A stretch of DNA of 64,000 nucleotides, taken from the NCBI GenBank assembly GCA_028714495.1, contig JAQTMH010000001.1, positions 73,721 through 137,720 of the forward strand, in the 5' to 3' direction. Each line of letters starts with the position of its first letter. Positions within the stretch are counted from its first letter, which is position 1. Below, one piece after another: positions 1 through 64,000 of this stretch. The notes under the pieces are model-generated. The model was not told where the DNA came from, made no database searches, and saw nothing but the letters and a program-made list of their open reading frames with translations. The DNA comes from Patescibacteria group bacterium. Lineage in GTDB: Bacteria > Patescibacteriota > Patescibacteriia > JAHIZJ01. The translations under genes were made by a program, and so were the position numbers.

Positions 1-3000
1 TTTTTGGTGTATATGAAACTAAATTATCACCCTCGCCATAAACCGGAATGGCTTCAATCTTGATGCCGTCCTTTTCATACTGCCAAGCCCATTTCTTCGC
101 GGCTTTTTTCGTGTAGCCCGAGCTGACTAAATAGCGATTAACTGATAATAAATCTTTTTCCCGGGTCATGAACGCAACCGTGCGCAGGGGTAACCAGAGC
201 TTGCCGTTCAGACCGTTGAGCAGCAGACGGTTGCCTGCCCAGATACGAATCCCCTGTTTTTCGAGATCAGCGTAAATCTTTTTGAACGCTTGAAAGTACG
301 CATGGTCCCTTTCCGTAGCGGCTATTTCCGGCTGGTGAAAATCCGGCGAGTCTATAAATAAGTCCCGATTGTTTTTCGGATCGCAGTAGCGCAGATAATA
401 CCAGCACGAGCCAGCCCACTGGGGCATGGTATTGGTTTCACGCTTAGCTGGGCTTCCGCATTTTGGGCATTTAACATTTACCCAGTTTTTAACCTTGGCT
501 AGGGGCGATTCGCCAGTGCCAGTGGGTTTGAAATCCTTGAGCTCTGGCAATTTAACTGGTAAGTCTTCTTCCGGAACTGGCACCACGCCGTCATTCTTTG
601 ATCTCAAAACCCACTCGAGCAATTCAGGAATACGTTCAGCGGTAAAATGAGAAAAACCGTTCCAGATTTCAAAATTCCAGCTTGCGGGTATTTCATTATG
701 GGTATAGAGCGGTATTGATTTATCGTCACGGGAAACGACTATTCGAATTTGATTGGCTAATTCCGTGATTTTATTTAAATCAATCGGCGCTTTCCAGAAT
801 TTTTGCAGAGCGTCAATATCGGCTTTAAGCCAATTAGCCTGCATTTTGGTCCAGTCCCGTTTTGACAGATCAGCGATGGCTGAAGCAACCAATAAAAGGT
901 GGCCGATTTTTTTTCCAGAATTATTCAATAAATGAAGCGCGGCCTTACTACCCAGACTGTGACCGATAATAATGTCATTTTCATTAAAATCTTTTACCAA
1001 AGGCCGAAGCTCTTTTAACCATTGGTTCAAATCCGGGTGAGCCGAGGTTGTCATTGTCGGCACTCTGACTTCAAAACCGCGCTTGATTAATTCATCCTTC
1101 ATCCAAGTCATCCAATTCATCGTACCGCTACCCTCAAAACCGTGGATTATCAAAACTTTCTGCTTTACGTTCTTACATTTTTCGCAATGAACAACCGGGA
1201 TCGGCTCACCCCAATACCTCTGCCGCGAAAACACCCAGTCGCGGAGTTTGTATTGGACCATTGGTCGTCCTAGGCTCTTTTTTGCTAATTCTGATGTAAT
1301 ATTTTTACCCGCCTCAACACTATCTAAACCATCAAATCTGCCAGACTGCATCAACTTGCCAATACCAGTGAAACAATCTGAGTTCGATTTGTAAGCCTCC
1401 CACATATATTTAAACGATGACAAATTGAGCCACTCAGCCATTTTATCAGCGTTTACCCAAACCAATTTGTGATTTTTAGCGTGTTCCGCGGCCACCGGTT
1501 CCTTCTCCTCATCAATCAGTTCAAATAGCATGCCCTGGCCGATCGCGTATCGGTTTTCATCTTTGTGTGCTGCAAAGAAATGATTATGCTGTTCCAGGCC
1601 TATACTTTTTACAAACTTTAAATGCTGATAGCCGGTTTCCTCGCGTATCTCGCGCAGGGCAGCGTCTTGATAGCTTTCTCCCTTATCAACCCCGCCGATA
1701 ATGCCAGAATGCCAGCCGTATTTTTCCCAATCCAGGCAGAGAAAGGAATTCTTATTTTTGTCAAAAACAAAGGCGTAGGCGGTTTTCCTGGTTACCGTTT
1801 TTTTGTCCGATTGCACCGCGTCTTTGTCACCCGGGTTATGCGTAAAATATGGAGCGATTACTTGTCGGATCGGTAATTGATATTTTTTAGCAAACTCCCA
1901 ATCCCGCTCATCATGCGCTGGCACCGCCATAATCGCGCCAGTGCCATAACCCGTCATCACATAATCCGCCACCCAAATTGGAATTTCTTCATTATTCGCC
2001 GGGTTTATCGCTTTTATGCCTTTTAATTCAACGCCGGTTTTTTCCTTGGCCAGATCAGTCCGCTCCAAATCAGATTTTTTCGCGGCGTTATTGGTATATT
2101 TCTTTACTTCTTCGAGATTCGAGATTCGAAATTCGAAATTTTTTATCAATGGGTGCTCCGGTGCTAACACCAAATATGTTGCCCCAAAAATCGTATCCGG
2201 CCGGGTGGTAAAAACAGTGATGGCCGATTGGTTGATTGGTTGATTTATTAATTTCCGTAGAGCGTCAGTAATCGGTTGGAGCTCTTTATACTCTTCAGCC
2301 TCGCTCTCGTCATAAGGGTATTTGCCGGTAGATTTAACCTGGTAAATCGACCTCAAGGGAAAATGCCAGTCAATTTTTTCATGAACTTTATTAGTAAGAA
2401 TAACCTCACGACGCGATTCGCTTACACGTTCGGTTCCATCCGGATCTATTAAAACAAAAACATCTTTCCAGTAGGCTTCGACGCCTTTAGTGTGTTTTTT
2501 TACAATTTTCAAATAAAAATCAAGAATAGCCAGGCCGATTTGATGTTGGTTTAACGATTTCTCGTCTTGGCCTTTTAACGCATTTCGTTTCACCTGCACC
2601 GGATCGATCATCTCGCCATCAATGAACAAACCGGTATCCGTGCCTAAAATCGGCAGACCGGTTTGGCCGAAATAGGCTTTGGCCTTGCGCCGGGCATTAT
2701 CAAAAAGATCCCCGCCCTCTTCCACCTCCATCGCTGGTAATCCCGCTTCGGTCGGCGTGACAACAACGATGTCAGGAGACACTTTCGTTAAAAGCTTCCG
2801 AATACGCGCGACCTTGCTTGGATTATTCGTTGCCAGTAATATTTTAATTTCTTCATCCTTAATTTTGAATTTTGAATTTTGAATTTTGAATTCTATTTCA
2901 GCGCCTTCTGATCGGCCAATCCAATTTTTCTGCAGAAGCCTAATCGACTCCGGCCAATCCAGCTTGTCTAAACCATTGAGCAAACGATCAGCATAGGCCG

Positions 3001-3616
3001 TGATTTTTAAAAGCCACTGTTTCAATTTCTTTTTCTCCACGGTCGTATCACAGCGCTCGCACCGGCCGTTGATCACCTCTTCGTTGGCTAAACCGGTTTT
3101 GCAGGAAGGACACCAATTGATCGGCACTTCAGCCTGGTAAGCCAAGCCGCGCTCGAACAGCTTCAGAAAAATCCACTGGGTCCATTTGTAATATTCCGGC
3201 TCCGAGGTAATCACCTCGCGTGACCAGTCATACATGAAGCCCAGGCTTTTTATCTGTTTCCGAAAACGCTCAATATTTTTCCGGGTGTAGTCGCGCGGAT
3301 GGATGCCCCGCTTGATTGCCGCGTTCTCCGCCGGCAAACCGAACGAATCAAAACCCATCGGATGCAAAACGTTTTTGCCCCGCATTTTTTCCCAGCGCGC
3401 GTAAATATCAGAAGCGGTATAACCCTCTGGGTGGCCAACGTGAAGACCGTCACCCGATGGATAGGGAAACATATCAAGAATATACGCCTTTTGCTTCTGG
3501 GCGCTTTCTTCCACCTGGCCGGCTCGCGTTTTCTCCCAAATCTTCTGCCATTTGGCTTCGACTTTGTTTGGGTGGTAGCCGCCCCTGGATTTTTGCTTTT
3601 TTACCCGCCTTGCCAT
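1..3616 (-). CDS. leuS: Leucyl-tRNA synthetase, C-terminus runs off the window; contains inserted Ham1/ITPase-like, Nudix and alpha/beta serine-hydrolase domains
   Basis: Manual translation of the reverse strand from ATG at 3616 gives MARRVKKQ...MFPYPSGDGLHVGHPEGYTASDIYARW (class I HIGH motif), the Zn-finger INWCPSCKTGLANEEVINGRCERCDTTVEKK, the CP1 core TTRPDTIFGATYLVLAPEHP...GYGTGAIMAVPAHDERDWEFAKKY, LRDWVFSRQRYWGEPIP and PTGTGESPLAKVKNWVNVKCPKCGSPAKRETNTMPQWAGSCWYYLRY. The frame stays open to position 1. It is absent from the ORF track, probably because it has no stop inside the window. Confidence 0.8.
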   Translation of the reverse strand, partial: MARRVKKQKSRGGYHPNKVEAKWQKIWEKTRAGQVEESAQKQKAYILDMFPYPSGDGLHVGHPEGYTASDIYARWEKMRGKNVLHPMGFDSFGLPAENAAIKRGIHPRDYTRKNIERFRKQIKSLGFMYDWSREVITSEPEYYKWTQWIFLKLFERGLAYQAEVPINWCPSCKTGLANEEVINGRCERCDTTVEKKKLKQWLLKITAYADRLLNGLDKLDWPESIRLLQKNWIGRSEGAEIEFKIQNSKFKIKDEEIKILLATNNPSKVARIRKLLTKVSPDIVVVTPTEAGLPAMEVEEGGDLFDNARRKAKAYFGQTGLPILGTDTGLFIDGEMIDPVQVKRNALKGQDEKSLNQHQIGLAILDFYLKIVKKHTKGVEAYWKDVFVLIDPDGTERVSESRREVILTNKVHEKIDWHFPLRSIYQVKSTGKYPYDESEAEEYKELQPITDALRKLINQPINQSAITVFTTRPDTIFGATYLVLAPEHPLIKNFEFRISNLEEVKKYTNNAAKKSDLERTDLAKEKTGVELKGIKAINPANNEEIPIWVADYVMTGYGTGAIMAVPAHDERDWEFAKKYQLPIRQVIAPYFTHNPGDKDAVQSDKKTVTRKTAYAFVFDKNKNSFLCLDWEKYGWHSGIIGGVDKGESYQDAALREIREETGYQHLKFVKSIGLEQHNHFFAAHKDENRYAIGQGMLFELIDEEKEPVAAEHAKNHKLVWVNADKMAEWLNLSSFKYMWEAYKSNSDCFTGIGKLMQSGRFDGLDSVEAGKNITSELAKKSLGRPMVQYKLRDWVFSRQRYWGEPIPVVHCEKCKNVKQKVLIIHGFEGSGTMNWMTWMKDELIKRGFEVRVPTMTTSAHPDLNQWLKELRPLVKDFNENDIIIGHSLGSKAALHLLNNSGKKIGHLLLVASAIADLSKRDWTKMQANWLKADIDALQKFWKAPIDLNKITELANQIRIVVSRDDKSIPLYTHNEIPASWNFEIWNGFSHFTAERIPELLEWVLRSKNDGVVPVPEEDLPVKLPELKDFKPTGTGESPLAKVKNWVNVKCPKCGSPAKRETNTMPQWAGSCWYYLRYCDPKNNRDLFIDSPDFHQPEIAATERDHAYFQAFKKIYADLEKQGIRIWAGNRLLLNGLNGKLWLPLRTVAFMTREKDLLSVNRYLVSSGYTKKAAKKWAWQYEKDGIKIEAIPVYGEGDNLVSYTPK
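2113..2140 (-). repeat. Tandem heptanucleotide repeat (TTCGAGA x2, TTCGAAA x2) inside leuS coding sequence, translated NFEFRISNLEE
   Basis: Direct reading: ttcgagattcgagattcgaaattcgaaa. Confidence 0.85.
2224..2244 (-). repeat. Tandem octanucleotide repeat (GATTGGTT x2.5) inside leuS, translated INQPINQ
   Basis: Direct reading: gattggttgattggttgattt. Confidence 0.8.
2861..2888 (-). repeat. Tandem heptanucleotide repeat (AATTTTG x4) inside leuS at the junction with the Ham1-like insertion, translated EFKIQNSKFKI
   Basis: Direct reading: aattttgaattttgaattttgaattttg followed by aattc. Confidence 0.85.
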
Positions 3617-3938
3617 AATCAAAAAGGATTATCTGACTTTCTTTAATAAATACCTCGTTTCAATGAAATAATACCATTTTTTGGCCCTTCCGACCAATAT
3701 TTTTATGCCCCCATATTCCCCTCTTGACATTACTCTCTGTCCATGATAAAGTACTTGTTGTACCAAAAGTTCTTTTTTTTAAAACCAAAATTCTTTGCTT
3801 AAATTAGCCAATAAAACAAAATACGGCTAAATATTAGCAGGAAAGCATATCAGCCTAGAGCTAAAAAAATTCAGCCTCATCTTTCTCCGCCACACCTTAA
3901 GCGGGGCTTCTTATTTATATAAGGGAATCGCCTGGTTA

Positions 3939-5192
3939 TTGGCTAGGATCCTGGCCCGGCCGACAAAAGCCTCGGCCAAATGGATCGTGTCAAAAGTGCT
4001 GTCGCGAATTTACCTGTTTATCTATTTTCCCATCAAACGCCGACTGGGCGATAAATTTGCGCTGGCTAAAAATAAAGTTTGGTACCCCTTTGCGACAAAA
4101 TACGTCATTCATTTCTTTATCGTCCTTTTAGCCACCGGCGTTATTTTCTACAGTATCAAAACTCGGGAAGCTTCGGCTGAAGAATTTACCACCGACAGTT
4201 TGATTACGAAATTTCTGGGTGAAGATTCATCTGATATTATTACTGAAACAGCCCAGAGCGCGCCAAAGAAATCTATCAGCTATGTTGACCAGCGCGGCAT
4301 GTTCGGCGGCCAAACCCTCTCCATAAATAGCCCGACCGAAGAAGAGACCGCGGAAGAAGAAGATCTGACTTTGGCGCAAGGCAGCGGTTCGATTTTGAAA
4401 CCAAATATCCCGACTACCCAAGTAGGCGACCGGGCCCGCGAGATCGTTGAATACTACGTCGTCGAGGGCGGCGATACGGTCAGCACGATTGCTGATAAAT
4501 TTGGCGTCTCCACCAACACTATCCTTTGGGAAAACCGTTTGGGCGAAAAGGACTACATAAAACCGGGCGACAAATTGACAATTCTGCCCATGTCCGGCGT
4601 TTCACATCAAGTCAAAAAGGGCGATACGATTAAAACTCTGGCCAAGAAATACAATGTCGATGAGCAAGAAATCATTGACTATAATAAACTGGCTTCGGCT
4701 GACGCGATTTCAGTAGATGAAATTCTCATTATTCCAGGCGGTCGCGCTCCGGAAATCGTCAAACCCACCTCTACCGGAACTGGCGTCGATAAATACTTCG
4801 GTGGCACGCCGCCGCCTCCAGCCCGCGTGGCTGCCTCGGAAAAAATGCTCTGGCCCACGGCCAGTAAAAAGATTAATCAATACTTTAAATACCGTCATTC
4901 CGGCCTCGATATTGATGGCAACACTGGTTCACCGATTTACGCGGCTGAGAGCGGCCGGGTGTCTAACGTCGGCTGGGGTTCGGGTTATGGACTGCACGTG
5001 ATCATCGACCATGGCGGAGGCAAAAAAACAGTATATGCCCACTTCAGCAAGGCTTACGTGACTGCTGGCCAACAAGTCAGCAAGGGTGACTCGATTGGTC
5101 TGATGGGCTGTACGGGCTGGTGCACCGGACCCCACCTTCACTTTGAAGTGATTATCAGCGGCAAAAAAGTAAACCCATTGTCATATCTGTAA
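3939..5192 (+). CDS. Membrane-anchored LysM-LysM-M23 (LytM-type) peptidoglycan endopeptidase; start codon uncertain (TTG at 3939 or a downstream GTG)
   Basis: Two LysM-like segments (YVVEGGDTVSTIADKFGVSTNTILWENRL and HQVKKGDTIKTLAKKYNVDEQEIIDYNKL). M23 core HSGLDIDGN...GYGLHVIIDHGGG...GCTGWCTGPHLHFEV. An N-terminal TM helix. Confidence 0.85.
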   Translation: MARILARPTKASAKWIVSKVLSRIYLFIYFPIKRRLGDKFALAKNKVWYPFATKYVIHFFIVLLATGVIFYSIKTREASAEEFTTDSLITKFLGEDSSDIITETAQSAPKKSISYVDQRGMFGGQTLSINSPTEEETAEEEDLTLAQGSGSILKPNIPTTQVGDRAREIVEYYVVEGGDTVSTIADKFGVSTNTILWENRLGEKDYIKPGDKLTILPMSGVSHQVKKGDTIKTLAKKYNVDEQEIIDYNKLASADAISVDEILIIPGGRAPEIVKPTSTGTGVDKYFGGTPPPPARVAASEKMLWPTASKKINQYFKYRHSGLDIDGNTGSPIYAAESGRVSNVGWGSGYGLHVIIDHGGGKKTVYAHFSKAYVTAGQQVSKGDSIGLMGCTGWCTGPHLHFEVIISGKKVNPLSYL

Positions 5193-5217
5193 TAACAACG
5201 AGGATATAAATAATAAA

Positions 5218-5247
5218 CAGGCGAGGCTTCCCCTCGTCTGTTTTGAT
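5218..5247 (+). terminator. Rho-independent terminator after the LysM/M23 gene
   Basis: Hairpin caggcgaggcttcccctcgtctg followed by TTTTGAT. Confidence 0.55.
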
Positions 5248-5283
5248 AAAAAAAGCCCCCAACATCATTAAGTTGTCGGGGGA
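5245..5283 (-). terminator. Rho-independent terminator for the minus-strand cupin-like gene (overlaps its stop codon)
   Basis: Minus-strand hairpin ccccgacaacttaatgatgttggggg followed by CTTTTTTTATC. Confidence 0.5.
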
Positions 5284-5876
5284 TACGGACGAGAGAAATC
5301 ACGGTAGACGTAATCATCCATGCTGAGGGGATCACCGCCATTGTGATTGGTGATGGCCAGAAGATTCAGGGCTGGAGAGCCTGTGGTTTGGAGAAAGTGC
5401 CATTGTTCAGGCAGCATCACAAAACTGCAGCCGGTAGTATCATCTACCCTATCCTCTTCCTCTTGGCCCCTGGCGCAAGCTCCAGCCAGATTGTAAAACT
5501 GTTCAGTCTTGCCCGTGTGATAGTGCCACGAGGTGCGGACCCACGGCCGAATCAGCTGAAGGAGCCACCCCAGCGTTCCATCCTCGCTCTGGGCCAGATA
5601 TACCGCTCCTGAACCAGCTGAACGTGCATGTCTCGATTCTTCGAAAACCGTGAAGCCCCTGAGCGCTAGGTGAACCCAGGCTTTACCGAATGGAACTTGG
5701 ATCAGTTGGAACCCGGGGAAACATTCCCCTAGCGGGTTCTGCTCGCTTGTACAAAGAACTGATACCAGCGTTGCCTGACGCAATCTCGAATCAACGAATG
5801 AGCGGAATCGCCCGAATCGCCCATCCGGAAAGAATGCGCAGACATCCTCATTGCCGAAAAGCTTGGGTTTATCCAC
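5268..5876 (-). CDS. Hypothetical protein with a cupin-like HXH...E motif, GTG start, GC-rich
   Basis: WHYHTGKTEQFYNLAG fits cupin motif 1 (G..HXH...E). Strong RBS aaAGGAGGcaaggc immediately before the GTG start. GC visibly higher than the flanks. Confidence 0.5.
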   Translation of the reverse strand: MDKPKLFGNEDVCAFFPDGRFGRFRSFVDSRLRQATLVSVLCTSEQNPLGECFPGFQLIQVPFGKAWVHLALRGFTVFEESRHARSAGSGAVYLAQSEDGTLGWLLQLIRPWVRTSWHYHTGKTEQFYNLAGACARGQEEEDRVDDTTGCSFVMLPEQWHFLQTTGSPALNLLAITNHNGGDPLSMDDYVYRDFSRPYPPTT

Positions 5877-6089
5877 GCCTTGCCTCCTTTTTCTTGGGCA
5901 TCCGGACGACAGATTGATTCAAAATGCATAAGAATGATAATAGCCTATCCGTAAATATCTGTAAAGATCCATGATTAATCATTCTTCAGCCAAAATATCA
6001 CTCTAGAAAAGTCGATCCTTGCGTTACTTCTTGAAGTATGATATTCTCGTCTTTAGTTGTTGATAATTGTTCGTCTCGCGCCCACCCCC

Positions 6090-6110
6090 GTCCCACCACA
6101 GAAGTGGGAC
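6090..6110 (+). promoter_or_regulatory. Perfect 7-bp hairpin immediately upstream of the first leader micro-ORF
   Basis: gtcccac-cacagaa-gtgggac. Confidence 0.4.
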
Positions 6111-6150
6111 TCGACCCGAGCCATATGACAGCTAAAAGGGAGGATGCAAG

Positions 6151-6171
6151 ATGCGCAAAGTCGCTGCCTAA
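6151..6171 (+). CDS. Leader micro-ORF MRKVAA (6 codons) with a strong RBS, copy 1
   Basis: GGGAGG at 6138-6143 with a 7-nt spacer, then atgcgcaaagtcgctgcctaa. An identical micro-ORF recurs at 6411. Confidence 0.45.
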   Translation: MRKVAA

Positions 6172-6215
6172 GGCCGTGCCTTACTTTTCCGGCTCCGAAA
6201 GTAATCGGTACGGCC
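6172..6215 (+). promoter_or_regulatory. Two-tier hairpin immediately after the leader micro-ORF stop (copy 1); candidate attenuator or ribosome-sensing structure
   Basis: Outer stem ggccgtgcc/ggtacggcc and inner stem ttacttt/aaagtaa. The equivalent element in copy 2 keeps the pairing with compensatory changes. Confidence 0.5.
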
Positions 6216-6288
6216 AACTCGGAACATCACCAATCTAGGAGCTAATCTGATCGTTCCAAACCGCAAACCGACCACACAGGAGGTTCTC

Positions 6289-6375
6289 ATGCGGAGATTC
6301 CTCGGGCAGGCAATCGGGCATTCGCCGCCCGTATCCGCCATCGAGGTCGTCGACACGAGGAGCGCGACGAAGTAG
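6289..6375 (+). CDS. Small protein (28 aa) MRRFLGQAIGHSPPVSAIEVVDTRSATK, copy 1 of a duplicated family
   Basis: RBS cAGGAGGttctcATG. The C-terminal motif IEVVDTRSATK recurs in the 6550 ORF. Confidence 0.45.
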   Translation: MRRFLGQAIGHSPPVSAIEVVDTRSATK

Positions 6376-6410
6376 CGCAGGCCGCTGACCAACCAAATGG
6401 AGGTTGCTTA

Positions 6411-6431
6411 ATGCGCAAAGTCGCTGCCTAA
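6411..6431 (+). CDS. Leader micro-ORF MRKVAA, copy 2
   Basis: GGAGG at 6399-6403, then an atgcgcaaagtcgctgcctaa identical to copy 1. Confidence 0.45.
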   Translation: MRKVAA

Positions 6432-6475
6432 GGCCGTGCCCGTGCTTTTCGGACTCCAAAAGCATCGGCATGGCT
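6432..6475 (+). promoter_or_regulatory. Hairpin after leader micro-ORF copy 2, covarying with copy 1
   Basis: Outer stem ggccgtgcc/ggcatggct (G-U wobbles) and inner stem gtgctttt/aaaagcat, replacing ttacttt/aaagtaa of copy 1 (compensatory base changes). Confidence 0.5.
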
Positions 6476-6549
6476 AGCTCGCCTTCCGAACCCACAGGAG
6501 TCAGGTGTTCATTCGATTCCGCAAAACAACCAACCCTATGGAGGTTCGC

Positions 6550-6690
6550 ATGCGGGAAACAACCAGTCGGGCACATCGGCATCCACCGCCGATGTTCGCC
6601 CTCGAGGTCGTCGACACGAGGAGCGCCAAGAAGAAGGCCACCAAGAAGAAGGCCGATGTCGCTTCCGGTCTGGAGAGCGGGCTCGTCTAG
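6550..6690 (+). CDS. Small protein (46 aa) MRETTSRAHRHPPPMFALEVVDTRSAKKKATKKKADVASGLESGLV, copy 2 of the duplicated family
   Basis: RBS tGGAGGttcgcATG in the same arrangement as copy 1. Shares the LEVVDTRSAKK motif. Contains a PPP stalling-prone motif. Confidence 0.5.
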   Translation: MRETTSRAHRHPPPMFALEVVDTRSAKKKATKKKADVASGLESGLV

Positions 6691-6849
6691 GTCTATCGCC
6701 GACCGAGGAGCATAACCAGTCTCTCTACGCGCGACAAGGCGTTTCGTACATTCACCACATGGTGTTTGCACGGAACGCCTATTTTATTTGCCATCGAACC
6801 AACACGCGTGATGAGTGAAAGACTTTCTATTAGTAAATTCGCTGACGAA

Positions 6850-7000
6850 GCCTAGGGCAAATACCCGCCATAGGCCCCCTTGATTTACCTAGCTGTGGTA
6901 AGAATGAAAAATGAATGGAGTAGAAAAAACGAAAGCAAGCAGTAACCGGAGGCGGGTATGGTTTTATTTATCTTAGCCATGGTAAATACCCGCCGAGCCC
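6850..7000. repeat. Cluster of short AAATACCCGCC-type motifs in both orientations in a convergent intergenic region
   Basis: aaatacccgcc at about 6856 and 6984. Inverted copy in ggaggcgggtatggtttt at about 6947. Related aaataccc repeats occur at 34943 and 38001. Confidence 0.5.
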
Positions 7001-7043
7001 CGGTCTCTGCGCCGGGGGAGGCGGAACCTATCGAAGCCAAGGG

Positions 7044-7081
7044 CAAATAAAAAACCCACGAAGCGATTCAGCCTCGTGGGG
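7044..7081 (-). terminator. Rho-independent terminator for hutU
   Basis: Minus-strand hairpin ccccacgaggctgaatcgcttcgtggg followed by TTTTTTATTT. Confidence 0.65.
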
Positions 7082-7094
7082 TTGAAATCAAAGA

Positions 7095-8738
7095 TCATTC
7101 AGGGGGTAGCATGGGCATATCGATTCTGTGCTTGCGCACATTGGCGATTGCCTCAGGTTCACCAGAGTCAGCGTGTCGGATCAGTCCGATAGCTGGGTCA
7201 TTGGTAAAGACCCGCATTGCCCTGTCGAGACACTCCTGCGTCGGCTCGATGACGAAGCACTGACCAGCGTGGATTGACTTGCCAATCCCGACTCCGCCGC
7301 CTTGATGCACGCTCACCCAGTCAGCTCCGCCAGCCGTGGCTAGAAGCGCGTTCAGAATCGGCCAATCGGCGATCGCGTCACTGCCGTCAAGCATCCCCTC
7401 GGTCTCACGGCTGGGCGAAGCCACTGAACCACAATCCAGATGATCCCGGCCGACCCAGATCGGCGCTGAAATGTCGCCCGCATGGATTGCCGCGAATATC
7501 TGCTCCACTGCCCGATATCGCTCACCCATGCCCAGCCAGCAAACTCGGGCTGGAAGTCCGCGCAGCCGACTGAAATCAATCTGCTTCTGGGCTTTCCGAA
7601 TCCAGTTCACCAGCCGCTCGTTATCCGGGAAAAGGCTGAGAATGATTTCATCCACGACTGCGATGTCGGCTGGATTGCCAGACAAGGCCGCCACCCGAAA
7701 CGGTCCCCGGCCCTGGCAGAACAGCGGCCGGACATAGAGCGGCACAAAACCCTGGAACTCAAAGGCGCAATCCAATCCCTCACCCTTAGCCCAGAGCCGC
7801 ATGCCATTGCCGTATTCAAAGGTCGTCGCGCCCTTCCGCATCAGAAGAACCATGACCTCCACGTGTCTGGTAATCGTCCGAAGAGACCGCCGCCTGTACT
7901 CAGCCTCATCTTCTTGGCGCAGACGGTTCAACTCTATAAATGACAACCCTTGAGGGCAGTAGCAGACGGGATCATGGGCTGAAGTCTGATCAGTCAAGAA
8001 ATTCGGTACCTGGTCATGATTCAGCAAATACTCAAGCAGATCAACAGCGTTGGCCTGAACTGCTATGGCGATTGCCAGGCCTTCGGCTTTGGCTTGGAAG
8101 GCGCGTTGAACTGCTTGAGGGATGTTACCAAACACCTCATCCACCCAGCCTTCTCGCCGGCAGCGTTGGATTCTGGCTGGATTGATCTCGGCAATCAGAA
8201 TGGTCGCGCCAGTCATCTTGCCAGCCGGCGCTTGTGCTCCACCCATACTGCCAAGACCACCTGAAACAATCAGCGTGCCTGAACCAGCCCCGGCCGCAGC
8301 GAATGTCTCAAAGGTCGCTTGCATGATTCCCTGCTGGTCAATGTAAGCCCAGCTTCCAGCAGTCATCTGGCCATACATGATGAGCTCCCGAGCCTCAAGC
8401 GGCCAGAATTCCGCATCCGTGCACCACTGCGGCACCAGCATGGAGTTGACGATCAGTACCCGGGGCGCCCCTTCAAATGTCCTGAGGATGCCAACCGGCT
8501 TGCCACTCTGCACCAGCAGTGTTTCATCGGGTTTCAGCCGACGCAGGGCCTCATCAATCTTCCAGAAACTTGGCCAGTTGCGCGCGGCCTTACCCCGACC
8601 GCCATAAATGATCAGCCTATCCGGATCTGCTCCCTGCACCACATTGTTGTAGAGCATTCGAAGTGCCCCCTCAATCCCCCAAGAGGCGCAGGTTCTTTCT
8701 GTGCCGGTTATCAGTTTGACCCGATCCGCTTCACCCAT
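7095..8738 (-). CDS. hutU: Urocanate hydratase (urocanase)
   Basis: 547 aa. Sequence spans MYGQMTAGSWAYIDQQGIMQATFETF, LLVQSGKPVGILRTFEGAPRVLIVNSMLVPQW, GRDHLDCGSVASPSRETEGMLDGSDAIADWPILNALL and VSVHQGGGVGIGKS, collinear with known HutU. RBS aaAGGAGGagcATG. Confidence 0.9.
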   Translation of the reverse strand: MGEADRVKLITGTERTCASWGIEGALRMLYNNVVQGADPDRLIIYGGRGKAARNWPSFWKIDEALRRLKPDETLLVQSGKPVGILRTFEGAPRVLIVNSMLVPQWCTDAEFWPLEARELIMYGQMTAGSWAYIDQQGIMQATFETFAAAGAGSGTLIVSGGLGSMGGAQAPAGKMTGATILIAEINPARIQRCRREGWVDEVFGNIPQAVQRAFQAKAEGLAIAIAVQANAVDLLEYLLNHDQVPNFLTDQTSAHDPVCYCPQGLSFIELNRLRQEDEAEYRRRSLRTITRHVEVMVLLMRKGATTFEYGNGMRLWAKGEGLDCAFEFQGFVPLYVRPLFCQGRGPFRVAALSGNPADIAVVDEIILSLFPDNERLVNWIRKAQKQIDFSRLRGLPARVCWLGMGERYRAVEQIFAAIHAGDISAPIWVGRDHLDCGSVASPSRETEGMLDGSDAIADWPILNALLATAGGADWVSVHQGGGVGIGKSIHAGQCFVIEPTQECLDRAMRVFTNDPAIGLIRHADSGEPEAIANVRKHRIDMPMLPPE

Positions 8739-8881
8739 GGCTCCTCCTTTGCTTTCTGATATGCCCTATGTCAAAGTGCCTCCCTACCTGAAAAAAATGA
8801 TACAACGGTAATAAACATTAAGCAACATTGTATATTTTGTCAAATGTTTTATCCAATAATTTTCTCGAAATCGGTCTTCTA

Positions 8882-8910
8882 TTGACATAATCAACTGCCT
8901 ATGATAAACT
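8882..8910 (+). promoter_or_regulatory. Sigma70-like promoter for the RRM protein gene
   Basis: TTGACA, 17-nt spacer, TAAACT. Confidence 0.5.
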
Positions 8911-8957
8911 GGTTTAGCTTATCTTTTTGGGATAATCTAATGGTAACATTAGAGGCT

Positions 8958-8994
8958 AAAGGTCTCCCTAAATAAGAGAGCACTCTAATTAAGT
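8958..8994 (+). promoter_or_regulatory. Conserved 5'UTR element shared with the paralogous RRM gene at 63142
   Basis: aaaggtctccctaaataagagagcactctaattaag matches aaaggtcttcctaaagagagtgcgaattaataag in the 5'UTR of the 63142..63456 gene. Confidence 0.5.
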
Positions 8995-9005
8995 GAACAG
9001 TTACA

Positions 9006-9332
9006 ATGGCAAAAAAATTGTACGTCGGAGGTTTATCCTACGATGTTACCGACGCCCAGCTGAACGAATATTTCGCTCAGGCCGGGACCGTTGAGTCCGC
9101 CTCTGTAGTTATTGACCGAATGACCGGCCGCTCGCGCGGATTCGGCTTCGTGGAAATGGCAACGGATGGAGACGCCCAAAAGGCAATCGAAACCCTGAAT
9201 GGTCAGGAATTCGCCGGACGAACCATTACCGTCAATGAAGCTCGACCAATGTCTGACCGCCCGCGTGGCGGCGGCGGCGGTTTCGGTGGCGGACGAGGTG
9301 GTCGTGGTGGCTTTCAACGACGCGATTACTAA
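9006..9332 (+). CDS. RRM-type RNA-binding protein with a glycine/arginine-rich tail
   Basis: RNP2 LYVGGL and RNP1 RGFGFVEM. C-terminus RPRGGGGGFGGGRGGRGGFQRRDY. Confidence 0.9.
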   Translation: MAKKLYVGGLSYDVTDAQLNEYFAQAGTVESASVVIDRMTGRSRGFGFVEMATDGDAQKAIETLNGQEFAGRTITVNEARPMSDRPRGGGGGFGGGRGGRGGFQRRDY

Positions 9333-9341
9333 GCTTCTATC

Positions 9342-9378
9342 ATACGAAGTTTTACAAAAAGGCCTTCCGATGAGGGAG
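9342..9378 (+). terminator. Probable rho-independent terminator after the RRM gene
   Basis: Imperfect hairpin ggccttccgatgagggaggtc followed by TTTTTGATTAT. Confidence 0.4.
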
Positions 9379-9568
9379 GTCTTTTTGATTATCCTTAACA
9401 TTAGTCGGCAGGACGACTCGGGTTTAAAAAGATGATGAATACTCGGCCAGAGGCCTCGCGTAAGCCAGAGTGTATATTAAATATCTAAGCCGAGGCGTCC
9501 CGCCGAGGCATCACTTACCTAGGCGTCCCGCCAAGTCTTTTTAAACCAAGACGAAGACACTCTCAGGC

Positions 9569-11089
9569 TTAATTCTCCGCGGCCCGATACTGCAAGGCTT
9601 CAGCCACATGCTTGGTCTGAATCGTTTCAGCACCCTCTAAATCAGCAATCGTCCGGCTGACTTTCAGTAATCGAGTATAGGAACGGGCAGTCAATCGAAG
9701 CTGTGTCATCGCCCGGCGAAAAAGCTCGGTCGCGGCCGACTCCACCTGGCAATATTGCTTGAGCTGCTGATTGGTCATTTCAGCATTGGTAAAAATCGCT
9801 TGCCCCTGGAAACGCTTCAGCTGCGCTGCCCGCGCCCGGTTCACCCGCTCGCGGATAGCGGCTGAGGGCTCGGCTGGTCGGACTGAAATCAATTCGTCAA
9901 ATTTCACCCGGGACACGCGCAAATGCAGATCAATCCGGTCCAAAAGCGGCCCGGATATCTTTTTGTTGTATTTGGCAATCTGCCAGGGGCTGCAGGTGCA
10001 TGGCCGCTCGCGGTCGCCGGCGTATCCGCAAGGGCAGGGATTCTGCGCGGCTACCAACATAAATTTTGCCGGGAAATGCATCACGCCATTGACCCGGCTG
10101 ACCACGATCACCCCATCCTCGAGGGGCTGGCGCAGACTTTCGAGAACCGGCCTGGGAAATTCCGGAAATTCATCTAAAAACAGCACGCCGCGATGCGAGA
10201 GAGAAATTTCTCCCGGCCTGGGAATCCGGCCTCCGCCAATCAGCGAGGCGGCTGAAGCAGTGTGGTGCGGCGATCGAAACGGCCGTTGCCGGACTAAAGG
10301 CTGGTCTGGTGAAACTAGGCCGACCACACTGTAAATCCGGGTCACCTCAAGGGATTCCTCAAGTTCCATTTGGGGCAATATCGAAACTAGGGCTTTGGCT
10401 AGAAGCGTTTTGCCCGAACCCGGCGGGCCGGAAAGCAGGACATTGTGCCCGCCTGAGGCAGCGATCTCCAGGGCGCGTTTAGCCTGTTCCTGTCCTTTTA
10501 CCAGGCTGAAGTCGACCGGGTAGTCGCCCGATATTTCGCTCTGCTTAGAAGCTGTGTCTAGACTATATGGTGCGATTGCTTTAATGCCGCAGAGATGATT
10601 TATCAGCTGGTTTAAATTTTCGACCGGGAATATTTCAGCTTCCCGGATAATAGCCGCTTCAGCCGCATTACCTGATGGCAAAAATATTCTTCTCAAATGT
10701 CGGCGCTTCAATTCCTGCATGACGGAAAGAATGCCGCTTACCGGCCTCAACTCTCCCTCAAGCGATAATTCGCCAATGAAAAGAGAATTGCTGTCAACCG
10801 GTTCAAGCTGGTACGAAGCGGCTAAGACGCTAATGGCAATCGGCAAATCAAATGCCGGTCCCTCCTTCTTTATATCAGCTGGGGCGAGATTAACCGTGAC
10901 GCGCGTGGTAGGAAAACTCAAAAGGCTGTTGCGCACTGCTGAACGCACTCGTTCCCGGGCTTCCTGAACCGATGGGTCAGGCAAACCCACAATTAAAAAA
11001 TTCGGCAGTCCAGAGGCGATATCCGCCTCTACTTTTATTAGCCTAGCGTCAAGGCCGACAATCGCGGCCGAACTTGTTTTCGCGGGCAT
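9569..11089 (-). CDS. ComM/YifB-family Mg-chelatase-like AAA+ ATPase
   Basis: 506 aa with N-terminal Lon-like domain, Walker A GPPGSGKT, and the family-typical length and order. Confidence 0.85.
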   Translation of the reverse strand: MPAKTSSAAIVGLDARLIKVEADIASGLPNFLIVGLPDPSVQEARERVRSAVRNSLLSFPTTRVTVNLAPADIKKEGPAFDLPIAISVLAASYQLEPVDSNSLFIGELSLEGELRPVSGILSVMQELKRRHLRRIFLPSGNAAEAAIIREAEIFPVENLNQLINHLCGIKAIAPYSLDTASKQSEISGDYPVDFSLVKGQEQAKRALEIAASGGHNVLLSGPPGSGKTLLAKALVSILPQMELEESLEVTRIYSVVGLVSPDQPLVRQRPFRSPHHTASAASLIGGGRIPRPGEISLSHRGVLFLDEFPEFPRPVLESLRQPLEDGVIVVSRVNGVMHFPAKFMLVAAQNPCPCGYAGDRERPCTCSPWQIAKYNKKISGPLLDRIDLHLRVSRVKFDELISVRPAEPSAAIRERVNRARAAQLKRFQGQAIFTNAEMTNQQLKQYCQVESAATELFRRAMTQLRLTARSYTRLLKVSRTIADLEGAETIQTKHVAEALQYRAAEN

Positions 11090-11145
11090 ATAAAAACAGG
11101 CTTGAATCTCGCCTGCTCTTGTCTTTGACTATATTGTAAACTAAG

Positions 11146-11619
11146 CTACTTATTTTGTAAATGGCGGTCGGTTGATAGACGGAACCAAGCTAGCATGACT
11201 AGGGCCGCTCCGGAAATAATTAATACGTCAGCCAGATTAAATATCGGCCAGTCAAAAACCTTGAGATAATCAATAACGTGCTCAAAAAATATACGATCAA
11301 TAAAATTGTTCAAGGCGCCAGTCAAAACCAAGCTCAGTCCCCAAACCTGAAGAGTCTCTCTCCGGCGGACAACCTGGATTAGCCAGCCGATCAAGCCGGC
11401 GAGAATAAAGACGGTGGCGGAAACAATTACGACTTGAGACAGCGGCAGCCCAAAACCGATGCCCTCATTCGGATAATATCCAAAGGCCAAAATGCGATTG
11501 CCCGAGTCAGACCACTGGTCCTTCATTTGCAGAGCCAGAGATTTGCCCAAACGGTCGAATACAAAACCAACCGCCAACGCGCCTATGAAAAATATCCGTG
11601 ATTTAAAAAGTTTCTGCAT
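11146..11619 (-). CDS. lspA: Lipoprotein signal peptidase II; the ORF extends to 11823 but the likely start is the internal Met at 11619
   Basis: FNLADVLIISGA (LspA FN.AD motif) and 4 TM segments. The N-terminal 68 aa of the long ORF lack LspA similarity. Confidence 0.75.
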   Translation of the reverse strand: MQKLFKSRIFFIGALAVGFVFDRLGKSLALQMKDQWSDSGNRILAFGYYPNEGIGFGLPLSQVVIVSATVFILAGLIGWLIQVVRRRETLQVWGLSLVLTGALNNFIDRIFFEHVIDYLKVFDWPIFNLADVLIISGAALVMLAWFRLSTDRHLQNK

Positions 11620-12249
11620 ATAAAAGATCCCAGCCCTTACATTATAATCGGCCTGGGTCATTTTATCAATTTTTTGTAATTGAAAAGGCGCAGATGTACG
11701 TCCTAAAACATTGTTATATGACGCTCTGCGCCCAAACCTTTGAACCAGTCCTATTGGACCGTGTGAGCGTCCCGCTTTTTCAAACGAGGCTTTCACACAG
11801 TCCAAGTAAGACATGATGTCCAACGGCCTAATGCGATTTCTATCCGACTGTCGAAAACGCGATCTTCACACCGTTCTTGCGGTAATCTTCTAAAGCCCGA
11901 AGGCCTTGGAAAGCTACCTTTTTGTTTTTGTTTTCCCCTGTTTTGGGGGAATTAGTTTTGGTTTCCAGCCTGCCGGAAAGGCAAATGTTCGAACAGTGTG
12001 AAATTTCCCGCTCCATATATAGTATGGAAAGGGTTATTCACACCGTTTAGGCGTGAAGATATTAGGTTTTCAATGAATCTATTACGAGTATAGCAAATAA
12101 AATAAGGCTTGTCAAGAGGATATATTTTTCACTTTTTTTCTTAAGACTAGCCTAAAAAATGAAAAAGAGGGATTTTCACTTTATGTGCATGTCCTGTTAA
12201 TGAAATGTGTGTTTATCCACAAGGGGGTTTTACGCGAAAACCCATAAGC

Positions 12250-13830
12250 TTAAAATTCAATGCAGTAGTTCAAATAAACCCGTTCGTCTTTGCTGCCATC
12301 ACCGATATAAACCTTTTTGATATTGTGACCCAGAGGGCTGATTGATTCGAGATACTTTTGGTCAAGGATGATCAGACGCCTGCCCTTTAAGTTTTCTATA
12401 CAGGTTGGAGTCTGGTTTGTTTCGGTCTCGGGTTTTTGGACTATTGATTTAACAAGCTCGAATGAGTTTGAAAAGATTATTCTGCTCTGCCAAAGGCCGA
12501 AGATGAGCTGCGTTGAATCTGGCAAGGTGAATAATTGAAGACTGTCGATTTTTTGATAGTCAATTTGGAGCGGTTCGGTTTGGCCGGCCTGCGGATCAGG
12601 CAAAAGCTCAGTCACCTTGCTTCCGTCGGTCAAGGTCTTCTCCACTTTTCTGGGAAAACGTAAGCCGATAACCCTTTTAACAAGCGCCTCGAAATTATTT
12701 AGGGCTCCTGAATCGTCGCCCGGCTCGATCGAAAAAAGAAACGGGGCAGTTGAACCATCGGGCTGGCCGCTCTGACCCAGGGTAACATCCGTGGCCACAT
12801 TAAGAAGCGGGAGAATATCTTTTTGCCAGTCAAATCCGATTTCCTCTTTTAAAAATCTCACCCAGTCAAAAGTCGTTTGATCAGATTCATCGCCTTGTTC
12901 TTGTACTAATGTTTCCAAAAAATCTTTTGGGTTTACCTTAAGCCAGCTGAGGGCGCCAGTCCCGGGCAAATAACGAATCGACTCGCGATAAATATCTTCC
13001 GCCTCGCCCGCGCTCACCTCTTCGAGTAAGGTTGGCACGTGATTACTCATTGTCCCCATAAAGGTCCCCTGGGCAATATCTAGTTCAAGATACAGTTCAG
13101 ATAGCTCGGTTGAATTTCGTAAGATTAAATTGGCTGCCGTATCATTTTCTTTATCCGCGCTAAAATAATCGGCTAGACGAACAATCCCGGTAACCAGGTG
13201 CGAACCTCGGCGATAGGGTTTGATTTTGTCTTCGATCGAAGCCCGCTCTTTCTTTTCAACCGAGCTCACCGCTTGAATCAAATCGCTTGAATTGGCAATG
13301 ACAAAAATATCGCCTGGCAAATTGGTCCGGTACAAAACTTTATCCGAGGCAATCGCCTGTTTTGTTATTGCCGTGCCGTTGACTGTTTCAGTAGTGCCAG
13401 CACCGAACATTTCGACTAGCAGCTTTTCAAAACGATCGGCCGAACGGACTTTGGCCAGGAGACCGGTTTTTTCTCCGGCTAATTGCACGAGAGCGATTTC
13501 ATTGCCAAATTCCGAACTCAAGCGATCTAGATCGAAGGAGCTCGAAAAAATTCGCTTCAACTCCTTTTCAGCGTTGACCATAAATGTATTCCAGCCTTCG
13601 TTATCCTCCAGATCCTTAAGTTGCCGGCGCGGCTGGCCGCTCAAATCAAGGTGGAGATAAAGCCGGGCGTCTGCTGGCACCAGGCGGTCAAGCCTAGCCC
13701 GGGATTTAAAGAAAAACGGCTTTTCCAAAACCAAAGTCAAAATCACGATTGCCACAATAATAAAAAACCCTCCCACTATCACGCCGGCCAAGCGCTTGTC
13801 AATCAGACCTTTTTTCTCTTGGAACCACAT
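12250..13830 (-). CDS. Hypothetical membrane-anchored (N-terminal TM) extracytoplasmic protein
   Basis: 526 aa ORF with TM LAGVIVGGFFIIVAIVILTLVL near the N-terminus. No recognisable catalytic motif. Confidence 0.6.
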   Translation of the reverse strand: MWFQEKKGLIDKRLAGVIVGGFFIIVAIVILTLVLEKPFFFKSRARLDRLVPADARLYLHLDLSGQPRRQLKDLEDNEGWNTFMVNAEKELKRIFSSSFDLDRLSSEFGNEIALVQLAGEKTGLLAKVRSADRFEKLLVEMFGAGTTETVNGTAITKQAIASDKVLYRTNLPGDIFVIANSSDLIQAVSSVEKKERASIEDKIKPYRRGSHLVTGIVRLADYFSADKENDTAANLILRNSTELSELYLELDIAQGTFMGTMSNHVPTLLEEVSAGEAEDIYRESIRYLPGTGALSWLKVNPKDFLETLVQEQGDESDQTTFDWVRFLKEEIGFDWQKDILPLLNVATDVTLGQSGQPDGSTAPFLFSIEPGDDSGALNNFEALVKRVIGLRFPRKVEKTLTDGSKVTELLPDPQAGQTEPLQIDYQKIDSLQLFTLPDSTQLIFGLWQSRIIFSNSFELVKSIVQKPETETNQTPTCIENLKGRRLIILDQKYLESISPLGHNIKKVYIGDGSKDERVYLNYCIEF

Positions 13831-14383
13831 TTTTCCTTATGTGTTCAATGACAATTTTGATTTCTTCTTCTTTCCCGATTTTGGTCGTATCCAGGATATA
13901 ATCGTAATTCTTCGGGTTGAATATGTCCGATTTATTGTAATACTTTTGGTAGCGCCGCTCGTCACTGGCCATGCGATTTTTTACGCTAGCGATGACGTCG
14001 GCCAGGCTTTTGGGATTGGCCATCTCATTGCGCTTCTCTGGGTGAATCTGCAAATCCTTCCAGATCCGTTTGGCGCCTTCCTCAACCTCAATGTCAAGAA
14101 ATATCTTGTATGATCGCGGGATTAGAAAAAAAGACGTCCGGCCTTCAATCACGAAATTGTCCTCGGTTTCACCAAGCTTCTTCTGGTATTCATCAACCTC
14201 CCGGTCGGTAAAATCCTCCCGTTCACCCAGGCGGTTCAAATCCTCGAGTGTCAGGCCGCGCTGCCTGGCCATTTCCCGGCGCAGCCCGCCGATGTAATAG
14301 CGTTTCAAACCGAATTCCCGGGCAATGGCTTCAGCCACCGAACTTTTTCCCGAGCCGGGCTTGCCAGAAATAGAAATAATCAT
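13799..14383 (-). CDS. cmk: Cytidylate (CMP) kinase-like P-loop NMP kinase
   Basis: ISISGKPGSGKSSVAEAIA Walker A at the N-terminus. 194 aa, immediately downstream of pnp. Confidence 0.7.
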   Translation of the reverse strand: MIISISGKPGSGKSSVAEAIAREFGLKRYYIGGLRREMARQRGLTLEDLNRLGEREDFTDREVDEYQKKLGETEDNFVIEGRTSFFLIPRSYKIFLDIEVEEGAKRIWKDLQIHPEKRNEMANPKSLADVIASVKNRMASDERRYQKYYNKSDIFNPKNYDYILDTTKIGKEEEIKIVIEHIRKNVVPREKRSD

Positions 14384-14392
14384 TTGTCTATT

Positions 14393-16651
14393 TTAATATC
14401 TTCGACGAGAATCGTGCGGACGGCGGGGACCCATTGGTCTGGGCCGGCTACCGAAAGGTCTCATTGGCCGAGCGTTGTTTTTCCTCTCAGTCGTTTGTTC
14501 CGGAGTTTCATTGACCGCTCGGCAGGAAAGGCTGATCCGGCCTCGCTCCTTATCAACGTCAACCACTTTGACTTTGACTTTGTCGCCTACTTTGACCACG
14601 TCGCTGACACTGGGTACTCGATGATCTGTTAATTCAGAAATGTGGACCATCCCGTCTTGGCCGGGTAGAAATTGAACAATGGCTCCGATTTCACTGCCGG
14701 AATTCCGATCTAGAACGATCTGTGATACCGTGCCCTCGAATTCTTCACCGATTTGGACTTCGTAGGTTAGGTTTTTGATCCAGTCCATCGCTTTCTGGGC
14801 CATCTCTGAACTATGGGAAGTAACCATGACCAAGCCGTCATCTTCAATATCTATCTTAGTCACGTCCTTGCCTCCGCAATTGTCAATAATTTCGTTAATG
14901 GTTTCTCCGCCCTTGCCGATAACATCGCGGATTTTCTTCGGATCAATTCGCAGCGAGGTTATTCTCGGGGCATAGGGCGAAAGCTCGGCCCGCGGCGCCG
15001 GAATGATTTCAGCCATCTTGTCCAAAAGGGTATGCCGGACCGTTTTCGCCCGCTCAAAAGCCTTGGCGCAAATTTCCAGCGTCAGTCCGGTATTTTTTAC
15101 ATCCAGCTGGACCGCCGTTATTCCGTCGCGCGTGCCAGCCACCTTGAAGTCCATATCGCCGCCGTGATCCTCCTCGCCTTGAATGTCGGTTAAAAGCTGG
15201 AATTTATCGCCTTTTTTATCCGACATTAGACCGATTGAAATGCCGGATACCGGCTTCGAAATCGGCACTCCGGCGTCCATCAGGGCAAGGGTCGAACCGC
15301 AGGTTGAGGCCATCGAGGTTGAACCGTTGGATGACAATACTTCAGAAACGACCCTGATGGTGTAGGGAAATTTTTCCTTGTCAGGCAAAACCGGAAGCAA
15401 GGCCTTTTCCGCCAAAGCGCCGTGGCCGATTTCCCGCCGGCCAGGCCCCCGCAATGGAGCCACTTCACCTACGGAAAAGCCGGGGAAATTATAGTGGTGC
15501 ATATAGCGTTTCTTGCCGCTTTCTTCCATGGTGTCAAGAACTTGCTCATCGCCAGGTGAGCCCAGAGTGACAATCGAAAGGACCTGCGTTTCGCCGCGCT
15601 GGAAAAGTCCGCTCCCGTGCGTTCGGGGTAAAATCCCGACTTCGACATTAAGCGGACGAATTTCCTCAGTGGTCCTGCCGTCAATCCGGCGGCCGGTTTC
15701 GAGCACCTGCAGTCTGATCGTTTCTTCCATCATTTTATGGAATACTCCGGCGGCTTTCAGGCGCATCTCTTTAGTCACTTTATTATCCTCTTTTAACATG
15801 GCGTCCAATTCTCCCAAAAGCTTGTAGGTTTCGTTATTGCGGGAGACACTGTCAGTCAGTTCGAGAATCTTGGCCAGTCGCGCCTTGGTGTACTCTTTTA
15901 CTTTATCTTCCAGAAGCTTAAGCGCCTCGATATCTTCGGGGGTCGGCTCTGGAATAACCATCTTGGGCTGACCAACTTCTTGCCTGACTTGCTCGATTAA
16001 ATCCAGAATCTTGCGCAAGTGTTTCTGGCCGAAGCTGACCGCCTCCATCACCTGTGCCTCGGGAACTTCCTTGGCTCCAGCTTCGAGCATCACGACCTTC
16101 TCGGCGTTTCCGACCACCACCAAATCCAACACCGACTTTTCTCTAGCCGTGTAGGTCGGATTAAGCGCCCATTCATCATTGATCCGGCCGACGCGCACGC
16201 CGCTCACCGGTCCGTTCCAGGGAATGTTTGAAATCGCCAGGGCGCAGGAAGCGGCAATCAGGCCCGGAATGTCGGAATCGTTTTCCTGATCAACCGAAAG
16301 GCAGGTAATGACCACCTGCACGTCATTGCGAATCGTGTCCTTGAAAAAAGGACGGATCGAGCGGTCAACCAACCGCGAGGTTAATATCGCTTCGTCGCTC
16401 GGCCGGCCTTCGCGCTTGATGAAACGCGAACCTTTGATTTTGCCGGCGGCGTAAAGGCGCTCTTCGTAATCAACCAAAAGCGGGAAGTAATCAATGCCCT
16501 CCCTGATTGTTTCGCTCATCACCGCCGTGCCTAAAACCACCGTGTCACCATAGCGCACGGTACATGCACCGTCGGCTTGACCGGCGAATCGGCCTACCTC
16601 AATCGTGAGCGGTCGTCCACCGATTTCAGTCGAAAATTGTTTGACTGCCAT
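14393..16651 (-). CDS. pnp: Polynucleotide phosphorylase
   Basis: 752 aa. Sequence spans MAVKQFSTEIGGRPLTIEVGRFAGQADGA, two RNase PH domains, KH and S1 domains, and a basic C-terminal tail. Confidence 0.95.
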   Translation of the reverse strand: MAVKQFSTEIGGRPLTIEVGRFAGQADGACTVRYGDTVVLGTAVMSETIREGIDYFPLLVDYEERLYAAGKIKGSRFIKREGRPSDEAILTSRLVDRSIRPFFKDTIRNDVQVVITCLSVDQENDSDIPGLIAASCALAISNIPWNGPVSGVRVGRINDEWALNPTYTAREKSVLDLVVVGNAEKVVMLEAGAKEVPEAQVMEAVSFGQKHLRKILDLIEQVRQEVGQPKMVIPEPTPEDIEALKLLEDKVKEYTKARLAKILELTDSVSRNNETYKLLGELDAMLKEDNKVTKEMRLKAAGVFHKMMEETIRLQVLETGRRIDGRTTEEIRPLNVEVGILPRTHGSGLFQRGETQVLSIVTLGSPGDEQVLDTMEESGKKRYMHHYNFPGFSVGEVAPLRGPGRREIGHGALAEKALLPVLPDKEKFPYTIRVVSEVLSSNGSTSMASTCGSTLALMDAGVPISKPVSGISIGLMSDKKGDKFQLLTDIQGEEDHGGDMDFKVAGTRDGITAVQLDVKNTGLTLEICAKAFERAKTVRHTLLDKMAEIIPAPRAELSPYAPRITSLRIDPKKIRDVIGKGGETINEIIDNCGGKDVTKIDIEDDGLVMVTSHSSEMAQKAMDWIKNLTYEVQIGEEFEGTVSQIVLDRNSGSEIGAIVQFLPGQDGMVHISELTDHRVPSVSDVVKVGDKVKVKVVDVDKERGRISLSCRAVNETPEQTTERKNNARPMRPFGSRPRPMGPRRPHDSRRRY

Positions 16652-16677
16652 AAGTTAAGATCCTTTGCGTCTCCTGA

Positions 16678-16735
16678 CCCGCAGACTCCAGACTTTCATG
16701 CTAAAAAAGATGGAAAAGTCTGACTGTCTGGGGGC
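16678..16735 (-). promoter_or_regulatory. Long imperfect hairpin in the pnp 5' leader (candidate RNase III autoregulatory site)
   Basis: cccgcagactccagacttt pairs with aaagtctgactgtctggggg. By analogy to the E. coli pnp leader. Confidence 0.45.
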
Positions 16736-16772
16736 CAATGGAGAAATTAATTATGTATAATAATGAACGTTT

Positions 16773-17369
16773 TTAATGTCTTGGCTTGTTTGATAACTCA
16801 ATCGTCTGACGCGGCTTAGGCGCTCGCTGGATCGGATTAACCAGACGTCTCAGGCTGAATGACTTTTTGCCATTGCGCAATAGGTATTTGCCTTCGTCTA
16901 AACACAAGTCGGTAAAATCATCGGCTGATTCGATTAATTTGGACGAGCAAGATTTCTGAAAAGCGATCACTTCAACCTGCTGACCGGTATTCTTCAAATA
17001 CTCCACCATCGGAATAAAATCCCCGTCGCCGCTCACCAAAACTACCACGTCAAGCTTGCTGGACAAACGAATGGCGTCAATCGCCACGCCGACGTCCCAA
17101 TCGCCTTTTTTCTGGCCGCCGAGAAAAACCTGCAAATCCTTCATCCGCACTTCGAACCCCTGTTTGCTGAGGGCTCCAAAAAAACTTTGTTCATCCGGGG
17201 CTTCAGCCCTGATAACATAGGCAATCGCTCGGATCAGCTTCCGGCCGGCAATCGCCGTCTTCAATATTTCGCCGAAATTGACTTTGGAATTGTAAATATT
17301 TTTAGCGGAGTAGTACATATTCTGGATATCCACGAACACGCCAACCCGCTGGTCTGAATGTTTTATCAT
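16773..17369 (-). CDS. NYN/LabA-like domain protein (predicted RNase) inserted between rpsO and pnp
   Basis: [12 protein letters not shown] and [14 protein letters not shown], typical of NYN/LabA. Overlaps the rpsO stop by 4 nt. Confidence 0.8.
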
Positions 17370-17635
17370 CGTTTGAGTTTAAGTTTCTTAATTAGCGACT
17401 GGTAGCTCTCAGGATTTTCTTTCTCCAAATATTTTAAAAGGCGCCGGCGCTGGCCGACTTTGCGTAAAAGTCCCCGACGGGATGAAAAATCTTTCTTATG
17501 GAGCTTAAGATGCTCGGTTAATTGGCTGACCTCTTCGGTCAAAATCGCTATCTGAACCTCGGAAGAGCCGGTATCAGTCGCGTGAGTTTTAAATTTTTTG
17601 ATTAGCTCTTCCTTTTTCTTCTTGTCAATTGCCAT
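17366..17635 (-). CDS. rpsO: 30S ribosomal protein S15
   Basis: 89 aa. [48 protein letters not shown]. Confidence 0.95.
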
Positions 17636-17872
17636 TGTGATGCTCCTTTAGTCCGCGAATTCCGAGTTTCGTCAAAAAGATTGGCGAAACCAAGGATTCG
17701 TAAATAATAATATAGCTTCCTTAAAATATCACGCGTCAGTTGTTCTGTCAAGTAGCGTGAATCCCGGCAAAAAAGAAAACCCACCGGCAGAGCGGCGGGC
17801 AAAAGGACATCGCTCGTGGCGAGTAGCCCTAGATGAAGTTCGGCGCCTCGGCAAACATTCTGGCCGGCACGA

Positions 17873-18409
17873 TCAGCGATCACGCAGATAAATCCACCGT
17901 GCCACCTGATTTTCGATCGGTATCATGTCGATTTCGTCGCAGTCAGACGGCCAGTTGTCGAACCAGAGCCTGTAACCCGACGTGTTACCGGGCCGTCCAT
18001 AGTATGCGGGCTGAGCGATTACATGACTGGCTGGACACTCCCATGAGTATGACCCGTCTATTTCAAACGGTCCTCCGGGGTGTCTGTATCGCAGCGCATC
18101 GAAATCGATGACGAGCCACACGATCAAGTCGGCGCGTTTCTCGAGGCGCATGCCGGAAATGCTGCACAACCGCGCCTCACTCCTCTCAAGCGAATCACGC
18201 GCCCCAGTCCGGAAGATAGCGGCAGGCAACGTCTGTTCTTCAAACAACGCGCCGCTGACTGCGAGTATTTCCGGTGCCTTCATAGGCTGGTGATCGCGCT
18301 TTTGACACCCACCGGTCAGAGAAATCGAAAAGAGCGACAGCCCGCCGAGCACCACGACGATAAGCGGTATCAGAACCCGATTCTCTCCGGACCACAAACC
18401 CGTCTTCAT
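17873..18409 (-). CDS. Hypothetical lipoprotein (signal peptide with lipobox LTGGC), GC-rich
   Basis: N-terminal hydrophobic segment followed by Cys. No known domain recognised. Confidence 0.5.
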   Translation of the reverse strand: MKTGLWSGENRVLIPLIVVVLGGLSLFSISLTGGCQKRDHQPMKAPEILAVSGALFEEQTLPAAIFRTGARDSLERSEARLCSISGMRLEKRADLIVWLVIDFDALRYRHPGGPFEIDGSYSWECPASHVIAQPAYYGRPGNTSGYRLWFDNWPSDCDEIDMIPIENQVARWIYLRDR

Positions 18410-18528
18410 CTCAAACCTCCTCCTCTTGCCGATACAGACCTTTATCGTCTAAACATTAACCTTCAACCAGCCAATTTGTCAATACAGAACTTGTTGCTTT
18501 TTTTGTTTTTGTGTCGTAAAATATATTC

Positions 18529-19482
18529 ATGGCTATCCCCTCGCTAAAACAACTCCTTCAAGATTTTCTCGACTATCTCGAAATCGAACGCAATTGCTCT
18601 CTGGCCACAAAGCGAAATTACCAGGCCTATCTTGATCGTTTTTTAGAATGGTCAAAATTGACCAAGCCTCAGGACATTACACTCGACGTAGTTCGGCAAT
18701 ACCGGCTCTACCTCAATCGGCAAGAAAACCAAAAAAAGGAAGTGCTGAAGAAAAGCACCCAGAACTACTATCTTATCGCCCTGCGGTCTTTTCTCAAATA
18801 TTTGGCCAAGCGTGATGTCAAAACCCTGGCCTCGGAAAAAATCGAGCTGGCAAAAATGCCTGAGCGGCAAGTCACCTTTCTCGAAGGCGAAGACCTGGAA
18901 CGTTTTCTCGAAGCGCCTTTAAAAACCAAGGAGCCGGCCATTATCCAGAAGCGCGATAAGGCCATTTTGGAAATGTTTTTCTCAACCGGCCTGCGGGTTT
19001 CGGAATTGGCCAACTTGACCAAAGAACAGATTAATCTCAAAAAAGACGAGTTCACGGTTCGGGGCAAAGGCAGCAAACTGCGCCTGGTCTTTCTCTCAAA
19101 CCAGGCCAAGTACTGGCTGAAAAACTATTTCGACGCTAGGCGCGATACCTCACTCTCGGTTTTTGTCAGGCACGACCGCGCCGTGAAAAAAAACGACGTG
19201 GCCAAGTCCCTCACTCCCAGAAGCATCCAGCGCTTGGTTCAGCACTACGCGAAATCGGCTGGCATCACCAAACGGATTACGCCGCATGTCCTTCGCCATT
19301 CCTATGCTACCGACCTTCTAACCAATGGCGCCGACATCCGCTCGGTCCAATCCCTGCTTGGCCACGCATCCATCACCACCACGCAAATCTATACTCACAT
19401 CACTAATCAGCAGTTGAAAGACGTGTACCAAGCATTTCACAGCCGCAAACGCAAGTCTCCGAATATTGACTCTAAAGAATAA
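18529..19482 (+). CDS. XerC/XerD-like tyrosine site-specific recombinase
   Basis: C-terminal HVLRHSYATDLLTNGADIRSVQSLLGHASITTTQIYTH (R-H-R-Y catalytic region). N-terminal SAM-like core-binding domain. Confidence 0.85.
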   Translation: MAIPSLKQLLQDFLDYLEIERNCSLATKRNYQAYLDRFLEWSKLTKPQDITLDVVRQYRLYLNRQENQKKEVLKKSTQNYYLIALRSFLKYLAKRDVKTLASEKIELAKMPERQVTFLEGEDLERFLEAPLKTKEPAIIQKRDKAILEMFFSTGLRVSELANLTKEQINLKKDEFTVRGKGSKLRLVFLSNQAKYWLKNYFDARRDTSLSVFVRHDRAVKKNDVAKSLTPRSIQRLVQHYAKSAGITKRITPHVLRHSYATDLLTNGADIRSVQSLLGHASITTTQIYTHITNQQLKDVYQAFHSRKRKSPNIDSKE

Positions 19483-19595
19483 ACAAAGTATATTCAAAAC
19501 AAAATAATAAATAAGTCCCCATAGTTTCCGCCCAAGGCGGACCCCGAATCCTGCATGGTTCGGGGCAATGATATAGACCCGCCCGACTCGCCTGA

Positions 19596-19627
19596 CGCCC
19601 TCATAGTTTAACGGATAAAACAGTGGC
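19596..19627 (+). pseudogene. tRNA 5'-half fragment (acceptor and D-arm only), diverged copy of the tRNA-Arg 5' end
   Basis: gccctcatagtttaacggataaaacagtggcc compared with gccctcgtagctcaacggatagagcgccagcc of the intact tRNA. No matching 3' half. Confidence 0.4.
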
Positions 19628-19648
19628 CTTCCCCCGCCCGCCTCAGCG

Positions 19649-19720
19649 AGCCCTCGTAGCTCAACGGATAGAGCGCCAGCCTTCTAAGCTGGTTATAGAG
19701 GTTCAATTCCTCTCGAGGGC
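19649..19720 (+). tRNA. tRNA-Arg (anticodon TCT)
   Basis: Cloverleaf folded by hand: acceptor GCCCTCG/CGAGGGC, D-stem GCTC/GAGC, anticodon stem CCAGC/GCTGG with loop CTTCTAA, T-arm AGAGG-TTCAATT-CCTCT. Discriminator A, no encoded CCA. Confidence 0.8.
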
Positions 19721-19753
19721 ACTTGAGGCGAGCGGGGCGGGTAAGCCGTAGAT

Positions 19754-19780
19754 GTAGGTTCGATTCCTACTGGGGATACC
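19754..19780 (+). pseudogene. tRNA 3' fragment (T-arm, acceptor 3' strand, encoded CCA) with no cognate 5' half
   Basis: gtagg-ttcgatt-cctac tggggat a cca. No ATCCCCA-type 5' strand within 100 nt upstream. A partial copy ctactggggataca recurs at about 20027. Confidence 0.4.
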
Positions 19781-20158
19781 AAAAAATTACTCTAAAAATA
19801 GAATTCAATTCTCGGAGCCCAGCCGGGCGGAGATCTCGCCGAATGGCGGGACTCTCGGGGGCACCAGACGAGTCAGGCGGGCGGGTAGGTTTCAAATTGG
19901 TTCTCCGCCACCATAACTAAAAAATTCGAGGTATGGCGGATCCCCGCCAGCCGTCGGGCAGGCGCCTTTGGCGGAGATTCTCGAAGCGCAGCGAAGATCC
20001 CGCCCTGAGCTTGTCGAAGGGCGGGACTACTGGGGATACAAGCCTTAAATCACCATCCAGGGTCACCGTCGAACTGGATTCGACGGTCCAGAAAACAAAA
20101 AATAAAACACATTAATAATGACGGGAAAGTAATAATTAATTATTAAATTTCCCGTCAT

Positions 20159-20482
20159 ATGCCACGAACTTATTACGTCTATATCCTGGCCAGTCAACGA
20201 AACGGAACATTATACATCGGCGTTACCAATAATCTTGAACGAAGAATATTTGAACACAAGACGAAATTCAACAAAGGATTCACCGAAAAGTACAATGTTA
20301 GTAAACTCGTGTATTTTGAGGAAACAAACGAAATCGGCGAGGCAATTCGTCGAGAGAAGCAACTGAAAGGATGGAACAGGGAATGGAAATTGGTCCTCAT
20401 TGAAAATGCGAACCCGAACTGGCATGATTTGGCAGCCGGATGGTTTAGCGGAGTTTCTGGGTCATCGGATCCCCCCGACTAG
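20159..20482 (+). CDS. GIY-YIG nuclease family protein
   Basis: YYVYILASQRNGTLYIGVTNNLERRIFEH (GIY-YIG motif). Confidence 0.85.
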   Translation: MPRTYYVYILASQRNGTLYIGVTNNLERRIFEHKTKFNKGFTEKYNVSKLVYFEETNEIGEAIRREKQLKGWNREWKLVLIENANPNWHDLAAGWFSGVSGSSDPPD

Positions 20483-20604
20483 ATCGGGGGTCGATGACGA
20501 CAATCTAAGTAGGTTTATTATATTGTTACTACCGGACTTAATCGGATGTTCCCGAAAGACAGAACGAAGTTCGGTGAGAAACGCGTGTCTACCTGGCGAT
20601 ATCG

Positions 20605-21198
20605 TTATGGCAACCTGGCTAATATCGTCAGCATTATCGTCTTGGCCTGTTCTTGGTTGCCGTTAAGGCCATAGAGTACTTGGGCCGTAAAGACGTCGCC
20701 GCCGCGGAGAACCCGAAAAAATCCCTGATCCGCGTCCCAATAGGCAAGGTCGCCATAACCGGTCACATCGATTGCGCGGTCCAATCGGGCCTTGTTCGCG
20801 TCGTAGTTTGCGCGCGCGGTTGTGGCTGAACCGAAGCGGTCAACCCCGACCCAAACCGATCTGGCAGTGGCCCCAGTGGCTGCCGTGGCGTAAACACAGT
20901 AATAATTATTGTCGTAACTAGAAAGAAATATTTTTCCAGTCGGCGGATCAGGCGGCACGAGCGTGACACCAACGATTTTTTCAGCTTCAGCTTGCGAATA
21001 GAGCTGACAAGCATGTTCAAACGAGGAGATGGAATTAGCATTTAACGTATTTGTCATGCTGGTGTTGCTGGTTGAGGCATTATTAGTTTGGTTCGTGTTG
21101 GTGGTGGTTTTTTTCGATGAGCAACTGGCACCGAGTAAAAGGATTATAGCGCTAATAAAGATAAGACTCGCCAAACGATAGGAAGGATGTGTTTTCAT
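20605..21198 (-). CDS. Secreted protein with a Ser/Thr/Asn-rich linker
   Basis: Signal peptide MKTHPSYRLASLIFISAIILLLGASCSS followed by a low-complexity TNTNQTNNASTSNTSMTNT linker. Confidence 0.6.
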   Translation of the reverse strand: MKTHPSYRLASLIFISAIILLLGASCSSKKTTTNTNQTNNASTSNTSMTNTLNANSISSFEHACQLYSQAEAEKIVGVTLVPPDPPTGKIFLSSYDNNYYCVYATAATGATARSVWVGVDRFGSATTARANYDANKARLDRAIDVTGYGDLAYWDADQGFFRVLRGGDVFTAQVLYGLNGNQEQAKTIMLTILARLP

Positions 21199-21360
21199 AA
21201 GAATATTTATATAAATGATTGGTTTACGCCGTCTTTTCTGTTTTTTTCAGTGATATAATCAAATAATTTTTCAACTATTTGAGCTGGGCTTTGAATTATA
21301 TTGCTTAAGGATATTTCGCCTTTATTATACTCCCATTCCTGATTAAAAAAAGCCCATCCC

Positions 21361-21603
21361 TTAGGATGAGCCGGCTTTGACCATGACCCCAATCGGTGGC
21401 GGGGTGTGGGCCGCATACGGCATATTGCAGAGCGCACAGGGCTTGGCTGGAGCGGTGACCGAGATGTCTCTAACATGAACTGTTGTCGTTTCTCGATGAC
21501 CACAGTAGGAACATTTGAGCGTGTAGCGAAAAGTGACTTGGCCAGTACGTTTGGCGTAGCACTGAGCGTATTTACCGCATCGTGGACAGGCCGTTTCGGG
21601 CAT
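21361..21603 (-). CDS. Small zinc-ribbon protein (CxxC...CxxC...C..C), GC-rich; the start was moved to the internal ATG
   Basis: MPETACPRCGKYAQCYAKRTGQVTFRYTLKCSYCGHRE. RBS AAGGAAAGGGGGG, 5-nt spacer, ATG at 21603. Confidence 0.45.
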   Translation of the reverse strand: MPETACPRCGKYAQCYAKRTGQVTFRYTLKCSYCGHRETTTVHVRDISVTAPAKPCALCNMPYAAHTPPPIGVMVKAGSS

Positions 21604-21697
21604 ATGGACCCCCCTTTCCTTATGGTAAAGAGCTGATTGGCTTACACTGGCTCTCAAGGCTAGCAAATAGACTGACGCGCTGTCAAGCGGCTGGCTG

Positions 21698-22495
21698 TTA
21701 CAACTTTCGCAGGATTTCCGGCATCATAGCTTTAGCCGCTTTTTCGCCAGCCAGGATGTTTTGCTGGACTGTTTTTTTATTGAAAAAATCATTGAAGCCG
21801 ACCAGCTTTTCGCTGTGGGTTTGCGGCTCAATAAGAATATCAGTGGAATTAACCGTCTGATCGCTGAAATTGTGCCGGATTATTGACAAGGCTCGATAGG
21901 TTACGTCAGTAATATTTTTCTTGGACAAAGGCTTAAGCTTGATATCCGTATCCAGGCTTACCGAAATTACAACATCGGCGCCCATGGCCCGGACCACGTC
22001 GTCCGGCACCGGATTGGTCAATCCTCCGTCAGCTAGAAACCATTCGTCGTACTGTATCGGCGTAAAAACCGGCGTGGACGCGATGCTCGCCCGTACCGCT
22101 TTTATCACATCGCCTTCAGTCAGATGGATCTCTTTCCCAGTGTGCAAATCAGTGGCGACCAGGGTTAGCGGGATTTTCAAATCGGAAAACTGAAGATAAC
22201 CGATCTGCTCACGCAGGAGCTTCTCTATTTTATTCCCTACCATCAATCCGCCTTTCCAGGTCAGGTCAACAAGCGCCAGCCACTGCCTGAAGCCACTCTG
22301 TTTCATCGCGAATTCTTCAATTCTCCGGCTTGAGCCCCAAGCCGCGTAAAAAGCGCCGATCAAAGAACCGATGCTCGCGCCGGCAATGTAGTCAATTGGA
22401 ATTTTGTTCGTCTCGAGCTGTTTCAAAACTCCGATATGCGCCAGTCCGCGCACGCCGCCAGAACCGAGGACTAGACCGATTTTTCTTTTTTTCAT
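21698..22495 (-). CDS. Patatin-like phospholipase
   Basis: GSGGVRGLAHIGV (oxyanion), GASIGSL (GxSxG) and LADGGLTNPVP (DGG). Confidence 0.9.
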   Translation of the reverse strand: MKKRKIGLVLGSGGVRGLAHIGVLKQLETNKIPIDYIAGASIGSLIGAFYAAWGSSRRIEEFAMKQSGFRQWLALVDLTWKGGLMVGNKIEKLLREQIGYLQFSDLKIPLTLVATDLHTGKEIHLTEGDVIKAVRASIASTPVFTPIQYDEWFLADGGLTNPVPDDVVRAMGADVVISVSLDTDIKLKPLSKKNITDVTYRALSIIRHNFSDQTVNSTDILIEPQTHSEKLVGFNDFFNKKTVQQNILAGEKAAKAMMPEILRKL

Positions 22496-22621
22496 ATCCG
22501 TAATAGTAAAAAAATACTATACCAGTATACCAGGTATTTATCTTTCAGCCAATCGATTATCAAATGCCCCGAGGGTACGAATGGATGTATCGGCGTACCA
22601 CAACCAGCTGACGGATTAGGG

Positions 22622-23356
22622 TCATTGTTTCACCGCCTCGATCAATAAACTCTCCAATGGAATACCGCTATATTGTTCTTTGCTAATTGCTTTATTTTCC
22701 GCCAAAATAGTCACTTTAAAACCCGCCTTTCTCACTATTTCCAAATATTCGTCTCTTAGAATAGCTCCGCCGACGCAGCCAGCAATAAGCTTTTCATCTT
22801 TTCTTTGTTCCGGCGACAATTCCTCAAGTAACACAATATCTGACACAAACATCCGGCCGCCCGGTTTCAGTATCCGGTATGCCTCCTCAAACACTTTAGT
22901 TTTGTCCGGCGCCAGATTAATCACGCAGTTTGAAATAATCACGTTAGCCGAATCGTCCTTGAGCGGAAGATTTTCGATATCGCCCAGGACAAAATCGACG
23001 TTTCTGAAATCCATTTTCAAAGCATTGGTTTTCGCTTTGACAATCATCTCCACGGTAAAATCTACGCCGATGACTTTTCCCGCCGGACCCACTTTTTTCG
23101 CGGCTAGAAAACAATCAATGCCCGCGCCGCTTCCGAGATCAACGACCGTGTCGCCCGGTTTCATTTTCCCAAACGCGACCGGATTGCCGCAGCCCAGCCC
23201 TAAGTCCGCTTCGCCAACCTGCGCCAGGTCCTTTTTTGAATAACCGATGCTCTGCGAAACGCTTTTCTGCGGTGAACACGAACAGCCGCAGTTTTTTATT
23301 TTTGCGCCCGCGATTTCTGAATATTTGCTTTTAACGATTTTTTTAATATCTGCCAT
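22622..23356 (-). CDS. SAM-dependent methyltransferase, ArsM-like
   Basis: VVDLGSGAGID SAM motif, a conserved cysteine cluster NCGCSCSP near the N-terminus, plus LGCGNP and ISNCVINL. Confidence 0.75.
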   Translation of the reverse strand: MADIKKIVKSKYSEIAGAKIKNCGCSCSPQKSVSQSIGYSKKDLAQVGEADLGLGCGNPVAFGKMKPGDTVVDLGSGAGIDCFLAAKKVGPAGKVIGVDFTVEMIVKAKTNALKMDFRNVDFVLGDIENLPLKDDSANVIISNCVINLAPDKTKVFEEAYRILKPGGRMFVSDIVLLEELSPEQRKDEKLIAGCVGGAILRDEYLEIVRKAGFKVTILAENKAISKEQYSGIPLESLLIEAVKQ

Positions 23357-23391
23357 AAAATATTATTCATAGTTAACTAAGTATATAAAAA

Positions 23392-24768
23392 TCAATCCTC
23401 GCCTCCAAATCCCAGGTAGTCCACTTTTGAATCGCCTAAACTAAAATCAATCCCGGCTAATGTCGGCAGAGTAACGGTTACATCCATTGACGGACGGTCG
23501 CAGATAAAATAGAAACAGCGTTCATTTTCCTCATTCCGGAGAGTAATTTTATTGTCTGTCTGTTCAACTATCAGTTCATCAATAAACAGATCAAATCCTT
23601 TAGCCGTAACAGCGTAAGTATCCCCCTTCAAAAAGGTAATATCATAATCATCCGCTGTTTCAATTGAAGTAAAAGGGTTAAGCTCAAATGCTCGGGTCGA
23701 ATCAAGGCGCGCGTTTATATCTTCGTAGATATTTTCGACGCGCGGACCAGCTTCCACGGCGATGGCGCCAGCCACTACGATTGAAATCATCCACAGGACG
23801 ATCAGCGCTCCTGAAAGTACTCCGGAAAAAACATTTTTCCGTCTCATCAGGGCCAGGCTGGCCAGGAATAAAAACACGACCGGGACAATAGCGATAATCA
23901 TGGAGGCGCTGACACCGAGGTAGTAGGTCGAGGCACCCAGCATTTCCCGGAAGGGATAATCAAAATATAGTTGAGGCGAGTCCAGGCTCACGAGCATGAT
24001 ACCCCAGGAAACCAAAAGGGATAAAATTGTCACGCCAAAACTAAAGACTAATACGGCCCCGATAAACGAAACAAAAAACGGCCCGGCTTTTTGGATAAAT
24101 TTGCCGACCCAGCGGAAAAAAGAATCAAAGAATCCGAGAATAGCCGGCATTGATTTCTTCGTGGCATCCAGGCCCTTTTTACCGCCTTTGGCAATTTTCC
24201 TTGAAACTTGTTCAATTTTTTTTAGGGTGATTGGCTTACCCTGCATTTCCAGTTTTTGAGTACTGGTTTCCGCCTCGGGTACGATAACCCACATTACCAG
24301 GTAGGCGATGATTCCCGTACCGCCGAGAAAGATCGAGGCAAAAAATATGAGCCGCGCGATCACCGGGTCAAAGCCGAAATAACTGGCAATACCTGAAGCC
24401 ACGCCGGCGATAACTTTATCATCTGGGTTGCGGTAGAGTCTGCGGTAGGACGCTTGGCTCTCTTGGTGGGGTTCGGGTTTTTCTATTTCTCCAGCATCTT
24501 CCTCAACCGCGGCAAAATCCTCAACCGTGCCCATTACTTTAATCAAGGCCTCGACATCAGCCAGGGTAATTACTTCTTTTCCCTTTGGCCGAGCTGTAAA
24601 TTTATCAGCGATGCTTGATTCAATGTCTTTAATTATTTCCTTGGCGTCGCCATTTCGATTCGAATAATATCCTTTTATTGAATCAAGATATTCTTTTAGC
24701 TTGGCGTAAGCCCCCTCCTCGATATGGAAGAGAACGCCGTTTAATTCAATGTTGACCGCTTTATTCAT
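23392..24768 (-). CDS. PspC-domain membrane protein
   Basis: DKVIAGVASGIASYFGFDPVIARLIFFASIFLGGTGIIAYLVMWVIVPEA (PspC domain) plus several TM helices. Confidence 0.8.
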   Translation of the reverse strand: MNKAVNIELNGVLFHIEEGAYAKLKEYLDSIKGYYSNRNGDAKEIIKDIESSIADKFTARPKGKEVITLADVEALIKVMGTVEDFAAVEEDAGEIEKPEPHQESQASYRRLYRNPDDKVIAGVASGIASYFGFDPVIARLIFFASIFLGGTGIIAYLVMWVIVPEAETSTQKLEMQGKPITLKKIEQVSRKIAKGGKKGLDATKKSMPAILGFFDSFFRWVGKFIQKAGPFFVSFIGAVLVFSFGVTILSLLVSWGIMLVSLDSPQLYFDYPFREMLGASTYYLGVSASMIIAIVPVVFLFLASLALMRRKNVFSGVLSGALIVLWMISIVVAGAIAVEAGPRVENIYEDINARLDSTRAFELNPFTSIETADDYDITFLKGDTYAVTAKGFDLFIDELIVEQTDNKITLRNEENERCFYFICDRPSMDVTVTLPTLAGIDFSLGDSKVDYLGFGGED

Positions 24769-25133
24769 ATTTTTTCAGTCTTAGTAATTAAAGAGTTTAT
24801 CGATTTATTAAATTTATTCCAGGTTAGGGTGAGTCTTTTGATCGCCTCTTTCCCTTTTGTGGTTAGGGTGTAATATTTTCGCGGCGGGCCGCTCTTTGAC
24901 TCGGTCCAAGTATATTCCACCAGACCGGAATTTTTCAGCCGGCTCAATAGGGGGTAAAGGGTTCCTTCAACTACGATTAAGTCGGCTATTTCGAGCTGTT
25001 TTAAGATATCCGGGGCATAGGTTTTCCCTTTGGAAATAACCAGCAAGATACAAAACTCCAGGATTCCTTTTCTCATCTGGGCTTTAGTGTTTTCTAAGTC
25101 ATTTTTAAGATTTTCTTCTGTATTTCTGTCCAT
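24765..25133 (-). CDS. PadR-family transcriptional regulator
   Basis: 122 aa with a winged HTH. GTLYPLLSRLKNSGLVEYTWTE...PRKYYTLTTKG. Confidence 0.85.
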   Translation of the reverse strand: MDRNTEENLKNDLENTKAQMRKGILEFCILLVISKGKTYAPDILKQLEIADLIVVEGTLYPLLSRLKNSGLVEYTWTESKSGPPRKYYTLTTKGKEAIKRLTLTWNKFNKSINSLITKTEKI

Positions 25134-25153
25134 AAGACAAGGCTAGCACTAAT

Positions 25154-25172
25154 TACCTTGTAATGCAAGGTA
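25154..25172. promoter_or_regulatory. Perfect palindrome upstream of padR (candidate PadR operator)
   Basis: taccttg-taatg-caaggta. Confidence 0.4.
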
Positions 25173-25261
25173 CCTGGCTGTGGATAACTATAATTACAAA
25201 AAACCATCTGGTTGGGGATGGAACTTAGGTTAGGCGAGAAATTTTATATACTGGATAATTT

Positions 25262-25291
25262 CTTGACAAGGTAATTGTTACTATGGTAACA
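25262..25291 (+). promoter_or_regulatory. Promoter with an overlapping palindromic operator for the XRE gene (probably a leaderless transcript)
   Basis: TTGACA ... TAACAT with the palindrome gttac-tatg-gtaac at 25276-25289. ATG at 25301 lies about 10 nt downstream. Confidence 0.4.
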
Positions 25292-25300
25292 TTCCGTTGT

Positions 25301-25585
25301 ATGACAATCGGCGAATTTATACTTGAATATAGGGAAAAAAACGATATTACCCAGTCAGAATTTGCAAAGAAATCCGGACTTGCAAGAAGTTACATCGCAA
25401 GACTAGAAAGGGGTGATTTCGAAGACGGATCAATAGGTCTAGCAACATTTATTCGATTATCTAAGGCGTTAGGAATCCCTATGTATAGATTATTTAGTGA
25501 TCTAAAATACGATAATCAGGGAAATTTACCACCATTGGGAGCCTACTTATTAAGAGCCCAAAGAAGAAGAAAAAGCGATGTATAA
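25301..25585 (+). CDS. XRE-family HTH regulator (the ORF could start at 25283)
   Basis: ITQSEFAKKSGLARSYIARLERGD (HTH_3). Confidence 0.8.
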   Translation: MTIGEFILEYREKNDITQSEFAKKSGLARSYIARLERGDFEDGSIGLATFIRLSKALGIPMYRLFSDLKYDNQGNLPPLGAYLLRAQRRRKSDV

Positions 25586-26075
25586 CCTACGTCAAGAAGC
25601 ACAAAAAACGGCAAACGCATTACTTTACGCAGCTAATGTTAATAAACCACCCATACGGATAGATAATATAATAAATTGGCTACGTAAAAATTTGAATTTC
25701 AATATCACCATCTTTAAAAGTGATCAGTATCTAAATTATTATCGTCTTTCCGGTCAGTTAATGAGAAGGGGGCAGAATGTTTGGATTCTTATCAATAAAA
25801 ATGAACACGAAGTCCGCCAACGTTTTACTTTAGCCCATGAATTAGGACACTTGCTTGATGCCTATCAAGTTGCGCATATGACCGAGCTTACTAGAAATCA
25901 TAATCCTGAACGTTACGCTAACCAGTTTGCTTCAGAGCTATTAATGCCAGCCGAGCTTGTTAGAGAAGAGTGGAGTAAATTTTCACAAGAACTCTACCCG
26001 CAATCGTGCAATTCAAGCTATCAAAAATTTTCAATGTATCAAATGAAGCTATGGGCTATCGTCTTAATGAATTGA
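25578..26075 (+). CDS. ImmA/IrrE-family metallopeptidase
   Basis: FTLAHELGHLLDAY (HEXXH). Overlaps the XRE gene by 8 nt. Confidence 0.8.
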   Translation: MYNLRQEAQKTANALLYAANVNKPPIRIDNIINWLRKNLNFNITIFKSDQYLNYYRLSGQLMRRGQNVWILINKNEHEVRQRFTLAHELGHLLDAYQVAHMTELTRNHNPERYANQFASELLMPAELVREEWSKFSQELYPQSCNSSYQKFSMYQMKLWAIVLMN

Positions 26076-26159
26076 ATATACAAAGCGAACACTGGGCTGG
26101 TACGTCGACTCCACCTGTATATAGTAGTTAATATGATATCTTAAAGGAAGTGATTATAT

Positions 26160-26450
26160 ATGGCAAAGCGAGGAAAAGTTGGTCAGGCAAAACACGACAG
26201 GAAGGTGCAGAAAGAACTTGAGAAATTTATTGATCAGGACTTTCGCACGTGGGCAGACCTACCTGGTCGGACCAAGCCACCAAAAGTTGGCGGACGAGTA
26301 CCCGACATCTATGCGCGAAAAGGAAAGAAGCTGGTCGTAGAAGAAATTGAAACCGTTTCAACGAAAAATGCCGACAAACAGCAGCAAAAACAGCTCCGTA
26401 AAGGCACCAAAAAACTTGGTGGCAAGTTTTTTGTGAAGACTGTTAAGTAA
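26160..26450 (+). CDS. Lys-rich hypothetical protein
   Basis: 96 aa ORF. RBS aaggaag upstream. Confidence 0.45.
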   Translation: MAKRGKVGQAKHDRKVQKELEKFIDQDFRTWADLPGRTKPPKVGGRVPDIYARKGKKLVVEEIETVSTKNADKQQQKQLRKGTKKLGGKFFVKTVK

Positions 26451-26505
26451 GAGTAATAACAATAAAAACAGGGGGATCAATTTAGCCTGCACTAAAATTT
26501 ACCAC

Positions 26506-27207
26506 ATGAAAACTGTAATATTTATACTCACAATTTTAATTCTTTTGTCATTCGTTGCATATTATTATAGTTCTGATAAAATTCAGTTTGATCAAATATC
26601 ACTATCATTCTTAAGCGCTTCTATCAGTGTACTTATTGCCGTTATCTTGATCAATTATTATTTAGAGGACGAGAAGAGGAAACGTTGGAAAAAGCTATCA
26701 GGTAAAGTAAATGAAGTATTGTCAAATATGTTTTGGGATCTTTTTAGCTATGTCGATTTTATTACTGATCCACCAAATTCGAATTTTTGGCCAAAAGTTG
26801 ATGACGCAATATCACCCTATGAGCTCTATCACAGAAAACTTAAGGCAAAACACAAATCAAGTAGAATAACCATTCACCCTGAACGTTTTGATGGTTTGCT
26901 AGATGAAGAAATTGGCTGGGGCAAATACTACGAAAACACAAAACGTGAATTTGATGAATTGGAGATCAAGTACCTAGAATTTATTAGTCCAGAGACTCTA
27001 TATAATATTATTGAAATTGAAAAAATTTTAACAAGTATTTCAAGTGGAATAAGAATTATACAAGATTCAATAAAAAGAGGCGAGGAAGAAAGTGGTTATA
27101 TCATAAGTATTAAAGAATCGACTGAGGATGATCATAAAAAAATATTCGCAGTACTCACAAATGTAATACAAAATATTGATTTTTTCGAAATTCATAAAAC
27201 CGTTTAG
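26506..27207 (+). CDS. Hypothetical membrane protein (2 N-terminal TM helices and a cytoplasmic domain), AT-rich
   Basis: 233 aa with TM segments VIFILTILILLSFVAYYY and SASISVLIAVILINYYL. Confidence 0.55.
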   Translation: MKTVIFILTILILLSFVAYYYSSDKIQFDQISLSFLSASISVLIAVILINYYLEDEKRKRWKKLSGKVNEVLSNMFWDLFSYVDFITDPPNSNFWPKVDDAISPYELYHRKLKAKHKSSRITIHPERFDGLLDEEIGWGKYYENTKREFDELEIKYLEFISPETLYNIIEIEKILTSISSGIRIIQDSIKRGEEESGYIISIKESTEDDHKKIFAVLTNVIQNIDFFEIHKTV

Positions 27208-27399
27208 ACTTGACCTAGGTTGACCTTTGCAATGTCATCATATACTTGCTCCGAACTTTTATCCTCCGTCTCAATATCAACCCCACATTTACCCCAGACA
27301 ATATCTGACTCCCAGTAGGCCGCGGAGGATGAGGTGATGATTCATAAAGTTATTCTATGGCAAACATGGATAAAAAGCCAATCGTTTTATATATTTTTT

Positions 27400-27440
27400 A
27401 GTTATAAAAATGCCACTGGTTAGCCAGCGGCATTTTGTCT
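27400..27440. terminator. Bidirectional rho-independent terminator
   Basis: Hairpin atgccactgg-ttag-ccagcggcat flanked by an A-run on the 5' side and TTTTGTC on the 3' side. Confidence 0.55.
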
Positions 27441-28079
27441 CTCCCTTACGAGCGATTGAGCAATGATATGACAGATATGCCTTCGTCTCCGTGCTATTTC
27501 ATCTTGCGGTAGGTCAGCGTGTCGTATCGTTACTTTGTATCCCCGAACGGGTCTTCCCGCGTTTCCGATCATTGCGGGAGAAGCTGGCGCTTCTTCTAAA
27601 GATTCCAGGAACTGTGAGAGTTCTTCGGGGAAGAAGAACTTAACGCGGCCTATCTCGTCAGGACGTAGAATTGGAGATACCCGTTCCTCAACTGTTTGTA
27701 ATGATGCGCGATCAAGAGCTACGGAAACTACGTAATCGTAGCCCGCATCGAGACACTTACGAATATTCCCATTCTCTTGGAGTACCGTCGTAACGGGAAT
27801 CTCACAAGCGACTCGAACATTTCGGCCACGAATGCTTACGTCGACTCGCTTTCTGGTTCCCGGAATCAGATCTTCGACGATGGCTCCGTATCCCAGGTTT
27901 AAAGCGAGTTGACTAACAAGAAGCTGAACGTACTTATGTCTAGCGCCGCCAGCCCCGCCTCCAGGAGACGCCCTCCTCCTCCCCTTGGGTTGGGACGCTA
28001 GCAATCCTTTCTCTATCTGTTCTGCAGAAGCAAGCCATTGTGATGTTTCAGATAGCGTTTCAGATAGCCTTGAGGTCAT
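27420..28079 (-). CDS. Hypothetical protein, GC-rich
   Basis: 219 aa. A possible nuclease-like D...E.K arrangement (RVDVSI...VACEIP) is weak. Confidence 0.45.
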   Translation of the reverse strand: MTSRLSETLSETSQWLASAEQIEKGLLASQPKGRRRASPGGGAGGARHKYVQLLVSQLALNLGYGAIVEDLIPGTRKRVDVSIRGRNVRVACEIPVTTVLQENGNIRKCLDAGYDYVVSVALDRASLQTVEERVSPILRPDEIGRVKFFFPEELSQFLESLEEAPASPAMIGNAGRPVRGYKVTIRHADLPQDEIARRRRHICHIIAQSLVRERQNAAG

Positions 28080-28284
28080 TTCATCCCCCTTTGTTGTGTG
28101 GGAAAACTAAAGGAACTGGTTTTTAAAATAAACTAATTCTTAAAATTTGTCAAACACTTGGATGTTAGAGAGATTTAAACCCTCATCCCTGGTTTCACCC
28201 TCGTCCATCTCGTCAAGCCGCTTAGGCCGGTTTGGCCAAATAGAGCCCCGCGATAACATCAAGGGGCTCATTTTCTTATAATCA

Positions 28285-28312
28285 AAACACTTCCCGACAC
28301 GGGGAAGTGTTA
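28285..28312 (-). terminator. Rho-independent terminator for the 28343..29278 gene
   Basis: Minus-strand hairpin cacttccccgtgtcgggaagtg followed by TTTTGATTAT. Confidence 0.55.
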
Positions 28313-28342
28313 TATGAGTGTATTGACGCCGGAAGCGATATT

Positions 28343-29278
28343 TTAATCGGTTGCTACCAGGCTCAACTCATGCACTGTGCCGGCTCTCGGTTTCCAACCC
28401 GCGCCCTCGATGGCCACATAATGGATCTTAGCCGGTTTGGGATTGAGCGTCATTAAATCAAAGTCATAAGTATACTTTTGGCCGGTTGTCACCTTCACGC
28501 CATTGGTCGCTTTAGCTTGACTGTTCGGGTCAAGTGTGTAAAAACCGCGCCAGAACATCTGGCCGGCGGCAGTCGGATCTTCACCCAGAGATTTATGTTC
28601 CACGCCATTGGCATCAAGATAGCTGATAACCACGGCGACTGGCGCCTCGCGTCCGTTCCAGCCAGTGCCGGTCAATGTTTGCTGATTGTTGGTCGCGATC
28701 ATATGGAGATTGAGGTGAGAGTACGCTGATACATCTTGCTCGACGTTTGTCATAATGCCGCTGCGTGAATTGGATTCGATGCCAGTGAATGTTACGCCAT
28801 TAGCTCCATAAGTCACTTCTCCGCCGGAGCTTTTTGGCTGAAACCAGACTTCTTCAAACCAGTTGGTGGGCGCGGAAGTAAAGGTGAGCGTCGCGACGAT
28901 ATTAAGTGACACTTCAGCCGTTGTTCCATTAGTGTTGGTATTAGTTACAACAGCGTTTGTGTTAACATTGGTATTTACCGTGGTATTATTGGTGCTATTT
29001 GTATTGCTGTTTGTCGTGTCTTTGTCCCGGAATATAAACCACCAGAGCAGAAAAATAACTAATAGTAGCAGAATTATGACAAAAATTACCAACAGCGATG
29101 ATTTTTTGCGCTTTGGTTCCTGGGTGTCATTTGGCATGGTTTTTTTGTTAATATTAATATGGTAATTATAGCACCTATTCGAAAAAAACACCCAGGCGAT
29201 GTTGCAATCGTTGGAGTTACGAACAACTTGATATACGCGTACAAACAAAAAACCACTCGATTGAGGCGGCATTGACAA
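28343..29278 (-). CDS. Secreted/membrane-anchored protein with an Asn/Thr-rich linker and a C-terminal globular domain
   Basis: TM LLVIFVIILLLLVIFLLWWFIF followed by the low-complexity TTNSNTNSTNNTTVNTNVNTNAVVTNTNTNGTT. Confidence 0.6.
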   Translation of the reverse strand: MSMPPQSSGFLFVRVYQVVRNSNDCNIAWVFFSNRCYNYHININKKTMPNDTQEPKRKKSSLLVIFVIILLLLVIFLLWWFIFRDKDTTNSNTNSTNNTTVNTNVNTNAVVTNTNTNGTTAEVSLNIVATLTFTSAPTNWFEEVWFQPKSSGGEVTYGANGVTFTGIESNSRSGIMTNVEQDVSAYSHLNLHMIATNNQQTLTGTGWNGREAPVAVVISYLDANGVEHKSLGEDPTAAGQMFWRGFYTLDPNSQAKATNGVKVTTGQKYTYDFDLMTLNPKPAKIHYVAIEGAGWKPRAGTVHELSLVATD

Positions 29279-29395
29279 AAAATATAAAATGCGTTAGTAT
29301 GTGAAGTTCCCAAAGAGGGAATATTCGCACCTTCCCATAGGAAGTGGCGGAGCGGCAAACCACCCAAATGCTCCCATAGGAGCAAGGGGGACGGC

Positions 29396-29917
29396 ATGAC
29401 AAAGGAGATTCGTGTACCGGCTACTACGGTTCAACTCATTCAGATTCTCGGAGACATCCTCCGGAATCACATCAAGATCAGACTCTGGGGCACCGAGTGC
29501 TGGACATTCCAGCACGTTGCTGACTGGGCCATTGTCGGAGAGGAGCCCGAGCTTGAAGCAGGTGAAGAGGAGTGGACCAGGTTTCAGCTGTACGAGAACC
29601 CTGAACACGAGATGACCATTTATCTCGGATCAGGTTACTGTCGGGCACTCGGCTATGCTCCCAGGCCTGGTGCGGCCCAGAAACTGCAGATGCGGGTCCG
29701 TTGCGAGCACTCTCGGTGGGTGGCAACGTCGATGAGCTACTGGGATTTCCAGATCTGGATCCGTCTGCCCGATGACACGACTGAGCGACATCATTATCGA
29801 TGCCACCTCGGGTATGGCCAAGATCGGGATATCATGGACGAGCCGGTTTCTGGAATGTCCGAGCTTCCTCCCCGGAAGATCGCCTTCTGGAGAGAGGCGC
29901 CGGCCTTGGCCGAGTGA
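29396..29917 (+). CDS. Hypothetical protein, GC-rich
   Basis: 173 aa ORF. No recognised motif. Confidence 0.45.
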   Translation: MTKEIRVPATTVQLIQILGDILRNHIKIRLWGTECWTFQHVADWAIVGEEPELEAGEEEWTRFQLYENPEHEMTIYLGSGYCRALGYAPRPGAAQKLQMRVRCEHSRWVATSMSYWDFQIWIRLPDDTTERHHYRCHLGYGQDRDIMDEPVSGMSELPPRKIAFWREAPALAE

Positions 29918-29939
29918 TCCGCTTCGCACAACTTATCAC

Positions 29940-29980
29940 AGCCATCCTTGGTAACCCCTTGGATGGCTTTTCTTTTATTC
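29940..29980 (+). terminator. Rho-independent terminator
   Basis: agccatcc...ggatggct stem followed by TTTTCTTTTATTCTC. Confidence 0.5.
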
Positions 29981-30206
29981 TCAAAAACAAAAAACGCCGA
30001 TTCCGCCGCCGACCACGAACTGTTATTTCTGACTGTCAAATTAAACAATCTGTTGGAAAAAGTCAGACCTCTCTGATGTTGTCTTTTATATCGCCTTATT
30101 CTTCCTGTTAAATTTCACATTATGTATCTTTTCCAGCATATCTAAGGTGGCTTTAACGGAAAGATTGCTCGTGTCCATTGGACCCTTCAGACACAGCCAA
30201 ACAAAA

Positions 30207-32141
30207 TCATCGCACCACCACGCCTGCCTTTCCGAAAATCCCCCAATTGCTTTCAAACTGGGCTTTTGTCCAGGTAATCTGGCCGACGTATGGATCGTTG
30301 ATGATAAATTTGATCGGGTTGTTAGTACTGCCGACAAAACCAATGACTGTGCGCGCGTGCTCGCCCATCCAAGCGTAAATATATTTCCCGGCCGGAGTAT
30401 TCCAGGAATCTTCATACCCCCGGCCATACACGCCCCAAACCACGACGGCGTTTCCGTTTTCAATCTCCTCGGCCACCTGACTCGAGGTCCAGCCGGTAAA
30501 CGCCTGACTCGGACGCCAATGACTGGCGGCCTTGGCGATCGGCTCCCAGTAGACGCCGTAGCCGGTGGAGTTTTGCCGGCCGTTGATATCGCCAACAAAC
30601 GCGAGATAGGCATCGCCCCAGGTATTACCTTTGTGCGGCGTCTGGTCAAAACCGACATAGTTCATGATATCGTCTTCTGACACGCGTACGCCTTTATTCG
30701 CCAACGCCATTTTTATAGCCGCTGCCTCGCACGATAAGGCGCGGTCCTGCAAATCGATGGCGACGTTGAGTTTCACTGTTGACAGGGCCGTCCTGAAACT
30801 GAAACCATGGATAACCCGCGAGTTTTGGCCATAGACGCTTTGTATGCCGCTGGCCAGACGCACCTGATAGGCAGTATCAAACGGCAAGGCGCTGCTCGGC
30901 GTAAACTTCATGGTTCGTTCGTTCCAGGAAAAAGTACCAGCGATAGCTGGTTCAGTCGAAAAAGCTTTTTCAGCCGAGGCGCGATCAACCGCCTGATCAA
31001 AGGTTACCTCTATGCTGCTCCCGATAGCCACGCCGACAGCGCCGTCCGGCGGCGAATGATGAGTCGCCTTAACCGCGCCGATTGTCCGGAAGGCATACGA
31101 GACGTCGTCCGGGAAAAAACCGCCATTCGCGTTGGCCGCTCCGGCGGTGACAGTCACGCGATAATCGGTATCAAAGGCAAGCTTCTCGGATGGAACAAAG
31201 GTCGCGGTTACTCGGTCGTCAGAAAGCGACAGTGATCCCTCCGTGGCCGGGCTGACGGTAAAATGTTTCCGCAGGCTCTCGCTATCCATGGCCTCGGTAA
31301 ACGTTACCACGAATTTCTCGTCAGTGAACACTTGCTCGCCGGCCGGACTGACTGTCACAGTCTTGGGCGGCGGCGCGATCGTAAATGTTCCATGATACAT
31401 CTTCTCGGGCTCGCCCCGATAGGTGATTATTTGCGTTTGCCGGTCCCGAACGATAAACGATCGGTTGATCGTAAGCGCATAGGTCGCGCCCTGGCTGAAG
31501 GGAGATTCAGGAACAATTATATACCGATCGAGAGTTTCATTGCGCTGGACGGTATAGACAATGACCGGATCGAACACAATTTCAAACTCCGCGTAGTCGT
31601 GATTCGCTCCGGTCAGCGTGATTTCTACCTGACTCTGCGGTGAAACGCCTTTCGCTCCATCCGTCGGCGCGACACTCGAGACTTCAGGCAGCGCCTGGGT
31701 AGTAAGGGTCGTCGAATAGGTCCGTGGTTTCGCGTACCTAAACAGATCAGTAATCCCCTCAAGCGTCACGGCGTATGTCGTGCTTGGCTCAAAAACGCGG
31801 TTTGGAATGAATCGAATGGCCCGGAATAAATGGCGGTCGCCAGCAAGCGGTTCCTCAAAACTCCACTCACCGTCAAGATCCGGCGTCAGTTTCGGAACAA
31901 GGGCGCGTCGATTGATTGGCTTATCAAATCGGATGAGTATTGTTGAATCAAGAGCAACGTCCGTCGCCTCGGCCGCTGGTCTTACCAATTTTACCTTCGG
32001 TTGCCAAAGAAAAAAATAAACGGCTGCTCCAAAAATTACAAGCAGACCGACTATAGCTAATAATACTATTTTTACCAACCGTCTTGTTTTCATTTTTTTG
32101 CCTAATATAATAATTATAGCGGTTTTTTCGCGTTTTATCAA
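30207..32141 (-). CDS. Membrane-anchored protein with tandem Ig-like domains and a C-terminal peptidase-C39-like (papain-fold) domain
   Basis: N-terminal TM. Repeated approx 100-aa beta-rich modules. C-terminus RALSCEAAAIKMALANKG ... H ... with a candidate Cys/His dyad. Confidence 0.65.
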   Translation of the reverse strand: MIKREKTAIIIILGKKMKTRRLVKIVLLAIVGLLVIFGAAVYFFLWQPKVKLVRPAAEATDVALDSTILIRFDKPINRRALVPKLTPDLDGEWSFEEPLAGDRHLFRAIRFIPNRVFEPSTTYAVTLEGITDLFRYAKPRTYSTTLTTQALPEVSSVAPTDGAKGVSPQSQVEITLTGANHDYAEFEIVFDPVIVYTVQRNETLDRYIIVPESPFSQGATYALTINRSFIVRDRQTQIITYRGEPEKMYHGTFTIAPPPKTVTVSPAGEQVFTDEKFVVTFTEAMDSESLRKHFTVSPATEGSLSLSDDRVTATFVPSEKLAFDTDYRVTVTAGAANANGGFFPDDVSYAFRTIGAVKATHHSPPDGAVGVAIGSSIEVTFDQAVDRASAEKAFSTEPAIAGTFSWNERTMKFTPSSALPFDTAYQVRLASGIQSVYGQNSRVIHGFSFRTALSTVKLNVAIDLQDRALSCEAAAIKMALANKGVRVSEDDIMNYVGFDQTPHKGNTWGDAYLAFVGDINGRQNSTGYGVYWEPIAKAASHWRPSQAFTGWTSSQVAEEIENGNAVVVWGVYGRGYEDSWNTPAGKYIYAWMGEHARTVIGFVGSTNNPIKFIINDPYVGQITWTKAQFESNWGIFGKAGVVVR

Positions 32142-32167
32142 TTATTATGCCATAAAAATATATATAG

Positions 32168-32196
32168 TTGACAAAATCGTCATTAAATAGTAAATA
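32168..32196 (+). promoter_or_regulatory. Near-consensus sigma70 promoter
   Basis: TTGACA, 17 nt, TAAATA, then RBS GAAGGAGGTGG before the ATG at 32217. Confidence 0.55.
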
Positions 32197-32216
32197 ACAG
32201 ACAGAGAAGGAGGTGG

Positions 32217-32525
32217 ATGATGGCACGCGAAGATTACGTTCTGGCCAGGGTAACAATCAGGGAAGGGGCGGGGTGGCATATCTTTTACCTGTCAACCAGC
32301 GTTGTAACAGCGCTGATCGTGGTCAAGAATGAGCGGCCAGATCAGTTTTGGATTTCGGGGAGACAGCTTGATCTGCGGGTTGTGGATACGGAAGAACTTC
32401 CAGAGCTGGAAGAGGGGCTACGGTGGGCCGCTTCCCACACACCAACGGGCGACCCAAAGGCAGATACCCACTACCTGGCTACTTTTCCCCGACCTTCAAG
32501 ACGGCGAGGGGCTCGAAGACGCTGA
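32217..32525 (+). CDS. Hypothetical protein, GC-rich
   Basis: 102 aa ORF with a strong promoter and RBS. Confidence 0.5.
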   Translation: MMAREDYVLARVTIREGAGWHIFYLSTSVVTALIVVKNERPDQFWISGRQLDLRVVDTEELPELEEGLRWAASHTPTGDPKADTHYLATFPRPSRRRGARRR

Positions 32526-32609
32526 AGCCGTTTTTCCGCTCGCCTTGACCGCAAACCACAAATGGACCAAATCGCCGCTCATTGACATTGAAAGAAAGGA
32601 GGTGAGGCC

Positions 32610-34556
32610 TTGAGAACGCTGTTCTGGCTGATCTGGGCGTTGTTGAAGCTCGTTTTCCACATTGTCCAGGGTCCAGCGCTAGTCGCTTTTTTCAGGGAAT
32701 TTGGTCGGCAAGTGGGCGTCGGTCGGTCGGCTCTCAAAGGCCTGACCATCCTGAATGTCGTCATCATCCGGTGCTCGAAGTACGATGACGAGACTGGGTT
32801 CGTTACACGAGACTGGCGAGGAGTGTTGCCAAGCAACACGCTGGCCACAATGTACAGCTTGGTACAAAACATCGGAGAAAAACACCAGCTGGGCGTGAAC
32901 GTGCGCATTGTCACGCACGTCTTTGATGAATCGGTGCAGGTGGTCCGGCCGAAACGGATCACTTGGCTGACCAAACTATTCGGGGCGAAATCAGTAGTAT
33001 TGCTGGTTGGTGTCCAAACTAACCAATTTCCACGGGCGCGGGATCTGGCTCTGGCTTTTCGCGATCTGGGAATTCCCGTGGTGGTGGGTGGATTCCATGT
33101 CAGCGGCGTACTGGTTCAGTTTCCCCAGAACGGCGATTCGGTCAATACTCGGGCATTCCGGGAGCTTGGCCTCGCGGAACTGGTTGATCGCGGGGTAGTC
33201 TTGTTCGCGGGTGAAGCCGAGGGGCGGCTGGAACAGGTGCTGAATGACTGCTTGGCGCAGACGATGCCGCCTATCTACAACTATCTGGATTCGCCGCCCA
33301 ATCTGATAAGCAAACCATTTCCACTCCCATTGCCAAACACGCACAGACGCTTTGCCATGCCGCACATGGGAACGCTGGACTCTTGCCGCGGCTGTCCGTA
33401 TAATTGCAGGTTTTGCTGCATTCGGACAGTCCAGGGCAGGAAGGTGCGACCGCGCGGGGTTCCGGAGTTTGTTAACTTCCTCCGCCAAAACTGGACGCTT
33501 GGTATTCGGGAGTACTTCTTTACCGCGGACAATTCAGCGTGGGATCCGCTCTGGCGCCAACGTTTCGAGGCAATGATCGCTCTCCGAGGCGAAGGCGTGA
33601 AAGTCACGTTTCTGATGCAAGTGGATACGCGAGCGCATCTCATTCCAGACTTTCTGGATTTGGCGGCACGGGCTGGTTGCGCCATGGTCTTTCTCGGCGT
33701 CGAGAGCCTGAATCCGTCAAATCTCGAGCTGGTCGGGAAAAGGCAGAATCACCCGGATGATTACGCAGGCATGATTGAGTCATACCGGTCGCGGGGCATC
33801 GCGGTCTACTTTGCCATGATGATCGGATTGCCGAATGATACGAGGGAGTCCGTCGCTCGCGACGTTCAGACGCTGATGGAGCTCGGACCAGATCTGGTGT
33901 CTTTCTTCATCGTCATGCCGAGTCCGGGCGCGGACGATCATGCCGAGATGTTCCGGACAGGCAAATGGATCGATCCTGACCTCAATCACTGTGATACGTT
34001 TTCTCGGCCTGTCACAAACCATCCCCGGATGACGTCGACGGAGTGGCTCGCCGCCTACCAAGACGCTTGGCGCGCGTTTTACAGCGTCGGGAATCTGATC
34101 CGTATCCTGAAGCGCACTCCGACAGAGCGCTACTGGCCGGTGTTCAAGAATCTGGTCTGGATGAAACACTCCATCGATGTCGTTCAGCGCCACCCCATGC
34201 TCAGTGGTTTTGTCCGGCTCCGCGACCGCGCCTCACGGAGAAGCACGTTTCCGAGACTTAGCCGCTCCGCTTTCTTCCGGTTCGAAATTCGCGAGTGGTT
34301 TGGTATGTATCGGCGAATCGCTCGCCTGATTCTCGATCTGACAGAGGTCTGGCTCCAAACCAGGCCAAGCCGCAAGCGAAAGACCCGGTCGGACATCGAC
34401 CAGTATTGGCAGACGCTCAGAAACCAGTTGCGCCAGGGGAAGTTCTGGGTTTTGTTCCGGTGGCAGACTCTGCGCGCGTTCGGTGCGGAATCCGTACTTA
34501 CCCTGTCTTTTCTCGGGACACTTCTCTTCGCCTGGCAGGGACGCGATCGTCCCTGA
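32610..34556 (+). CDS. B12-binding-domain radical SAM enzyme (class B-like) with a long C-terminal extension; true start may lie inside the ORF
   Basis: Rossmann-like B12 region VVLLVGVQTNQFPRARDLALAFRDLGIPVVVGGFHVSG. Radical SAM CPYNCRFC (CxxxCxxC). 648 aa. Confidence 0.8.
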   Translation: MRTLFWLIWALLKLVFHIVQGPALVAFFREFGRQVGVGRSALKGLTILNVVIIRCSKYDDETGFVTRDWRGVLPSNTLATMYSLVQNIGEKHQLGVNVRIVTHVFDESVQVVRPKRITWLTKLFGAKSVVLLVGVQTNQFPRARDLALAFRDLGIPVVVGGFHVSGVLVQFPQNGDSVNTRAFRELGLAELVDRGVVLFAGEAEGRLEQVLNDCLAQTMPPIYNYLDSPPNLISKPFPLPLPNTHRRFAMPHMGTLDSCRGCPYNCRFCCIRTVQGRKVRPRGVPEFVNFLRQNWTLGIREYFFTADNSAWDPLWRQRFEAMIALRGEGVKVTFLMQVDTRAHLIPDFLDLAARAGCAMVFLGVESLNPSNLELVGKRQNHPDDYAGMIESYRSRGIAVYFAMMIGLPNDTRESVARDVQTLMELGPDLVSFFIVMPSPGADDHAEMFRTGKWIDPDLNHCDTFSRPVTNHPRMTSTEWLAAYQDAWRAFYSVGNLIRILKRTPTERYWPVFKNLVWMKHSIDVVQRHPMLSGFVRLRDRASRRSTFPRLSRSAFFRFEIREWFGMYRRIARLILDLTEVWLQTRPSRKRKTRSDIDQYWQTLRNQLRQGKFWVLFRWQTLRAFGAESVLTLSFLGTLLFAWQGRDRP

Positions 34557-34610
34557 GCCAGCGTGAGATCCACTTTCGTTGACAAATCCGCTCATTATCT
34601 CTTCACCCTT

Positions 34611-34640
34611 GAGCCTCGGCACCAGTCGAGGCTTTTTTCT
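34611..34640 (+). terminator. Rho-independent terminator after the radical SAM gene
   Basis: agcctcg-gcaccagt-cgaggct followed by TTTTTTCTT. Confidence 0.65.
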
Positions 34641-34942
34641 TAAATAAAAAAACCATCCTATTGCAAACCAAGGATGATTTCTTCAATACCAACTATTTCA
34701 GGAGGTATTTATTATCTGACTTAAAAATTTTATTTATGCCTTTTTTTGGCCTTGGCCTCAAGCATCAGTCTTTTAATCTCCAGCCTCTTTTTCGTTTTGT
34801 GAGAATGTGATCTTTGACTTTTACCGACCGCGCTCCATCTTTTCGCCATATGAGTATTATTTATAATGATTATAAGCTATCATAACTGATTGTAAGAATA
34901 AAATCAATGGCTAAAGATTTTTTTATCTCTATCCTGTCGCTG

Positions 34943-34963
34943 TAAATACCCAAGCCCTGGGGT
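34943..34963 (+). repeat. 21-nt direct repeat copy A (taaatacccaagccctggggt)
   Basis: Identical 21-mer at 38001..38021. Confidence 0.8.
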
Positions 34964-35025
34964 GGCTAGAGTTTTTTTAACATTCTTTCCCGCTTGAAAA
35001 TTACTAAATTGTTACCTTTTTTAGC

Positions 35026-37854
35026 CTATTGGCTCACGCTAAGGTTAACACCACCTCGGAAGGCCGGATGAAAACTCATGAACTGGGTTATTACATCGCC
35101 CTCTGCGTCAAAGACTCTAACCTGGGGACCGCCGTCTTTCATCGGCGCGGTGATAATATCGGCTTTTCCATTGCCGTCCAAATCCGTTACCGCCAGTTCA
35201 AGCCCACCTCGGAACGCCTTATTGTACGCCATAAACTGATGTTCCAAGCCCAGTGGACCGAACACCTGGATATGCGGACCGCCGGCTGAAGGCGCCAGGA
35301 CAATTTCCATTTGACCGTCGCCGTCAACGTCGCCAGCGCCCGATTTCAAACCGAGACGCCAACTCTGGTTATAGGCGAAGAACTGGGTAACCAGCGTTCC
35401 GTCGTACTTCATTACCCGGACCTGCGGACCGCCGGCTGAAGCCGCGGTGACGATAAGTTCATTTGCCCCGTCATCGTTGTAATCGGCCAGAGTCACGTTG
35501 ACCCCGCCGCGGAAAGTCGAGGCAAAGGCGTAAAACTGACCCATGAGCTCTCCTGCCTTGTTGAACACCCGGATATGCGGGGCAGAGCCGGCATTGGTTG
35601 AAGTAATGATCTCAGCCACTCCGTCACCGTTGACGTCCCCGGCGTTGACCTTGATGCCTTTGCGGAAGGAGGTGGAATAGGCAAACCACTCGTTATGCAG
35701 AGAGAAGGTGTCGCCGATATAATCATAGATACGGACATGGGGACCGCCAGAAGTCGCTGGGGCGACGATCAGCTCATTGACGCCATCATTGTCGACATCG
35801 GCCGCGGCTAGGCTCAGTCCCCCGCGATAACTGAGGGCGTACGAGAAGAGGTCCGCTTTATAATCTCCGTGTGTATTAAATACGCGTATGTGCGGACCGC
35901 CAGCGCTGTAGGGCGCGGTGATAATTTCTTCTGCGCCATCGTTATCGAGATCAGTCATCAGGGTAGTGACACCACCGCGGAAGGTCTTAGCGTAGGCCAT
36001 GAATGTAGCTTTTAGTTTGCCCGATGAATCCCAAACGGTCACCTGCGGGCCGCCGCCGGCCTTAGCGCCGGTAACGATATAATTAACTGAGTTATCGATG
36101 TCTTCTTCATTGCCGGGAATTTGGGGTAAAGCAATCACATCATTGACGGTAAAATAAGTGGCGTGGTCAACTGTAAAACCGCATAGACCTCCCTTCACCA
36201 CGCAGGTGGTCTCGTTTGCCCAAACCTCTTCACCTTCCCCAAGTGCCTGAATCAGTAAGGTTTTCCCGTTGTATTCACTACCGACGTCAAACGCCAAAGT
36301 AACGTCTTTACTGAATTCAAGGTTCAAGCCAGGGATTCCTAGGTGAATCGTTTTTACTGGTCTACCGAGAAGATTGTTGTCGGTAAGACTGCCTATTTCA
36401 TATTCAACGTTGACTAATTTATAGAAAGCGAAACTGCCTCCGTCATTTTTTGTAACTATCGTGTTGTTCGGAAATGTGGCCGTGGCTTTTGCCGTACCAA
36501 TGGTCCATTCCCGCTCAATCGTTACCGAAGAAGCTTCAGCAGTATTTGTAATGGTTAACCCGGAAGCCTCGGGGAATAAAGTATTCAGGTCTTCGGGATA
36601 AAGATATACAAGGTTCCCTATTTTATCAACCAATAAGAGGTGCTCGACTTGCCATAATCCTTCTTTGCTGGATTTGGGGATCGTGACGGTCTCTTCGTAC
36701 ACGCCGCTTAGATCATTACCGGATATGCGCGTGAGGGTGCCGAAATCGATGAATTGAGTGCCGATCAGCGGGCGTATGCGTAATTGGGTTTCACTGCTGA
36801 TGTAACTGCCGCAATCACTGGCAATACAGACGCCCGCGGCATTGTCAGTCAGCGTCATCGTCAATGTCAGCGTTTGACTTTCATCACTAGTGTTGATTTC
36901 GGTCGGTGTAATCTCAAAAGAGGTTATCTGCGGCCGCTCCCGATCACTCCTGATTGCCGCGTTGAAAATGTCAGTCACGCCTGTTCCAAATTCCGCTTCC
37001 AGGTCAGCCTTGTACAGATATTGACCATTGCCGATTTTATCACCGAGGTAAAAATATTCGGCTGACCAGGTGCCGGGCACACTGCCCTGCGGTAATATTA
37101 CCGTTCCGGTATAAGTGCCATTCAGGGCATCACCAGAAGTACGGGTCAATGGAGCAATAACCACATTCTGCGCTTCGTTCGGAGAGATTAGTCGCAGCTG
37201 GGTTTGACTGACAGTGCCGATGCATTCATTGCCGCCGATACAAACACCGGCGTACTGGTCAGTCAGGGTAAGCGACAAGGTTATTTCCGCGTCAGCGTCG
37301 TCAGTATTTACTGTGCTCGGGGATAAGGCAAACGCAGTGACGTCCGGAGCGGCATCGTCGTAAAGAGTAGCGGTATTATTAACATCGCCTACTCCGTCGC
37401 CGAAAGCTAACTCGAGCTCACTGTTAGACAGCGACGTACTATTTCCCAGCTTATCAACCAACAACATATAGCTCAATTGCCAGACGCCATTTAGGCTATA
37501 TTGCGGGAGGATTGCCGTCGAAGTATAGATGCCATTTAAATCATCTCCGCTTATTCTGGTAAACGAAGTGAAAAAAACTAACTGCGATTCGCCCGTTGAT
37601 GTTAATCGTAGTTGCGTTTCGCTACTGGAGTAGCTGCCGCAATCGCCAGGTATGCAGACGCCGGCCTGATCATCAGTCAGCGTCAAGGTTAAAGTCAAAG
37701 TCTGGTCCGCTGATTCGGTGTTGACGGTATGCGGTGTCAGGCTGAGGGCGGTGACTTCAGGGGCAGCTGTGTCTTCAGCTGCGTTAGCGGCAGCGGGAAT
37801 AAAAAAGACGCACAAGCCAATAAACGCTAGCGCGATTGCGTTTTTTGTCGTCAT
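35026..37854 (-). CDS. Large secreted FG-GAP/VCBS-repeat protein
   Basis: 942 aa. Signal peptide. Repeated D.D.DG...E (FG-GAP/VCBS-like) motifs in the C-terminal half and repeated approx 130-aa modules in the N-terminal half. Confidence 0.7.
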   Translation of the reverse strand: MTTKNAIALAFIGLCVFFIPAAANAAEDTAAPEVTALSLTPHTVNTESADQTLTLTLTLTDDQAGVCIPGDCGSYSSSETQLRLTSTGESQLVFFTSFTRISGDDLNGIYTSTAILPQYSLNGVWQLSYMLLVDKLGNSTSLSNSELELAFGDGVGDVNNTATLYDDAAPDVTAFALSPSTVNTDDADAEITLSLTLTDQYAGVCIGGNECIGTVSQTQLRLISPNEAQNVVIAPLTRTSGDALNGTYTGTVILPQGSVPGTWSAEYFYLGDKIGNGQYLYKADLEAEFGTGVTDIFNAAIRSDRERPQITSFEITPTEINTSDESQTLTLTMTLTDNAAGVCIASDCGSYISSETQLRIRPLIGTQFIDFGTLTRISGNDLSGVYEETVTIPKSSKEGLWQVEHLLLVDKIGNLVYLYPEDLNTLFPEASGLTITNTAEASSVTIEREWTIGTAKATATFPNNTIVTKNDGGSFAFYKLVNVEYEIGSLTDNNLLGRPVKTIHLGIPGLNLEFSKDVTLAFDVGSEYNGKTLLIQALGEGEEVWANETTCVVKGGLCGFTVDHATYFTVNDVIALPQIPGNEEDIDNSVNYIVTGAKAGGGPQVTVWDSSGKLKATFMAYAKTFRGGVTTLMTDLDNDGAEEIITAPYSAGGPHIRVFNTHGDYKADLFSYALSYRGGLSLAAADVDNDGVNELIVAPATSGGPHVRIYDYIGDTFSLHNEWFAYSTSFRKGIKVNAGDVNGDGVAEIITSTNAGSAPHIRVFNKAGELMGQFYAFASTFRGGVNVTLADYNDDGANELIVTAASAGGPQVRVMKYDGTLVTQFFAYNQSWRLGLKSGAGDVDGDGQMEIVLAPSAGGPHIQVFGPLGLEHQFMAYNKAFRGGLELAVTDLDGNGKADIITAPMKDGGPQVRVFDAEGDVITQFMSFHPAFRGGVNLSVSQ

Positions 37855-38000
37855 ATTATTGTTTATTAATAATTTCCTGACTATCAGTATAATTATAACG
37901 GTAAAACTATTTTCCTACAATGTGTGATTTTTATAGCCTGAAAACCTTAAGGGTCCGGGACCGGCGCCACAAATAACTATTCGTTTAAATCTTATCATAT

Positions 38001-38021
38001 TAAATACCCAAGCCCTGGGGT
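38001..38021 (+). repeat. 21-nt direct repeat copy B (taaatacccaagccctggggt)
   Basis: Identical to 34943..34963. Lies at the left edge of the AT-rich island. Confidence 0.8.
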
Positions 38022-38180
38022 CGCGAGTGGAAGCCCGTTATAACCAATTTATTGGGAGTTTTAGAGGATGGGCAGTATATGAATATGCTATTGGCGAAAC
38101 TTGAGGCAATCGGCAATCTTATGGAAGCAAAAGGCCGGGTTTAGTTTATTATTAGTTATTATAGTTCTGAATGCCACTTT

Positions 38181-39125
38181 TTATTTAATAAAGCGACATC
38201 CTCCGCCACAATTTATATAGCTTTGACATTGATCGCAAATCGGCTTGGCGTTTTTCTGTCGAAAAGTTTTAACTTCATCTAGGTTGGATAATTCATTAAA
38301 ATTTTTATCAAAAAGATTGCCGAGTATCTCGGGATTCTGCTCACAGGTTCTCAAATTACCCAAGGGATCAATAACCCACTTATCTTTCCCGCATCCACAA
38401 GTACCAAATTTGAGGTGGGGGTATTTTTTATGATCAACTTCGCACGGTTCTATTGGTATGGTGATGTTTACTTGAATATTGTCTTGGGCGTTCTTGTGAT
38501 TGGCTATTCGCAAGGTGTCTTCCAGCTCCCGCCGGGAAATCTGCAGAGTCTCAATGTTTTTTATGCCCGCGCCTCCGGGTACGAAACGGTTGAGAGCGAT
38601 GGAATCGACTGAAAAAGCAAAGCACAAATCAACGACATCTGCTATGTCCGTATGGTTTGATTTGGTAATGGTAAATGAGGCGGTCAATGGAATCCTAAAT
38701 TTTTTAACAGCCAGTATTGCTTGGCGCACTTTTTCAAGCTGATTATTGCCACTTAGTTGAAAATAGGTTTTAGGGTAGGTGGTATCAAGGGATATTTCAA
38801 AGTATTTAACCCCGTCTTTTGTTAGTCTACGAACTTTTTCTTCATCAAGTAGAGTGCCATTGGTAGCCAAGCCAACTTTGTTTCCGAGCCCATATAGGAG
38901 ATTGACAATGTTAAAAATATCCGGATGCAGTAGAGGTTCACCGCCGGATAAGATGATGAATTTTGGCTTTATCTCGGCTAATAGTTTCTTGAATAGAACT
39001 TTGATGGAAGCCAGGCGCAACTCACCGCGCGGATATTTTTTGTTTTCCTTCCACACATTGTAGCAGTACAAACAGTTATTATTGCACCGTGGCGTGACTT
39101 CAAAAATAATATAAGGCCTATTCAT
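38181..39125 (-). CDS. Radical SAM enzyme with a C-terminal SPASM domain (peptide/protein maturase class)
   Basis: CNNNCLYC (CxxxCxxC) near the N-terminus. C-terminal Cys-rich CGCGKDKWV...C...CDQCQSYINCGGGC (SPASM-like). Confidence 0.8.
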   Translation of the reverse strand: MNRPYIIFEVTPRCNNNCLYCYNVWKENKKYPRGELRLASIKVLFKKLLAEIKPKFIILSGGEPLLHPDIFNIVNLLYGLGNKVGLATNGTLLDEEKVRRLTKDGVKYFEISLDTTYPKTYFQLSGNNQLEKVRQAILAVKKFRIPLTASFTITKSNHTDIADVVDLCFAFSVDSIALNRFVPGGAGIKNIETLQISRRELEDTLRIANHKNAQDNIQVNITIPIEPCEVDHKKYPHLKFGTCGCGKDKWVIDPLGNLRTCEQNPEILGNLFDKNFNELSNLDEVKTFRQKNAKPICDQCQSYINCGGGCRFIK

Positions 39126-40185
39126 TGGTTACTAAATCCTGAATCAGCTCATTGAGCTGAGGAAGTGCAATTTTTACTTTTTCAATTTCTTCTTTCGTCT
39201 CTTTATACTTGCTTTCAATATCTTCAGGGTAGTATATGTTAATATTTTTAGTACCTGATTTTTTATCTATCAGATATGACTGGTAGTTTTCCTCAAACGC
39301 ATTTATATAATATTGTGCGGTTCGCAGTAGGCTGGTTTTATTAACTCCATTGTCATAATAATTATTGGCATAATATACGGTGTAATGGGACGAAATCGTA
39401 TCAAGTATTGAAAAAAGTTCGATATCCTGCCAAATCAGCCGTTGCGCCTGGGTAAAATCATCGCTACTAACGATACCCTTGTTACGCAATTCAATAAGAG
39501 TGTCAATCTTAAATTCTAGATCTTTTATTGAATTTTCTTTATCGGTCAATGTAATAGGTGGAATCATCCGCATTATCATACTAGAAAAACCCGTAGACAT
39601 ATAGCTAATGCGCTCTTGGCAAATTTTTTCAATCAGATCAATTTCAGTGTCGCTAAGTACAAGTTCCTCCTGCGTCATACCCTCCAGACTGTTTATCAAT
39701 GTCGTCAGCTCACCCTTAAAAATTTCGGCCTGTTCTTGGGTAATTGCATCGGCATACTCTCCATAATAGGTAGTAAGGGCGGTATCATCAGTTTTATTTT
39801 TTGGGACAATATCGTCAAGTTTCTGCCAGAAGGTTTTGAAATTCTTCCATTCTGAAGTATTATTGAGTAATTTAATCCTACCTGATTTATATTCAACAGT
39901 TTGTGGAGTGGTTTTATTTTGTTTGATGTTCGTATTGGTCTTATCCGTTTTTTCTAAAAGATCGCAGCCACTCAAAGTAAAGGCGATGAGGAGAGTGCTC
40001 ATAAACAGGCCGTACTTTTTATATTTATTCACCTTAAGCTTCCTGAATCCGATAATGGTCAGGATGGAAGCGACAATAGAGGCAGTGGAAATGATGATAA
40101 TGTTATATATTTTATCCATATTTGTATTATACCTTTTTATCAAAAAACCGCCATTGTTGGCGATCTTTTGTTTTGGTTCAAGCAA
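39118..40185 (-). CDS. Hypothetical lipoprotein/membrane protein cotranscribed with the rSAM-SPASM gene
   Basis: TM plus lipobox LSGCD. Overlaps the rSAM gene by 8 nt. Confidence 0.55.
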   Translation of the reverse strand: MLEPKQKIANNGGFLIKRYNTNMDKIYNIIIISTASIVASILTIIGFRKLKVNKYKKYGLFMSTLLIAFTLSGCDLLEKTDKTNTNIKQNKTTPQTVEYKSGRIKLLNNTSEWKNFKTFWQKLDDIVPKNKTDDTALTTYYGEYADAITQEQAEIFKGELTTLINSLEGMTQEELVLSDTEIDLIEKICQERISYMSTGFSSMIMRMIPPITLTDKENSIKDLEFKIDTLIELRNKGIVSSDDFTQAQRLIWQDIELFSILDTISSHYTVYYANNYYDNGVNKTSLLRTAQYYINAFEENYQSYLIDKKSGTKNINIYYPEDIESKYKETKEEIEKVKIALPQLNELIQDLVTNE

Positions 40186-40279
40186 GCTTCAAAAGGGTGG
40201 CATTATAGATAAGTTCAGAACAGTTGACTGGAAGCGGGTTCTAGATGATCTAGCGCAGTTATTCCCTACTTTGTCATCA

Positions 40280-40741
40280 CTAGCTAGAATCCCTTAGCAT
40301 TACTTGTACTCTTTTTGCGACTTGAGGGCTAGCCACAACGCCCTCAATTAGTTGTTTGATTATTTCTTCGGGCATTGCTTCTGAGCAAACCTTTAGTTTG
40401 CATTGTTGCAATTTATCAATAAGGTATTGAGAAGTTTTTTCAAAAACACTATTACAGTCAATTACAGTATCCAAACAAAAAATTGAATACTGAGCAGGCT
40501 TTACAATCACAAGAGTTTTTGACGGGAGCTTTAATCTGCGTATTATACTCTTTCTTTTTTCCACCTGTGATGAAGCGCAAACTAAAATAAGAAACTCATC
40601 ACTTCTCGGATTTTTATTGAGGACAATAAAATAATGAGGCTCAGTAGATTTTAGTTGTTCCTCTTCAAAATAGTAGACTGAGCCAGTCTTTATGGTTGAT
40701 AAAATATGGATATGAGGTGGAATATCCATTTGTATAAACAA
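40280..40741 (-). CDS. Candidate toxin partner of the Panacea-domain antitoxin (unknown family)
   Basis: 153 aa. Starts 1 nt after the antitoxin stop (translationally coupled). No known motif. Confidence 0.4.
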   Translation of the reverse strand: MFIQMDIPPHIHILSTIKTGSVYYFEEEQLKSTEPHYFIVLNKNPRSDEFLILVCASSQVEKRKSIIRRLKLPSKTLVIVKPAQYSIFCLDTVIDCNSVFEKTSQYLIDKLQQCKLKVCSEAMPEEIIKQLIEGVVASPQVAKRVQVMLRDSS

Positions 40742-41350
40742 CTAAAGCCAATATTGGGCTACTTGGTAATTTTCGGTAAAGATTTCTTTTGAGGCATCCA
40801 AAATGTCTTTACCCAGAGCAAATTTATCTTCGCCGTTATTTATAGGGTCATTAAAAAAGTCTGAATAAGTCATTGGTTCTCTCGTTGTTTCTTTTGAGTC
40901 AAATGCACCCTTAAACTTTCTCCATTCTGGATAACGGTGAGTAATATTTACCAACTTAGAGGCTGGGTACTTCCCAAATTGGTTATAGCTAAAATTAAGA
41001 GCATCCAATTCACTTTGTGAAAACAAATCCTCTTGTACTTCATTTACTGACTGGACACTATTAGCTTGAGAACCTTGTCGGATATAACTTTGCGCGTATT
41101 GTTTCTCTTGATCAGCTAAAAAAACTGTTGAGTCGACAATATCTTTAACCGAAGAACCTACCGGTCCTAGGGGCATAGCAAAATAAGCATCGTTTATCAT
41201 TGGTCGTCCATACCGTCTTAGATGGAATCGATCAGCTAAGTAAATGAGCTTAATAAGTTTGAGTTTATCAATACTACCACCTTCTTTTTTAGCAAGGTAG
41301 TTAATTACTTGGGTAGCTTTTTTGTAGTCAAACTCAAGTAATGTTTTCAT
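40742..41350 (-). CDS. Panacea-domain (DUF4065/SocA-like) antitoxin
   Basis: KLIKLIYLADRFHLRRYGRPMINDAYFAMPLGPV resembles the Panacea domain core. Confidence 0.6.
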   Translation of the reverse strand: MKTLLEFDYKKATQVINYLAKKEGGSIDKLKLIKLIYLADRFHLRRYGRPMINDAYFAMPLGPVGSSVKDIVDSTVFLADQEKQYAQSYIRQGSQANSVQSVNEVQEDLFSQSELDALNFSYNQFGKYPASKLVNITHRYPEWRKFKGAFDSKETTREPMTYSDFFNDPINNGEDKFALGKDILDASKEIFTENYQVAQYWL

Positions 41351-41437
41351 ATTTTCACCTTTCGTTTATAGCGTTCAATACTACTCAATCCTACCTTTTT
41401 ACTTGAAAATAATCAAGATGTAAACTAAAGTAAAGTT

Positions 41438-42196
41438 ATGATAAACAATAAAGGTCAAAAGCTTACAAAAGAACAGTTTAATAAAGGAATGAAGAAACTT
41501 GCCAGTTCCCAAGGCCGACAGAAGCTATGGAACTACTTCTTAAGTATTATTAAATCGACCAAATTCCAAAAGACTATTGCTGACTTGCGAAAAAAATATG
41601 ACATACCAAAAGATGGCTTTGGGCCTTCTTCCGAAGGGTTCATTCTGCCTCCCCGTCAATGGGAATATGAGGACCCTCGAAATAGAAAAATTAGAAATGA
41701 CGCAGAAGGTCTTTGTAAGGAATATGGTTTATATTTTATTGATTGGCAGGATGTAATAGAATTTGTCATATATTATAATAAACTTTATAAGCCAGAAGAA
41801 ATTGGCGGCGATCTCTGTATGGTTTCAGATTTTAGGGAAGAAGCGAAAGAGCCATTTACAAAATGGATTCAGGCGGCTGATGATTATTCCTTTCCTGTAG
41901 CAATAAGGGTCAGCCCCTATGCGAGCGAGCGGGATATAATTGATTTTATTAAGAAAAGCTACTACCTTTTTATTAAGCCGATTCAGGATTCTTATAAGGA
42001 GAGCGGCTCAAAAATAGGAAAGCTAAAAAAACGAAAGAAGTCAATTCAAGATAGAAATGATTTTATATACAACAACCGCGAACTCCCAAGAAGAGAAATT
42101 GGGAAGTTAGTTAGTAAAAAATTTAATGAACTTCTGGACTATGGGCTTATCGGGAAAATTATTTCAATTGAAAAAGAAAGGAGAAGGGATGTGTAA
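41438..42196 (+). CDS. Hypothetical protein (mobile-element associated)
   Basis: 252 aa ORF, AT-rich. Confidence 0.5.
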   Translation: MINNKGQKLTKEQFNKGMKKLASSQGRQKLWNYFLSIIKSTKFQKTIADLRKKYDIPKDGFGPSSEGFILPPRQWEYEDPRNRKIRNDAEGLCKEYGLYFIDWQDVIEFVIYYNKLYKPEEIGGDLCMVSDFREEAKEPFTKWIQAADDYSFPVAIRVSPYASERDIIDFIKKSYYLFIKPIQDSYKESGSKIGKLKKRKKSIQDRNDFIYNNRELPRREIGKLVSKKFNELLDYGLIGKIISIEKERRRDV

Positions 42197-42277
42197 CACA
42201 GAAATTTTCTAGGGTACAGAAAATTCTTATACAAGTAATTCAATAAACGATAACCTGATGATATAACATCAGGTTTT

Positions 42278-42460
42278 ATGTTTTTTAGGCAACAAACATC
42301 AACCAATAACGCAATAAATCAAGAAAAGATTGATGATATTTTTGTTGACTTTGAGTCTAGGTCAAATATCGTTGGTCTCTTTGATTTGTTACTCAAGATT
42401 GATCGGCGTAATAATCCACAACGATACAAACCAGAAATGAGGGAGAAAGACTATGATTGA
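42278..42460 (+). CDS. Small hypothetical protein
   Basis: 60 aa ORF overlapping the downstream gene by 8 nt. Confidence 0.3.
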   Translation: MFFRQQTSTNNAINQEKIDDIFVDFESRSNIVGLFDLLLKIDRRNNPQRYKPEMREKDYD

Positions 42461-43583
42461 TACTATTATTCTTTCAATCCCTAAAACAAAAACTATTAAA
42501 CTAGATTTTATGGATGACAGCCTAAAGCCGTGGGACTTGCAATCACGAACTAATGTCTATGATAAGTATGTTAAAAACGCACCAAGCAAAGAGATTGGAC
42601 AAGGCACATATTATCCCCGGCTAACAGGATTCAGAAGGAAGGGTGAAAATGGCGAGTGGGGTTCAACCATCAAGATTGAGTTTTCTGCTCCCAAACTACT
42701 TTTTCAGAATAATCTTGATGAGCTTACAGAAGATCAATTTGATAATGTTGTTGACGTTTTACGGGAGCGAATGAAAAAAATGGGAGTTGGTGCGCTAACG
42801 GGGATAATTGCGGATGCGAAAGTAATGGCTGTTCACTATTCAAAAAACATTGAACTTACAAATGGGTATACGGCAGAATACGTGATTGGAGAACTTAATA
42901 AGGTTAACCTCAATAAACGCTTTGACCTTGCTCGCGCACGTTATATGAACGATGGTCAAAGTTTATATGCTTATACAACCGCACATTCACTAGTCATCTA
43001 TGACAAAATAGCAGACTTAACACGGGGTAAAAAACGATCTACCGACAGGGAGCAATCTGATTATCAGTTAAGCTTATTGGAAGCGTTAGTAAGTCAAAAG
43101 AAACAACGAGAAATACTCCGTATAGAAGTGCGTCTAAGCCAGAAACAAAAAATTAACACCCTTTTTGAAAAACTTGGCTACACCAAAAATCCGTCTTTCA
43201 AAGATGTTTTTTCAGAGGAAAAAAGTAAAGCAGTACTCCAACATTATTGGGATACGATGATTGATGGCAATATTTCCTTTCTTTTTACCCCCTCGCTGTC
43301 TGCCAAAGATGTGCTGAAACAAGTACTGTTTATGCAACCTGATATTAAACCCAAAGAAGCTATTTACCGTACCGGGTTAGTATTGGCTTCGCGTGAAGGC
43401 AATGGGATGCGTGAATTACGGGCAATGCTTAAAAAACGATCAAACGATAGGACGTGGTTCAGAATGGCTGCTGATGCAAGGGCAACTGGTCTGGCTTTGA
43501 GCGAAATACAGCCAAGAGAGTGGTGCAGTCAAATCAAGGGTATTCTAAGGGATTATCGGCCATTTCGGGTGAAAAATAGCTGA
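42453..43583 (+). CDS. Rep_trans-like rolling-circle replication initiator
   Basis: MIDTIILSIP N-terminus, SLVIYDK, and LRIEVRL resembling conserved blocks of the replication initiation factor family. Confidence 0.55.
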   Translation: MIDTIILSIPKTKTIKLDFMDDSLKPWDLQSRTNVYDKYVKNAPSKEIGQGTYYPRLTGFRRKGENGEWGSTIKIEFSAPKLLFQNNLDELTEDQFDNVVDVLRERMKKMGVGALTGIIADAKVMAVHYSKNIELTNGYTAEYVIGELNKVNLNKRFDLARARYMNDGQSLYAYTTAHSLVIYDKIADLTRGKKRSTDREQSDYQLSLLEALVSQKKQREILRIEVRLSQKQKINTLFEKLGYTKNPSFKDVFSEEKSKAVLQHYWDTMIDGNISFLFTPSLSAKDVLKQVLFMQPDIKPKEAIYRTGLVLASREGNGMRELRAMLKKRSNDRTWFRMAADARATGLALSEIQPREWCSQIKGILRDYRPFRVKNS

Positions 43584-43619
43584 CTTGCTATGTAAACCAT
43601 TGTAAAGTATAATATAAGT

Positions 43620-43796
43620 ATGAAAAAACAAGATTTCTATACAGCCCAAGAGTTAGCGGATAAACTTCGGGTCAATGTAATGACTATTTATCGTTATATC
43701 AAGGCTGGCAAACTAGAAGCCTATAAGTTTGGTAAAGAGTTTAGAATTAAACTCAAAGAATTCGATACTTTTATAAATAGTGCCAAGGTGAAGTAA
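43620..43796 (+). CDS. Excisionase/AlpA-like HTH DNA-binding protein (58 aa, below the ORF-track size cutoff)
   Basis: MKKQDFYTAQELADKLRVNVMTIYRYIKAGKLEAYKFGKEFRIKLKEF. Confidence 0.6.
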   Translation: MKKQDFYTAQELADKLRVNVMTIYRYIKAGKLEAYKFGKEFRIKLKEFDTFINSAKVK

Positions 43797-43797
43797 T

Positions 43798-44823
43798 ATG
43801 CAAACAAGTCTTTTCAAAAAAAAGAGAAAAAGCTGGGACAAGGGCGGGAATAAATTTACCTTTATTGATTTATTTGCAGGCATTGGAGGTTTTCGTATAG
43901 CACTTGAGGATCAGGGTGGTAAGTGTTTGTTCTCATCTGAAATAGATAAAGAATGTGTGAAAACTTACGCGGCAAATTTTAACGATTACCCGAGTGGCGA
44001 TATTACTGAAATCAAGCCATCCTCAATACCAAAACACGATATTCTCTGCGGCGGCTTTCCTTGCCAGCCATTTAGCATATCAGGAAAACAAAAAGGGTTT
44101 CAGGATACAAGAGGAACATTATTTTTCAATATATTAGAAATAATAAAAGAAAAAACTCCGAAAGTTGTTTTTTTAGAAAACGTAAAACATCTTCAATACC
44201 ACGACAAGAAAAGGACACTAGCAACAATTATTAAACACCTTGAAGAGCTTGGCTATAAAACGGAGTGGCATTTATTAAATGCAAAGGATTTTGGATTGGC
44301 GCAAAATAGGGAGAGAATAATTATTATCGGGAATAAGCACAAACACTTTAGTTTTTCAAAAATTAAAACTTATGAGCCAAAAATTATTAAAGATATTTTA
44401 GAAAAAAATGGTAATTTCGAATATCTTAAGCCGTCAGAATTTACAATTCTTCCAAAGGGCAAATGGAGAAAACAGGCATCAGGGTTAATATTTTGCGGGT
44501 ATAGAAATAAATCCATACGAATAAATGGAACACGACCAAATACAGAGCATCTATCCCGTGTTCATAAGCAGCCCAATAGGATATATCACATAGATGGTAC
44601 GCACCCCACTATCCCATCACAAGAATCATCTGGAAGATTTTGGATATTTGATGGGAAAAAAGTCAGAAAGTTAACCTTAAATGAGTGTTTTCGGCTTATG
44701 GGGTTCCCTGATGATTTTGAAAAAGTTAGTAGCAATGGCGCAAGGTACAACCAGATTGGGAATGCAGTTGCAATACCGATGATCAGGGAAGTAACTCATC
44801 AAATATTAAATCAACTAATATAA
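43798..44823 (+). CDS. DNA cytosine-5 methyltransferase
   Basis: FIDLFAGIGGFRIALE (motif I), GGFPCQPFSISGK (motif IV), FLENVKHL (ENV) and QIGNAVAIP (motif X). Confidence 0.9.
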   Translation: MQTSLFKKKRKSWDKGGNKFTFIDLFAGIGGFRIALEDQGGKCLFSSEIDKECVKTYAANFNDYPSGDITEIKPSSIPKHDILCGGFPCQPFSISGKQKGFQDTRGTLFFNILEIIKEKTPKVVFLENVKHLQYHDKKRTLATIIKHLEELGYKTEWHLLNAKDFGLAQNRERIIIIGNKHKHFSFSKIKTYEPKIIKDILEKNGNFEYLKPSEFTILPKGKWRKQASGLIFCGYRNKSIRINGTRPNTEHLSRVHKQPNRIYHIDGTHPTIPSQESSGRFWIFDGKKVRKLTLNECFRLMGFPDDFEKVSSNGARYNQIGNAVAIPMIREVTHQILNQLI

Positions 44824-44828
44824 ATCAT

Positions 44829-45929
44829 ATGGATCACAAAGAAAAATTGCTCGAGATATATCATAAATCGGTTGATGTATCAGATATAATAAATATATCT
44901 GATGAGGATAAAGTTTTCCTACAAAATGTAGCTTCCAATGTTGATAGAAATAAGGGTGTCTATACTGTGTTGGTTACTCTCCTAGTTCATAAGTTATTAG
45001 TGCCAAAGCAAGACATTAGATATTTCCAAAATAAAATGAAGAAGGGATTCTCTGCCCGAACGCTTGATACAAAGTTTATTACCCCTACTCTCAAAGAACT
45101 AAAATTGCCTTCAATGGCAGAAAGTGGATGGTTAACCAGAAGCTTGGAGCAACCTTATCCTTATACATTAAAGTATGAAGGTGAAATATCAGGAAAAGAT
45201 ATGAAGAAATCATTCTTGAGAATAATTGATTCGATTCAAAAACATCCTGCTTTAACGGAAAATTATCTCAGATTTATACTCAATGGATCAATTGCTTTTA
45301 GGGATAAAAATACTATCGAAATAAAAAAAATATTTAATGGCGATGGGTTGACCATTGCAACAATTGTAAACTTATTAGAGGAACATTTTACAGAAAATTA
45401 TAAAACGCACGGAGGGTCAAAACTTCCCGTTTTAGCCTTTTATGCTATATATAAAATTTTAGTTTCAGAGTTAGGGAGATACAATGGCTGTGAGCTATTA
45501 CCGCTGGGTAGCCATACTGCTTCAGACAGAACGTCAAAAAGTTCGGGGGATATAGAAGTTACAAAAAATGGTAAAATTTTTGAATCAGTTGAGGTAAAAT
45601 TAGATAAACAAATTGATATTACAATGACAAGGATTGCATACGAAAAAATAGTAAGATTTAATCCTATTAGATATTACATTCTTTCGTATATTGGAATAAA
45701 AGAACAAGATAAAAATGTAATTGAGGATTTGATTAAAGAAATTAAAACAAAGCACGGGTGCCAACTAATTGTGAACGGATTGTTGCATACATTACGGTAT
45801 TATTTAAGATTGATTTCTGATCCAAAGTATTTTTTTAACAGCTATATTAAACTAGTTGAAAATGATACAGAAATTAGGCCCATACATAAAATGAAGTTAA
45901 AAGGGTTGATAAAAAAATATGATCTATGA
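44829..45929 (+). CDS. Candidate Type II restriction endonuclease paired with the C5-MTase
   Basis: PD-(D/E)XK-like SGDIEV...ESVEVKLDK. Located immediately downstream of the MTase. Confidence 0.55.
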   Translation: MDHKEKLLEIYHKSVDVSDIINISDEDKVFLQNVASNVDRNKGVYTVLVTLLVHKLLVPKQDIRYFQNKMKKGFSARTLDTKFITPTLKELKLPSMAESGWLTRSLEQPYPYTLKYEGEISGKDMKKSFLRIIDSIQKHPALTENYLRFILNGSIAFRDKNTIEIKKIFNGDGLTIATIVNLLEEHFTENYKTHGGSKLPVLAFYAIYKILVSELGRYNGCELLPLGSHTASDRTSKSSGDIEVTKNGKIFESVEVKLDKQIDITMTRIAYEKIVRFNPIRYYILSYIGIKEQDKNVIEDLIKEIKTKHGCQLIVNGLLHTLRYYLRLISDPKYFFNSYIKLVENDTEIRPIHKMKLKGLIKKYDL

Positions 45930-47536
45930 AAGCAGTAATCCTAGCTAGAGTATCAACAGAAGAGCAGAAAGACGCAGGGAACTCACTCCCCGCCCAAATT
46001 GATAGATTAAAAAATTACTGCAAGCGCCAGAGTTTTGAAATTATCGAGACATTTAGTTTTGATGAGAGTGCCTACAAGACCAAACGCGATGAGTTTGATA
46101 AGGTGCTTGATTTTTTGAAAACGCATAAAGAGAAAGTCGCCATTTGTTTTGATAAGGTTGATCGGCTATCGCGCAACGTCTTTGATAAACGCGTTTCACT
46201 GCTTTATGATAAGGCAGTGGCCGATGAGATTGAATTGCATTTTGTTTCTGATGGCCAGGTTGTTGGGCCGTCAATGTCGGCAGTTGAGAAGTTTCATTTT
46301 GGCATCAGCCTAGGCCTTGCAAAGTATTATTCCGATGCTATCAGCGACAACGTAAATCGGGTTTTTGAGCAAAAACGCCGTCAAGGCCAGTGGCTTTCCC
46401 GTGCGCTTATTGGTTATGTTTATATTACGCTCAATGATGGTAAGAGGGATTTAGCGCCAGACCCTGAACGCGCGCATTTACTACGAAAACTCTTTGAACT
46501 ATACGGCACTGGGAATTACTCCCTGAACACTTTATGGCAGGAAATGAAAACGCTTGGCTTGCGAAGTATCAAGGGCAAGCCGATAGCACGTAGTAGCGTT
46601 GATCGTATTTTGCGCGATCCTTTTTACTATGGGATGGTTCGTTCAAAAAAGCACGGTTTATACCCGCATCGCTACGAGCCGCTTATTACCAAGGAGCTTT
46701 TTGATAAGTGCCAAGACGTAATGAGAGGGCGTGGCTATAAGCCGTCCAAACAGGCCTCCAGGCCGTATGTTTTGAAAGGCCTAGTTACTTGTAAAAATTG
46801 TGGCTGTTTATATACCCCCGAAATAAAGAAGGGCAAGTTCATCTATTACAGTTGCACCAACGCCAAGCATAACTGCAAAAGGGTATATGTCAGCGAGAAA
46901 GACCTGTTACAGCCCGTGTACGGGGTTTTCAAGGCCTTCGGTGGCATCTCTAAGGGGGTACAGGAACGGCTAGTATCCGAGCTAAGGTCTTTAAGCGAAG
47001 GCGAGACCGTCTTTCACCAAAAAGAGATTGAAAGGGTCCGGGCTGAATATGACCGAATACAGAAACGAATTGACGCTCTTTTAGATATGCGCCTAGACCA
47101 GAGTATTACGCACGATGACTATGACAAAAAATTGCAGGAGTTAAAAGACAGGCAACACCAGCTTGGCATTGAGTTGGAAGAATACACGAAAGCCGATCAT
47201 CAGTACCATATCCACGTTTCTACGGTACTAGACCTATCGCGCAGAATGGGTCAGATTTTTGATAGTTCTGAACCAGAGGAAAAACGCTCGATTTTGAACT
47301 TTATACTTCAGAACCCGACTGCGATAGGGAAGAAACTCAGCTTTACGCTTAAAAAGCCTTTTGATTCAGTACTTTCTTTAGCTTATGCCCAAACGGAAAA
47401 CAGGGCATTTAGCCCTGCTTGTCCTGTATGGGGTGGCCAGTGGGACTTGCACCCACAATCCCGGATCAAGGTCCGGGACCGGTGCCATACCCGCCCGCCT
47501 CGCGACGAGCGGCTTCATAAGCGGAGTCTGGGGTGA
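45926..47536 (+). CDS. Large serine recombinase (integrase)
   Basis: N-terminal resolvase domain AVILARVSTEEQ..., recombinase domain and Zn-ribbon CKNCGCLY...C. 536 aa. The 3' end overlaps tRNA-His. Confidence 0.9.
   Translation: MKAVILARVSTEEQKDAGNSLPAQIDRLKNYCKRQSFEIIETFSFDESAYKTKRDEFDKVLDFLKTHKEKVAICFDKVDRLSRNVFDKRVSLLYDKAVADEIELHFVSDGQVVGPSMSAVEKFHFGISLGLAKYYSDAISDNVNRVFEQKRRQGQWLSRALIGYVYITLNDGKRDLAPDPERAHLLRKLFELYGTGNYSLNTLWQEMKTLGLRSIKGKPIARSSVDRILRDPFYYGMVRSKKHGLYPHRYEPLITKELFDKCQDVMRGRGYKPSKQASRPYVLKGLVTCKNCGCLYTPEIKKGKFIYYSCTNAKHNCKRVYVSEKDLLQPVYGVFKAFGGISKGVQERLVSELRSLSEGETVFHQKEIERVRAEYDRIQKRIDALLDMRLDQSITHDDYDKKLQELKDRQHQLGIELEEYTKADHQYHIHVSTVLDLSRRMGQIFDSSEPEEKRSILNFILQNPTAIGKKLSFTLKKPFDSVLSLAYAQTENRAFSPACPVWGGQWDLHPQSRIKVRDRCHTRPPRDERLHKRSLG
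47440..47498. repeat. Partial duplicate of the tRNA-His T-arm region plus one arm of an inverted repeat (pair at 47745..47790)
   Basis: tgggacttgcacccacaatcccgg compared with tggggcttgcacccacaaccaccgg in the tRNA. cccggatcaaggtccggg/ggggtggcca recur inverted at 47745-47780. Confidence 0.6.
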
Positions 47537-47605
47537 CTAGTGGGGCTTGCACCCACAACCACCGGTGCCACAGACCGGTGCTCTACTAATTGAGCTATAG
47601 TCACC
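47529..47605 (-). tRNA. tRNA-His (anticodon GTG) with G-1 and encoded CCA
   Basis: Minus strand G-GTGACTA TA GCTC AATTAGTA GAGC A CCGGT CTGTGGC ACCGG TGGTT GTGGG TGCAAGC CCCAC TAGTCAC C CCA. Confidence 0.8.
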
Positions 47606-47744
47606 CCAGACTCAACTTAATATTAATTTAACATTTTCAATATTAATGTGAACTTCTTATATCCTTGCTCGGCGTCGGGGCAAGCAGACCGATACTCCCT
47701 GCCCCGCATAGCGAGTTTGTGTGGGGTACTCCCTGCCCCGAACC

Positions 47745-47790
47745 CGAGCTTGTCCCGGACCTTGATCCGGGATGGTTCGGGGTGGCCACC
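47745..47790. repeat. Inverted-repeat partner of 47440..47490, flanking tRNA-His
   Basis: cccggaccttgatccgggatggttcggggtggcc. Also a direct duplication of actccctgccccg at 47693 and 47729. Confidence 0.55.
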
Positions 47791-47951
47791 CCTGAGCCAA
47801 CTTCCCATACTAATTTCAAAAATATCGTATCAAAAATTGCCTGTTTTGGCAAGATTAACTGATAACTAATAAAAAAATCGCCTGCTCTCTGAATGCAGAG
47901 CAGGCGTGCCAAGCGATTCACATCACTTGGCTTGGCTCGGGCGCCGGATCA

Positions 47952-48437
47952 TCAGCAGTTCATCTGGGCGCCGTATCGCGTCTCGTCGCCGGCGTTCTTC
48001 GTCATCGAAATGCTGGTCGGCAAGATGACGACGAGCACCGCTTCCAGCCGTAGGTTCTTCTCGTTCGCCATGTAGATCGCCGCGTCGTTGCAGCTCGCCG
48101 CGTCGATGCGGCTCGCCACTGCGTAGGTCGTCGACTCGTTGAGGTTGGAGGTGCTGGCGACGTCGTTGCTGAAGATGACATCGTGCCACACCTCTTCGAT
48201 TGCCAGCGCCGGCGGGATCGTCGAATTGGTCGTCCAATCGTAGGAAGAGCTGGCGACGCCGTTGTCGAAGACGACATCGTACTGCCCCTCCTCGACCATC
48301 GGCGACGGGATCGTGATCGCGATGTTGGCGTTGTCGGACGCGGACTGCGTCGGCAGGGCCTGGGCCGGGGAGACCGGAATCAGCAGAATGACGGCGAGAA
48401 CCAGAAAGAGCAGATGGAACGGAATCCGTCTAAGCAC
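47952..48437 (-). CDS. Secreted protein with an internal duplication, GC-rich
   Basis: Signal peptide MLRRIPFHLLFLVLAVILLIPVSPAQA. Repeats YDVVFDNGVASSS and HDVIFSNDVASTS. Confidence 0.5.
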   Translation of the reverse strand: MLRRIPFHLLFLVLAVILLIPVSPAQALPTQSASDNANIAITIPSPMVEEGQYDVVFDNGVASSSYDWTTNSTIPPALAIEEVWHDVIFSNDVASTSNLNESTTYAVASRIDAASCNDAAIYMANEKNLRLEAVLVVILPTSISMTKNAGDETRYGAQMNC

Positions 48438-48703
48438 ATCGACCTCCTTGTGTTACGGGTTTTGGGTCTTGGGTCTGATGTCTTTACTAAGACGTTACAG
48501 CTGATAATATTATTAACATATAATTTTATAATTGTCAATGATTTGTATGTGGATAAATAGTTAGTTTCAATTATTTAAATAAAATCTCATTATTTATTAG
48601 ATTTGGCAGATTTTTTAAATTTTACGTCTACTTTCTTGACAAGAATTATGACTTGCTTTACGCTGTGTATGAAATATCATACTTTTCATATTTATCTAAA
48701 TAT

Positions 48704-48946
48704 ATGAATTTTCACGGCATTACTTATGGTCTAACCAAGGTTGGCAGCCGGGGACAAATCGTCATCCCGGCCAAGGCGAGAGCTGATTTAAAACTCAAAG
48801 AGGGTGATCAGCTGTTTGTTTTCGGCCGCCACCGGTTTATCGGCTTGGTCAAAAGCGAGGATATCCGAGATTTTGTCGATCATCTCACCAGTCAGATGAG
48901 CCAAGACAAGGAAGAATTGAAAAAATGGAAAAAATCATTGAAGTAA
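48704..48946 (+). CDS. AbrB/MazE/SpoVT-type DNA-binding protein (the ORF begins at 48653; start chosen at the internal Met)
   Basis: VGSRGQIVIPAKARADLKLKEGDQLFV (swapped-hairpin AbrB-like). Confidence 0.65.
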   Translation: MNFHGITYGLTKVGSRGQIVIPAKARADLKLKEGDQLFVFGRHRFIGLVKSEDIRDFVDHLTSQMSQDKEELKKWKKSLK

Positions 48947-49734
48947 ACAATCTGGTCAAAGAGTTCAACGGCTTTCGGGCCGTGGACAATATTTCCTTTA
49001 GCGTGGCTAAAGGCGAGGTTTTTGGTTTCCTGGGACCGAATGGCGCGGGTAAATCAACCACCATCCGCATGCTGACCACCCTGATCCGGCCGACTTCCGG
49101 CCAAGCCAAGGTAGCTGGTTATGACATTGCCACGCAGGCGGCCAAAGTACGCGAGCAGATCGGTCTGGTCGCGGAAAAAATCATCCTTTACGACCGGCTC
49201 ACCGCCCTGGAAAACCTGATGTTTTTCGGCAGTCTCTACCACCTACCGAGAAAGGAAACCAAGGAACGGGCAATAAACTGGCTAAAAACCCTGGAAATGG
49301 AAAAATGGGCGAATAAATTAACCGGCACTTTTTCTACTGGCATGAAGCAGCGGGTAAACATCGCCCGGGCACTCTTAACCAAGCCCGAGGTAATGTTTCT
49401 GGACGAACCAACACTCGGCCTGGATCCTCAAACTTCCCGCTCCATTCGAGACTTTATTAAAGAACTCCATGCCCAAGGCGTGTCAGTTATTTTAACCACC
49501 CATATTATGCCGGAAGCGGACGAGCTTTCGGATACTATTGCCATCATTGATCGGGGTAAAATCATCGCGCTCGATACTCCGACCAACCTCAAAGCCCGCA
49601 TCCAGAAAGAAAAACCGACGCTCGAAGACGTCTTTCTCGAACTGACTGGTCACGATATGCGCGAAGAAACCCACGAGAACATTCCTTCAGCCCGGGGACG
49701 CCATTTCCTGGGTTCGAAATCAAGAATCAGATAA
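48925..49734 (+). CDS. ABC transporter ATP-binding protein
   Basis: GPNGAGKST (Walker A), LSGGQ-like TGMKQR, LDEPT (Walker B). Confidence 0.9.
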   Translation: MEKIIEVNNLVKEFNGFRAVDNISFSVAKGEVFGFLGPNGAGKSTTIRMLTTLIRPTSGQAKVAGYDIATQAAKVREQIGLVAEKIILYDRLTALENLMFFGSLYHLPRKETKERAINWLKTLEMEKWANKLTGTFSTGMKQRVNIARALLTKPEVMFLDEPTLGLDPQTSRSIRDFIKELHAQGVSVILTTHIMPEADELSDTIAIIDRGKIIALDTPTNLKARIQKEKPTLEDVFLELTGHDMREETHENIPSARGRHFLGSKSRIR

Positions 49735-49736
49735 TT

Positions 49737-50957
49737 TTGCCTATTATGAAAATAATTTTTCAAATCATCAGTGATAGCATCCGAATGGCCCGCAAAGATC
49801 TGCTCGATTTTTCCCGCGACCGGATGCAGCTCGTCTTCTTCATAATCATGCCGATTTTTATGATGATTATGACCGGTTTTATCTTTCCCACGGAGAATTC
49901 TCTGAAAAATATTCCACTGGGCATTGCTAATCAAGATACTGGCCAGCTGAGTCAAACTTTGACTCAGGTTCTAACCGATCTAAAAACCTCGGATAATAAT
50001 CAGGTGTTTGAAATAAAAACCTACGCTGATTCGAACGCCATCAAAGACGCAATCAAAGCGCAAAAAATAAATGGCGGCCTGTATATTGCTTCAGACTTTT
50101 CCCAGATGATCCAGCGGGGTCAGCCAGCCGAAGTCAGCATTATTCCAGACCAGTCAAATCCTCAAATCTCGCAGATTCTAACCCAGCTGCTCCAGCAAGT
50201 AATCGCCGGGACTTCCACAAATGTCGCTCAGGCCAAAGTGGGTGAGATAATTAAGCTGACAGCCATTGCCAACCCACAATTATCTCAAGCCGATCCCGCG
50301 GCCATCATCCAGCCAATCCAGTCAACAATCGATAATCTCATTCCAGGCAAACCAAACTATTTTCAATTTGTCGCGCCCGGTATCATGGCGCTCATTGTCA
50401 TGATGTCGGTCATGACCGGGCTGGCCGTGTCCGTGACCCGCGAACGCGAAGCTGGCACGCTCGACGGTTTGCTGATTGCCCCAGTCTCGAGGCTAGCAAT
50501 TATTCTTGGCAAGGCATTTTCCCAGACGGTTCGCGGCCTAGTCCAGGGCATGGTCGTCTTGCTTCTGGCTATTCTGATTTTTGGCGTGCATGTTTATGGC
50601 AACTGGCTAATCATGATCGTGTTGATGATCCTCGGCGTGTTCGCTTTTATGGGCATTGGCATCCTTGTCTCAGCCGTCGCCTCAGCCCAAGAATCAGCCA
50701 TGACCATTATGATGACTTTTCAATTCCCAATGATGTTTTTATCCGGCACATTTTTTCCGATTCAGCAAATGCCCCAGGTAATGCAATATATTTCAAAAGC
50801 CATTCCCCTAACCTATGAGGCAAGCGCTCTCCGTAAAGTAATCGTCCTGGGCGCGGGCTTTAACGCGGTTTGGACTGAAACATTAATTCTGTTTGTTTTC
50901 GGAGCGATTATGCTGGCTATTGCCGTGCCGACTTTTCGCCGGGTGATCACCCGGTAA
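49737..50957 (+). CDS. ABC-2 type transporter permease
   Basis: 406 aa with N-terminal TM, large extracytoplasmic loop and 5 C-terminal TM helices. Confidence 0.85.
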   Translation: MPIMKIIFQIISDSIRMARKDLLDFSRDRMQLVFFIIMPIFMMIMTGFIFPTENSLKNIPLGIANQDTGQLSQTLTQVLTDLKTSDNNQVFEIKTYADSNAIKDAIKAQKINGGLYIASDFSQMIQRGQPAEVSIIPDQSNPQISQILTQLLQQVIAGTSTNVAQAKVGEIIKLTAIANPQLSQADPAAIIQPIQSTIDNLIPGKPNYFQFVAPGIMALIVMMSVMTGLAVSVTREREAGTLDGLLIAPVSRLAIILGKAFSQTVRGLVQGMVVLLLAILIFGVHVYGNWLIMIVLMILGVFAFMGIGILVSAVASAQESAMTIMMTFQFPMMFLSGTFFPIQQMPQVMQYISKAIPLTYEASALRKVIVLGAGFNAVWTETLILFVFGAIMLAIAVPTFRRVITR

Positions 50958-51209
50958 GGAGCGACCGCCAAAAACTTTCAGCAATACAATATTTCTCTAA
51001 GATACCCCAAGCCAGGGTATTTTTTATAAAAGAATTCACGCTATATTCATACGCGGGTGCTAGAGTGGTTGTGTGAAAATACACAGGTTCATGAAACAAA
51101 TGAATTGGGCCTTTTGCTAGCGATACCACGCGCTGATATGAAAAACATGCCAGTTTCGCCAGTCGCGGGCGAGCCTCGCTCAACTATTTAAACTATTTGA
51201 ATAACCATC

Positions 51210-52658
51210 ATGAAAAAAAGAAGAATTATCATTTTAATCGTAATTATTCTGCTAATCGGCGCCGGATCTTACTACTATTTCCGGCTCCATAAAAAAACAG
51301 CCGCTGTGACTTACCAAACTGGCGAGGTAACAAAAGGCACGCTCGTGTCAACCGTGACCGGCAGCGGAAATATCACTGTTTCTGCGAGCGCCGATGTCAG
51401 CCCGAATATTTCCGGTACAGTGGCGGATCTGAAAGCCAACGTCGGTGACCAGGTAAAAGCCGGCCAAACGCTATTTGCCATAACCAACGCTGATCTGGAT
51501 GTTTCAGTCAGCAAAGCCTATACCGCGCTGCTCCAGGCGAAACAAAAATTGACCCAGGCCCAATCCGATCTGACCACTGCCAACCAGAATTATTCGGATT
51601 TGAAGGAAAACGCGGCGGCCCAGGCTCAACTTGCCTATGACCAAGCCCAACAAAATCTCGCTCAGGCAAAATACCAGCTCGAACTGGACCAGGATACCCT
51701 GGATAAATATGCAGACGAAAACGAAAAAACAGCTGGGACCCATACGGCTGTTGAAATAAATCTGATCAAGCAAAAAATAGTTGTTGATAAAACGACAATC
51801 ACCTCAAAAGAAAGTGACGTTGTTTCCGCGAAAACGGACCTGGCTGAAGCAAAAGCTGGAACCAGCCCGGAAATCACGACTGCTAAATCACAAGTTGAAT
51901 CCACCCAGATCAGCGTACAAGCGACTGAAAACGATGTGAAATCAGCTGAATTAGACTATGAGAATCAAAAAGAAACGGCCAATGAGCGTACGGTCAGCGC
52001 GCCGATTGACGGCACAGTGACCGCTGTGAATGTGGCCAATGGCGATGAATTGGGCAACAGCGGATCGAGTTCGGCTTCAAGCTCAAGCAGCGGGAGCGCG
52101 GCCATTGTTATCCAGGACTTGAACAGCTTAAAGGCGATCGTGTCCATAAACGAAGTGGACATCGCATCAATCAAAGTCGACCAAAAGGCCAGCATGACCT
52201 TCGACGCGGTCAGCGATCTGACTCTGACCGGAAAAGTGGAAAAAGTGGACACCGTCGGGACATCGGAGCAGGGCGTGGTAACCTATTCCGCGACGATCGG
52301 TTTTGACGCGCTGGACAGTAAAATAAAACCGGAAATGAGCGTCAACGCCACGATTACCACGGACGTGAAACAAGACGCTCTGATTGTTTCTTCCAGCGCC
52401 GTAAAAACCCAGGGCGAGGCATATTATGTCGAGATTCTAGAAAATGGGGCTCCGGTTCAGCGAACCGTGGAAATCGGCGTATCAAACGACACCCAAACGG
52501 AAATCATCTCGGGTCTATCAGAAGGTGATTCGGTCGTGACTCAAACCATTACCGCTGATCAAACATCAACCGCCTCCAGTACCAATTCCTCAAATAACAG
52601 CCGGAGCGAACAGGGTTTTGGCGAGGGTCTCGTCGGAGGCCCGGGAGGAATGTTCTAA
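51210..52658 (+). CDS. HlyD/MacA-family periplasmic adaptor (membrane fusion protein)
   Basis: N-terminal TM, biotinyl/lipoyl-like halves flanking a long coiled-coil, beta-barrel C-terminus, and a Ser-rich linker. Confidence 0.8.
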   Translation: MKKRRIIILIVIILLIGAGSYYYFRLHKKTAAVTYQTGEVTKGTLVSTVTGSGNITVSASADVSPNISGTVADLKANVGDQVKAGQTLFAITNADLDVSVSKAYTALLQAKQKLTQAQSDLTTANQNYSDLKENAAAQAQLAYDQAQQNLAQAKYQLELDQDTLDKYADENEKTAGTHTAVEINLIKQKIVVDKTTITSKESDVVSAKTDLAEAKAGTSPEITTAKSQVESTQISVQATENDVKSAELDYENQKETANERTVSAPIDGTVTAVNVANGDELGNSGSSSASSSSSGSAAIVIQDLNSLKAIVSINEVDIASIKVDQKASMTFDAVSDLTLTGKVEKVDTVGTSEQGVVTYSATIGFDALDSKIKPEMSVNATITTDVKQDALIVSSSAVKTQGEAYYVEILENGAPVQRTVEIGVSNDTQTEIISGLSEGDSVVTQTITADQTSTASSTNSSNNSRSEQGFGEGLVGGPGGMF

Positions 52659-52684
52659 CCGTTTAATCGAAAAGACTAGCGACT

Positions 52685-53410
52685 ATGAAACCAATTATTG
52701 CCTGCGCAAACATTGTCAAAACATTCGTCAACGGCGATGTAAAAACAACCGTCTTGAAAGGTCTTAGTTTTACTGTGTTTCCAGGCGAATTTCTGGCCAT
52801 CACCGGACCGTCTGGCTCAGGCAAATCAACTCTCATGCATATCTTGGGCGTGCTTGATTCGCCGACCAGCGGCCAGTATCAATTAGAACAGAATGATGTG
52901 TCAAAAATGACCGACAATCAACTGGCTGAAATCCGGAGCAAGCGCATCGGCTTTGTGTTTCAAGCCTTCAATCTGCTACCGAGGATTTCGGTCCTGCGCA
53001 ATGTGGAACTGCCTTTGATGTATGCTGGCGTGCCGCGGGCTAAACGACCGTCGATTACCCATCGAGCGCTGCAGAAAGCCGGGATCGACGACCCGACTCA
53101 TTATCACAAACGCTCGAACCAGCTTTCCGGCGGACAAATCCAGCGGGTGGCGATTGCCCGAGCCCTGGTTAATGATCCGGCCATTCTCTTGGCTGATGAG
53201 CCGACCGGCAATCTCGATCAAAAAACCGGCCAAGTTGTTCTGGAAACATTCCAAAAGCTGAATGATAGCGGTCGGACCATAATCTTAATTACCCACGATC
53301 AATATGTCGCCGAACACGCCACTCGGATAATTAAATTGAGAGATGGCTGCATTATCGAGGATTCAGCCAATAAACGCTCGGCTGAAGAAAGGATTAAAAC
53401 ACGACTATGA
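52685..53410 (+). CDS. MacB/LolD-type ABC ATP-binding protein
   Basis: [36 protein letters not shown]. Confidence 0.9.
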
Positions 53411-54627
53411 TACTCGCAGATTTATTTTCCGAAACATATTCTAATTTATTCGGCAACAAGGTCCGCTCCGGTCTGACGATGCTCGGCATTGTTATCGGCA
53501 TCAGTTCGGTTATTGCCTTAGTTGGCGTCGGACAAGGTGCGACTCAACAAGTAACTTCCAGTATTACTTCCTTAGGCTCCAATTTGATAATGATTTCGCC
53601 CGGCGCCTCCCGCAATGCCGGACCAGTCAGCGGCGGCGCCGGCAGCGCGACCACGCTCACAATGGATGACGCTGAGGCGCTAAAAGAGCAGATGACCTAT
53701 GCCAAGGCGATTTCCACGGAATTAAGCCGGCGCTATCAAGTTACCTACAAAGGCAGCAATACCAACGCCCAGGTCATTGGTACCGAAACGACCTATCCGA
53801 CAATCCGGAATGTCTCGCTCGCTTCAGGTTCATTTATCACCGACCAACAAATCCAGACCTACGCCAAGGTGGCGGTGATCGGGCCGAGTATCCGGGATGA
53901 ACTTATTGGCGAGAACGCAGATCCGATCGGCCTGACGATTAAAATCAATAAAATTCAGTTTAAGGTTATCGGGGTTACCGCAACGAAGGGCGGCTCAGAA
54001 ATTAATACTTCCGATAACTCAATCTATGTCCCAATCAGTACGGCCCAGCGATTTTTAGCCGGCAAGAGCTCAATCAGTAGCATTGATATACAGGCGATTG
54101 ATGAAAAGAGTGTCGACGCCGCCCAGCAAGAAGCGACTAATATTCTATTGGAGCGTCATGATATCTCTGATGCCGCCTCAGCTGATTTCCGTGTTCAAAA
54201 TCAGGCTGACATCGTCTCAAGCTTAACCAGCACAACCAGCACCCTAACGCTTTTATTGGGCGCCATTGCCGGCATTTCATTGATAGTGGGCGGAATCGGT
54301 ATCATGAACATGATGCTGACCACGGTCACTGAACGAACCAAGGAAATTGGCTTGCGCAAGGCGATCGGCGCCAAGAGTCGCGACATCAGTCTACAATTTC
54401 TGACTGAAGCGACGATGATTACATTTATTGGCGGTCTTTTTGGTGTCTTACTCGGTTGGGCAATTGCCACGATTATGACAAAAACCGGCTTGATGACAGC
54501 CATGGTCACCTGGCCTTCGGTCTTGCTGGCCTTTGGCGTGGCCGCCTCAGTCGGAATTGTCTTCGGTTTTTACCCGGCCCAACGCGCGGCTAAGCTTCGG
54601 CCGATCGATGCCTTAAAATATGAATAA
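53407..54627 (+). CDS. MacB-type permease (FtsX domain)
   Basis: N-terminal TM, periplasmic domain and a C-terminal 3-TM FtsX-like region. Confidence 0.85.
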   Translation: MILADLFSETYSNLFGNKVRSGLTMLGIVIGISSVIALVGVGQGATQQVTSSITSLGSNLIMISPGASRNAGPVSGGAGSATTLTMDDAEALKEQMTYAKAISTELSRRYQVTYKGSNTNAQVIGTETTYPTIRNVSLASGSFITDQQIQTYAKVAVIGPSIRDELIGENADPIGLTIKINKIQFKVIGVTATKGGSEINTSDNSIYVPISTAQRFLAGKSSISSIDIQAIDEKSVDAAQQEATNILLERHDISDAASADFRVQNQADIVSSLTSTTSTLTLLLGAIAGISLIVGGIGIMNMMLTTVTERTKEIGLRKAIGAKSRDISLQFLTEATMITFIGGLFGVLLGWAIATIMTKTGLMTAMVTWPSVLLAFGVAASVGIVFGFYPAQRAAKLRPIDALKYE

Positions 54628-54645
54628 GATAATTAATAATCTTCT

Positions 54646-55149
54646 ATGAAAAAAAACTACCTTATCACAATCATTGCCGTCATCGTGTTTGGCGCGGGCG
54701 GTTTCTTCGGCGGCCTGACTTATCAGAAAAGCCAGGACTCGCTGGCCGGACTCACTGGCCAAGACTTAACTAATAAAATGCAAAGTCTCGGCCTATCGAG
54801 TGGCGGATTTGGCGCCGGGCGGAATGTCAATGGAAGCATTTCTACTCCTAACGATCGAAATTCCCCCGACGGAACCAGTGGCCGGCAATTCGGCGGAGGC
54901 GGCATGATAAACGGTGAGATCGTCAGCCTGGACAGCCAAAGTATCACCGTAAAACAACAAGACGGCAGCACAAAAACCGTGTATTTCTCCACCTCGACTG
55001 AAATCAATAAAACTGCCACTGGCTCGACCAGCGACTTAGCGGTCGGCACTACGGTTATGGCTAATGGCACCAGCAACACTGATGGCAGTATTACAGCTCA
55101 AAATATCCAATTGAATCCGGCTGAGATTGGCAGTTCGCCGACACTCTAA
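54646..55149 (+). CDS. Secreted Gly/Ser-rich hypothetical protein
   Basis: Signal/TM followed by a low-complexity G/S/T-rich stretch. Confidence 0.55.
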   Translation: MKKNYLITIIAVIVFGAGGFFGGLTYQKSQDSLAGLTGQDLTNKMQSLGLSSGGFGAGRNVNGSISTPNDRNSPDGTSGRQFGGGGMINGEIVSLDSQSITVKQQDGSTKTVYFSTSTEINKTATGSTSDLAVGTTVMANGTSNTDGSITAQNIQLNPAEIGSSPTL

Positions 55150-55219
55150 TTGACTCCGTTAACCTCTGCCTTAACAGATGATTTGCCATCTCAGCTGTTA
55201 ATCGCTAAGATATGAGCAT

Positions 55220-55888
55220 ATGAAAATATTAGTCGTTGAAGATGAAGAATCAATCCGCGAGGTGATAAAAAAATATCTCCAGCTCGCGGGTTTTGACGTG
55301 CTTGAAGCGGCCAGTGGCGAGGTGGCGCTTTTGAAATTTAATGACTCAGTTGATTTGGTCATACTCGACCTCAACCTGCCAAATCGAGACGGTCTTGAAG
55401 TCTGCCGCGGCTTGCGCAAAAAATCCCAGGTCCCGATCATCATGGTCACCGCCCGGACTGAGGAGATTGACGAGCTTAAAGGGCTGGCCATCGGCGCCGA
55501 TGATTATATAAAGAAACCCTTCTCGCCAAAAGTCTTGCTAGCCAGGGTTCAATCAATCCTGCGCCGTTCATCGGTTGAAACGGCAAATAGGCCTAGCCTG
55601 ATTATTAACAAGGAAAAAATGACGGCGCGCAAAGATGGCAAGGATGTCCCGCTGACTACGACGCAGTTTAAAATATTACAGACGTTGGCCGGTCAGCCGG
55701 GAAAAGTCTTCACGCGCGGAGATTTACTGTCAGCAATCGACGGAGGCGGTCAGTCAAAATCCGCCATGGAGCGCACCATCGACGCCCATATAAAATCTAT
55801 CAGAAAACTAATCGGCGACGACTCATATAACCCAAAATTCATTAAGACAATAATTGGTACCGGTTATAAATATACCGATGAAACTTAA
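55220..55888 (+). CDS. OmpR-family response regulator
   Basis: MKILVVEDEESIREV...DLVILDLNLPNRDGLEV receiver plus a winged-helix output domain. Confidence 0.9.
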   Translation: MKILVVEDEESIREVIKKYLQLAGFDVLEAASGEVALLKFNDSVDLVILDLNLPNRDGLEVCRGLRKKSQVPIIMVTARTEEIDELKGLAIGADDYIKKPFSPKVLLARVQSILRRSSVETANRPSLIINKEKMTARKDGKDVPLTTTQFKILQTLAGQPGKVFTRGDLLSAIDGGGQSKSAMERTIDAHIKSIRKLIGDDSYNPKFIKTIIGTGYKYTDET

Positions 55889-57023
55889 CAAGCATTTCAA
55901 TAAAATCGGAGTTAAAGTCGCCTTGATCATTATCGGACTGCTGGCCGGCTTGTTTGTTTTATTGAATTTTCTGGCGGTGGATCGGGGCGAGCGAGCTTTC
56001 CATGATGTCTACCGAATCATCGTCGACCGGGGTGGAGTGCCAGCCTATGACGCGCCGTTAATTGGGCCATTCAATGATCAAGGTTTTCCTGGCCGCCCCT
56101 TTAACGGTCAACAGGAGATGACCCCGCCTGAGCATTTCAAAAACAAATTCCAGTTATCACTATTGCTGATCGGCTTGATCGCCCTGCTCGGCGCAGTCGG
56201 CATCGCTTTTCTAATCTCTAAAATAATCACCCGCCCGCTTAATAAACTAGGAACGGGCTTAAAAAAACTGCGAGCGAGCCATTACAAGCTCCGGCTCGAT
56301 GAAAATAACTCTGAGGAATTCAATACCCTAATCAAGGAATTCAACGGTCTAGCGGCCGAGCTTGAGCGAGCCGAGGAATTGAGAAAAAACTTAATCTCTG
56401 ACACCTCGCACGAATTGAAAACTCCGCTGGCCAGCCTCGTCGCTCAGCTGGAGGGCATCGAGGATGGCGTGCTTACTTTCGATCAGGAACGCGTTAAACT
56501 TCTGCGCGAGCAGGTAGTCCGGTTATATGAATTGACCGAAGGCCTGCAGGATTACGCCAGCCTGCGCAGTCACTTTATCAAACCGCAATTCAAAAACTTG
56601 CGACTCAAAGAAGTTTTGGATAAAATCATGGAACAGTTTAAAGATCAGCTGGCCGATAAAAAGATCACGGTGCGAGTGAATATATCTGATGACTACGCTT
56701 TGACCGCCGACCCCTCGCTACTGACCAGGGTGTTTACCAATCTTCTTGACAACGCCATCCGCTATTCTCAGGCTAAAAACATTACGATCGCGGCGACCAA
56801 GGAACAAATCACTATCGCCGATGACGGCGTCGGTATCCCAGAACAACATTTGCAGGATATCTTTGAGAGATTCTTCCGCCTGGAAAAATCCCGCAATCGC
56901 AAAACTGGCGGGCTGGGACTGGGGTTGGCCATCATCCGCGAGATCATCGAATCGCACGGCTGGAAAATACACGCCCGGATTCCCGAAAACAACCAGGGCG
57001 TTGAATTTGTCATCGATTTATAA
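55854..57023 (+). CDS. Sensor histidine kinase
   Basis: 2 TM, HAMP, H-box DTSHELKTPLASL, N/G boxes NLLDNAIRYS and GGLGLGLAI. Confidence 0.9.
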   Translation: MVPVINIPMKLNKHFNKIGVKVALIIIGLLAGLFVLLNFLAVDRGERAFHDVYRIIVDRGGVPAYDAPLIGPFNDQGFPGRPFNGQQEMTPPEHFKNKFQLSLLLIGLIALLGAVGIAFLISKIITRPLNKLGTGLKKLRASHYKLRLDENNSEEFNTLIKEFNGLAAELERAEELRKNLISDTSHELKTPLASLVAQLEGIEDGVLTFDQERVKLLREQVVRLYELTEGLQDYASLRSHFIKPQFKNLRLKEVLDKIMEQFKDQLADKKITVRVNISDDYALTADPSLLTRVFTNLLDNAIRYSQAKNITIAATKEQITIADDGVGIPEQHLQDIFERFFRLEKSRNRKTGGLGLGLAIIREIIESHGWKIHARIPENNQGVEFVIDL

Positions 57024-57044
57024 CACTAATACCAAGAAAATAGC

Positions 57045-57749
57045 ATGAAAAAAGTTTATCTTGTGTTTTTAGTGATATTAATCGTTACCGTCGGTGGCGT
57101 TTATTTATTGATCAGCTTAATCACTCGGACCAATCCGAAAAATAATAACCAGGCTCAACCGGTAAATAGCAATAGTCAGGCAGTTCAAAATACCGCCGAT
57201 AACAACCAGGTCAGCGTCAATCAGCCGGTAAATCAAGCCGTCAGTCCCTTTCAGCCGCCATTGACTAAATCCGGTGAACGAATCACGAAAAAACCTTTCG
57301 GGATCTACATTACTCCCCAAAATTCACCGGTCCAACCGGAAAAATTCCAGGGCTATCATACTGGAGCTGATTTTGAAATATTTCCGGACGAACTTACAGC
57401 CGACGTGGCTGTCAAGGCAGTATGTTCAGGAGTATTGAAGGTGAAAGAATACGCCAGCGGCTACGGCGGGGTAGCAGTTGAAACATGCCAATTGGATAAT
57501 GAGCAAATCACCGTCATTTATGGACATTTAAAACTCGCCAGTATCCAGTATAAGGCGGGCGACAGTATCAACGTTGGCGATCAGCTCGGCCTTCTAGGCG
57601 CAGACAAAAGCGTCGAAACTGACGGCGAGCGAAAACATTTGCATCTGGGGTTTCATAAGGGTTCGGCGATAAACCTGCTCGGTTATGTAAATACGCAAGC
57701 CGGACTGGCTGATTGGATTGATCCTTGCCTTTACATCTGCCACGACTAA
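57045..57749 (+). CDS. M23 family peptidase (membrane-anchored)
   Basis: HTGADFEIF and HLHLGFHKG motifs. Confidence 0.75.
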   Translation: MKKVYLVFLVILIVTVGGVYLLISLITRTNPKNNNQAQPVNSNSQAVQNTADNNQVSVNQPVNQAVSPFQPPLTKSGERITKKPFGIYITPQNSPVQPEKFQGYHTGADFEIFPDELTADVAVKAVCSGVLKVKEYASGYGGVAVETCQLDNEQITVIYGHLKLASIQYKAGDSINVGDQLGLLGADKSVETDGERKHLHLGFHKGSAINLLGYVNTQAGLADWIDPCLYICHD

Positions 57750-57998
57750 ATGCGTCCGTAGTAAATTCACATACAAAAAACCATCCGCGAAGGGATGGCT
57801 TTTTGTATTACGTTATCTTGAAGGAATTATTATTAGGACTTACGCGTTTGAGCCAAGTTCAAGGAAAAATGCGAGGATTTTGCGAGGCGTAGTCAAACTA
57901 CGACGAGCAAAAACGAAGCATTTTGACGAAGAAATTGGCCAAAGCCGCTGATGGAACCGGCTTCGCCGGGCCGAAAGCGGCAAGCGCGTAAGTCCTAA

Positions 57999-58946
57999 TT
58001 ATTTCAGCTCAATGCAGTCCAGGGCATTATAATACATATTGGCGCTGGTCTCAGTATTCCACTGCAACGCAATGGTATGGGTTCCAGCCGCGACTGACAA
58101 AATCGCGTGCGTCTCAAGGCTGGCAGAACTGACGAGACCCGAAGAAGTCCTGGTAATGCGTATGGTCCGAGGGACCAAGACGCCATCGAGCAGCATCTGC
58201 ACCCTGATTAATTCATAATCATTTATTGTGTCGCCGTACCCGCTCCAAGTGCAAAACATCGAACTGTCTCCAGTGGTAATCGACAACGAAGTTAAGGTAT
58301 CGAAGTCAGCACCCGACTTGGTTGTGTTTTCAGATGAAGTAAGCGTTCCTTCAACCCCTTGTGTAACTCCAAGGCTGGCCAGATCAGCGGAAGTTATTGT
58401 CCCGTCAGTGATTTTCGCGCTAGTAATCGAGCTGTCAGCCAGATCAGCCGTTGCAATTGTCCCATCGTAGATTTTCGCGGTCGTCACCGAATCACTGGCC
58501 AGATTATCAAGGCTGACAATACCCGAACCGACTAAGCTAGAGGCTGTCAAAGCACCGGTGGTCAATGAGTTTGACGTTAAATAACCGGCAACTTCTATGT
58601 TGTCATTAACCAGGAGGGGTTGCGTATCGCCTGTTCCGGCAATTGCTCCCCGGTAAAGGCGTCCGTCAATTCGAACATTATCGCCGAAAGTGACTGGATT
58701 ATCAGAATTGCCCGTTCCAGTCGTGCTGTTAACGATGGTGCCATTGAAAAAAGTCACACCGCCAGTTCCCTGCCGGCCAACTTTGATCGAATCAAACATC
58801 ATCGTGCCTTTGACGTCAAAGGTATCGCCAGTCGCGCCGCCCAGCGTTCCCGTAATGTTGTGGCTAGCCGCGTAAACAATGGTGGCGCCGGTAAAAACCG
58901 AGGCTATTCCTACGCAGAGGGAATAAATTAGTCTCGCTTTTTTCAT
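57999..58946 (-). CDS. Secreted protein with Gly/Thr-rich repeats
   Basis: Signal peptide, then repeated TGT/GDT-rich segments. Confidence 0.5.
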   Translation of the reverse strand: MKKARLIYSLCVGIASVFTGATIVYAASHNITGTLGGATGDTFDVKGTMMFDSIKVGRQGTGGVTFFNGTIVNSTTGTGNSDNPVTFGDNVRIDGRLYRGAIAGTGDTQPLLVNDNIEVAGYLTSNSLTTGALTASSLVGSGIVSLDNLASDSVTTAKIYDGTIATADLADSSITSAKITDGTITSADLASLGVTQGVEGTLTSSENTTKSGADFDTLTSLSITTGDSSMFCTWSGYGDTINDYELIRVQMLLDGVLVPRTIRITRTSSGLVSSASLETHAILSVAAGTHTIALQWNTETSANMYYNALDCIELK

Positions 58947-58974
58947 AAGTTTTATCTTAATAATTTACTCTTGC

Positions 58975-61900
58975 TTATTCTTCCAAAACCCGGAAGTTTG
59001 GGCCGCCGTTCGAGCGAGGCATAGTCACAATTTCCGCCTTGCCGTCTTTATCCACGTCGCCAGCCGCAACAATCAAACCGCCAGTCACTCCCTTAGCATA
59101 CGGCCGGATTTCTTTTATGGGCGTAAACTGCCGCTTGTTGTATATACGCACATAGGAATCCATGCCGATTCCCGAACCGACAATTATCTCACCGGTGCCA
59201 TTGCCGTCATAATCAGCTCCGGCTACAGATACTCCGCCTTTGTAACTCGAGTCAAAGGCGTAAAACCCGGGATTCAGCCGTTTCACTTGGCCTGGGATAA
59301 GAGTGAAAAACTGGATGTGCGGCGACCCATATTCAGGACCGGTGATAATTTCATCCTTACCGTCGCCGTCACTGTCAAAAGTAGCCACGGTAATTCCTCC
59401 GCGGAAGGTGTTTTTGTCGTAAGCGAAGAAATTGCCGATTATCCGGCCGTCAGCCTGGTGAACCGTGACTTGCGCGCCGCCGCCCTTACCCGCGGTAACA
59501 ATAATTTCGTCTAGTCCGTTGCCGTTGACATCACCTGAAGCCACATAGGCTCCCCCTTTAAATTTACCATCAAGCGCGTAAAAACCATCCTTATCAACAT
59601 CGGGATTACCTTTAGCGTCGTAAATCTTAACTAGAGGCGTTGCGCCAGGCCCTGGCACTGTAATAATTTCATCATATCCGTCACCATCTAAATCGCCAGT
59701 GGTAATCCGCACGCCGGCTCTGAGGTTTGAGTCGTAGGCGAAAAACGACCCCAACACCTTTCCGTCCTTATCAAATATCCTGACCTGAGGACCGAAACCT
59801 TGGCCGGTTCCGGTAATTATTTCTTCGGCTTCATCGCCCATTACATTTCCCACGGCAATAGCCCAGCCGCCCCGAAGCTTAGAATTATAAGCCATAAAGC
59901 TTTTGCCAGGAGCCACGGTGTCGCGCGGACTCGGGACCGTCGAATCTAAATCGATAGTTCTAATCAAATCGTTTCGAAAGTCAGTGACATAAAGAGTGGT
60001 GTTGAGAAAAGCCATGCCTTTTGGCGCGTCCCATTCAGCCACCTCTTTTGTTCCATTGACCTTGCCGCGCTCGCCAGAGCCGGAGACCAGAGAAGTTTTT
60101 TGGGCGGTTAAATCAAGCTTTCGAACCCGCAAGCTGCCGGCTTCGGAGATATATAGATTCCCGTCAGGCCCGCGCTTGATGTTTTCCGGAATGCCCAGAA
60201 CCGCTTCTTTGAAACTGCCTTCTTTATAACCCTGCTTGCCTGTGCCGACCAGCGTGGTGACTTGGTTGTTGGCCAGGTTAATCGCTCGAACCGCGTGATT
60301 ATATTTATCCGCCACATAAAGAGTCTTATTGTCAGACGACAGGGCTACGGTAAAAGGGCCGTTAAAAGTGGCATTATTGCCAATGCCGTTAACGAATCCG
60401 CTGGCCCCGGAGCCGGCGATTAACGAGGTTTGACCGGTCGCGATAACTACTTTTCTAATCCGGTTGTTGCTGCCGTCAGCGATGTAAAGAGTTTTGCCGT
60501 CGCTGGTCAGGGCTAAGCCGGTCGGCCGGTTGAAATAGGCGCAGCCGCTCACCCCGAGCGAAAACTGACCGTCGCAGGGGCCGCCTTCCTGGTAACCATT
60601 ATTAGAATCTTGATCGGAATTGAATTCTCCGGCGCCGGTGATATAGCTGGTTTGCCCAGTTTCAACATTTAGCGAACGAATGCGATTATTGTTCCGATCA
60701 ACCAAATATAGGGTCTTACCGTCCGCTGACATGGCCGTGCTGATCACATCGCTGAAACGGGCGGTTTCGCCGGCAGCCTCGAGATAATTATCCATCGCGT
60801 TTCCAGCTAAGTGGGTTAATTCGTCATTCCAGAGATCATACTTCGCTATTTTATTTCCTTGCGAGTAAACAATGTATAAAATTTTTCCGTCAGGAGAAAA
60901 GGCGACATCCTGGGGATGGCCGATTAACGCTACGCCGGCATTTCCAGTGTCATCGCCATAGCGGTGCTTGCCGGCAATCTGCCGCATATCCTCACCATTA
61001 ATATCAAAGGTGAAAATACTGGAGCCGCCGCCCTGGAGAATATAGATCCTAGGCGTTCCATTGTCCTCGCGGACAAAGATATCTGAACCCATATTCAGCC
61101 ATTCAGTTTCTCGTCTTTCGGCCAATTCAGTCTTTTCTCCGGTTGTTGGGCTGATTCGCCAGATCTCGTTCCAAACTCCGTTTTCACCAGCCGTAACGTA
61201 AATATTGCCATTATAATAAGTTATGGCTCGCGGCTCGGTAAAGCCAGAGGCCAGAACAGTTTTGGCTTTCGTGGAAATATTTATCTTGATAATCTTGCCC
61301 GAGCCGAAATCCGCGACATAAAGATTGTCGCCGCCCTGGACGATTTTCATAGGAGTGCTCAAACCAGTGGAGATTTCCGTGAGCGCGCCTCCAGATTTCG
61401 AAACTTTGACAATCCGGTTGTTGCCGGTGTCAGCAAAGTAAAGGTCTGAGCCGCTTATGATAATGCCTTCGGGTACTGATAAGGCTTTTGCTCCGGTGAC
61501 AGTCAGAGTTGTCACCTTGCCGGCTGAATCGATTTTGCGTATCCGGCTGCTTCCCGCGTCAGCGACAAAGAAAGAACCGTCGCTTGAACTGTAGGCAATG
61601 CCCTTGGGATAACCAAAAGAAGCTAGCGTCCGAGAACCATCTTGGCGTCCCCACTCGCCAGTTCCGGCGAAAGTCGTGATTACACTGTTAGCGTCAATTT
61701 TTCTGATGACGTTATTGTTGGTATCGGCAATGTAGATATTGCCCGCTCCGTCATGAGTGAACCCCTGCGGCATATCCAGGTAGGCGTCAATCGCCGGTCC
61801 ATTATCGCCAGTATACATTTTTCCCAGGAAAGTGCCGGTGTCGCCAAAAGCCGCGAAGACCGCCTGGTTAAAAATAAAAACGCCTCCAGCAATAAGGAGA

Positions 61901-62028
61901 AGGCCTAATAATACTCTAATGGGAAAAATAAATGGTTGTTTGCTCATTGTTGTATAATTTAATTGTTTGGTAACATTATTATACCAAAAATAAGGATGTA
62001 GATCAAAGAAGCTTACGGAATCAGGCAA
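58975..62028 (-). CDS. Giant secreted NHL-repeat plus FG-GAP/VCBS-repeat protein
   Basis: 1017 aa. NHL-like blades (YVADKYNHAVRAINL, LYIADGSNNRIRKV). C-terminal D.DGDG...E repeats. Confidence 0.75.
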   Translation of the reverse strand: MPDSVSFFDLHPYFWYNNVTKQLNYTTMSKQPFIFPIRVLLGLLLIAGGVFIFNQAVFAAFGDTGTFLGKMYTGDNGPAIDAYLDMPQGFTHDGAGNIYIADTNNNVIRKIDANSVITTFAGTGEWGRQDGSRTLASFGYPKGIAYSSSDGSFFVADAGSSRIRKIDSAGKVTTLTVTGAKALSVPEGIIISGSDLYFADTGNNRIVKVSKSGGALTEISTGLSTPMKIVQGGDNLYVADFGSGKIIKINISTKAKTVLASGFTEPRAITYYNGNIYVTAGENGVWNEIWRISPTTGEKTELAERRETEWLNMGSDIFVREDNGTPRIYILQGGGSSIFTFDINGEDMRQIAGKHRYGDDTGNAGVALIGHPQDVAFSPDGKILYIVYSQGNKIAKYDLWNDELTHLAGNAMDNYLEAAGETARFSDVISTAMSADGKTLYLVDRNNNRIRSLNVETGQTSYITGAGEFNSDQDSNNGYQEGGPCDGQFSLGVSGCAYFNRPTGLALTSDGKTLYIADGSNNRIRKVVIATGQTSLIAGSGASGFVNGIGNNATFNGPFTVALSSDNKTLYVADKYNHAVRAINLANNQVTTLVGTGKQGYKEGSFKEAVLGIPENIKRGPDGNLYISEAGSLRVRKLDLTAQKTSLVSGSGERGKVNGTKEVAEWDAPKGMAFLNTTLYVTDFRNDLIRTIDLDSTVPSPRDTVAPGKSFMAYNSKLRGGWAIAVGNVMGDEAEEIITGTGQGFGPQVRIFDKDGKVLGSFFAYDSNLRAGVRITTGDLDGDGYDEIITVPGPGATPLVKIYDAKGNPDVDKDGFYALDGKFKGGAYVASGDVNGNGLDEIIVTAGKGGGAQVTVHQADGRIIGNFFAYDKNTFRGGITVATFDSDGDGKDEIITGPEYGSPHIQFFTLIPGQVKRLNPGFYAFDSSYKGGVSVAGADYDGNGTGEIIVGSGIGMDSYVRIYNKRQFTPIKEIRPYAKGVTGGLIVAAGDVDKDGKAEIVTMPRSNGGPNFRVLEE

Positions 62029-62136
62029 AATAACAAAAACGCCTCATCCAATAAAATTTGACATAAAAAATATATCACAGTAAGCTGGATAGCTGATTTA
62101 TGTGTTGGAGTTCTTTCTAAATACAAGGAGGAACAG

Positions 62137-62349
62137 ATGCCGAAATGGATGTTTTTCGTCCAGAACGTGGACGGCTCAAGCCTGGGTACATTCCAGCAGA
62201 CTCTCCCAGAGACTCCCCGCGTCGGAGACAGCTTCAGTGTAGACTGGGATTCTCGCGGTGGCCGCCTGATCAAGGGAAGATATCAATACACCAGCGTCAA
62301 TGATCATTGCCATCAGGCCGTAATCAAGCTCGTGACTCCAGCCAGTTAG
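62137..62349 (+). CDS. Small hypothetical protein, GC-rich
   Basis: 70 aa ORF. RBS AAGGAGG upstream. Confidence 0.35.
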   Translation: MPKWMFFVQNVDGSSLGTFQQTLPETPRVGDSFSVDWDSRGGRLIKGRYQYTSVNDHCHQAVIKLVTPAS

Positions 62350-62379
62350 CTGAACCGTTTTCCAAACCACTCAAGCCCG

Positions 62380-62760
62380 AGTGGTTTTTCTTTGCCCGTG
62401 GCTCCGATAATAAACCAAACTCCCCGAGCCTCCGCGCTTGGGGAATTAACGCGTTTTAGTAGTATCGTATCCTTTATCCGCCTCTTCGGCGGATCTTTGC
62501 CCTAGGCTTCGTCAATGTAAATAGAGAGTAAGGACTCCCTATACTTCAAACTGACTTTAGCCAGGTTAGTATTGATAACTCCACCATTGCCGTGCCAGTA
62601 TAACACGTATTATTGTTAACTAATGTTTATCCGCCTCCCCCCGGCACAGAGGCCGGGGCTCGGCGGTCCGCCCCGCACCCGAAGTGGTGTGGGGGGTTCT
62701 TTGCCTGTGGCTCCGCTTAAGTATGCAGTGAAATCATTGTATTAAGTCTCTACGATTGTT
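62380..62760. other. Structured noncoding region with repeated motifs and hairpins (candidate ncRNA(s), unassigned)
   Basis: ttctttgccYgtggctccg at about 62386 and 62697. tttatccgcctc hairpin module at about 62470 and 62628. Strong GC hairpins ccccggcacagaggccgggg and ccccgcacccgaagtggtgtgggggg. Confidence 0.3.
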
Positions 62761-63141
62761 GGTGTGAAGGCAAAGAAAAAGGCGGCGCGGGTCAGATGAC
62801 CGTTGCCGCCTGAGCGTGTCGGTGCAGCATCGCTGCCCCTTCACACCGGTGACGCGTCTCGTGTAGCGTCAGCTGGTGTTCCGGGTCGAAATGCTGCCAC
62901 GCCCATTGCTTCGCCTCATAGTGCACCTCCCCTTTCAAGGATGGCTACTACGTCCCCCGCGAAACGCTTCGACGGGGGCTCGGCGTGTGCGCATGCGCAA
63001 TCAACTCGCGCATGCATGCAGTAGGCAATATATCATAACGAATATTTTCAAGTCAAGCTATTTATTCACAACCAAAAAAGCCCCCAGGATTCTGAGAACT
63101 TTCTTGTGACTTTCCTTTTTTGAAAAGTCCCGGCGGTTTAC

Positions 63142-63444
<303 letters not shown>

Positions 63445-63456
<12 letters not shown>

Positions 63457-63478
63457 TCTCTTTAGGAAGACCTTTCCC
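63445..63478 (-). promoter_or_regulatory. Conserved 5'UTR element shared with the 9006 RRM gene
   Basis: Minus-strand aaaggtcttcctaaagagagtgcgaattaataag. Confidence 0.5.
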
Positions 63479-63630
63479 CTATTTTATCCTGGGAGAAATA
63501 CCTAAAAAGACTTGCACCTAAACGATAGCTGAAAGCGCGATGACTGTCAAGAATCGGGATTTGTCCGGTTGTCGGATATCTGATAAGCTATTATTGACTC
63601 GGGATTAAGCATTAACTCATTTCTAAAATT

Positions 63631-64000
63631 ATGAATCAAAAGGGTTTTATTTCTATCATCGCCATTATTTTAATAGTAGCTGGCGCGATTTTAGTCGCCT
63701 CATATTATACCAACCGCGGTTCTGGCAATGTCGCGAATGAAACTCGCGATGTCTCTAATTTTAAGAGAATCTCGCTCAGCGGCGTGGGCAATCTAAAAAT
63801 TACGCAAGGTGATACTGAGGGTTTAAAGATCGAGGCCGAAGACAACCTGATCAAGAAAATCGAAACTAAGGTTGAGGCCGGCACTCTCAAAATCGGATAC
63901 AAGCATTGGTGGTCGTTCGGTTTGATCTGGCCGACCAAAGACGTAAACTTTTTCCTCACCGTGAAAGAGCTCGAAGCGATCACCATCTCCGGCTCCGGCT
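63631..64000 (+). CDS. DUF2807/GIN-domain-like membrane-anchored protein, 3' end runs off the window
   Basis: MNQKGFISIIAIILIVAGAILVASYY (TM) then ISLSGVGNLKITQGDTEGLKIEAEDNL...TKVEAGTLKIG. No stop before the window end. Confidence 0.55.
   Translation, partial: MNQKGFISIIAIILIVAGAILVASYYTNRGSGNVANETRDVSNFKRISLSGVGNLKITQGDTEGLKIEAEDNLIKKIETKVEAGTLKIGYKHWWSFGLIWPTKDVNFFLTVKELEAITISGSG

Follow-up and report, generated by a model that had tools for sequence, protein, structure and literature searches.

A Patescibacteria leucyl-tRNA synthetase with four enzyme-sized modules inserted in its loops

As read from its sequence, the leucyl-tRNA synthetase (LeuRS) encoded at the left edge of the window (i.e. 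the whole stretch of 64,000 nucleotides of Patescibacteria DNA analysed here) is a complete bacterial LeuRS in which four enzyme-sized modules are inserted in frame, each in a solvent-exposed loop, and it belongs to a large LeuRS family of the tiny-genome Patescibacteria (CPR) with combinatorial module insertions (Table 1). A preceding sequence-only reading had described a single uninterrupted frame of more than 1200 residues, and the reverse strand indeed holds an open reading frame from 3628 to 2 of the window, 1,209 codons without a stop or frameshift, the remaining two frames being closed. The probable start of leuS is the ATG at 3616, which is also the start of the database protein P0001 (1,554 aa, Patescibacteria), the full-length product with 100% identity to the window translation; its product name at NCBI is "non-canonical purine NTP pyrophosphatase". 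Because leuS leaves the window at the left edge, its last 349 residues including the KMSKS motif lie outside.

Table 1. Features of the modular leuS gene in the window (Tth, T. thermophilus LeuRS)
Feature	Residues	Position	Strand	Remarks
leuS, 5' part	1-1205	2..3616	(-)	3,615 nt of 4,665-nt gene; 1,554-aa LeuRS
Catalytic core, N-terminal part	1-252	2861..3616	(-)	block 1: aa 14-252 = Tth 4-243; ends ...GRSEGAEIEF
HIGH motif HVGH	59-62	3431..3442	(-)	in N-terminal core
ZN-1 cysteines CPSC / CERC		3101..3112 / 3050..3061	(-)	in N-terminal core
Module 1, site A (CP1 start)	253-464	2225..2860	(-)	Ham1/ITPase-fold, NTP-pyrophosphatase-like (Pfam, PDB profile, AF2/Foldseek)
CP1 editing domain, first part	465-588	1853..2224	(-)	PF13603, 2e-57; block 2: aa 465-588 = Tth 242-363
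T-rich motif TTRPDT		2192..2209	(-)	CP1 editing domain, first part
GTGAIMAVPAHDERD		1901..1945	(-)	CP1 editing domain, first part
Module 2, site B (within CP1 editing domain, in place of Tth 364-380)	589-752	1361..1852	(-)	Nudix hydrolase, PF00293
Intact Nudix box GGVDKGESYQDAALREIREETGY		1628..1696	(-)	module 2
Clade signature FFAAHKDENR		1550..1579	(-)	module 2
Editing-domain end and return to catalytic core	753-814	1175..1360	(-)	block 3: aa 753-814 = Tth 381-442; ends in HCEKC zinc knuckle
Module 3, site C (exactly between Tth C442 and G443)	815-1009	590..1174	(-)	YdeN/RBBP9-type alpha/beta serine hydrolase, PF06821
Nucleophile GHSLG		947..964	(-)	module 3
LeuRS core	1010-1082	371..589	(-)	starts GVVPVPEEDLPV; CPKCG second zinc knuckle; ...YLRYCDPKN; block 4: aa 1010-1087 = Tth 443-521
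Module 4, site D	1083-1274	2..370	(-)	ANT(2'')/LnuA-fold minimal nucleotidyltransferase; first 123 of about 192 residues
leuS beyond window edge	C-terminal 349 aa			module 4 end, second Rossmann half with KMSKS, anticodon-binding and C-terminal domains

The synthetase is identified by the NCBIfam model leuS_bact (736 bits, cutoff 548, split over four stretches), and in Pfam by tRNA-synt_1 (1e-32) and the editing domain. The alignment to T. thermophilus LeuRS consists of collinear blocks broken by the four modules with sharp junctions; it breaks exactly at the insertion points that the earlier reading gave, and all peptide strings quoted there are found in the translation. HIGH, KMSKS and the editing motifs TTRPDT and AHDERD are all intact in the full-length LeuRS, the core of which has a dN/dS of 0.13 (measured, like all such values here, against a 91%-identical ortholog). 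With core, editing site and both signature motifs intact the LeuRS should still charge tRNA-Leu, and we infer that aminoacylation itself requires none of the four modules.

Three of the modules had been recognised before as Ham1-like, Nudix and YdeN-type hydrolase inserts; all three score above the curated cutoffs of Pfam, and their catalytic motifs are retained. Module 1 matches Ham1p_like (PF01725) over residues 259-458 (39.2 bits, curated cutoff 22.5) and retains the N-terminal catalytic motifs LLATNNPSKV, E..NA..KA and TDTGL, the catalytic motifs being conserved among the LeuRS-embedded Ham1 copies (n=12). Its AF2 model (pLDDT 91) reaches Foldseek TM scores of 0.70-0.76 to Ham1/RdgB, and a PDB profile aligns it to RdgB/YggV. 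Module 1 has the ITPase fold and the N-terminal motifs in common with RdgB, but its C-terminal half is divergent and cannot be aligned to known ITPases by sequence, and RdgB equivalog models score 27.5 bits against a cutoff of 145, so that specificity for ITP/XTP is at most putative. Short tandem repeats encode its flanking linkers (2861-2888 and 2222-2249), and its dN/dS of 0.39 is a weak estimate at very low dS.

Module 2 matches NUDIX (PF00293) over residues 610-726 (44.7 bits, curated cutoff 21.1), its Nudix box is conserved across 99 copies embedded in LeuRS, and its dN/dS of 0.082 indicates purifying selection as strong as that on the core. The nearest solved or curated relatives, and its best sequence-profile matches, are Ap4A hydrolases and RppH (PDB 1F3Y, 3I7U), all well below family cutoffs, and the clade scores under every curated subfamily cutoff; it shares the intact Nudix box with these enzymes but differs by a separate signature downstream (FFA-HK--NR) and by residing in the LeuRS editing domain.

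Module 3 matches Ser_hydrolase over residues 821-985 (61.9 bits, curated cutoff 22) and YdeN (PDB 1uxo) at 3e-12, with the oxyanion HG in LIIHGFEG, the Asp in SRDDKSIP and the His in GFSHF; the Ser-Asp-His triad is conserved in 49 LeuRS-embedded copies. It therefore passes the family cutoff, equals B. subtilis YdeN and human RBBP9 in size and has their Ser-Asp-His motifs, and differs from them in being inserted within a LeuRS zinc knuckle. The earlier placement after VVHCEKCK holds, but the module is 195 rather than approximately 180 residues long, and its site is the CxxC zinc knuckle and not CP1. The syntenic 91%-identical ortholog lacks exactly this 585-bp (195-codon) segment in a clean loss, which leaves module 3 outside the dN/dS comparison.

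The fourth module, residues 1083-1274, was overlooked when three inserted domains were counted. It lies ahead of the second Rossmann half, and its AF2 model (pLDDT 82) is matched by Foldseek (probability 1.0, TM 0.63-0.70) to the minimal nucleotidyltransferases ANT(2'')-Ia, LnuA and TM1012, with which it shares the fold but not the catalytic residues: in the alignment AGN...LRTVAF replaces the signature hGS...DxD. The loss of the G-S and D-x-D residues makes it a pseudo-enzyme, at a dN/dS of 0.16. Only three related clusters were found among 1.84 billion representatives, all of them in LeuRS at the same site, and relatives in other LeuRS with intact motifs pass PF10706.

The architecture had been treated as unusual and as a one-off; it is non-standard compared with characterised LeuRS, but it belongs to a large Patescibacteria family. 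The suggested search of other genomes for the fusion returned the syntenic ortholog without the hydrolase and many related LeuRS. Many Patescibacteria LeuRS carry modules of the Nudix, hydrolase, Ham1, HAD, DUF559 and nucleotidyltransferase types, in varying combinations and at about 5-6 recurrent loops (in a homolog sample skewed to query-like proteins), and the loop that a given module type occupies changes between lineages, the loops being widely separated on the LeuRS surface. The modules match free-standing proteins of ~190-200 aa end to end, and across about 600 kb of related loci they occur either embedded in LeuRS or free-standing, in no other host. The searched literature holds no description of this mix-and-match pattern in Patescibacteria. 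The missing hydrolase of the ortholog and the catalytic loss of module 4 argue that LeuRS does not depend on any single module for its function.

The relationship to free-standing genes differs between modules. Free-standing Ham1-like proteins of ~203 aa (P0124-P0135) align with module 1 over 99% at 38-57% identity (53-57% in the six closest), and such Patescibacteria proteins, e.g. the 'non-canonical purine NTP pyrophosphatase' of Ca. Uhrbacteria, have the same length and differ in not being embedded. Among species-representative genomes the family is embedded in 5/14, free-standing in 9/14 and both in one assembly in 0/14, a count from only 14 genomes, all MAGs, by a pattern-based scan. In 8 of 12 loci the free-standing gene is the immediate upstream neighbour of leuS, including an archaeal-type LeuRS gene in a DPANN archaeon; the leuS-adjacent loci are mostly from one clade and thus only about two independent neighbourhood observations. 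Insertion and conserved neighbourhood together argue for some functional link between the Ham1-like family and leuS, and the conserved neighbourhood suggests that this link is older than the fusion. The relatives of module 3 (32 in LeuRS, 12 free-standing, 0 in other hosts) include free-standing proteins of ~188 aa that align with it end to end; these lie in unrelated housekeeping contexts, with no linkage to leuS or tRNA-editing genes in the loci examined.

We consider it probable that accessory hydrolases, each autonomous, use the housekeeping LeuRS as their carrier, the whole forming a multi-enzyme polypeptide. Each module would fold autonomously, joined by a flexible linker that evolves fast, and would perform its own hydrolytic housekeeping reaction, on non-canonical NTPs, dinucleoside polyphosphates or NDP-X, or esters. 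The embedded copy would substitute for the stand-alone gene, and embedding would provide 1:1 co-expression with, and tethering to, an essential and constitutively made LeuRS. A link that probably predates the fusion suggests that the Ham1-like module removes nucleotide species relevant to the adenylation reaction; for module 3, the free-standing genes unlinked to leuS mean that 'carrier' may signify merely a tolerated passenger.

The earlier suggestion that house-cleaning is coupled to the synthetase fares unevenly. In its direct form, which we regard as unlikely, the modules act on LeuRS substrates or by-products and add proofreading in cis: the Nudix module would hydrolyse Ap4A/ApnA made from Leu-AMP and ATP, the Ham1-like module would clear ITP/XTP or ATP analogues before mis-adenylation, and the esterase would either remove the amino acid from mischarged or D-aminoacyl-tRNA or break down non-cognate adenylates. 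Ap4A is formed from the aminoacyl-adenylate by several aaRS, and the Nudix module, with Ap4A hydrolases and RppH as nearest relatives, sits within the editing domain; yet it resembles Ap4A hydrolases only weakly (E 1e-7, for the most part over the Nudix box), and the canonical CP1 editing site is intact, which leaves no editing deficit to compensate. Coupling is favoured by LeuRS being the only host and by the Ham1-like/leuS association, kept as fusion and as neighbourhood with bacterial-type and archaeal-type LeuRS, and to this extent the suggestion stands. It is weakened by the clean absence of the hydrolase from the 91%-identical ortholog, its unlinked relatives and the lost catalytic residues of module 4, and the distant, lineage-specific loops are hard to fit with a fixed geometric coupling. 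One free-standing hydrolase gene overlaps with a gene for D-aminoacyl-tRNA deacylase at the stop codon of the latter, but this adjacency is not repeated in 12 or more other free-standing loci.

It is quite improbable that the modules protect an antibiotic target by detoxifying synthetase inhibitors on the spot, i.e. aminoacyl-adenylate mimics and nucleoside antibiotics of the agrocin-84, microcin-C or sulfamoyl-adenylate type, their combinatorial gain and loss reflecting an arms race in host-associated CPR bacteria. The repertoire does overlap drug- and toxin-modifying folds (ANT(2'')/LnuA nucleotidyltransferase, serine hydrolase, Nudix, HAD), the distribution is patchy and fast-changing with a recent clean indel, and NCBIfam NF040702 (ileS_w_GNAT) provides a precedent for acetyltransferase fusion to an aaRS. 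A Peptidase_S66 gene is part of the Ham1-leuS cluster; MccF, the hydrolase that gives immunity to microcin-C, is in this family, but so is the ordinary murein LD-carboxypeptidase LdcA. This support is entirely circumstantial, and against it stand a nucleotidyltransferase module that is catalytically dead yet conserved, the housekeeping contexts of the free-standing hydrolases, and no inhibitor biosynthesis or immunity genes seen near leuS.

About as improbable are neutral or selfish passengers, small genes with adjacent termini captured in insertion-tolerant LeuRS loops by illegitimate recombination, possibly aided by endonuclease-like DUF559 elements, and persisting since removal must be exact and not from any benefit of tethering. 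The many module types have no common chemistry and include the DUF559 Vsr-like endonuclease, which is embedded at site A and also found free-standing directly after leuS; the linkers are hypervariable and built of tandem repeats, module 4 is decayed, and the close relative has cleanly lost a module. However, selection on the Nudix module matches that on the core, about 100 copies retain the catalytic motifs, even the dead nucleotidyltransferase is constrained, LeuRS is the exclusive host, the Ham1-like/leuS neighbourhood is older than the fusion or parallel to it, and neither terminal repeats nor target-site duplications were found at the modules. An assembly chimera or sequencing error fusing separate genes, for which the metagenome-assembled source and an NCBI product name hinting at automated confusion might speak, is effectively refuted by four junctions that independently keep the frame and fall on conserved LeuRS positions, by an independent assembly that repeats the architecture at 91% identity in the same synteny, minus the hydrolase, and by dozens to hundreds of related architectures from NCBI, JGI, ENA and Logan.

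With canonical bacterial LeuRS (T. thermophilus 1H3N/2V0C; E. coli 4AQ7) the window LeuRS has in common the collinear core, ZN-1, HIGH and KMSKS, the T-rich and Asp motifs of CP1, and the anticodon-binding and C-terminal domains, but it has about 760 extra residues in four enzyme-sized modules, one of them nested in CP1; a 2026 survey describes CP1 as never acting as a host domain (PMC13114784). Inteins resemble the modules as large in-frame inserts that occupy conserved sites in essential housekeeping proteins, with a patchy distribution and clean presence or absence between relatives, but the Pfam search of the window LeuRS matched no Hint/intein domain and sequence inspection found no Cys/Ser...His-Asn residues at the junctions; as ordinary enzymes with free-standing orthologs the inserts are presumably retained in the mature protein. 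Eukaryotic aaRS carry GST, WHEP and EMAPII appendages. The IleRS-GNAT fusion (NF040702) and the INS editing domain of ProRS likewise exemplify an essential synthetase carrying extra functional domains; whereas those are single fixed terminal or editing domains, the additions to the window LeuRS are internal, whole free-standing metabolic hydrolases, several per protein, and vary combinatorially between close relatives in alternative loops.

The leuS gene lies on the minus strand in a single open frame (window 3628..2, 1,209 codons) that continues past the left edge of the window, the other two reverse frames being closed; its probable start is the ATG at 3616, from which residues are numbered here. 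The exact full-length product is present in public databases as P0001, a protein of 1,554 aa encoded on a 343,867-bp contig and listed at NCBI under the name 'MAG: non-canonical purine NTP pyrophosphatase [Patescibacteria group bacterium]'. The partial 1,205-aa product nevertheless scores 736.3 bits against the bacterial LeuRS equivalog TIGR00396 (NCBIfam cutoff 548.4), in four separate stretches, and seven Pfam families exceed their curated cutoffs in the window product, two of them being overlapping class-I synthetase models. Four blocks are collinear with the Thermus thermophilus enzyme (Tth) in an alignment with sharp junctions, and the breaks between them define the insertion loops, sites A to D. 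After the last insert the LeuRS sequence resumes at WQPVDLYVGGAEHA (aa 1278) and proceeds to KMSKS; the ZN-1 cysteines and the anticodon-binding domain PF08264 are likewise present in P0001.

The sequence-only reading had translated one open frame by hand and placed Ham1-like, Nudix and serine hydrolase domains within it. The computed frame agrees, and both the hand translation and the three domain calls were right, since each domain passes its Pfam curated cutoff and the host passes the LeuRS equivalog; a fourth module at site D was overlooked. A frameshift, stop or chimera is ruled out by the single open frame, the closed alternatives and an independent ortholog of 91% identity (P0002). Intein-like elements are excluded as well: Hint and intein families are absent from the Pfam scan of the window LeuRS product at E<=1, and whereas inteins have an N-terminal Cys/Ser and a C-terminal His-Asn with a downstream nucleophile, the junctions here run K/N...D to G, I...S to A and similar.

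Features of leuS and of the surrounding window (aa, residues of the leuS product; other positions, window nucleotides)
Feature	Position	Strand	Details
LeuRS block 1	aa 14-252		Tth 4-243, alignment
tRNA-synt_1	aa 22-232		Pfam, above cutoff
HIGH motif HVGH	aa 59-62; 3431..3442	-	
Module 1, Ham1-like	aa 253-464	-	site A, hairpin at CP1 start
Ham1p_like PF01725	aa 259-458		Pfam, 39.2 bits vs 22.5; profile positions 1-185 of 186
Linker repeat	2861-2888		AATTTTG x4, encodes KIQNSKFKIK
Linker repeat	2222-2249		GATTGGTT units, encode INQPINQ
LeuRS editing domain PF13603	aa 463-593		Pfam, 2e-57
LeuRS block 2	aa 465-588		Tth 242-363, alignment
T-rich motif TTRPDT	aa 470-475		CP1 editing domain
GTGAIMAVPAHDERD	aa 558-572		CP1 editing domain, with catalytic Asp
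Module 2, Nudix	aa 589-752	-	site B, takes the place of a 17-residue editing-domain loop
NUDIX PF00293	aa 610-726		Pfam, 44.7 bits vs 21.1
LeuRS block 3	aa 753-814		Tth 381-442, alignment
Module 3, serine hydrolase	aa 815-1009	-	site C, between Tth Cys442 and Gly443, tip of HCExC zinc knuckle
Ser_hydrolase PF06821	aa 821-985		Pfam, 61.9 bits vs 22
LeuRS block 4	aa 1010-1087		Tth 443-521, alignment
Module 4	aa 1083-1274	-	site D, after YLRYCDPKN; window 2..370 holds the first 123 residues
KMSKS	aa 1333-1337 of P0001		beyond the window
LysM/M23 peptidase	3939-5192	+	leuS neighbour, divergent
202-aa ORF	5268-5876	-	203-aa counterpart in the P0002 locus (L001) without Pfam family on record
Urocanase, complete	7095-8738	-	leuS neighbourhood
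tRNA-Arg(TCT)	19650-19722	+	Rfam
Big_5/Peptidase_C39-like protein	30207-32141		
Large predicted surface protein, 942 aa	35026-37854	-	FG-GAP and NHL repeats
tRNA-His(GTG)	47529-47604	-	Rfam
Large predicted surface protein, 1,017 aa	58975-62028	-	FG-GAP and NHL repeats

A profile of 11 LeuRS-embedded Ham1-like copies matches Coxiella HAM1 (3tqu, 5e-10) and E. coli YggV/RdgB (1k7k), the alignment to ITPases in the PDB being confined to the N-terminal ~100 residues and the C-terminal half unalignable by sequence. The catalytic motifs are kept (T-x-N-x-x-K, the metal-binding Glu, N-A-x-x-K-A and the Asp of DDSGL), with N13, K16, E48, N55, K59 and D75 invariant in the clade, and an AlphaFold (AF2) model of module 1 (pLDDT 91.4) matches Ham1, RdgB and ITPA over its whole length in Foldseek (TM 0.70-0.76; 4bnq, 3tqu, 1k7k). 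Because the N-terminal motifs are retained and the model matches over its full length, module 1 is predicted to have the ITPase fold and catalytic core. RdgB-type specificity is unproven: in contrast to RdgB, an XTP/dITP diphosphatase, the module stays far below the equivalog cutoffs (TIGR00042 27.5 vs 145.35, NF011397 28.1 vs 234). Tandem repeats of 7 and 8 nt encode the linkers on either side, which coincide with the patches most divergent from the 91% ortholog (aa 226-285 and 481-525).

Module 2 contains GGVDKGESYQDAALREIREETGY, which conforms to the Nudix box GX5EX7REUXEEXGU, and this box is conserved together with a private downstream signature, FFA-HK--NR, in 99 LeuRS-embedded copies. 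Among solved structures and curated models it comes closest to Ap4A hydrolases (1f3y, 3i7u) and RppH, all far short of the family cutoffs: the best RppH models score 21-26 bits against cutoffs of 116-118, and the match to the Ap4A hydrolase 1f3y (E 1e-7) is limited to the surroundings of the Nudix box. Module 3 matches YdeN (1uxo) at 3.2e-12, and the YdeN/RBBP9 features, namely the oxyanion HG, GHSLG, the Asp and the His (H(F)), are conserved in 49 copies.

The identity of module 4 was reached via its relatives and a fold search, the window copy alone giving no significant Pfam match (best NTP_transf_5, E 0.036). Only three clusters among 1.84 billion representative proteins are related to it, all of them LeuRS with the module at site D. 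Two of these relatives (P0122 and P0123) keep hGS...DxD and pass PF10706, the aminoglycoside-2''-adenylyltransferase family, whereas the catalytic hG[GS]...DxD is gone from the window copy, which reads AGN...LRTVAF and falls short of the PF10706 cutoff; together with three others it shows AGN...(R/K)T(V/I). The structural model (pLDDT 82, pTM 0.81) finds ANT(2'')-Ia, LnuA and TM1012 in Foldseek (probability 1.0, E 3.5e-8, TM 0.63-0.70; 5kqj, 4wqk, 4fo1, 2ewr), and module 4 is accordingly a predicted nucleotidyltransferase-fold pseudo-enzyme. Overall, the interpretation of P0001 as a genuine LeuRS, probably the housekeeping one, that hosts four modules each equivalent to a whole protein is well supported; three of the modules have the look of competent enzymes and one is degenerate.

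The ortholog P0002 carries modules 1, 2 and 4, and reads HCEKC directly followed by GVVPIPE where the window has 195 additional codons. In the DNA the indel amounts to exactly 585 bp (window 590..1174); its edges share only weak microhomology (AAAAATGT / AAGAATGA), and GC content is 0.41 in the hydrolase against 0.46-0.51 in the flanking core. Since the hydrolase and the host proteins are diverged to about the same degree (50-56% for the hydrolase against site-C copies in other LeuRS, 53-55% for the hosts), the comparison favours vertical descent of the module followed by a recent, precise loss in P0002. The core, the Nudix module and module 4 have dN/dS values of 0.13, 0.08 and 0.16 between the two orthologs, so that module 4 is still under purifying selection despite its lost catalytic residues; the Ham1 segment gives 0.39, but its dS (0.086) is very low. 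The Ham1 body (aa ~286-465, window 2225-2760) is near-identical in nucleotides to the ortholog (L001 gene 6001-10104), while dS in other parts of leuS is 0.35-0.69. Divergence is, however, mosaic over the entire gene and hypervariable at the Ham1 linkers, so that ordinary recombination fits and the low Ham1 dS is unsupported as a sign of module transfer; the pattern suggests recent recombination within the population. Terminal repeats and target-site duplications are absent from every module border.

The LysM/M23 peptidase and urocanase genes flank leuS on one side in the P0002 locus, as they do in the window, and MFS, Sua5 and RrnaAD genes flank it on the side corresponding to beyond the window edge. 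Urocanase is a histidine-degradation enzyme, unexpected in a reduced CPR genome. Further along the window, the FG-GAP/NHL and Big_5/Peptidase_C39-like proteins may have cell-surface or host-interaction roles, and no RNA genes other than the two tRNAs pass the Rfam gathering thresholds in the 64 kb.

The sequence-only reading had proposed to look for the same fusion in other genomes, and the fusion is not a one-off. The best 120 homologs are all LeuRS, those with a named source are all from Patescibacteria (Paceibacterota, Buchananbacteria, Taylorbacteria and others), and 113 of the 120 carry at least one module. To map the inserts, an HMM built from insert-free members served as the coordinate reference, and the modules were located with HMMs refined by iteration; in this sample, which is biased to query-like proteins and whose counts are not frequencies, 89 Nudix copies are at site B, 4 at site A and 6 near core position 208, hydrolase copies occupy site A (17), site B (7), position ~445 (2-3) and site C (22), Ham1-like copies invariably site A (12), and module 4 copies site D (3). 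Some LeuRS hold two or three Nudix copies. Additional module types include HAD_2 (5.5e-13), a DUF559 Vsr-like endonuclease (3e-32) and a further nucleotidyltransferase slightly below the PF10706 cutoff (7.6e-4); a recurrent site-C module of ~130 aa is tentatively ASCH-like by eye (Pfam E 0.098, sub-threshold), and some inserts of ~120-130 aa have no family match. Copies cluster by insertion site, and those within one protein are only 21-43% identical, which rules out recent intragenic duplication or hopping and argues for old, separate insertions at each site that were inherited vertically and often lost. The embedding would extend to UGA-recoded CPR lineages, because a metagenomic LeuRS with a site-B hydrolase (L049 2312-6007; also L050) is broken by in-frame TGA codons under code 11, whereas code 25 or 4 yields one uninterrupted ORF of 1,232 aa in L049, presumably from Gracilibacteria or Absconditabacteria.

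Module-bearing LeuRS (P0001, P0002, P0025, P0077, P0068) have inconsistent and misleading database names: 'non-canonical purine NTP pyrophosphatase', 'alpha/beta fold hydrolase' and 'leucyl-tRNA synthetase/FMN phosphatase YigB'. Several related MAG contigs (L003, L007, L013, L014) are labelled 'uncultured Gammaproteobacteria', their LeuRS nonetheless being of the Patescibacteria type.

The module families also occur as separate genes. Free-standing Ham1-like relatives of ~203 aa are 38-57% identical to module 1 over 98-100% of its length, an end-to-end match given that they start M-x-x-ILLAT and end ...AL--LLG, and module 3 likewise has a free-standing counterpart, a protein of 188 aa, that it matches from end to end. 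Among 14 assemblies of species-representative genomes with the Ham1-like family, five have it embedded at site A, nine free-standing and none both; a rough NJ tree interleaves the two forms, which points to several transitions between them at one loop. For the hydrolase family a metagenome scan found 32 copies embedded in LeuRS, 12 free-standing and none in other hosts. Across ~600 kb of fetched loci there are neither non-LeuRS hosts of any module nor free-standing copies of the LeuRS-type Nudix clade.

In 8 of 12 free-standing Ham1-like loci, the Ham1-like gene is directly followed on its own strand by leuS, at gaps of 45 bp to 2.3 kb. Seven of the eight represent one clade with a Peptidase_S66 - Ham1-like - leuS cluster, while the eighth (L015, labelled Candidatus Pacearchaeota, DPANN) has an archaeal-type LeuRS as neighbour (TIGR00395, 831 bits), the Ham1-like gene (3875-4627) abutting or overlapping the LeuRS start (4578-7364). 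The Peptidase_S66 gene (LdcA/MccF family) lies ~900 bp upstream of the Ham1-like gene on the same strand (L004, L006, L008, L100, L101); MccF-type S66 enzymes cleave aminoacyl-adenylate-mimic antibiotics, and S66 is also the family of the ordinary murein LD-carboxypeptidase. Free-standing hydrolase copies have heterogeneous neighbours and no leuS neighbourhood. In one locus (L016) a hydrolase relative (6001-6567) shares 4 bp with the end of a D-aminoacyl-tRNA deacylase (DTD) gene (5570-6004), including its stop codon, but a general esterase-DTD link was dropped, as this is a single case against 12 or more free-standing loci without it. DUF559, a Vsr-like endonuclease fold, is embedded in-frame at site A of P0082 (aa ~242-379) and P0084 (aa ~423-575), in the latter directly behind the hydrolase module. 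In L019, a locus syntenic with the window, a free-standing DUF559 gene (5204-5557) directly follows an insert-free leuS. DUF559 might have had a role in the origin of the inserts.

Same-length free-standing orthologs, the free-or-embedded alternation, the varied loops and the clean loss in a close relative argue that the modules would be autonomous enzymes on flexible linkers, whose functions we infer from motif conservation, fold and selection. The same evidence argues against a fixed geometric role in leucylation and favours LeuRS as a carrier, which would keep housekeeping hydrolases co-expressed and co-localised where a genome has few means of regulation. LeuRS-exclusive hosting, and a Ham1-like/leuS neighbourhood that recurs with the archaeal-type enzyme, indicate an association beyond mere insertion tolerance, at least for the Ham1-like family. 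Direct chemical coupling, with Ap4A or non-canonical NTPs removed or extra deacylation provided by the modules, is improbable; the sequence-only reading had suggested a coupling of this general kind.

We give a small chance to a broader reading for prokaryotes with ultra-small genomes (CPR bacteria and, by neighbourhood, DPANN archaea), in which a dedicated system of accessory enzymes would be centred on LeuRS. The set would comprise the Ham1-like enzyme, the private Nudix clade, the YdeN-type esterase, the ANT-like nucleotidyltransferase, HAD and possibly the ASCH-like module, encoded beside leuS or mounted on the synthetase at permissive loops. Right at the target, these would catch toxic nucleotides or inhibitors that mimic adenylates; conflict with hosts or competitors would drive their combinatorial gain and loss, with spread possibly via DUF559 endonuclease-associated in-frame cassettes. 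Target-tethered protection against adenylate-mimic inhibitors taken by itself, with which the ANT/LnuA-fold, esterase and Nudix modules and the MccF-family gene of the cluster are consistent, is slightly less probable again. Neutral or selfish passengers, as the DUF559 endonuclease module and the decayed nucleotidyltransferase might suggest, are the least probable of these explanations.

Few enzymes are as conserved or as well studied as the aminoacyl-tRNA synthetases, and the architecture of bacterial LeuRS is treated as fixed; synthetases with accessory domains, and domain insertions in general, are well known. A full-text literature search returned no account of LeuRS with inserted Nudix, Ham1, hydrolase or nucleotidyltransferase domains, and the architecture is striking for its scale and modularity: a whole bacterial radiation uses LeuRS as a scaffold for entire enzymes, with as many as four in one protein and some nested even in the editing domain. 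It exposes a systematic mis-annotation of module-bearing LeuRS and marks at least five loops that tolerate insertions in nature, a map that could serve protein engineering, and the presence or absence of a module between orthologs of 91% identity offers an unusually clean system for the gain and loss of domain insertions. The linkage of Ham1-like genes to leuS of both bacterial and archaeal type is a concrete, testable lead towards a possible functional connection of nucleotide-pool sanitation with leucylation in organisms that depend on nucleotide scavenging. In a 2026 survey of domain insertions the LeuRS editing domain is an insertion-only module and never a host (PMC13114784); here, in contrast, the editing domain hosts a Nudix module, which challenges the view of CP1 as purely an 'insert' domain.

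Follow-up and report, generated by a model that had tools for sequence, protein, structure and literature searches.

The window analysed here is a 64,000-nt stretch of a Patescibacteria group bacterium genome. Positions 6135-6690 of its + strand hold two diverged copies of one unit that are ~75% identical. The direct repeats fall into two families spaced 260-261 nt apart with 74-75% identity, and unit 1 and unit 2 matched each other in nhmmer with an E-value of about 1e-28. From 5' to 3', each unit comprises an SD sequence and ATG opening a micro-ORF, a two-tier hairpin, a spacer, a second SD sequence and ATG, and a small ORF. A 25-nt portion of the block ATGCGCAAAGTCGCTGCCTAAGGCCGTGCC, which is identical in both units, matched the window only at 6151 and 6411, and GAGGTCGTCGACACGAGGAGCGC matched only at 6343 and 6604; shuffled-sequence controls gave 0 matches for either. 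GGAGG-then-ATG sites are scarce in the window, with 4 of the total of ~13 falling within the module's 450 nt. An Rfam 15 scan of the window found only two tRNAs above the gathering threshold, and an Rfam E-value search of 5850-7150 returned three chance-level matches, every one outside 6090-6690. The module had no match in Rfam, Pfam, NCBIfam, or the PDB, and the NCBI annotation appears to place no protein gene on it, judging by consecutive protein accessions.

A weak sigma-70-like promoter candidate (ATGATA-18-GATAAT, 9/12 matches) is located at 6038..6067 (+), and a 5'-proximal hairpin, GTCCCAC-CACAGAA-GTGGGAC, was read from the sequence at 6090..6110 (+). At the other border, the terminator scan identified an intrinsic terminator for the cassette transcript at 6737..6789 (+), where TATTTTATTT comes after a long hairpin; the sole + strand terminator in that scan was 6761-6789. 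The upstream gene at 5268-5876 (-) is divergent, as had been noted earlier, and the description of it as cupin-like held only weakly (Cupin_2 E 0.0017, short of the Pfam cut-off). Its product has one real homologue only, which is 62% identical. The three JGI contigs with a homologue of this protein all stop 177 nt upstream of the gene, short of the module region.

The micro-ORF of each unit has six codons (MRKVAA-stop; ATG..TAA at 6151-6171 in unit 1 and 6411-6431 in unit 2, +) and was read together with a GGAGG sequence 7 nt upstream of its ATG (6139-6143 and 6399-6403, respectively). In both units the base right after the micro-ORF stop codon is the first base of the two-tier hairpin. The unit 1 hairpin (6172..6215, +) has a 9-bp outer stem, an 8-bp inner stem, and the loop CCGGCUCC, with a predicted folding energy of -23.8 kcal/mol and a z-score of -4.25. 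The unit 2 hairpin (6432..6475, +) has the loop CGGACUCC, a folding energy of -27.1 kcal/mol, and a z-score of -5.07. The minus-strand folds of both hairpins were weaker, and G.U pairs occurred on the + strand only. In structural register, the inner stem changes between the units from U-A to G.U and from A-U to G-C, keeping the pairing. The sequence after the hairpins is AACUCGG or AGCUCGC, with no U-runs. Programmed bypass or read-through from the micro-ORF was considered and rejected by frame reading, as more stops follow and the frame relation is 138 nt in one unit versus 139 nt in the other. An integron attC-like site was likewise rejected by eye, R'/R'' core sites being absent.

The second SD sequence (SD2; GGAGG at 6279-6283 in unit 1 and 6540-6544 in unit 2) precedes the ATG of each small ORF (AUG2) by 5 nt. 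SD2 and AUG2 are predicted to lie within a local stem-loop, at 6261..6294 (+; -12 kcal/mol, z -2.5), where CCGCA pairs with UGCGG, and at 6517..6557 (+; -13 kcal/mol, z -1.8). A C-rich, G-poor tract is found upstream of SD2; that it could be a Rho or protein site is speculation. Small ORF 1 (6289..6375, +) encodes 28 aa (MRRFLGQAIGHSPPVSAIEVVDTRSATK), and small ORF 2 (6550..6690, +), the full-length copy, encodes 46 aa (MRETTSRAHRHPPPMFALEVVDTRSAKKKATKKKADVASGLESGLV), or 61 aa when read from GTG 6505. Both contain the motif A(I/L)EVVDTRSA(T/K)K. ORF 1 is a truncated paralogue, because ORF 2 has an AAG (Lys) codon where ORF 1 has its TAG stop, and it is without the basic Lys-rich tail. The earlier note had described two diverged ~260-nt copies of one layout, each with a strong ribosome-binding site and an identical MRKVAA-stop micro-ORF, compensatory inner-stem changes, and a second ribosome-binding site ahead of small ORFs of 28 and 46 aa that share an EVVDTRSA(T/K)K tail. 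All of this was borne out, and the RNA folding of both units that it called for yielded stable hairpins.

One copy of the module was found at the syntenic site of a related Patescibacteria MAG, L044, the HutU protein of which is 71% identical. (L001, a near-identical sister strain, was of no use for covariation.) The L044 module is flanked by an M23 peptidase gene and hutU, and no cupin-like gene is present there. A near-consensus promoter (TTGACA-17-AATAAT with TG, 11/12) occupies the same relative place as the window candidate and is directly followed by a 5' hairpin resembling that of the window (GGAAGTCC...GGACTTCC); a terminator scan at this locus confirmed none. The L044 micro-ORF has seven codons, MHKVAVL-stop (GGAGG-aagcga-ATG CAC AAA GTC GCT GTA CTT TAA). 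Its core, ATGC(G/A)CAAAGTCGCTG, is identical to that of the window at 15/16 positions, compared with only 48% identity at synonymous sites between the genomes. The L044 small ORF encodes 56 aa, is annotated by PGAP/NCBI as a hypothetical protein, and is the positional orthologue of small ORF 2.

Unit 1 alone was used to build a covariance model, which matched only unit 2 (72.7 bits) and L044 (23.2 bits; E about 1e-3). Across the copies the hairpin sequence differs and the pairing is kept: 94% of cells were paired and 6/17 pairs had changed on both sides, counts that come from three copies in two lineages with an alignment fitted to the model. When the partners were slid as a control, 29-49% were paired versus 94% in the true register. 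The apical-loop motif GGCUCC/GGACUCC is kept in all three hairpins. Both genomes have the stop codon next to the hairpin base, even though a 10-nt indel separates them and the micro-ORF has 6 codons in one and 7 in the other, and the SD sequence and ATG before the micro-ORF and before the small ORF are kept in 3/3 copies. The small ORF is open in both genomes with internal indels in multiples of 3, and in 3/3 copies SD2/AUG2 is predicted to be enclosed in a local hairpin (-12 to -15 kcal/mol). On sequence evidence, the hairpin is a conserved RNA structure of the + strand. We consider the module real because it is present in this related genome, where micro-ORF, hairpin, and small ORF are all kept as one unit; the conservation on which the earlier note had staked its reading was seen in this one genome.

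The same comparison bears on the minus-strand ORF 6235-6771 (178 aa), which could have been the real gene, leaving the plus-strand signals coincidental. An automatic gene caller had called this ORF on one Logan contig, and an antisense ORF is open in L044 too. However, the window and L044 antisense ORFs are dissimilar (E above 100), and a search among 1.84 billion representatives returned only the ORF itself and low-complexity matches. Moreover, it has no Pfam or NCBIfam match, lacks an SD sequence, and starts within the terminator hairpin, and the NCBI annotation, again judged by consecutive accessions, appears to have no protein gene here. We regard the ORF as spurious, with next to no chance of being the gene.

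The degenerate micro-ORF pattern ATGCGNAARGTNGCNGCNTRRGG gave 10 matches in GTDB species genomes, 0 in viral contigs, and 27 in JGI metagenomes, all of which were rejected as chance matches without an SD sequence or hairpin. The degenerate A(I/L)EVVDTRSA(T/K)K pattern had 0 matches in metagenomes. A relaxed pattern, ATGCRCAAAGTCGCTG, had 28 matches in viral contigs; these were also rejected, all being within long ORFs or without an SD sequence. At hutU loci of 63-67% identity (L045-L050, L080, and L081) synteny was lost and the covariance model found no match, and the hutU locus L079 was too short. The related CPR locus L045 carries an RNase Y gene. The further copies sought in related genomes amounted to one, in L044; the exact-pattern scans of large collections, which predate L044 and would miss L044-like variants, gave none elsewhere. 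As judged from these searches, the module is rare and lineage-restricted.

Whether the small ORFs act as proteins was considered at the level of codons. Between the paralogues, differences are distributed 10/7/7 over the codon positions, with 2 synonymous versus 13 non-synonymous codon changes (28/46-aa pair); between window and L044 the distribution is 20/24/20. These codon-position and dN/dS-style tests gave no sign of purifying selection on the small peptides. The locus might instead be an sRNA or a cis element, essentially a structured RNA without coding function, in which the SD/AUG-like blocks are RNA-level signals (a 30S or protein site, or a pairing seed) and the small ORFs are not functional proteins. 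The lack of codon-position bias would fit such an RNA, as would the truncation of ORF 1 and the peak of nucleotide conservation in the micro-ORF block, all wobble positions included. For these identical wobble bases, a constraint at the RNA level fits as well as one at the peptide level. The paralogues also match at 100% of block B, even at its synonymous sites, but the block is not kept in L044. Nevertheless, all four SD and ATG pairs are canonically spaced and retained in L044, the small ORF is still open there with its indels in frame, and the window and L044 proteins have the pattern PP...A(I/L)E(V/M)...AKKKA in common. There is no Rfam match, and the long-range pairing of two invariant blocks proposed by RNAalifold was rejected, since 26% of GC-matched background windows pair as well. 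We consider a non-coding function unlikely.

The proteins themselves offer few clues to function. Window and L044 products are weakly similar (38% over 26 aa, E 0.05), profile and family searches of the small ORFs found no similarity to a known RNA-binding or ribosomal protein, and a protein search with the small-ORF alignment gave no candidate homologue. The earlier note had suggested a small toxin or a modified-peptide precursor family, that is, a type I toxin-antitoxin-like or RiPP locus. Tandem small ORFs with a common motif and a divergently adjacent gene for a metal-binding cupin-like protein are features in favor of such a locus. However, the peptides, as read from their sequences, are polar and basic, with a longest hydrophobic run of 7 residues and no hydrophobic or transmembrane segment of the type I toxin kind, and the toxin reading is therefore disfavored. 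A cupin-based modified-peptide cluster is disfavored because the cupin-like neighbor is missing at L044, where the module lies beside M23 peptidase and hutU genes; no other modifying enzyme is conserved beside the module, and the EVVDTRSA motif is not kept in the L044 protein. Both possibilities appear very improbable.

The arrangement of an SD-led short leader ORF directly 5' of a stable hairpin, conserved between the genomes and followed by a partly sequestered SD sequence, recalls the erm/cat type of leader-peptide attenuation that the earlier note had proposed, in which a ribosome stalled on MRKVAA would melt the hairpin and so expose the downstream SD. This was not upheld by the folding predictions. 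The downstream SD and start lie ~65-95 nt beyond the hairpin, within their own stem-loop; the two structures are self-contained and ~45-70 nt apart, and folding of the three copies predicted no alternative pairing that joins them. A ribosome was simulated by constraint folding, with the micro-ORF and ~11 nt past its stop masked as for a terminating ribosome. Predicted SD2/AUG2 accessibility was essentially unaffected by the mask in every copy, going from 0.45 to 0.44, from 0.37 to 0.42, and from 0.30 to 0.35. In addition, no known arrest motif is present in the micro-ORF, and the gene downstream encodes an orphan small protein (28-56 aa, no family match) rather than a resistance determinant. 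Transcription attenuators of the trp/his/pyrBI type use a hairpin with a U-tract and an antiterminator; here we found no U-runs and no alternative pairing. We hold translational attenuation of the erm/cat type to be improbable.

Two further roles can be imagined for the hairpin. The basic small protein might bind its own leader hairpin at the loop GG(C/A)(C)UCC and repress its own synthesis, as in ribosomal-protein leaders. The Lys-rich tail of the product, the loop motif shared by all three hairpins, and the possession of a hairpin by each paralogue would suit such an operator, but the product does not resemble any known RNA-binding or ribosomal protein, ORF 1 is without the basic tail, and binding at the hairpin is not linked to SD2. 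This too we hold to be improbable. Alternatively, the micro-ORF/hairpin junction might be a new ribosome-sensing leader confined to one Patescibacteria lineage, in which the efficiency of initiation or termination reports translational capacity and sets the level of the small basic protein, with the GGCUCC loop and the C-rich tract as read-out. The protein would then possibly be ribosome- or nucleic-acid-associated. We think such a sensor improbable as well.

Our favored explanation, held at somewhat below even confidence, is that the locus encodes a lineage-restricted small-protein mRNA with a micro-ORF/hairpin 5' leader that acts in cis as an expression and stability module. The locus would be a stand-alone transcription unit for a basic small protein of ~46-56 aa, in which a PP motif is joined by a core of the form A-(I/L)-E-(V/M) and a Lys-rich tail, AKKKA. 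The leader of this unit would consist, in order, of a 5' hairpin, a strong SD with a translated micro-ORF that is 6-7 codons long, M(R/H)KVA(A/VL), the conserved two-tier stem-loop with its first base pair directly after the micro-ORF stop, and the local stem-loop that partially sequesters the SD and AUG of the small ORF. In the window genome, the leader and the 5' part of the ORF underwent tandem duplication, after which the AAG-to-TAG change shortened the upstream ORF copy.

By analogy with stabilisers in other bacteria, the likeliest role of the leader would be to hold a ribosome in place and stabilise the transcript. In the STAB-SD of cry3A (PMC4113751) and the hbs mRNA (PMC5737220), the 5' exonuclease RNase J1 is blocked by a strong SD well 5' of the start codon or by an initiating ribosome. 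The module likewise has a strong predicted SD far upstream of its main start, with 150 nt from GGAGG 6139 to AUG 6289 and 151 nt from GGAGG 6399 to AUG 6550; L044 is similar. Ribosomes loading at the strong SD1/AUG1 would meet the stable hairpin almost at once, and the complex of ribosome and hairpin would form a 5' protective, expression-setting module in cis for the small-protein mRNA. On the dicistronic RNA, the second leader copy would play the same role for the half that lies downstream. In this mechanism the leader would not be an attenuator that unmasks a ribosome-binding site.

The module is unannotated in the window genome, has no RNA or protein family match, and is kept in two lineages with compensatory hairpin changes. 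As far as we know, accounts of cis-regulatory RNAs or small proteins from Patescibacteria (CPR) are few. If the junction is a functional ribosome-dependent element, it would represent a simple, portable way for bacteria with reduced genomes to control expression through a leader ORF or to protect mRNA, and it could seed searches for more leaders of this kind; otherwise, the locus is another orphan small gene. Its general importance is limited because its known distribution is very narrow.

Among known systems, the dual-function sRNAs and small-protein mRNAs SR1/SR1P and RNAIII/hld resemble the module as short, structured, independent RNAs (~480-700 nt) with a small ORF of <=56 aa. Unlike them, the module has no known trans target or seed region and no sequence or Rfam relationship to them. 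In the mgtL/mgtA, pyrBI, and repY/repZ leaders, translation of a tiny ORF decides whether an adjacent stem-loop forms. In contrast, the module hairpin has no U-tract, and neither a pseudoknot partner nor an overlapping stop/start was found. The erm/cat/cmlA attenuators share with the module an SD-led leader ORF of 6-7 codons, then a stable stem-loop and a second SD-led ORF. However, the module stem-loop neither includes the downstream SD nor competes with it, folding predicts no alternative structure, and the gene that follows is not a resistance gene. The STAB-SD of B. thuringiensis cry3A, the ermC leader, and the B. subtilis hbs mRNA have, like the module, a strong GGAGG-type SD ~140-150 nt upstream of the main start, located close to where a structured leader with 5' hairpins begins; a ribosome bound or paused there would protect the mRNA. 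Relative to these Gram-positive 5' stabilisers, the module is distinguished by a full micro-ORF with a conserved stop/hairpin junction and by its repetition inside a dicistronic RNA.

The cassette comprises two tandem units on the plus strand, at 6135–6690. A repeat search of the window detected two direct-repeat families with a spacing of 260–261 nt and an identity of 74–75%, and nhmmer matched unit 1 and unit 2 to each other (E about 1e-28) and detected no further copy across the 64 kb. A 30-nt block, ATGCGCAAAGTCGCTGCCTAAGGCCGTGCC, is identical in both units (the 25-nt part used for searching occurs only at 6151 and 6411), as is a second block, GAGGTCGTCGACACGAGGAGCGC, found only at 6343 and 6604; shuffled sequence gave zero matches for either. 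Both units open with GGAGG, 7 nt, and ATG CGC AAA GTC GCT GCC TAA. The repeats, the nhmmer match, and the block at 6151/6411 bear out the tandem duplication with identical MRKVAA micro-ORFs described in the earlier note. Directly after the micro-ORF stop, as that note had also stated, lies a two-tier hairpin, at 6172–6215 in unit 1 (−23.8 kcal/mol, z −4.3) and at 6432–6475 in unit 2 (−27.1 kcal/mol, z −5.1). Both fold less stably when read from the minus strand, and their G·U pairs are exclusive to the plus strand. The second ribosome binding site (GGAGGTTC.CATG) and the small ORFs of 28 aa (small ORF 1, 6289–6375, plus strand) and 46 aa (small ORF 2, 6550–6690, plus strand) were found as claimed. 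GGAGG with an ATG at Shine-Dalgarno (SD) spacing is rare in the window, and 4 of the ∼13 sites fall in a 450-nt stretch here.

The window derives from a Patescibacteria (CPR) MAG, on a contig of 343,867 bp. The cassette sits in a gap of 1.2 kb bounded by a divergent cupin-like gene (5268–5876, minus strand) and the convergent urocanate hydratase gene hutU (7095–8738, minus strand). The position and orientation reported earlier for the cupin-like gene were correct, but its likeness to cupins is weak (Cupin_2 E 0.0017, below the cut-off). The flanking proteins (NCBI MDD5341769–771) are numbered consecutively, so NCBI appears to have annotated no protein gene in the gap. Upstream of the cassette there is a promoter match, weak only (6038–6067, plus strand), followed by a small hairpin (6090–6110, plus strand). 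Downstream is an intrinsic terminator (6737–6789, plus strand), a long hairpin and then TATTTTATTT. Few long ORFs of the window are preceded by a perfect GGAGG at SD spacing; it is present at the cupin-like gene (5887, minus strand), at hutU (8747, minus strand), and at all four cassette ORFs. The cassette has a G+C content of 58–60% compared with about 43–50% on the cupin-gene side and just downstream; that of hutU is similar (57–61%).

Other elements share this intergenic region. The 16-nt motif RAGCCNNRGGCAAAKA occurs five times (0.21 expected by chance), at 6848–6863 and 7034–7049 on the plus strand and at 62389–62404, 62494–62509, and 62698–62713 on the minus strand, with a hairpin after each copy; one of these hairpins is a bidirectional terminator after hutU. 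All five copies fall in two intergenic regions, each of which closely follows a small ORF with an SD. The same two regions carry a 93% identical repeat of about 40 nt that forms a two-tier hairpin, CCGCCGAGCCCCGG(T/C)CTCTG(C/T)GCCGGGGG(G)AGGCGG (6990–7018, plus strand; 62638–62666, minus strand), for which no Rfam match rose above chance (Mahella-1 at 15 bits). Region 6690–7090 folds at z = −3.0. A strong-SD small ORF at about 62870–62945 on the minus strand (AAAGGGGAGGTGCACT-ATG, 16 codons, MRRSNGRGSISTRNTS) resembles the cassette in style, having a G+C-rich hairpin before it and an intrinsic terminator after it; no homology to the cassette was detectable. Within the element of motif and hairpin that follows the cassette, the sister strain L001 has a ∼25-nt insertion (about 8985–9015, corresponding to about 6862 in the window) with a hairpin of its own (tccccga-cttga-tcgggga); structured RNAs and small mobile repeats typically vary in this way.

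In the window Rfam detected two tRNAs only, with no hit in 6090–6690 at E values as high as 10. Sequence searches of Pfam, NCBIfam, and PDB gave no match for the small ORFs, alternative plus-strand ORFs, or the minus-strand ORF. The latter (6235–6771, 178 aa), a called gene on one Logan contig, had been named as possibly the real gene here. However, a search of 1.84 billion representative proteins returned only itself and low-complexity proteins, and the corresponding locus of L044, a related Patescibacteria MAG, has an antisense ORF with no similarity to it (E above 100). We consider the 178-aa ORF spurious.

L001 is uninformative because it is near-identical across the cassette region. Exact-pattern scans gave chance matches or none, both for a degenerate micro-ORF pattern (GTDB species genomes, viral contigs, and JGI metagenomes) and for a degenerate EVVDTRSA block (JGI metagenomes). 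For the cupin-like protein there is a single real homologue (62% identical), carried on three JGI contigs. These contigs (L013, L014, and L015, positions 1–177), from three metagenomes, all stop at the identical base, 177 nt upstream of the homologue, which suggests a repeat or strain-variable region breaking assembly at the expected cassette site. L044 was located using HutU (71% identical) as the search anchor. Its gene order is that of the window (LspA, ComM-like, RRM protein, HutU, M23/LysM peptidase, LeuRS), with the cupin-like gene absent, and one module copy, in the orientation of the window's plus strand, lies between the peptidase gene and hutU. This copy consists of a near-consensus promoter (TTGACA-17-AATAAT with TG), a 5′ hairpin, a micro-ORF (GGAGG-aagcga-ATG CAC AAA GTC GCT GTA CTT TAA), a stem-loop beginning at the base right after its stop, a spacer, a 56-aa ORF (GGGAGG-aaaggtacg-ATG; MPKNHRSAPGCGPPTHAEIEMGTMTGFAKKKAMTRVANNEKKIAGTIAAEMEETGS; NCBI hypothetical protein WC497_02910), and a G+C-rich inverted repeat with a T-run (GTTTTTATTT), read from the sequence and unflagged by the terminator scan. 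The search for relatives suggested earlier thus yielded a copy in L044 but none from the pattern scans or from farther HutU relatives (63–67% identical), where synteny is lost. The module is known from two lineages only.

With a covariance model built from unit 1 alone, unit 2 scored 72.7 bits and the L044 copy 23.2 bits (E about 1e-3), and about 175 kb of CPR DNA gave no further match. In the hairpin alignment 94% of cells are paired, against 29–49% in slid controls, and both sides have changed in 6 of 17 pairs (n = 3, alignment fitted to the model). The covariation previously taken as a sign of functional RNA is present, but in three sequences and a model-fitted alignment. GG(C/A)(C)UCC is common to the apical loops. 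The micro-ORF core, ATGC(G/A)CAAAGTCGCTG, is identical at 15 of 16 positions between the window and L044 genomes, whereas synonymous sites of hutU and the M23 gene are only 48% identical. The sole difference is non-synonymous (Arg to His) and all wobble bases are equal, so the RNA may be constrained as much as the peptide; this is only suggestive, as the comparison spans three or four codons (p about 0.04–0.09). The most telling conserved feature is the junction of stop codon and stem: L044 has a 10-nt indel and seven codons rather than six, yet the stop still abuts the first base pair.

Conservation of the small ORFs between the window and L044 is poor (38% over 26 aa, E 0.05). Their reading frames are kept open, the indels being in frame, and PP...A(I/L)E(V/M)...AKKKA is shared. 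In the EVVDTRSA[T/K]K tail pointed out earlier, the EVVDTRSA block is the same at every base in the two paralogues, but its conservation does not extend to L044; gene conversion or a constraint specific to the paralogues could explain this as readily as selection on the peptide. Substitutions have no codon-position bias (10/7/7 between paralogues; 20/24/20 versus L044). The TAG stop of small ORF 1 aligns with an AAG codon in the KKK run of small ORF 2, indicating that small ORF 1 is a truncated paralogue.

Attenuation of the erm/cat type, proposed in the earlier note, requires the hairpin to sequester the downstream SD. Instead, the SD and AUG of the small ORF (SD2/AUG2) are predicted to pair with an upstream C-rich tract in a separate local stem-loop, at −12, −13, and −14.7 kcal/mol for unit 1, unit 2, and L044. 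When a terminating ribosome was imitated by masking the micro-ORF and about 11 nt past its stop codon, the mean SD2-AUG2 unpaired probability was essentially unchanged (0.45 to 0.44, 0.37 to 0.42, and 0.30 to 0.35). This mechanism is not supported. The C-rich, G-poor tract (e.g. CCAAACCGCAAACCGACCACACA) is present just upstream of SD2 in all three copies (6256–6278, 6516–6539, and L044 about 8125–8150, minus strand); it may also serve in the loading of a protein or Rho. Neither hairpin is a canonical terminator, since no U-run follows. RNAalifold proposed that the two invariant blocks pair over a long range; this helix was rejected because 26% of GC-matched windows pair equally well.

The best explanation is an mRNA for a lineage-restricted small protein, with a conserved leader whose strong SD and micro-ORF would bring a ribosome up to the base of a stable hairpin. 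We give slightly under an even chance to this overall reading, in which the micro-ORF and hairpin form a true cis-acting leader and the small-protein gene is real and was duplicated in this genome; a role specifically as a 5′ mRNA stabilizer is less probable still. The hairpin starts 22–25 nt past the A of the micro-ORF AUG, so that an initiating ribosome fits with the stem unmelted and unwinding is needed within a few codons. Parked or slowed there, a ribosome might, along with the hairpin, shield the mRNA from 5′ exonucleolytic decay, and the unit 2 module would shield the downstream cistron following any processing. The element matches no described family but resembles known leader-ORF and 5′-stabilizer arrangements. 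It differs from erm/cat attenuators in their defining feature, a hairpin that sequesters the downstream SD. Its arrangement is like the ribosome-based 5′ protection of Gram-positive mRNA by the STAB-SD of cry3A, which guards against 5′ exonucleolytic decay (PMC4113751), and like that of hbs mRNA, where initiating ribosomes do so (PMC5737220).

Follow-up and report, generated by a model that had tools for sequence, protein, structure and literature searches.

The window analysed here, a stretch of 64,000 nucleotides from a Patescibacteria contig, carries a group of tRNA genes and tRNA pieces between the genes of a XerD-like tyrosine recombinase and a GIY-YIG nuclease. The recombinase gene (18529–19482, forward strand) matches the Pfam family Phage_integrase with E = 9e-41, and the nuclease ORF (20159–20482, forward strand; 107-aa protein) matches PF01541 with E = 1e-16. 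An earlier reading of the region (the first-pass annotation) had named an XerC/D-like recombinase and a downstream GIY-YIG gene, and all sequence features that it listed are present. The host is a bacterium, as PNPase is encoded and XerD matches named Patescibacteria. Homologues of the XerD-like protein with 65–100% identity are found throughout this phylum, with conserved PNPase–NYN–S15–xerD–tRNA-Arg synteny; the gene is thus a conserved neighbor that lies outside the mobile units described below. At its end, a sigma-70-like promoter is predicted (TTGACT-17-TATATT, 10/12 match; 19466–19494, forward strand), and TTGAC-N17-TATA(T/G)T is also found 5' of tRNA-Arg in the relatives L003, L004, L005, and L007. 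This predicted promoter probably drives the whole tRNA complex.

The interval between xerD and the GIY-YIG gene contains a single intact tRNA-Arg(TCT) amid halves of tRNAs, three pieces that end in CCA, and four GC-rich arms. The intact gene (19650–19721/22, forward strand; found by both ARAGORN and Rfam) lacks an encoded CCA and is nearly identical to the plain tRNA-Arg of L001, a sequence type that we call type 2. Its match to RF00005 reaches 73.9 bits (gathering threshold 29), in agreement with the intact tRNA-Arg noted previously. Between 19400 and 20250 no other match to RF00005 is observed, even at E ≤ 10, and ARAGORN likewise finds only this tRNA. The Rfam scan returned one extra match, an antisense tRNA artefact (Plastid-ycf2).

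The four arms form two pairs, all on the forward strand. L2 (CCCCGCCCGCCTCAGCGA; 19632–19649), a diverged left arm, and R1 (CTTGAGGCGAGCGGGGCGGG; 19722–19741) directly enclose the intact gene. L1 (CCCGCCCGACTCGCCTGAC; 19578–19596) and its partner R2 (GACGAGTCAGGCGGGCGGG; 19867–19885) are separated by 270 nt and correspond to the canonical left and right arms, with identities of 18/18 and 19/19, respectively. The 18-mer of L1 is the exact sequence that adjoins tRNA-Arg in genomes of the candidate phyla radiation (CPR) and in metagenomes, and the same 19-nt sequence as in R2 forms the right arm in L003 (one A/G difference), L023, L070, L075, L119, and others. The first-pass annotation had correctly seen GC-rich near-inverted repeats bracketing the tRNA-Arg; these correspond to L2 and R1 (19632–45 versus 19724–37, 14 nt, 93% complementary), to which L1 and R2 add two more arms. 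What it missed is the organizing principle, namely that the repeats are the paired arms of a conserved family of tRNA-Arg cassettes. The motif GGCGGGCGGG occurs three times in the window, compared with 0.25 expected, a count reached in none of 100 shuffles.

Arms L2 and R1 flank one complete tRNA-Arg, the arrangement that defines the family. They carry CCTCA/TGAGG in place of the canonical CCTGA/TCAGG, a compensatory change that keeps the pairing. The L2–tRNA–R1 segment folds into a clamp helix plus cloverleaf (z = −5.2), and a covariance model built from 22 cassettes matches 19633–19741 over its full length with 90.6 bits (E = 3e-15), 21 bits above the 69.2 bits that plain tRNA-Arg genes score with the same model.

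This unit is located exactly between nucleotides 35 and 36 of an older tRNA-Arg(TCT), a precise insertion into a gene with the same anticodon. The junctions read ...GGCCTTC / insert / TAAGCC..., and joining CTTC to TAA restores the anticodon loop CTTCTAA (TCT). Upstream lies a 5' half ending in CTTC (nt 1–35; 19597–19631, forward strand), recognized by repeat match and already reported as a tRNA-Arg copy, with 74% identity to the intact gene over 35 nt. It belongs to a type-3 tRNA-Arg(TCT), comparable to the intact genes of this type in L006 and L007 and to the 5' half in L003, and represents the former cargo of L1 and R2, now itself disrupted and rearranged. Downstream lies a 3' half (nt 36 to CCA; 19742–19781, forward strand) that is identical at 39 of 40 positions to the type-1 genes of L003, L004, and L005. 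A T-arm/acceptor/CCA fragment had been described here, which is confirmed, with the correction that it is longer and forms a complete 3' half. The core pieces are thus non-overlapping halves, nt 1–35 and nt 36–76, with no integrase between them.

Beyond arm L1, which precedes the 5' half, lies the 5' end of a third tRNA-Arg. Its outermost relic, GTCCCCATAGTT (19515–19526, forward strand), equals nt 1–12 of the intact type-1 genes in L004 and L005 and pairs 7/7 with the acceptor strand at 19771–19777 in the minimum free energy fold. The 3' fragment for which no 5' partner had been reported consequently has one, of the same tRNA type. Two small GC-rich hairpins are predicted in the D-arm of this relic (19527–19565), followed by a D-loop remnant (19566–19577; CAATGATATAGA, compare CAATGGATAGAA in the type-1 gene of L004), and L1 begins directly 3' of this remnant; all are on the forward strand. 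Hairpins of other sequence are found in the D-arm region (after nt 11–16) of outer relics in L003, L005, L023, L070, L158, L197, and L198. The segment between L1 and R2 also includes the type-1 3' half and a spacer, and the exact order of events in the window is not reconstructable.

Several 3'-end scraps follow, again on the forward strand. At 19834–19866, a hairpin replaces the T-arm and is succeeded by the 3' end of the type-3 tRNA, CTCTCGGGGGCACCA (19852–19866), a CCA end that had been overlooked; the acceptor is complementary at 6/7 positions to 19597–19603 by direct reading, and the same hairpin–CT–acceptor architecture is present in L023. A further CCA-ending piece (19886–19913) has no T-arm and no match in ARAGORN or Rfam. 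As proposed, it can pair with GGCGGAG at 19826 to close a helix; shuffled sequences, however, fold just as well (z = −1.55 for 19826–19913), and we reject the GGCGGAG–CTCCGCC pair at 19826/19905 as a tRNA-like piece. The second copy of a degenerate repeat unit of ~170 nt (19970–20040) combines a T-arm-replacing hairpin (19998–20026, perfect 8 bp) with CTACTGGGGATACA; the fold of the unit is not significant. The partial copy noted near 20027 is verified as CTACTGGGGATAC, an exact 13-nt repeat of the sequence at 19767. A conserved noncoding RNA downstream of the tRNA was also considered and rejected, as the motif GAGATTCTCGAAG occurs only three times in all loci examined.

Taken together, the pieces are best described as layers of nested tRNA-Arg genes rather than as random debris, as att sites, or as an RNA gene in split or permuted form. 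Close relatives that share the synteny carry three sequence types of tRNA-Arg(TCT), as well as nested copies or fragments, at this one site. The site is occupied by a plain type-1 gene in L004 and L005, a type-2 gene in L001, and a type-3 gene in L006 and L007, so that both empty and filled states are observed. In L003 the nesting is reversed, a type-1 gene with canonical arms lying within a broken type-3 gene, and the plain gene of L007 retains decayed arms according to the covariance model. The arrangement of the window is also present in L008, an independent assembly of a strain that is ~1.9% divergent over the flanking 7 kb, and is therefore no assembly artefact. Over 18853–20625 (1.77 kb), the window and L008 differ at one position, compared with ~33 expected at the flanking divergence; the sole difference is a 1-nt indel in the relic 5' half. 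This tract reflects a recent exchange. The earlier suggestion of a recombination hotspot is well supported by the three types and nestings in relatives and by this near-identical tract.

The cassettes, paired GC-rich arms carrying whole tRNA-Arg genes, occur across CPR bacteria. The sequences of L1 and R2 are near-invariant in Saccharibacteria, Kerfeld-, Doudna-, Buchanan-, and Magasanikbacteria, and at least five named candidate lineages of the CPR have the same arms and architecture. All 24 arm-flanked inserts contain an intact tRNA, in every case tRNA-Arg (tct, cct, ccg, gcg, and tcg), and the 25 tRNA cargoes of a metagenome scan are likewise all tRNA-Arg, the two sets overlapping. The cargo is a complete tRNA-Arg within another tRNA-Arg, at nt 21/22 or 35/36; the insertions are precise, without target duplication, in a loop of the target, and no conserved target sequence is evident at the sites. 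After in-silico excision, the host is recognized as a tRNA in 10 of the 24 cases, and in eight of these ten, with insertions after nt 21–22, its anticodon equals that of the cargo. One further case shows an anticodon-loop insertion with an extra hairpin. The inner tRNA is always intact, in contrast to the outer gene, which is frequently truncated or has accumulated many extra hairpins (L003, L149, L165, L204, L235, and the window). Pairwise identity is 97–98% for the arms versus 71% for the cargo, a conservation that is partly a selection effect because the arm sets were drawn from exact-pattern scans; the arm left out of a given search pattern is likewise near-invariant. A genome-wide search with a 16-nt right-arm pattern gave 120 matches, mostly chance occurrences in GC-rich genomes, among which the true cassettes are only those from CPR (L023, L070, L075, L080, L097, and L119). 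Our literature search, with most subscription journals outside its scope, found no published description of tRNA-in-tRNA cassettes in CPR, which is absence of evidence only.

The same left arm also builds cargo-less hairpins of 39–41 nt without target duplication, of which we identified 43 unique instances. These are multi-copy, precise insertions, some nested in one another, and in other phyla they are found within and next to RayT transposase genes; the left arm additionally flanks GIY-YIG ORFs inside RayT-family genes. These associations tie the arms to mobile DNA of the REP/RayT type. RayT genes with flanking repeats are located on Thermodesulfobacteriota-like contigs (L195, L241, L243, L168, and L228), the homologues coming from Thermodesulfobacteriota and Anaerolineae and not from CPR; the 64-kb window and the CPR loci examined yielded neither a transposase for the arms nor a RayT gene. 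In the RayT gene of L195, four elements are present in the same orientation, and their removal in silico restores a complete ORF of 349 amino acids with Y1_Tnp and DnaA_C domains. Elements of 39 and 105 nt in RayT genes allow in-frame readthrough. Ribosomal bypassing of the hairpins was rejected by reasoning, as matched take-off and landing codons are absent and the insert with GIY-YIG cargo measures 337 nt.

The reading that we favor, and consider rather probable, is that the locus is a stack of nested tRNA-Arg genes produced by repeated insertion, at the DNA level, of mobile, REPIN-like cassettes, each of which complements the gene that it interrupts. A cassette consists of a left arm (consensus CCCGCCCGACTCGCCTGAC), one complete tRNA-Arg, and a right arm (consensus GACGAGTCAGGCGGGCGGG), with the arms base-pairing, and would enter whichever tRNA-Arg(TCT) gene is then in use. 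The target gene would be split, and the cargo, having the same anticodon, would take over its function. The promoter at the xerD end would transcribe through the relics, with RNase P and 3' processing releasing only the innermost tRNA (19650–19721), which we infer to be the one functional gene of the locus. The remainder would be relic material, comprising halves of two or three earlier tRNA-Arg genes, the arms L1, L2, R1, and R2, and 3'-end scraps; further small GC hairpins would accumulate in the dead pieces, the GIY-YIG mini-element being separate. The arms may correspond to ends of the REP/REPIN type on which, as single-stranded hairpins, a RayT-type HUH transposase acts, and/or may spread by homologous recombination, with tRNA halves serving as portable homology.

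Background on REP elements is given in PMC3733652. As in REP/REPIN and RayT systems, the repeats here are short GC-rich hairpins without target duplication, and an identical left arm is found at RayT-family genes; unlike them, the cassettes carry tRNA cargo and sit in tRNA genes, and no RayT is present among the CPR sequences examined. To our knowledge, REPINs neither carry cargo genes nor enter tRNA genes. The palindromic elements of Rickettsia lie in frame inside ORFs and are read through, and some copies of the arm hairpin are similarly in frame and read through. The genomes of CPR bacteria are minimal, and most of their tRNA genes are, to current knowledge, present only once. An element that carries a replacement could enter an essential tRNA gene safely, which would constitute a selfish strategy. 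Such cassettes would explain the large differences in tRNA-Arg between close relatives at this locus, create tRNA pseudo-fragments that confuse annotation, and represent a natural cargo-carrying hairpin element with arms common to RayT-associated repeats of other phyla.

Several observations run counter to this reading, among them the lack of a transposase for the arms in the window and the CPR loci examined and of an evident conserved target sequence at the insertion sites. In addition, the acceptor stems of outer tRNAs are 7/7 complementary in 11 of 17 scorable cases, even in genes with two or three inserts; they are thus more intact than those of long-dead genes should be, as removal at the RNA level predicts. 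In such a scheme, which we regard as unlikely, arms and hairpins would be intervening sequences that are removed from the precursor, or cut without religation, so that one transcript yields inner and outer tRNA-Arg and the nesting is a functional polycistronic or split-tRNA design. In its favor, every cloverleaf stem is preserved in the outer tRNAs of other loci, whose differences from the inner copy are compensatory. The L119 composite adopts a clean double-cloverleaf fold (MFE frequency 0.24), and the insertions all lie in loops (D, anticodon, variable, or T). The ORF restored in the L195 RayT gene points in the same direction. Bacterial 23S rRNA contains intervening sequences that are removed by RNase III without religation; these too are hairpin-forming inserts, and paired ends could mark RNA-level excision, an analogy that bears on this alternative only. 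The same analogy extends to "SOS splicing" in animals, a precedent in which excision of inverted-repeat transposons from mRNA is triggered by pairing of the inverted terminal repeats and uses the RTCB ligase (PMC12779559).

In the window, however, the outer pieces cannot make a tRNA, given a mismatched acceptor (GCCCTCA versus TGGGGAT), truncation, T-arms exchanged for hairpins, and scrambled 3' parts, and several outer genes elsewhere are truncated. Cargo with the same anticodon (eight of ten readable cases) is a prediction of complementation of a killed gene, for which a spliced intron has no need, and the elements of 39 and 105 nt in RayT genes are read through in frame. We know of no bacterial enzyme for the excision of such inserts. 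Nor do sequences and folds reveal bulge–helix–bulge junctions, defined as two 3-nt bulges separated by 4 bp at the exon–intron boundaries: the arm helix begins at the first and last nucleotides of the insert, leaving a 4 × 3 internal loop (CUUC/UAA) at the anticodon-loop site, and the D-loop-site junction has an 8-nt bulge opposite 0 nt. These junctions speak against an archaeal-type intron or split tRNA. Archaeal split, intron-containing, and permuted tRNA genes, as in Nanoarchaeum and in the disruption model for Caldiarchaeum (PMC3293823), share with our locus halves broken at the anticodon loop, abutting GC-rich complementary sequences, and the implication of mobile elements. The present case differs in its bacterial host, in the absence of bulge–helix–bulge motifs, and in the complete replacement tRNA between halves that, in the window, cannot form a tRNA. 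A group I intron was rejected, there being no match to Intron_gpI and the insert measuring 110 nt, 72 nt of which are tRNA, compared with ~200 nt or more for a catalytic core P3–P9. The arms have no match to known self-cleaving ribozymes in Rfam.

Should RNA-level removal operate, bacteria would have a protein-dependent tRNA intron system, the first of its kind. A broader version, in which arms and small hairpins form a new class of bacterial intervening sequence that host enzymes would recognize by its paired ends and excise from tRNA precursors and certain mRNAs, appears more doubtful still; CPR bacteria would then express tRNAs nested in tRNAs, and genes with up to three inserts would still yield functional products.

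When genomic islands and prophages integrate into a tRNA gene, the element supplies a copy of the 3' part by which the gene is reconstituted. Like them, the cassettes target a tRNA gene (in islands often at the anticodon loop) and bring tRNA sequence along, which leaves the host with a working gene, and fragments pile up into a hotspot. We considered whether the tRNA fragments are of the attL/attR type, left by tyrosine or large serine recombinases once islands had been deleted, an explanation we find quite improbable for the locus as a whole. In L004 and L005, genes for large serine recombinases are immediate neighbors of tRNA-Arg, and in the window such genes adjoin a tRNA-His relic. In L006, an exact 18-nt direct repeat of tRNA 3' end and flank, GAGGGCACCAGAAGATTG, suggests that an att-type process also operates at the locus, and several scraps in the window are CCA 3' ends (19852–66 and 20027–40). 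The decayed att sites proposed in the first-pass annotation may accordingly apply to some downstream 3'-end scraps. For the core they do not hold: the pieces are complementary halves of one gene and not duplicated segments, the 5'-half copy is only 74% identical, the 5' halves stop exactly at nt 35 or nt 21 where they abut an arm, and the ~110-nt inserts contain conserved paired arms and a whole tRNA, with no integrase. The same arms and architecture recur in at least five named CPR lineages, and the xerD-like gene is syntenic whether the locus is scrambled or not. Small size, paired inverted-repeat arms, a whole instead of a partial tRNA, and concentric nesting by serial events set the cassettes apart from islands.

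The GIY-YIG gene belongs to a mini-element (20061–20498, forward strand) with a left hairpin end (20066–86), a palindrome (20118–58), the ORF, and a right hairpin end (20461–98). The left terminal hairpin is kept in L003 with compensatory changes, and homologous ORFs elsewhere are bracketed by TGTCAT-hairpin-ATCCAG ... CTGGAT-hairpin-ATGACA. Homologues occur in five other genomic contexts with their own hairpin terminal repeats and no tRNA nearby; the ORF hence looks like a separate mini-element, and a role as obligatory cassette partner was rejected. Phage T4 SegB is a GIY-YIG homing endonuclease in a tRNA gene cluster that acts by intronless homing (PMC2330249), and by this precedent a small nuclease could cut cassette-free tRNA-Arg, with repair copying the cassette and its flanks. 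We consider this very unlikely, although the ORF lies 40–600 nt downstream of a left arm, on the same strand, in four independent tRNA-Arg contexts (window/L008, L003, the L023 group, and L150) and in five RayT contexts, and in L150 it is placed between a T-loop-interrupted tRNA-Arg and an intact copy. As with SegB, which causes preferential inheritance and gene conversion of a tRNA region, the nuclease gene is beside tRNAs, and the tract shared with L008 covers the tRNA complex and the GIY-YIG gene, as in co-conversion. Against this, most cassettes have no GIY-YIG gene nearby, the CPR gene has its own terminal repeats and is usually not beside tRNAs, and its product, at ~100 residues, comprises the catalytic domain alone and lacks a DNA-binding domain that could recognize a site.

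Finally, the pieces might form a single unusual RNA gene, whether a tmRNA in permuted or two-piece form, a regulatory RNA resembling a tRNA, or a split tRNA. The three CCA-ending pieces, the fold of 19515–19781 with a closing acceptor helix and T-arm (z = −5.8), and CTGGATTCGACGG at 20072–84, which resembles a tmRNA 5' region, speak for this reading, but it is largely refuted and extremely unlikely, since ARAGORN and Rfam find one tRNA only at E ≤ 10, the outer pieces are defective, the host is bacterial, and relatives carry a plain tRNA here. A standard or permuted tmRNA is absent from the window according to ARAGORN and matches no model of the Rfam tmRNA clan at E ≤ 10; the acceptors read G1-T2-C3 and G1-G2-C3 and lack G3:U70, and the 13-mer reminiscent of tmRNA belongs to the GIY-YIG terminal hairpin, whose loop and stem it forms and which is kept in L003 through compensatory changes.

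The window contains a second nested locus, on the reverse strand (47429–47792), in which an intact inner tRNA-His (47529–47604) is enclosed by an outer 5' part with hairpins and an outer 3' half with a hairpin insert. An R-like arm ending in GGCGGGCGGG (47490–47528, reverse strand) is also present. An orthologous nested tRNA-His is found in L003, and the hairpins accumulated in the relics differ between the two lineages.

The host of the window, a CPR bacterium of the Patescibacteria, has a gene for PNPase, and its recombinase (18529-19482) shares 100% identity with a protein assigned to a Patescibacteria MAG. This xerD-like gene is separated from the GIY-YIG gene (20159-20482) by 676 nt, in which ARAGORN and Rfam recognize one gene, a tRNA-Arg(TCT) at 19650-19721. 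Every feature listed by the first-pass annotation for this region is found in the window. The GC-rich motif GGCGGGCGGG occurs in three copies in the window, against 0.25 expected, and is not due to chance; the third copy adjoins the window's other tRNA gene.

The locus starts with a promoter (TTGACT-17-TATATT, 19466-94). Nucleotides 1-12 of a type 1 tRNA-Arg (19515-26), two small GC hairpins (19527-65), a D-loop remnant (19566-77), and the GC-rich arm L1 (19578-96) follow. Nucleotides 1-35 of a type 3 tRNA-Arg, ending in CTTC (19597-631), then precede arm L2 (19632-49), the intact type 2 tRNA-Arg (19650-721), and arm R1 (19722-41), types 1-3 being the three tRNA-Arg(TCT) sequence types of the site adjoining xerD. 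Downstream are nucleotides 36 to CCA of type 1, starting with TAA (19742-81), a spacer, a hairpin replacing the T-arm followed by the type 3 3' end CTCTCGGGGGCACCA (19834-66), arm R2 (19867-85), and further scraps. The piece ending at 19781, previously described as the 3' fragment of a different tRNA without a 5' partner, is in fact a full 3' half (19742-19781), and its partner is present at 19515-19526. An additional, third CCA end lies at 19852-19866. Among the scraps, 19886-19913 is a CCA-ending piece without a T-arm (TAGGTTTCAAATTGGTTCTCCGCCACCA), and 19914-19969 ends in GTCGGGCAGG, resembling the 3' end of another hairpin element; the similar GGTTCTCCGCCCACA is found 3' of the cassette in another cassette locus, L161.

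Arm L2 pairs with R1, and L1 with R2. When CTTC and TAA are joined across the L2-tRNA-R1 insert, the anticodon loop CTTCTAA is restored, which places the intact tRNA and its arms exactly between nucleotides 35 and 36 of an older tRNA-Arg(TCT). The anatomy of the locus is nested, not random. The L2-tRNA-R1 segment folds into a GC clamp helix plus cloverleaf (z = -5.2), and 19505-19785 as a whole adopts a fold closed by the outer acceptor and T-arm (z = -5.8). The L2/R1 pairing is kept through a compensatory change from CCTGA/TCAGG to CCTCA/TGAGG. The outer acceptor strands are mismatched (GCCCTCA vs TGGGGAT), hairpins stand in for two T-arms, and the layers are in rearranged order; the outer pieces in the window cannot make a tRNA.

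Syntenic loci of relatives (PNPase-NYN-S15-xerD-tRNA-Arg), fetched via XerD homologues, span empty, filled, and reciprocal states. Plain tRNA-Arg(TCT) genes are of type 1 in L004 and L005, type 2 in L001, and type 3 in L006 and L007. The nesting is reversed in L003, with a type 3 5' half ending in CTTC, an L arm, an intact type 1 tRNA, an R arm, and a short type 3 3' end. The 3' half in the window is identical to the type 1 genes of L003, L004, and L005 at 39/40 positions. All these loci contain the XerD-like gene, however the tRNA is arranged; the gene is a conserved neighbor, not an island integrase. In L006 (4072-4260), two hairpins, AGCCCGCCCC(C)GA...TCGGGG(G)AGGGC, are observed 3' of the plain tRNA-Arg, each a helix of ~12 bp with one G·A mismatch and both within an exact 18-nt direct repeat (GAGGGCACCAGAAGATTG). 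One of them, with ACCA directly after it, resembles an acceptor/T-arm minihelix; the other precedes the 3' two-thirds of a tRNA.

Exact-pattern scans, with the R arm against genomes and the L arm against metagenomes, returned cassettes (two arms enclosing a complete tRNA-Arg, inserted in a host tRNA-Arg) from Saccharibacteria, Kerfeld-, Doudna-, Buchanan-, and Magasanikbacteria and many unbinned contigs, together with chance matches in GC-rich genomes. The arms define a widespread family; our full-text literature searches yielded no account of such tRNA-in-tRNA cassettes in CPR. All 24 unique arm-flanked inserts carry an intact tRNA, always tRNA-Arg (tct, cct, ccg, gcg, tcg). After in silico excision, the host is recognized as a tRNA in 10/24, and eight of these ten hosts share the anticodon of the cargo; the insertion falls at nucleotides 21/22 (GGATA|GAGC) or 35/36 (CTTC|TAAG). 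Of the 113 unique metagenomic L-arm sites, 25 hold tRNA cargoes, all Arg, four hold disrupted tRNA cargoes, and 43 are hairpins without cargo; the rest are a few GIY-YIG cargoes and chance matches. Pairwise identity is 97-98% in the arms vs 71% in the cargo; compensatory changes abound in the cargo stems and the arms are invariant. A covariance model of 22 cassettes matches the diverged L2-tRNA-R1 segment of the window from end to end with 90.6 bits (69.2 bits in plain tRNA-Arg genes) and exposes decayed arms around the "plain" gene of L007.

The inner tRNA is intact in every cassette. The outer gene is perfectly reconstructible in some cases, as in L119, a cassette locus with a double-cloverleaf fold. 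In others, more small GC hairpins break it in the D-arm, D-loop, anticodon loop, variable region, or T-arm, and the outer gene is truncated in the window and in five other loci (L003, L149, L165, L204, and L235). Loss of the host gene on insertion, with complementation by the cargo tRNA, would predict both this asymmetry and the matching anticodons of cargo and host. We consider it reasonably probable that these are cassettes nested at the DNA level, of which the innermost tRNA alone is functional. The main alternative, that the inserts are intervening sequences removed from RNA, is kept alive by acceptor complementarity, which is retained at 7/7 positions in 11 of 17 scorable outer genes, even with several inserts. 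Part of this retention may come from sampling that favored a young, exact-armed subfamily, and we regard RNA-level removal as unlikely. SegB-type homing, rRNA IVS, and SOS splicing provide analogies for rival readings. Archaeal split or intron-containing tRNAs look similar, but the window locus fails the BHB test and its host is bacterial. The earlier proposal of a recombination hotspot with decayed att sites, or of a split or permuted RNA gene, is supported in part, on the side of the hotspot.

On the reading as nested DNA, the cassettes would be self-complementing mobile DNA at tRNA genes. Like tRNA-targeting islands, they restore their own target, but the insert is tiny, lacks an integrase, carries a whole tRNA, and nests concentrically. 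Their arms resemble REPIN/RayT repeats, from which the cassettes differ in carrying cargo and targeting tRNA loops.

The phenomenon is not confined to Arg, since a tRNA-His locus (47429-47792, minus strand) is nested likewise in the window and in L003. It comprises a hairpin-bearing outer 5' part, an AT-rich spacer, the intact inner tRNA-His (47529-47604), an R-like arm (47490-47528) ending in GGCGGGCGGG, and an outer 3' half in which a hairpin is inserted in the variable region. The orthologous locus in L003 (7860-8160) has relics with different hairpins; relics last through the window/L003 divergence and gain new hairpins meanwhile. A large serine recombinase gene (Resolvase + Recombinase + Zn_ribbon_recom; 45926-47536, plus strand) abuts the tRNA-His, its annotated 3' end reading through the opposite-strand relic. 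Similar recombinases abut tRNA-Arg in L004 and L005, which indicates that these tRNA loci also serve classical integrative elements.

The identical 18-nt L arm also forms hairpins of 39-41 nt, inserted precisely and without target duplication, sometimes inside one another. In L195, L241, L243, and L168, the L arm and a right arm (...GATGGCGGGCGGG) bracket a GIY-YIG ORF within one gene, between the codons for ...YAWALIPN and HFHILLRT, so that the HUH motif is split. Removal of its four elements from the L195 copy yields a 349-aa Y1_Tnp + Bac_DnaA_C protein, whose homologues, annotated as RayT or REP-associated tyrosine transposase, come from Thermodesulfobacteriota and Anaerolineae and are mostly uninterrupted. 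Copies of 39 and 105 nt in the RayT gene keep the reading frame and are read through; those of 41 nt or with GIY cargo lie out of frame. On Thermodesulfobacteriota-like contigs (L195 1882-3460, L241, L243, L168, L228, and L131), hairpin elements with the left arm of the CPR cassettes break RayT-family (Y1_Tnp + DnaA_C) genes at identical positions; the interrupted exons have intact frames and synonymous differences. Given the shared L arm, the precise, duplication-free hairpins, and the RayT association, the arms behave like REP/REPIN-type hairpin repeats tied to a RayT family. As an inference, this suggests single-strand "peel-and-paste" handling by an HUH enzyme, which would explain the precise, duplication-free insertion in loops; since the fold of the tRNA cargo brings its own ends together, the flanking arms would be able to pair much like those of a short hairpin. 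RayT was not found in the CPR sequences examined (window and CPR loci).

Over ~7 kb, the window differs from the closely related strain L008 at 131 of ~6960 aligned positions (1.9%). Between 18853 and 20625 (1773 nt), a stretch that takes in the 3' end of xerD, the tRNA complex in full, and the GIY-YIG element, a single difference is found where ~33 are expected; it is an indel of 1 nt within the relic 5' half. The stretch looks like a tract of recent gene conversion or transfer. The tRNA halves, being conserved across lineages, could provide portable homology when naturally competent CPR recombine.

The GIY-YIG protein of the window is a bare catalytic domain (107 aa) from a very large CPR family. 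ORFs of this family stand just 3' of an L arm in four independent tRNA-Arg and five RayT contexts. In L150 (600-1095), two hairpins and a GIY-YIG ORF break the T-loop of a tRNA-Arg(TCG), directly followed by an intact tRNA-Arg(TCG) with an identical body up to the break point and a different acceptor stem. In five other contexts, with no tRNA nearby, the ORF has hairpin terminal repeats of its own on both sides, TGTCAT[hairpin]ATCCAG ... CTGGAT[hairpin]ATGACA. The window copy (20061-20498) has the same ends, and its left hairpin is kept in L003 with compensatory changes; we therefore treat it as a separate mini-element sharing the hotspot, where it may contribute breaks that promote conversion. 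Such small CPR GIY-YIG ORFs (window and L249-L257) have hairpin-containing terminal inverted repeats, the right one overlapping the C-terminal codons, and look like an undescribed compact mobile unit. In one of the contigs L251 and L253 (175-1797), an iPGM (phosphoglycerate mutase) gene adjoining a GIY-YIG element is annotated as a single 540-aa ORF, and in the other the same gene is called in three fragments.
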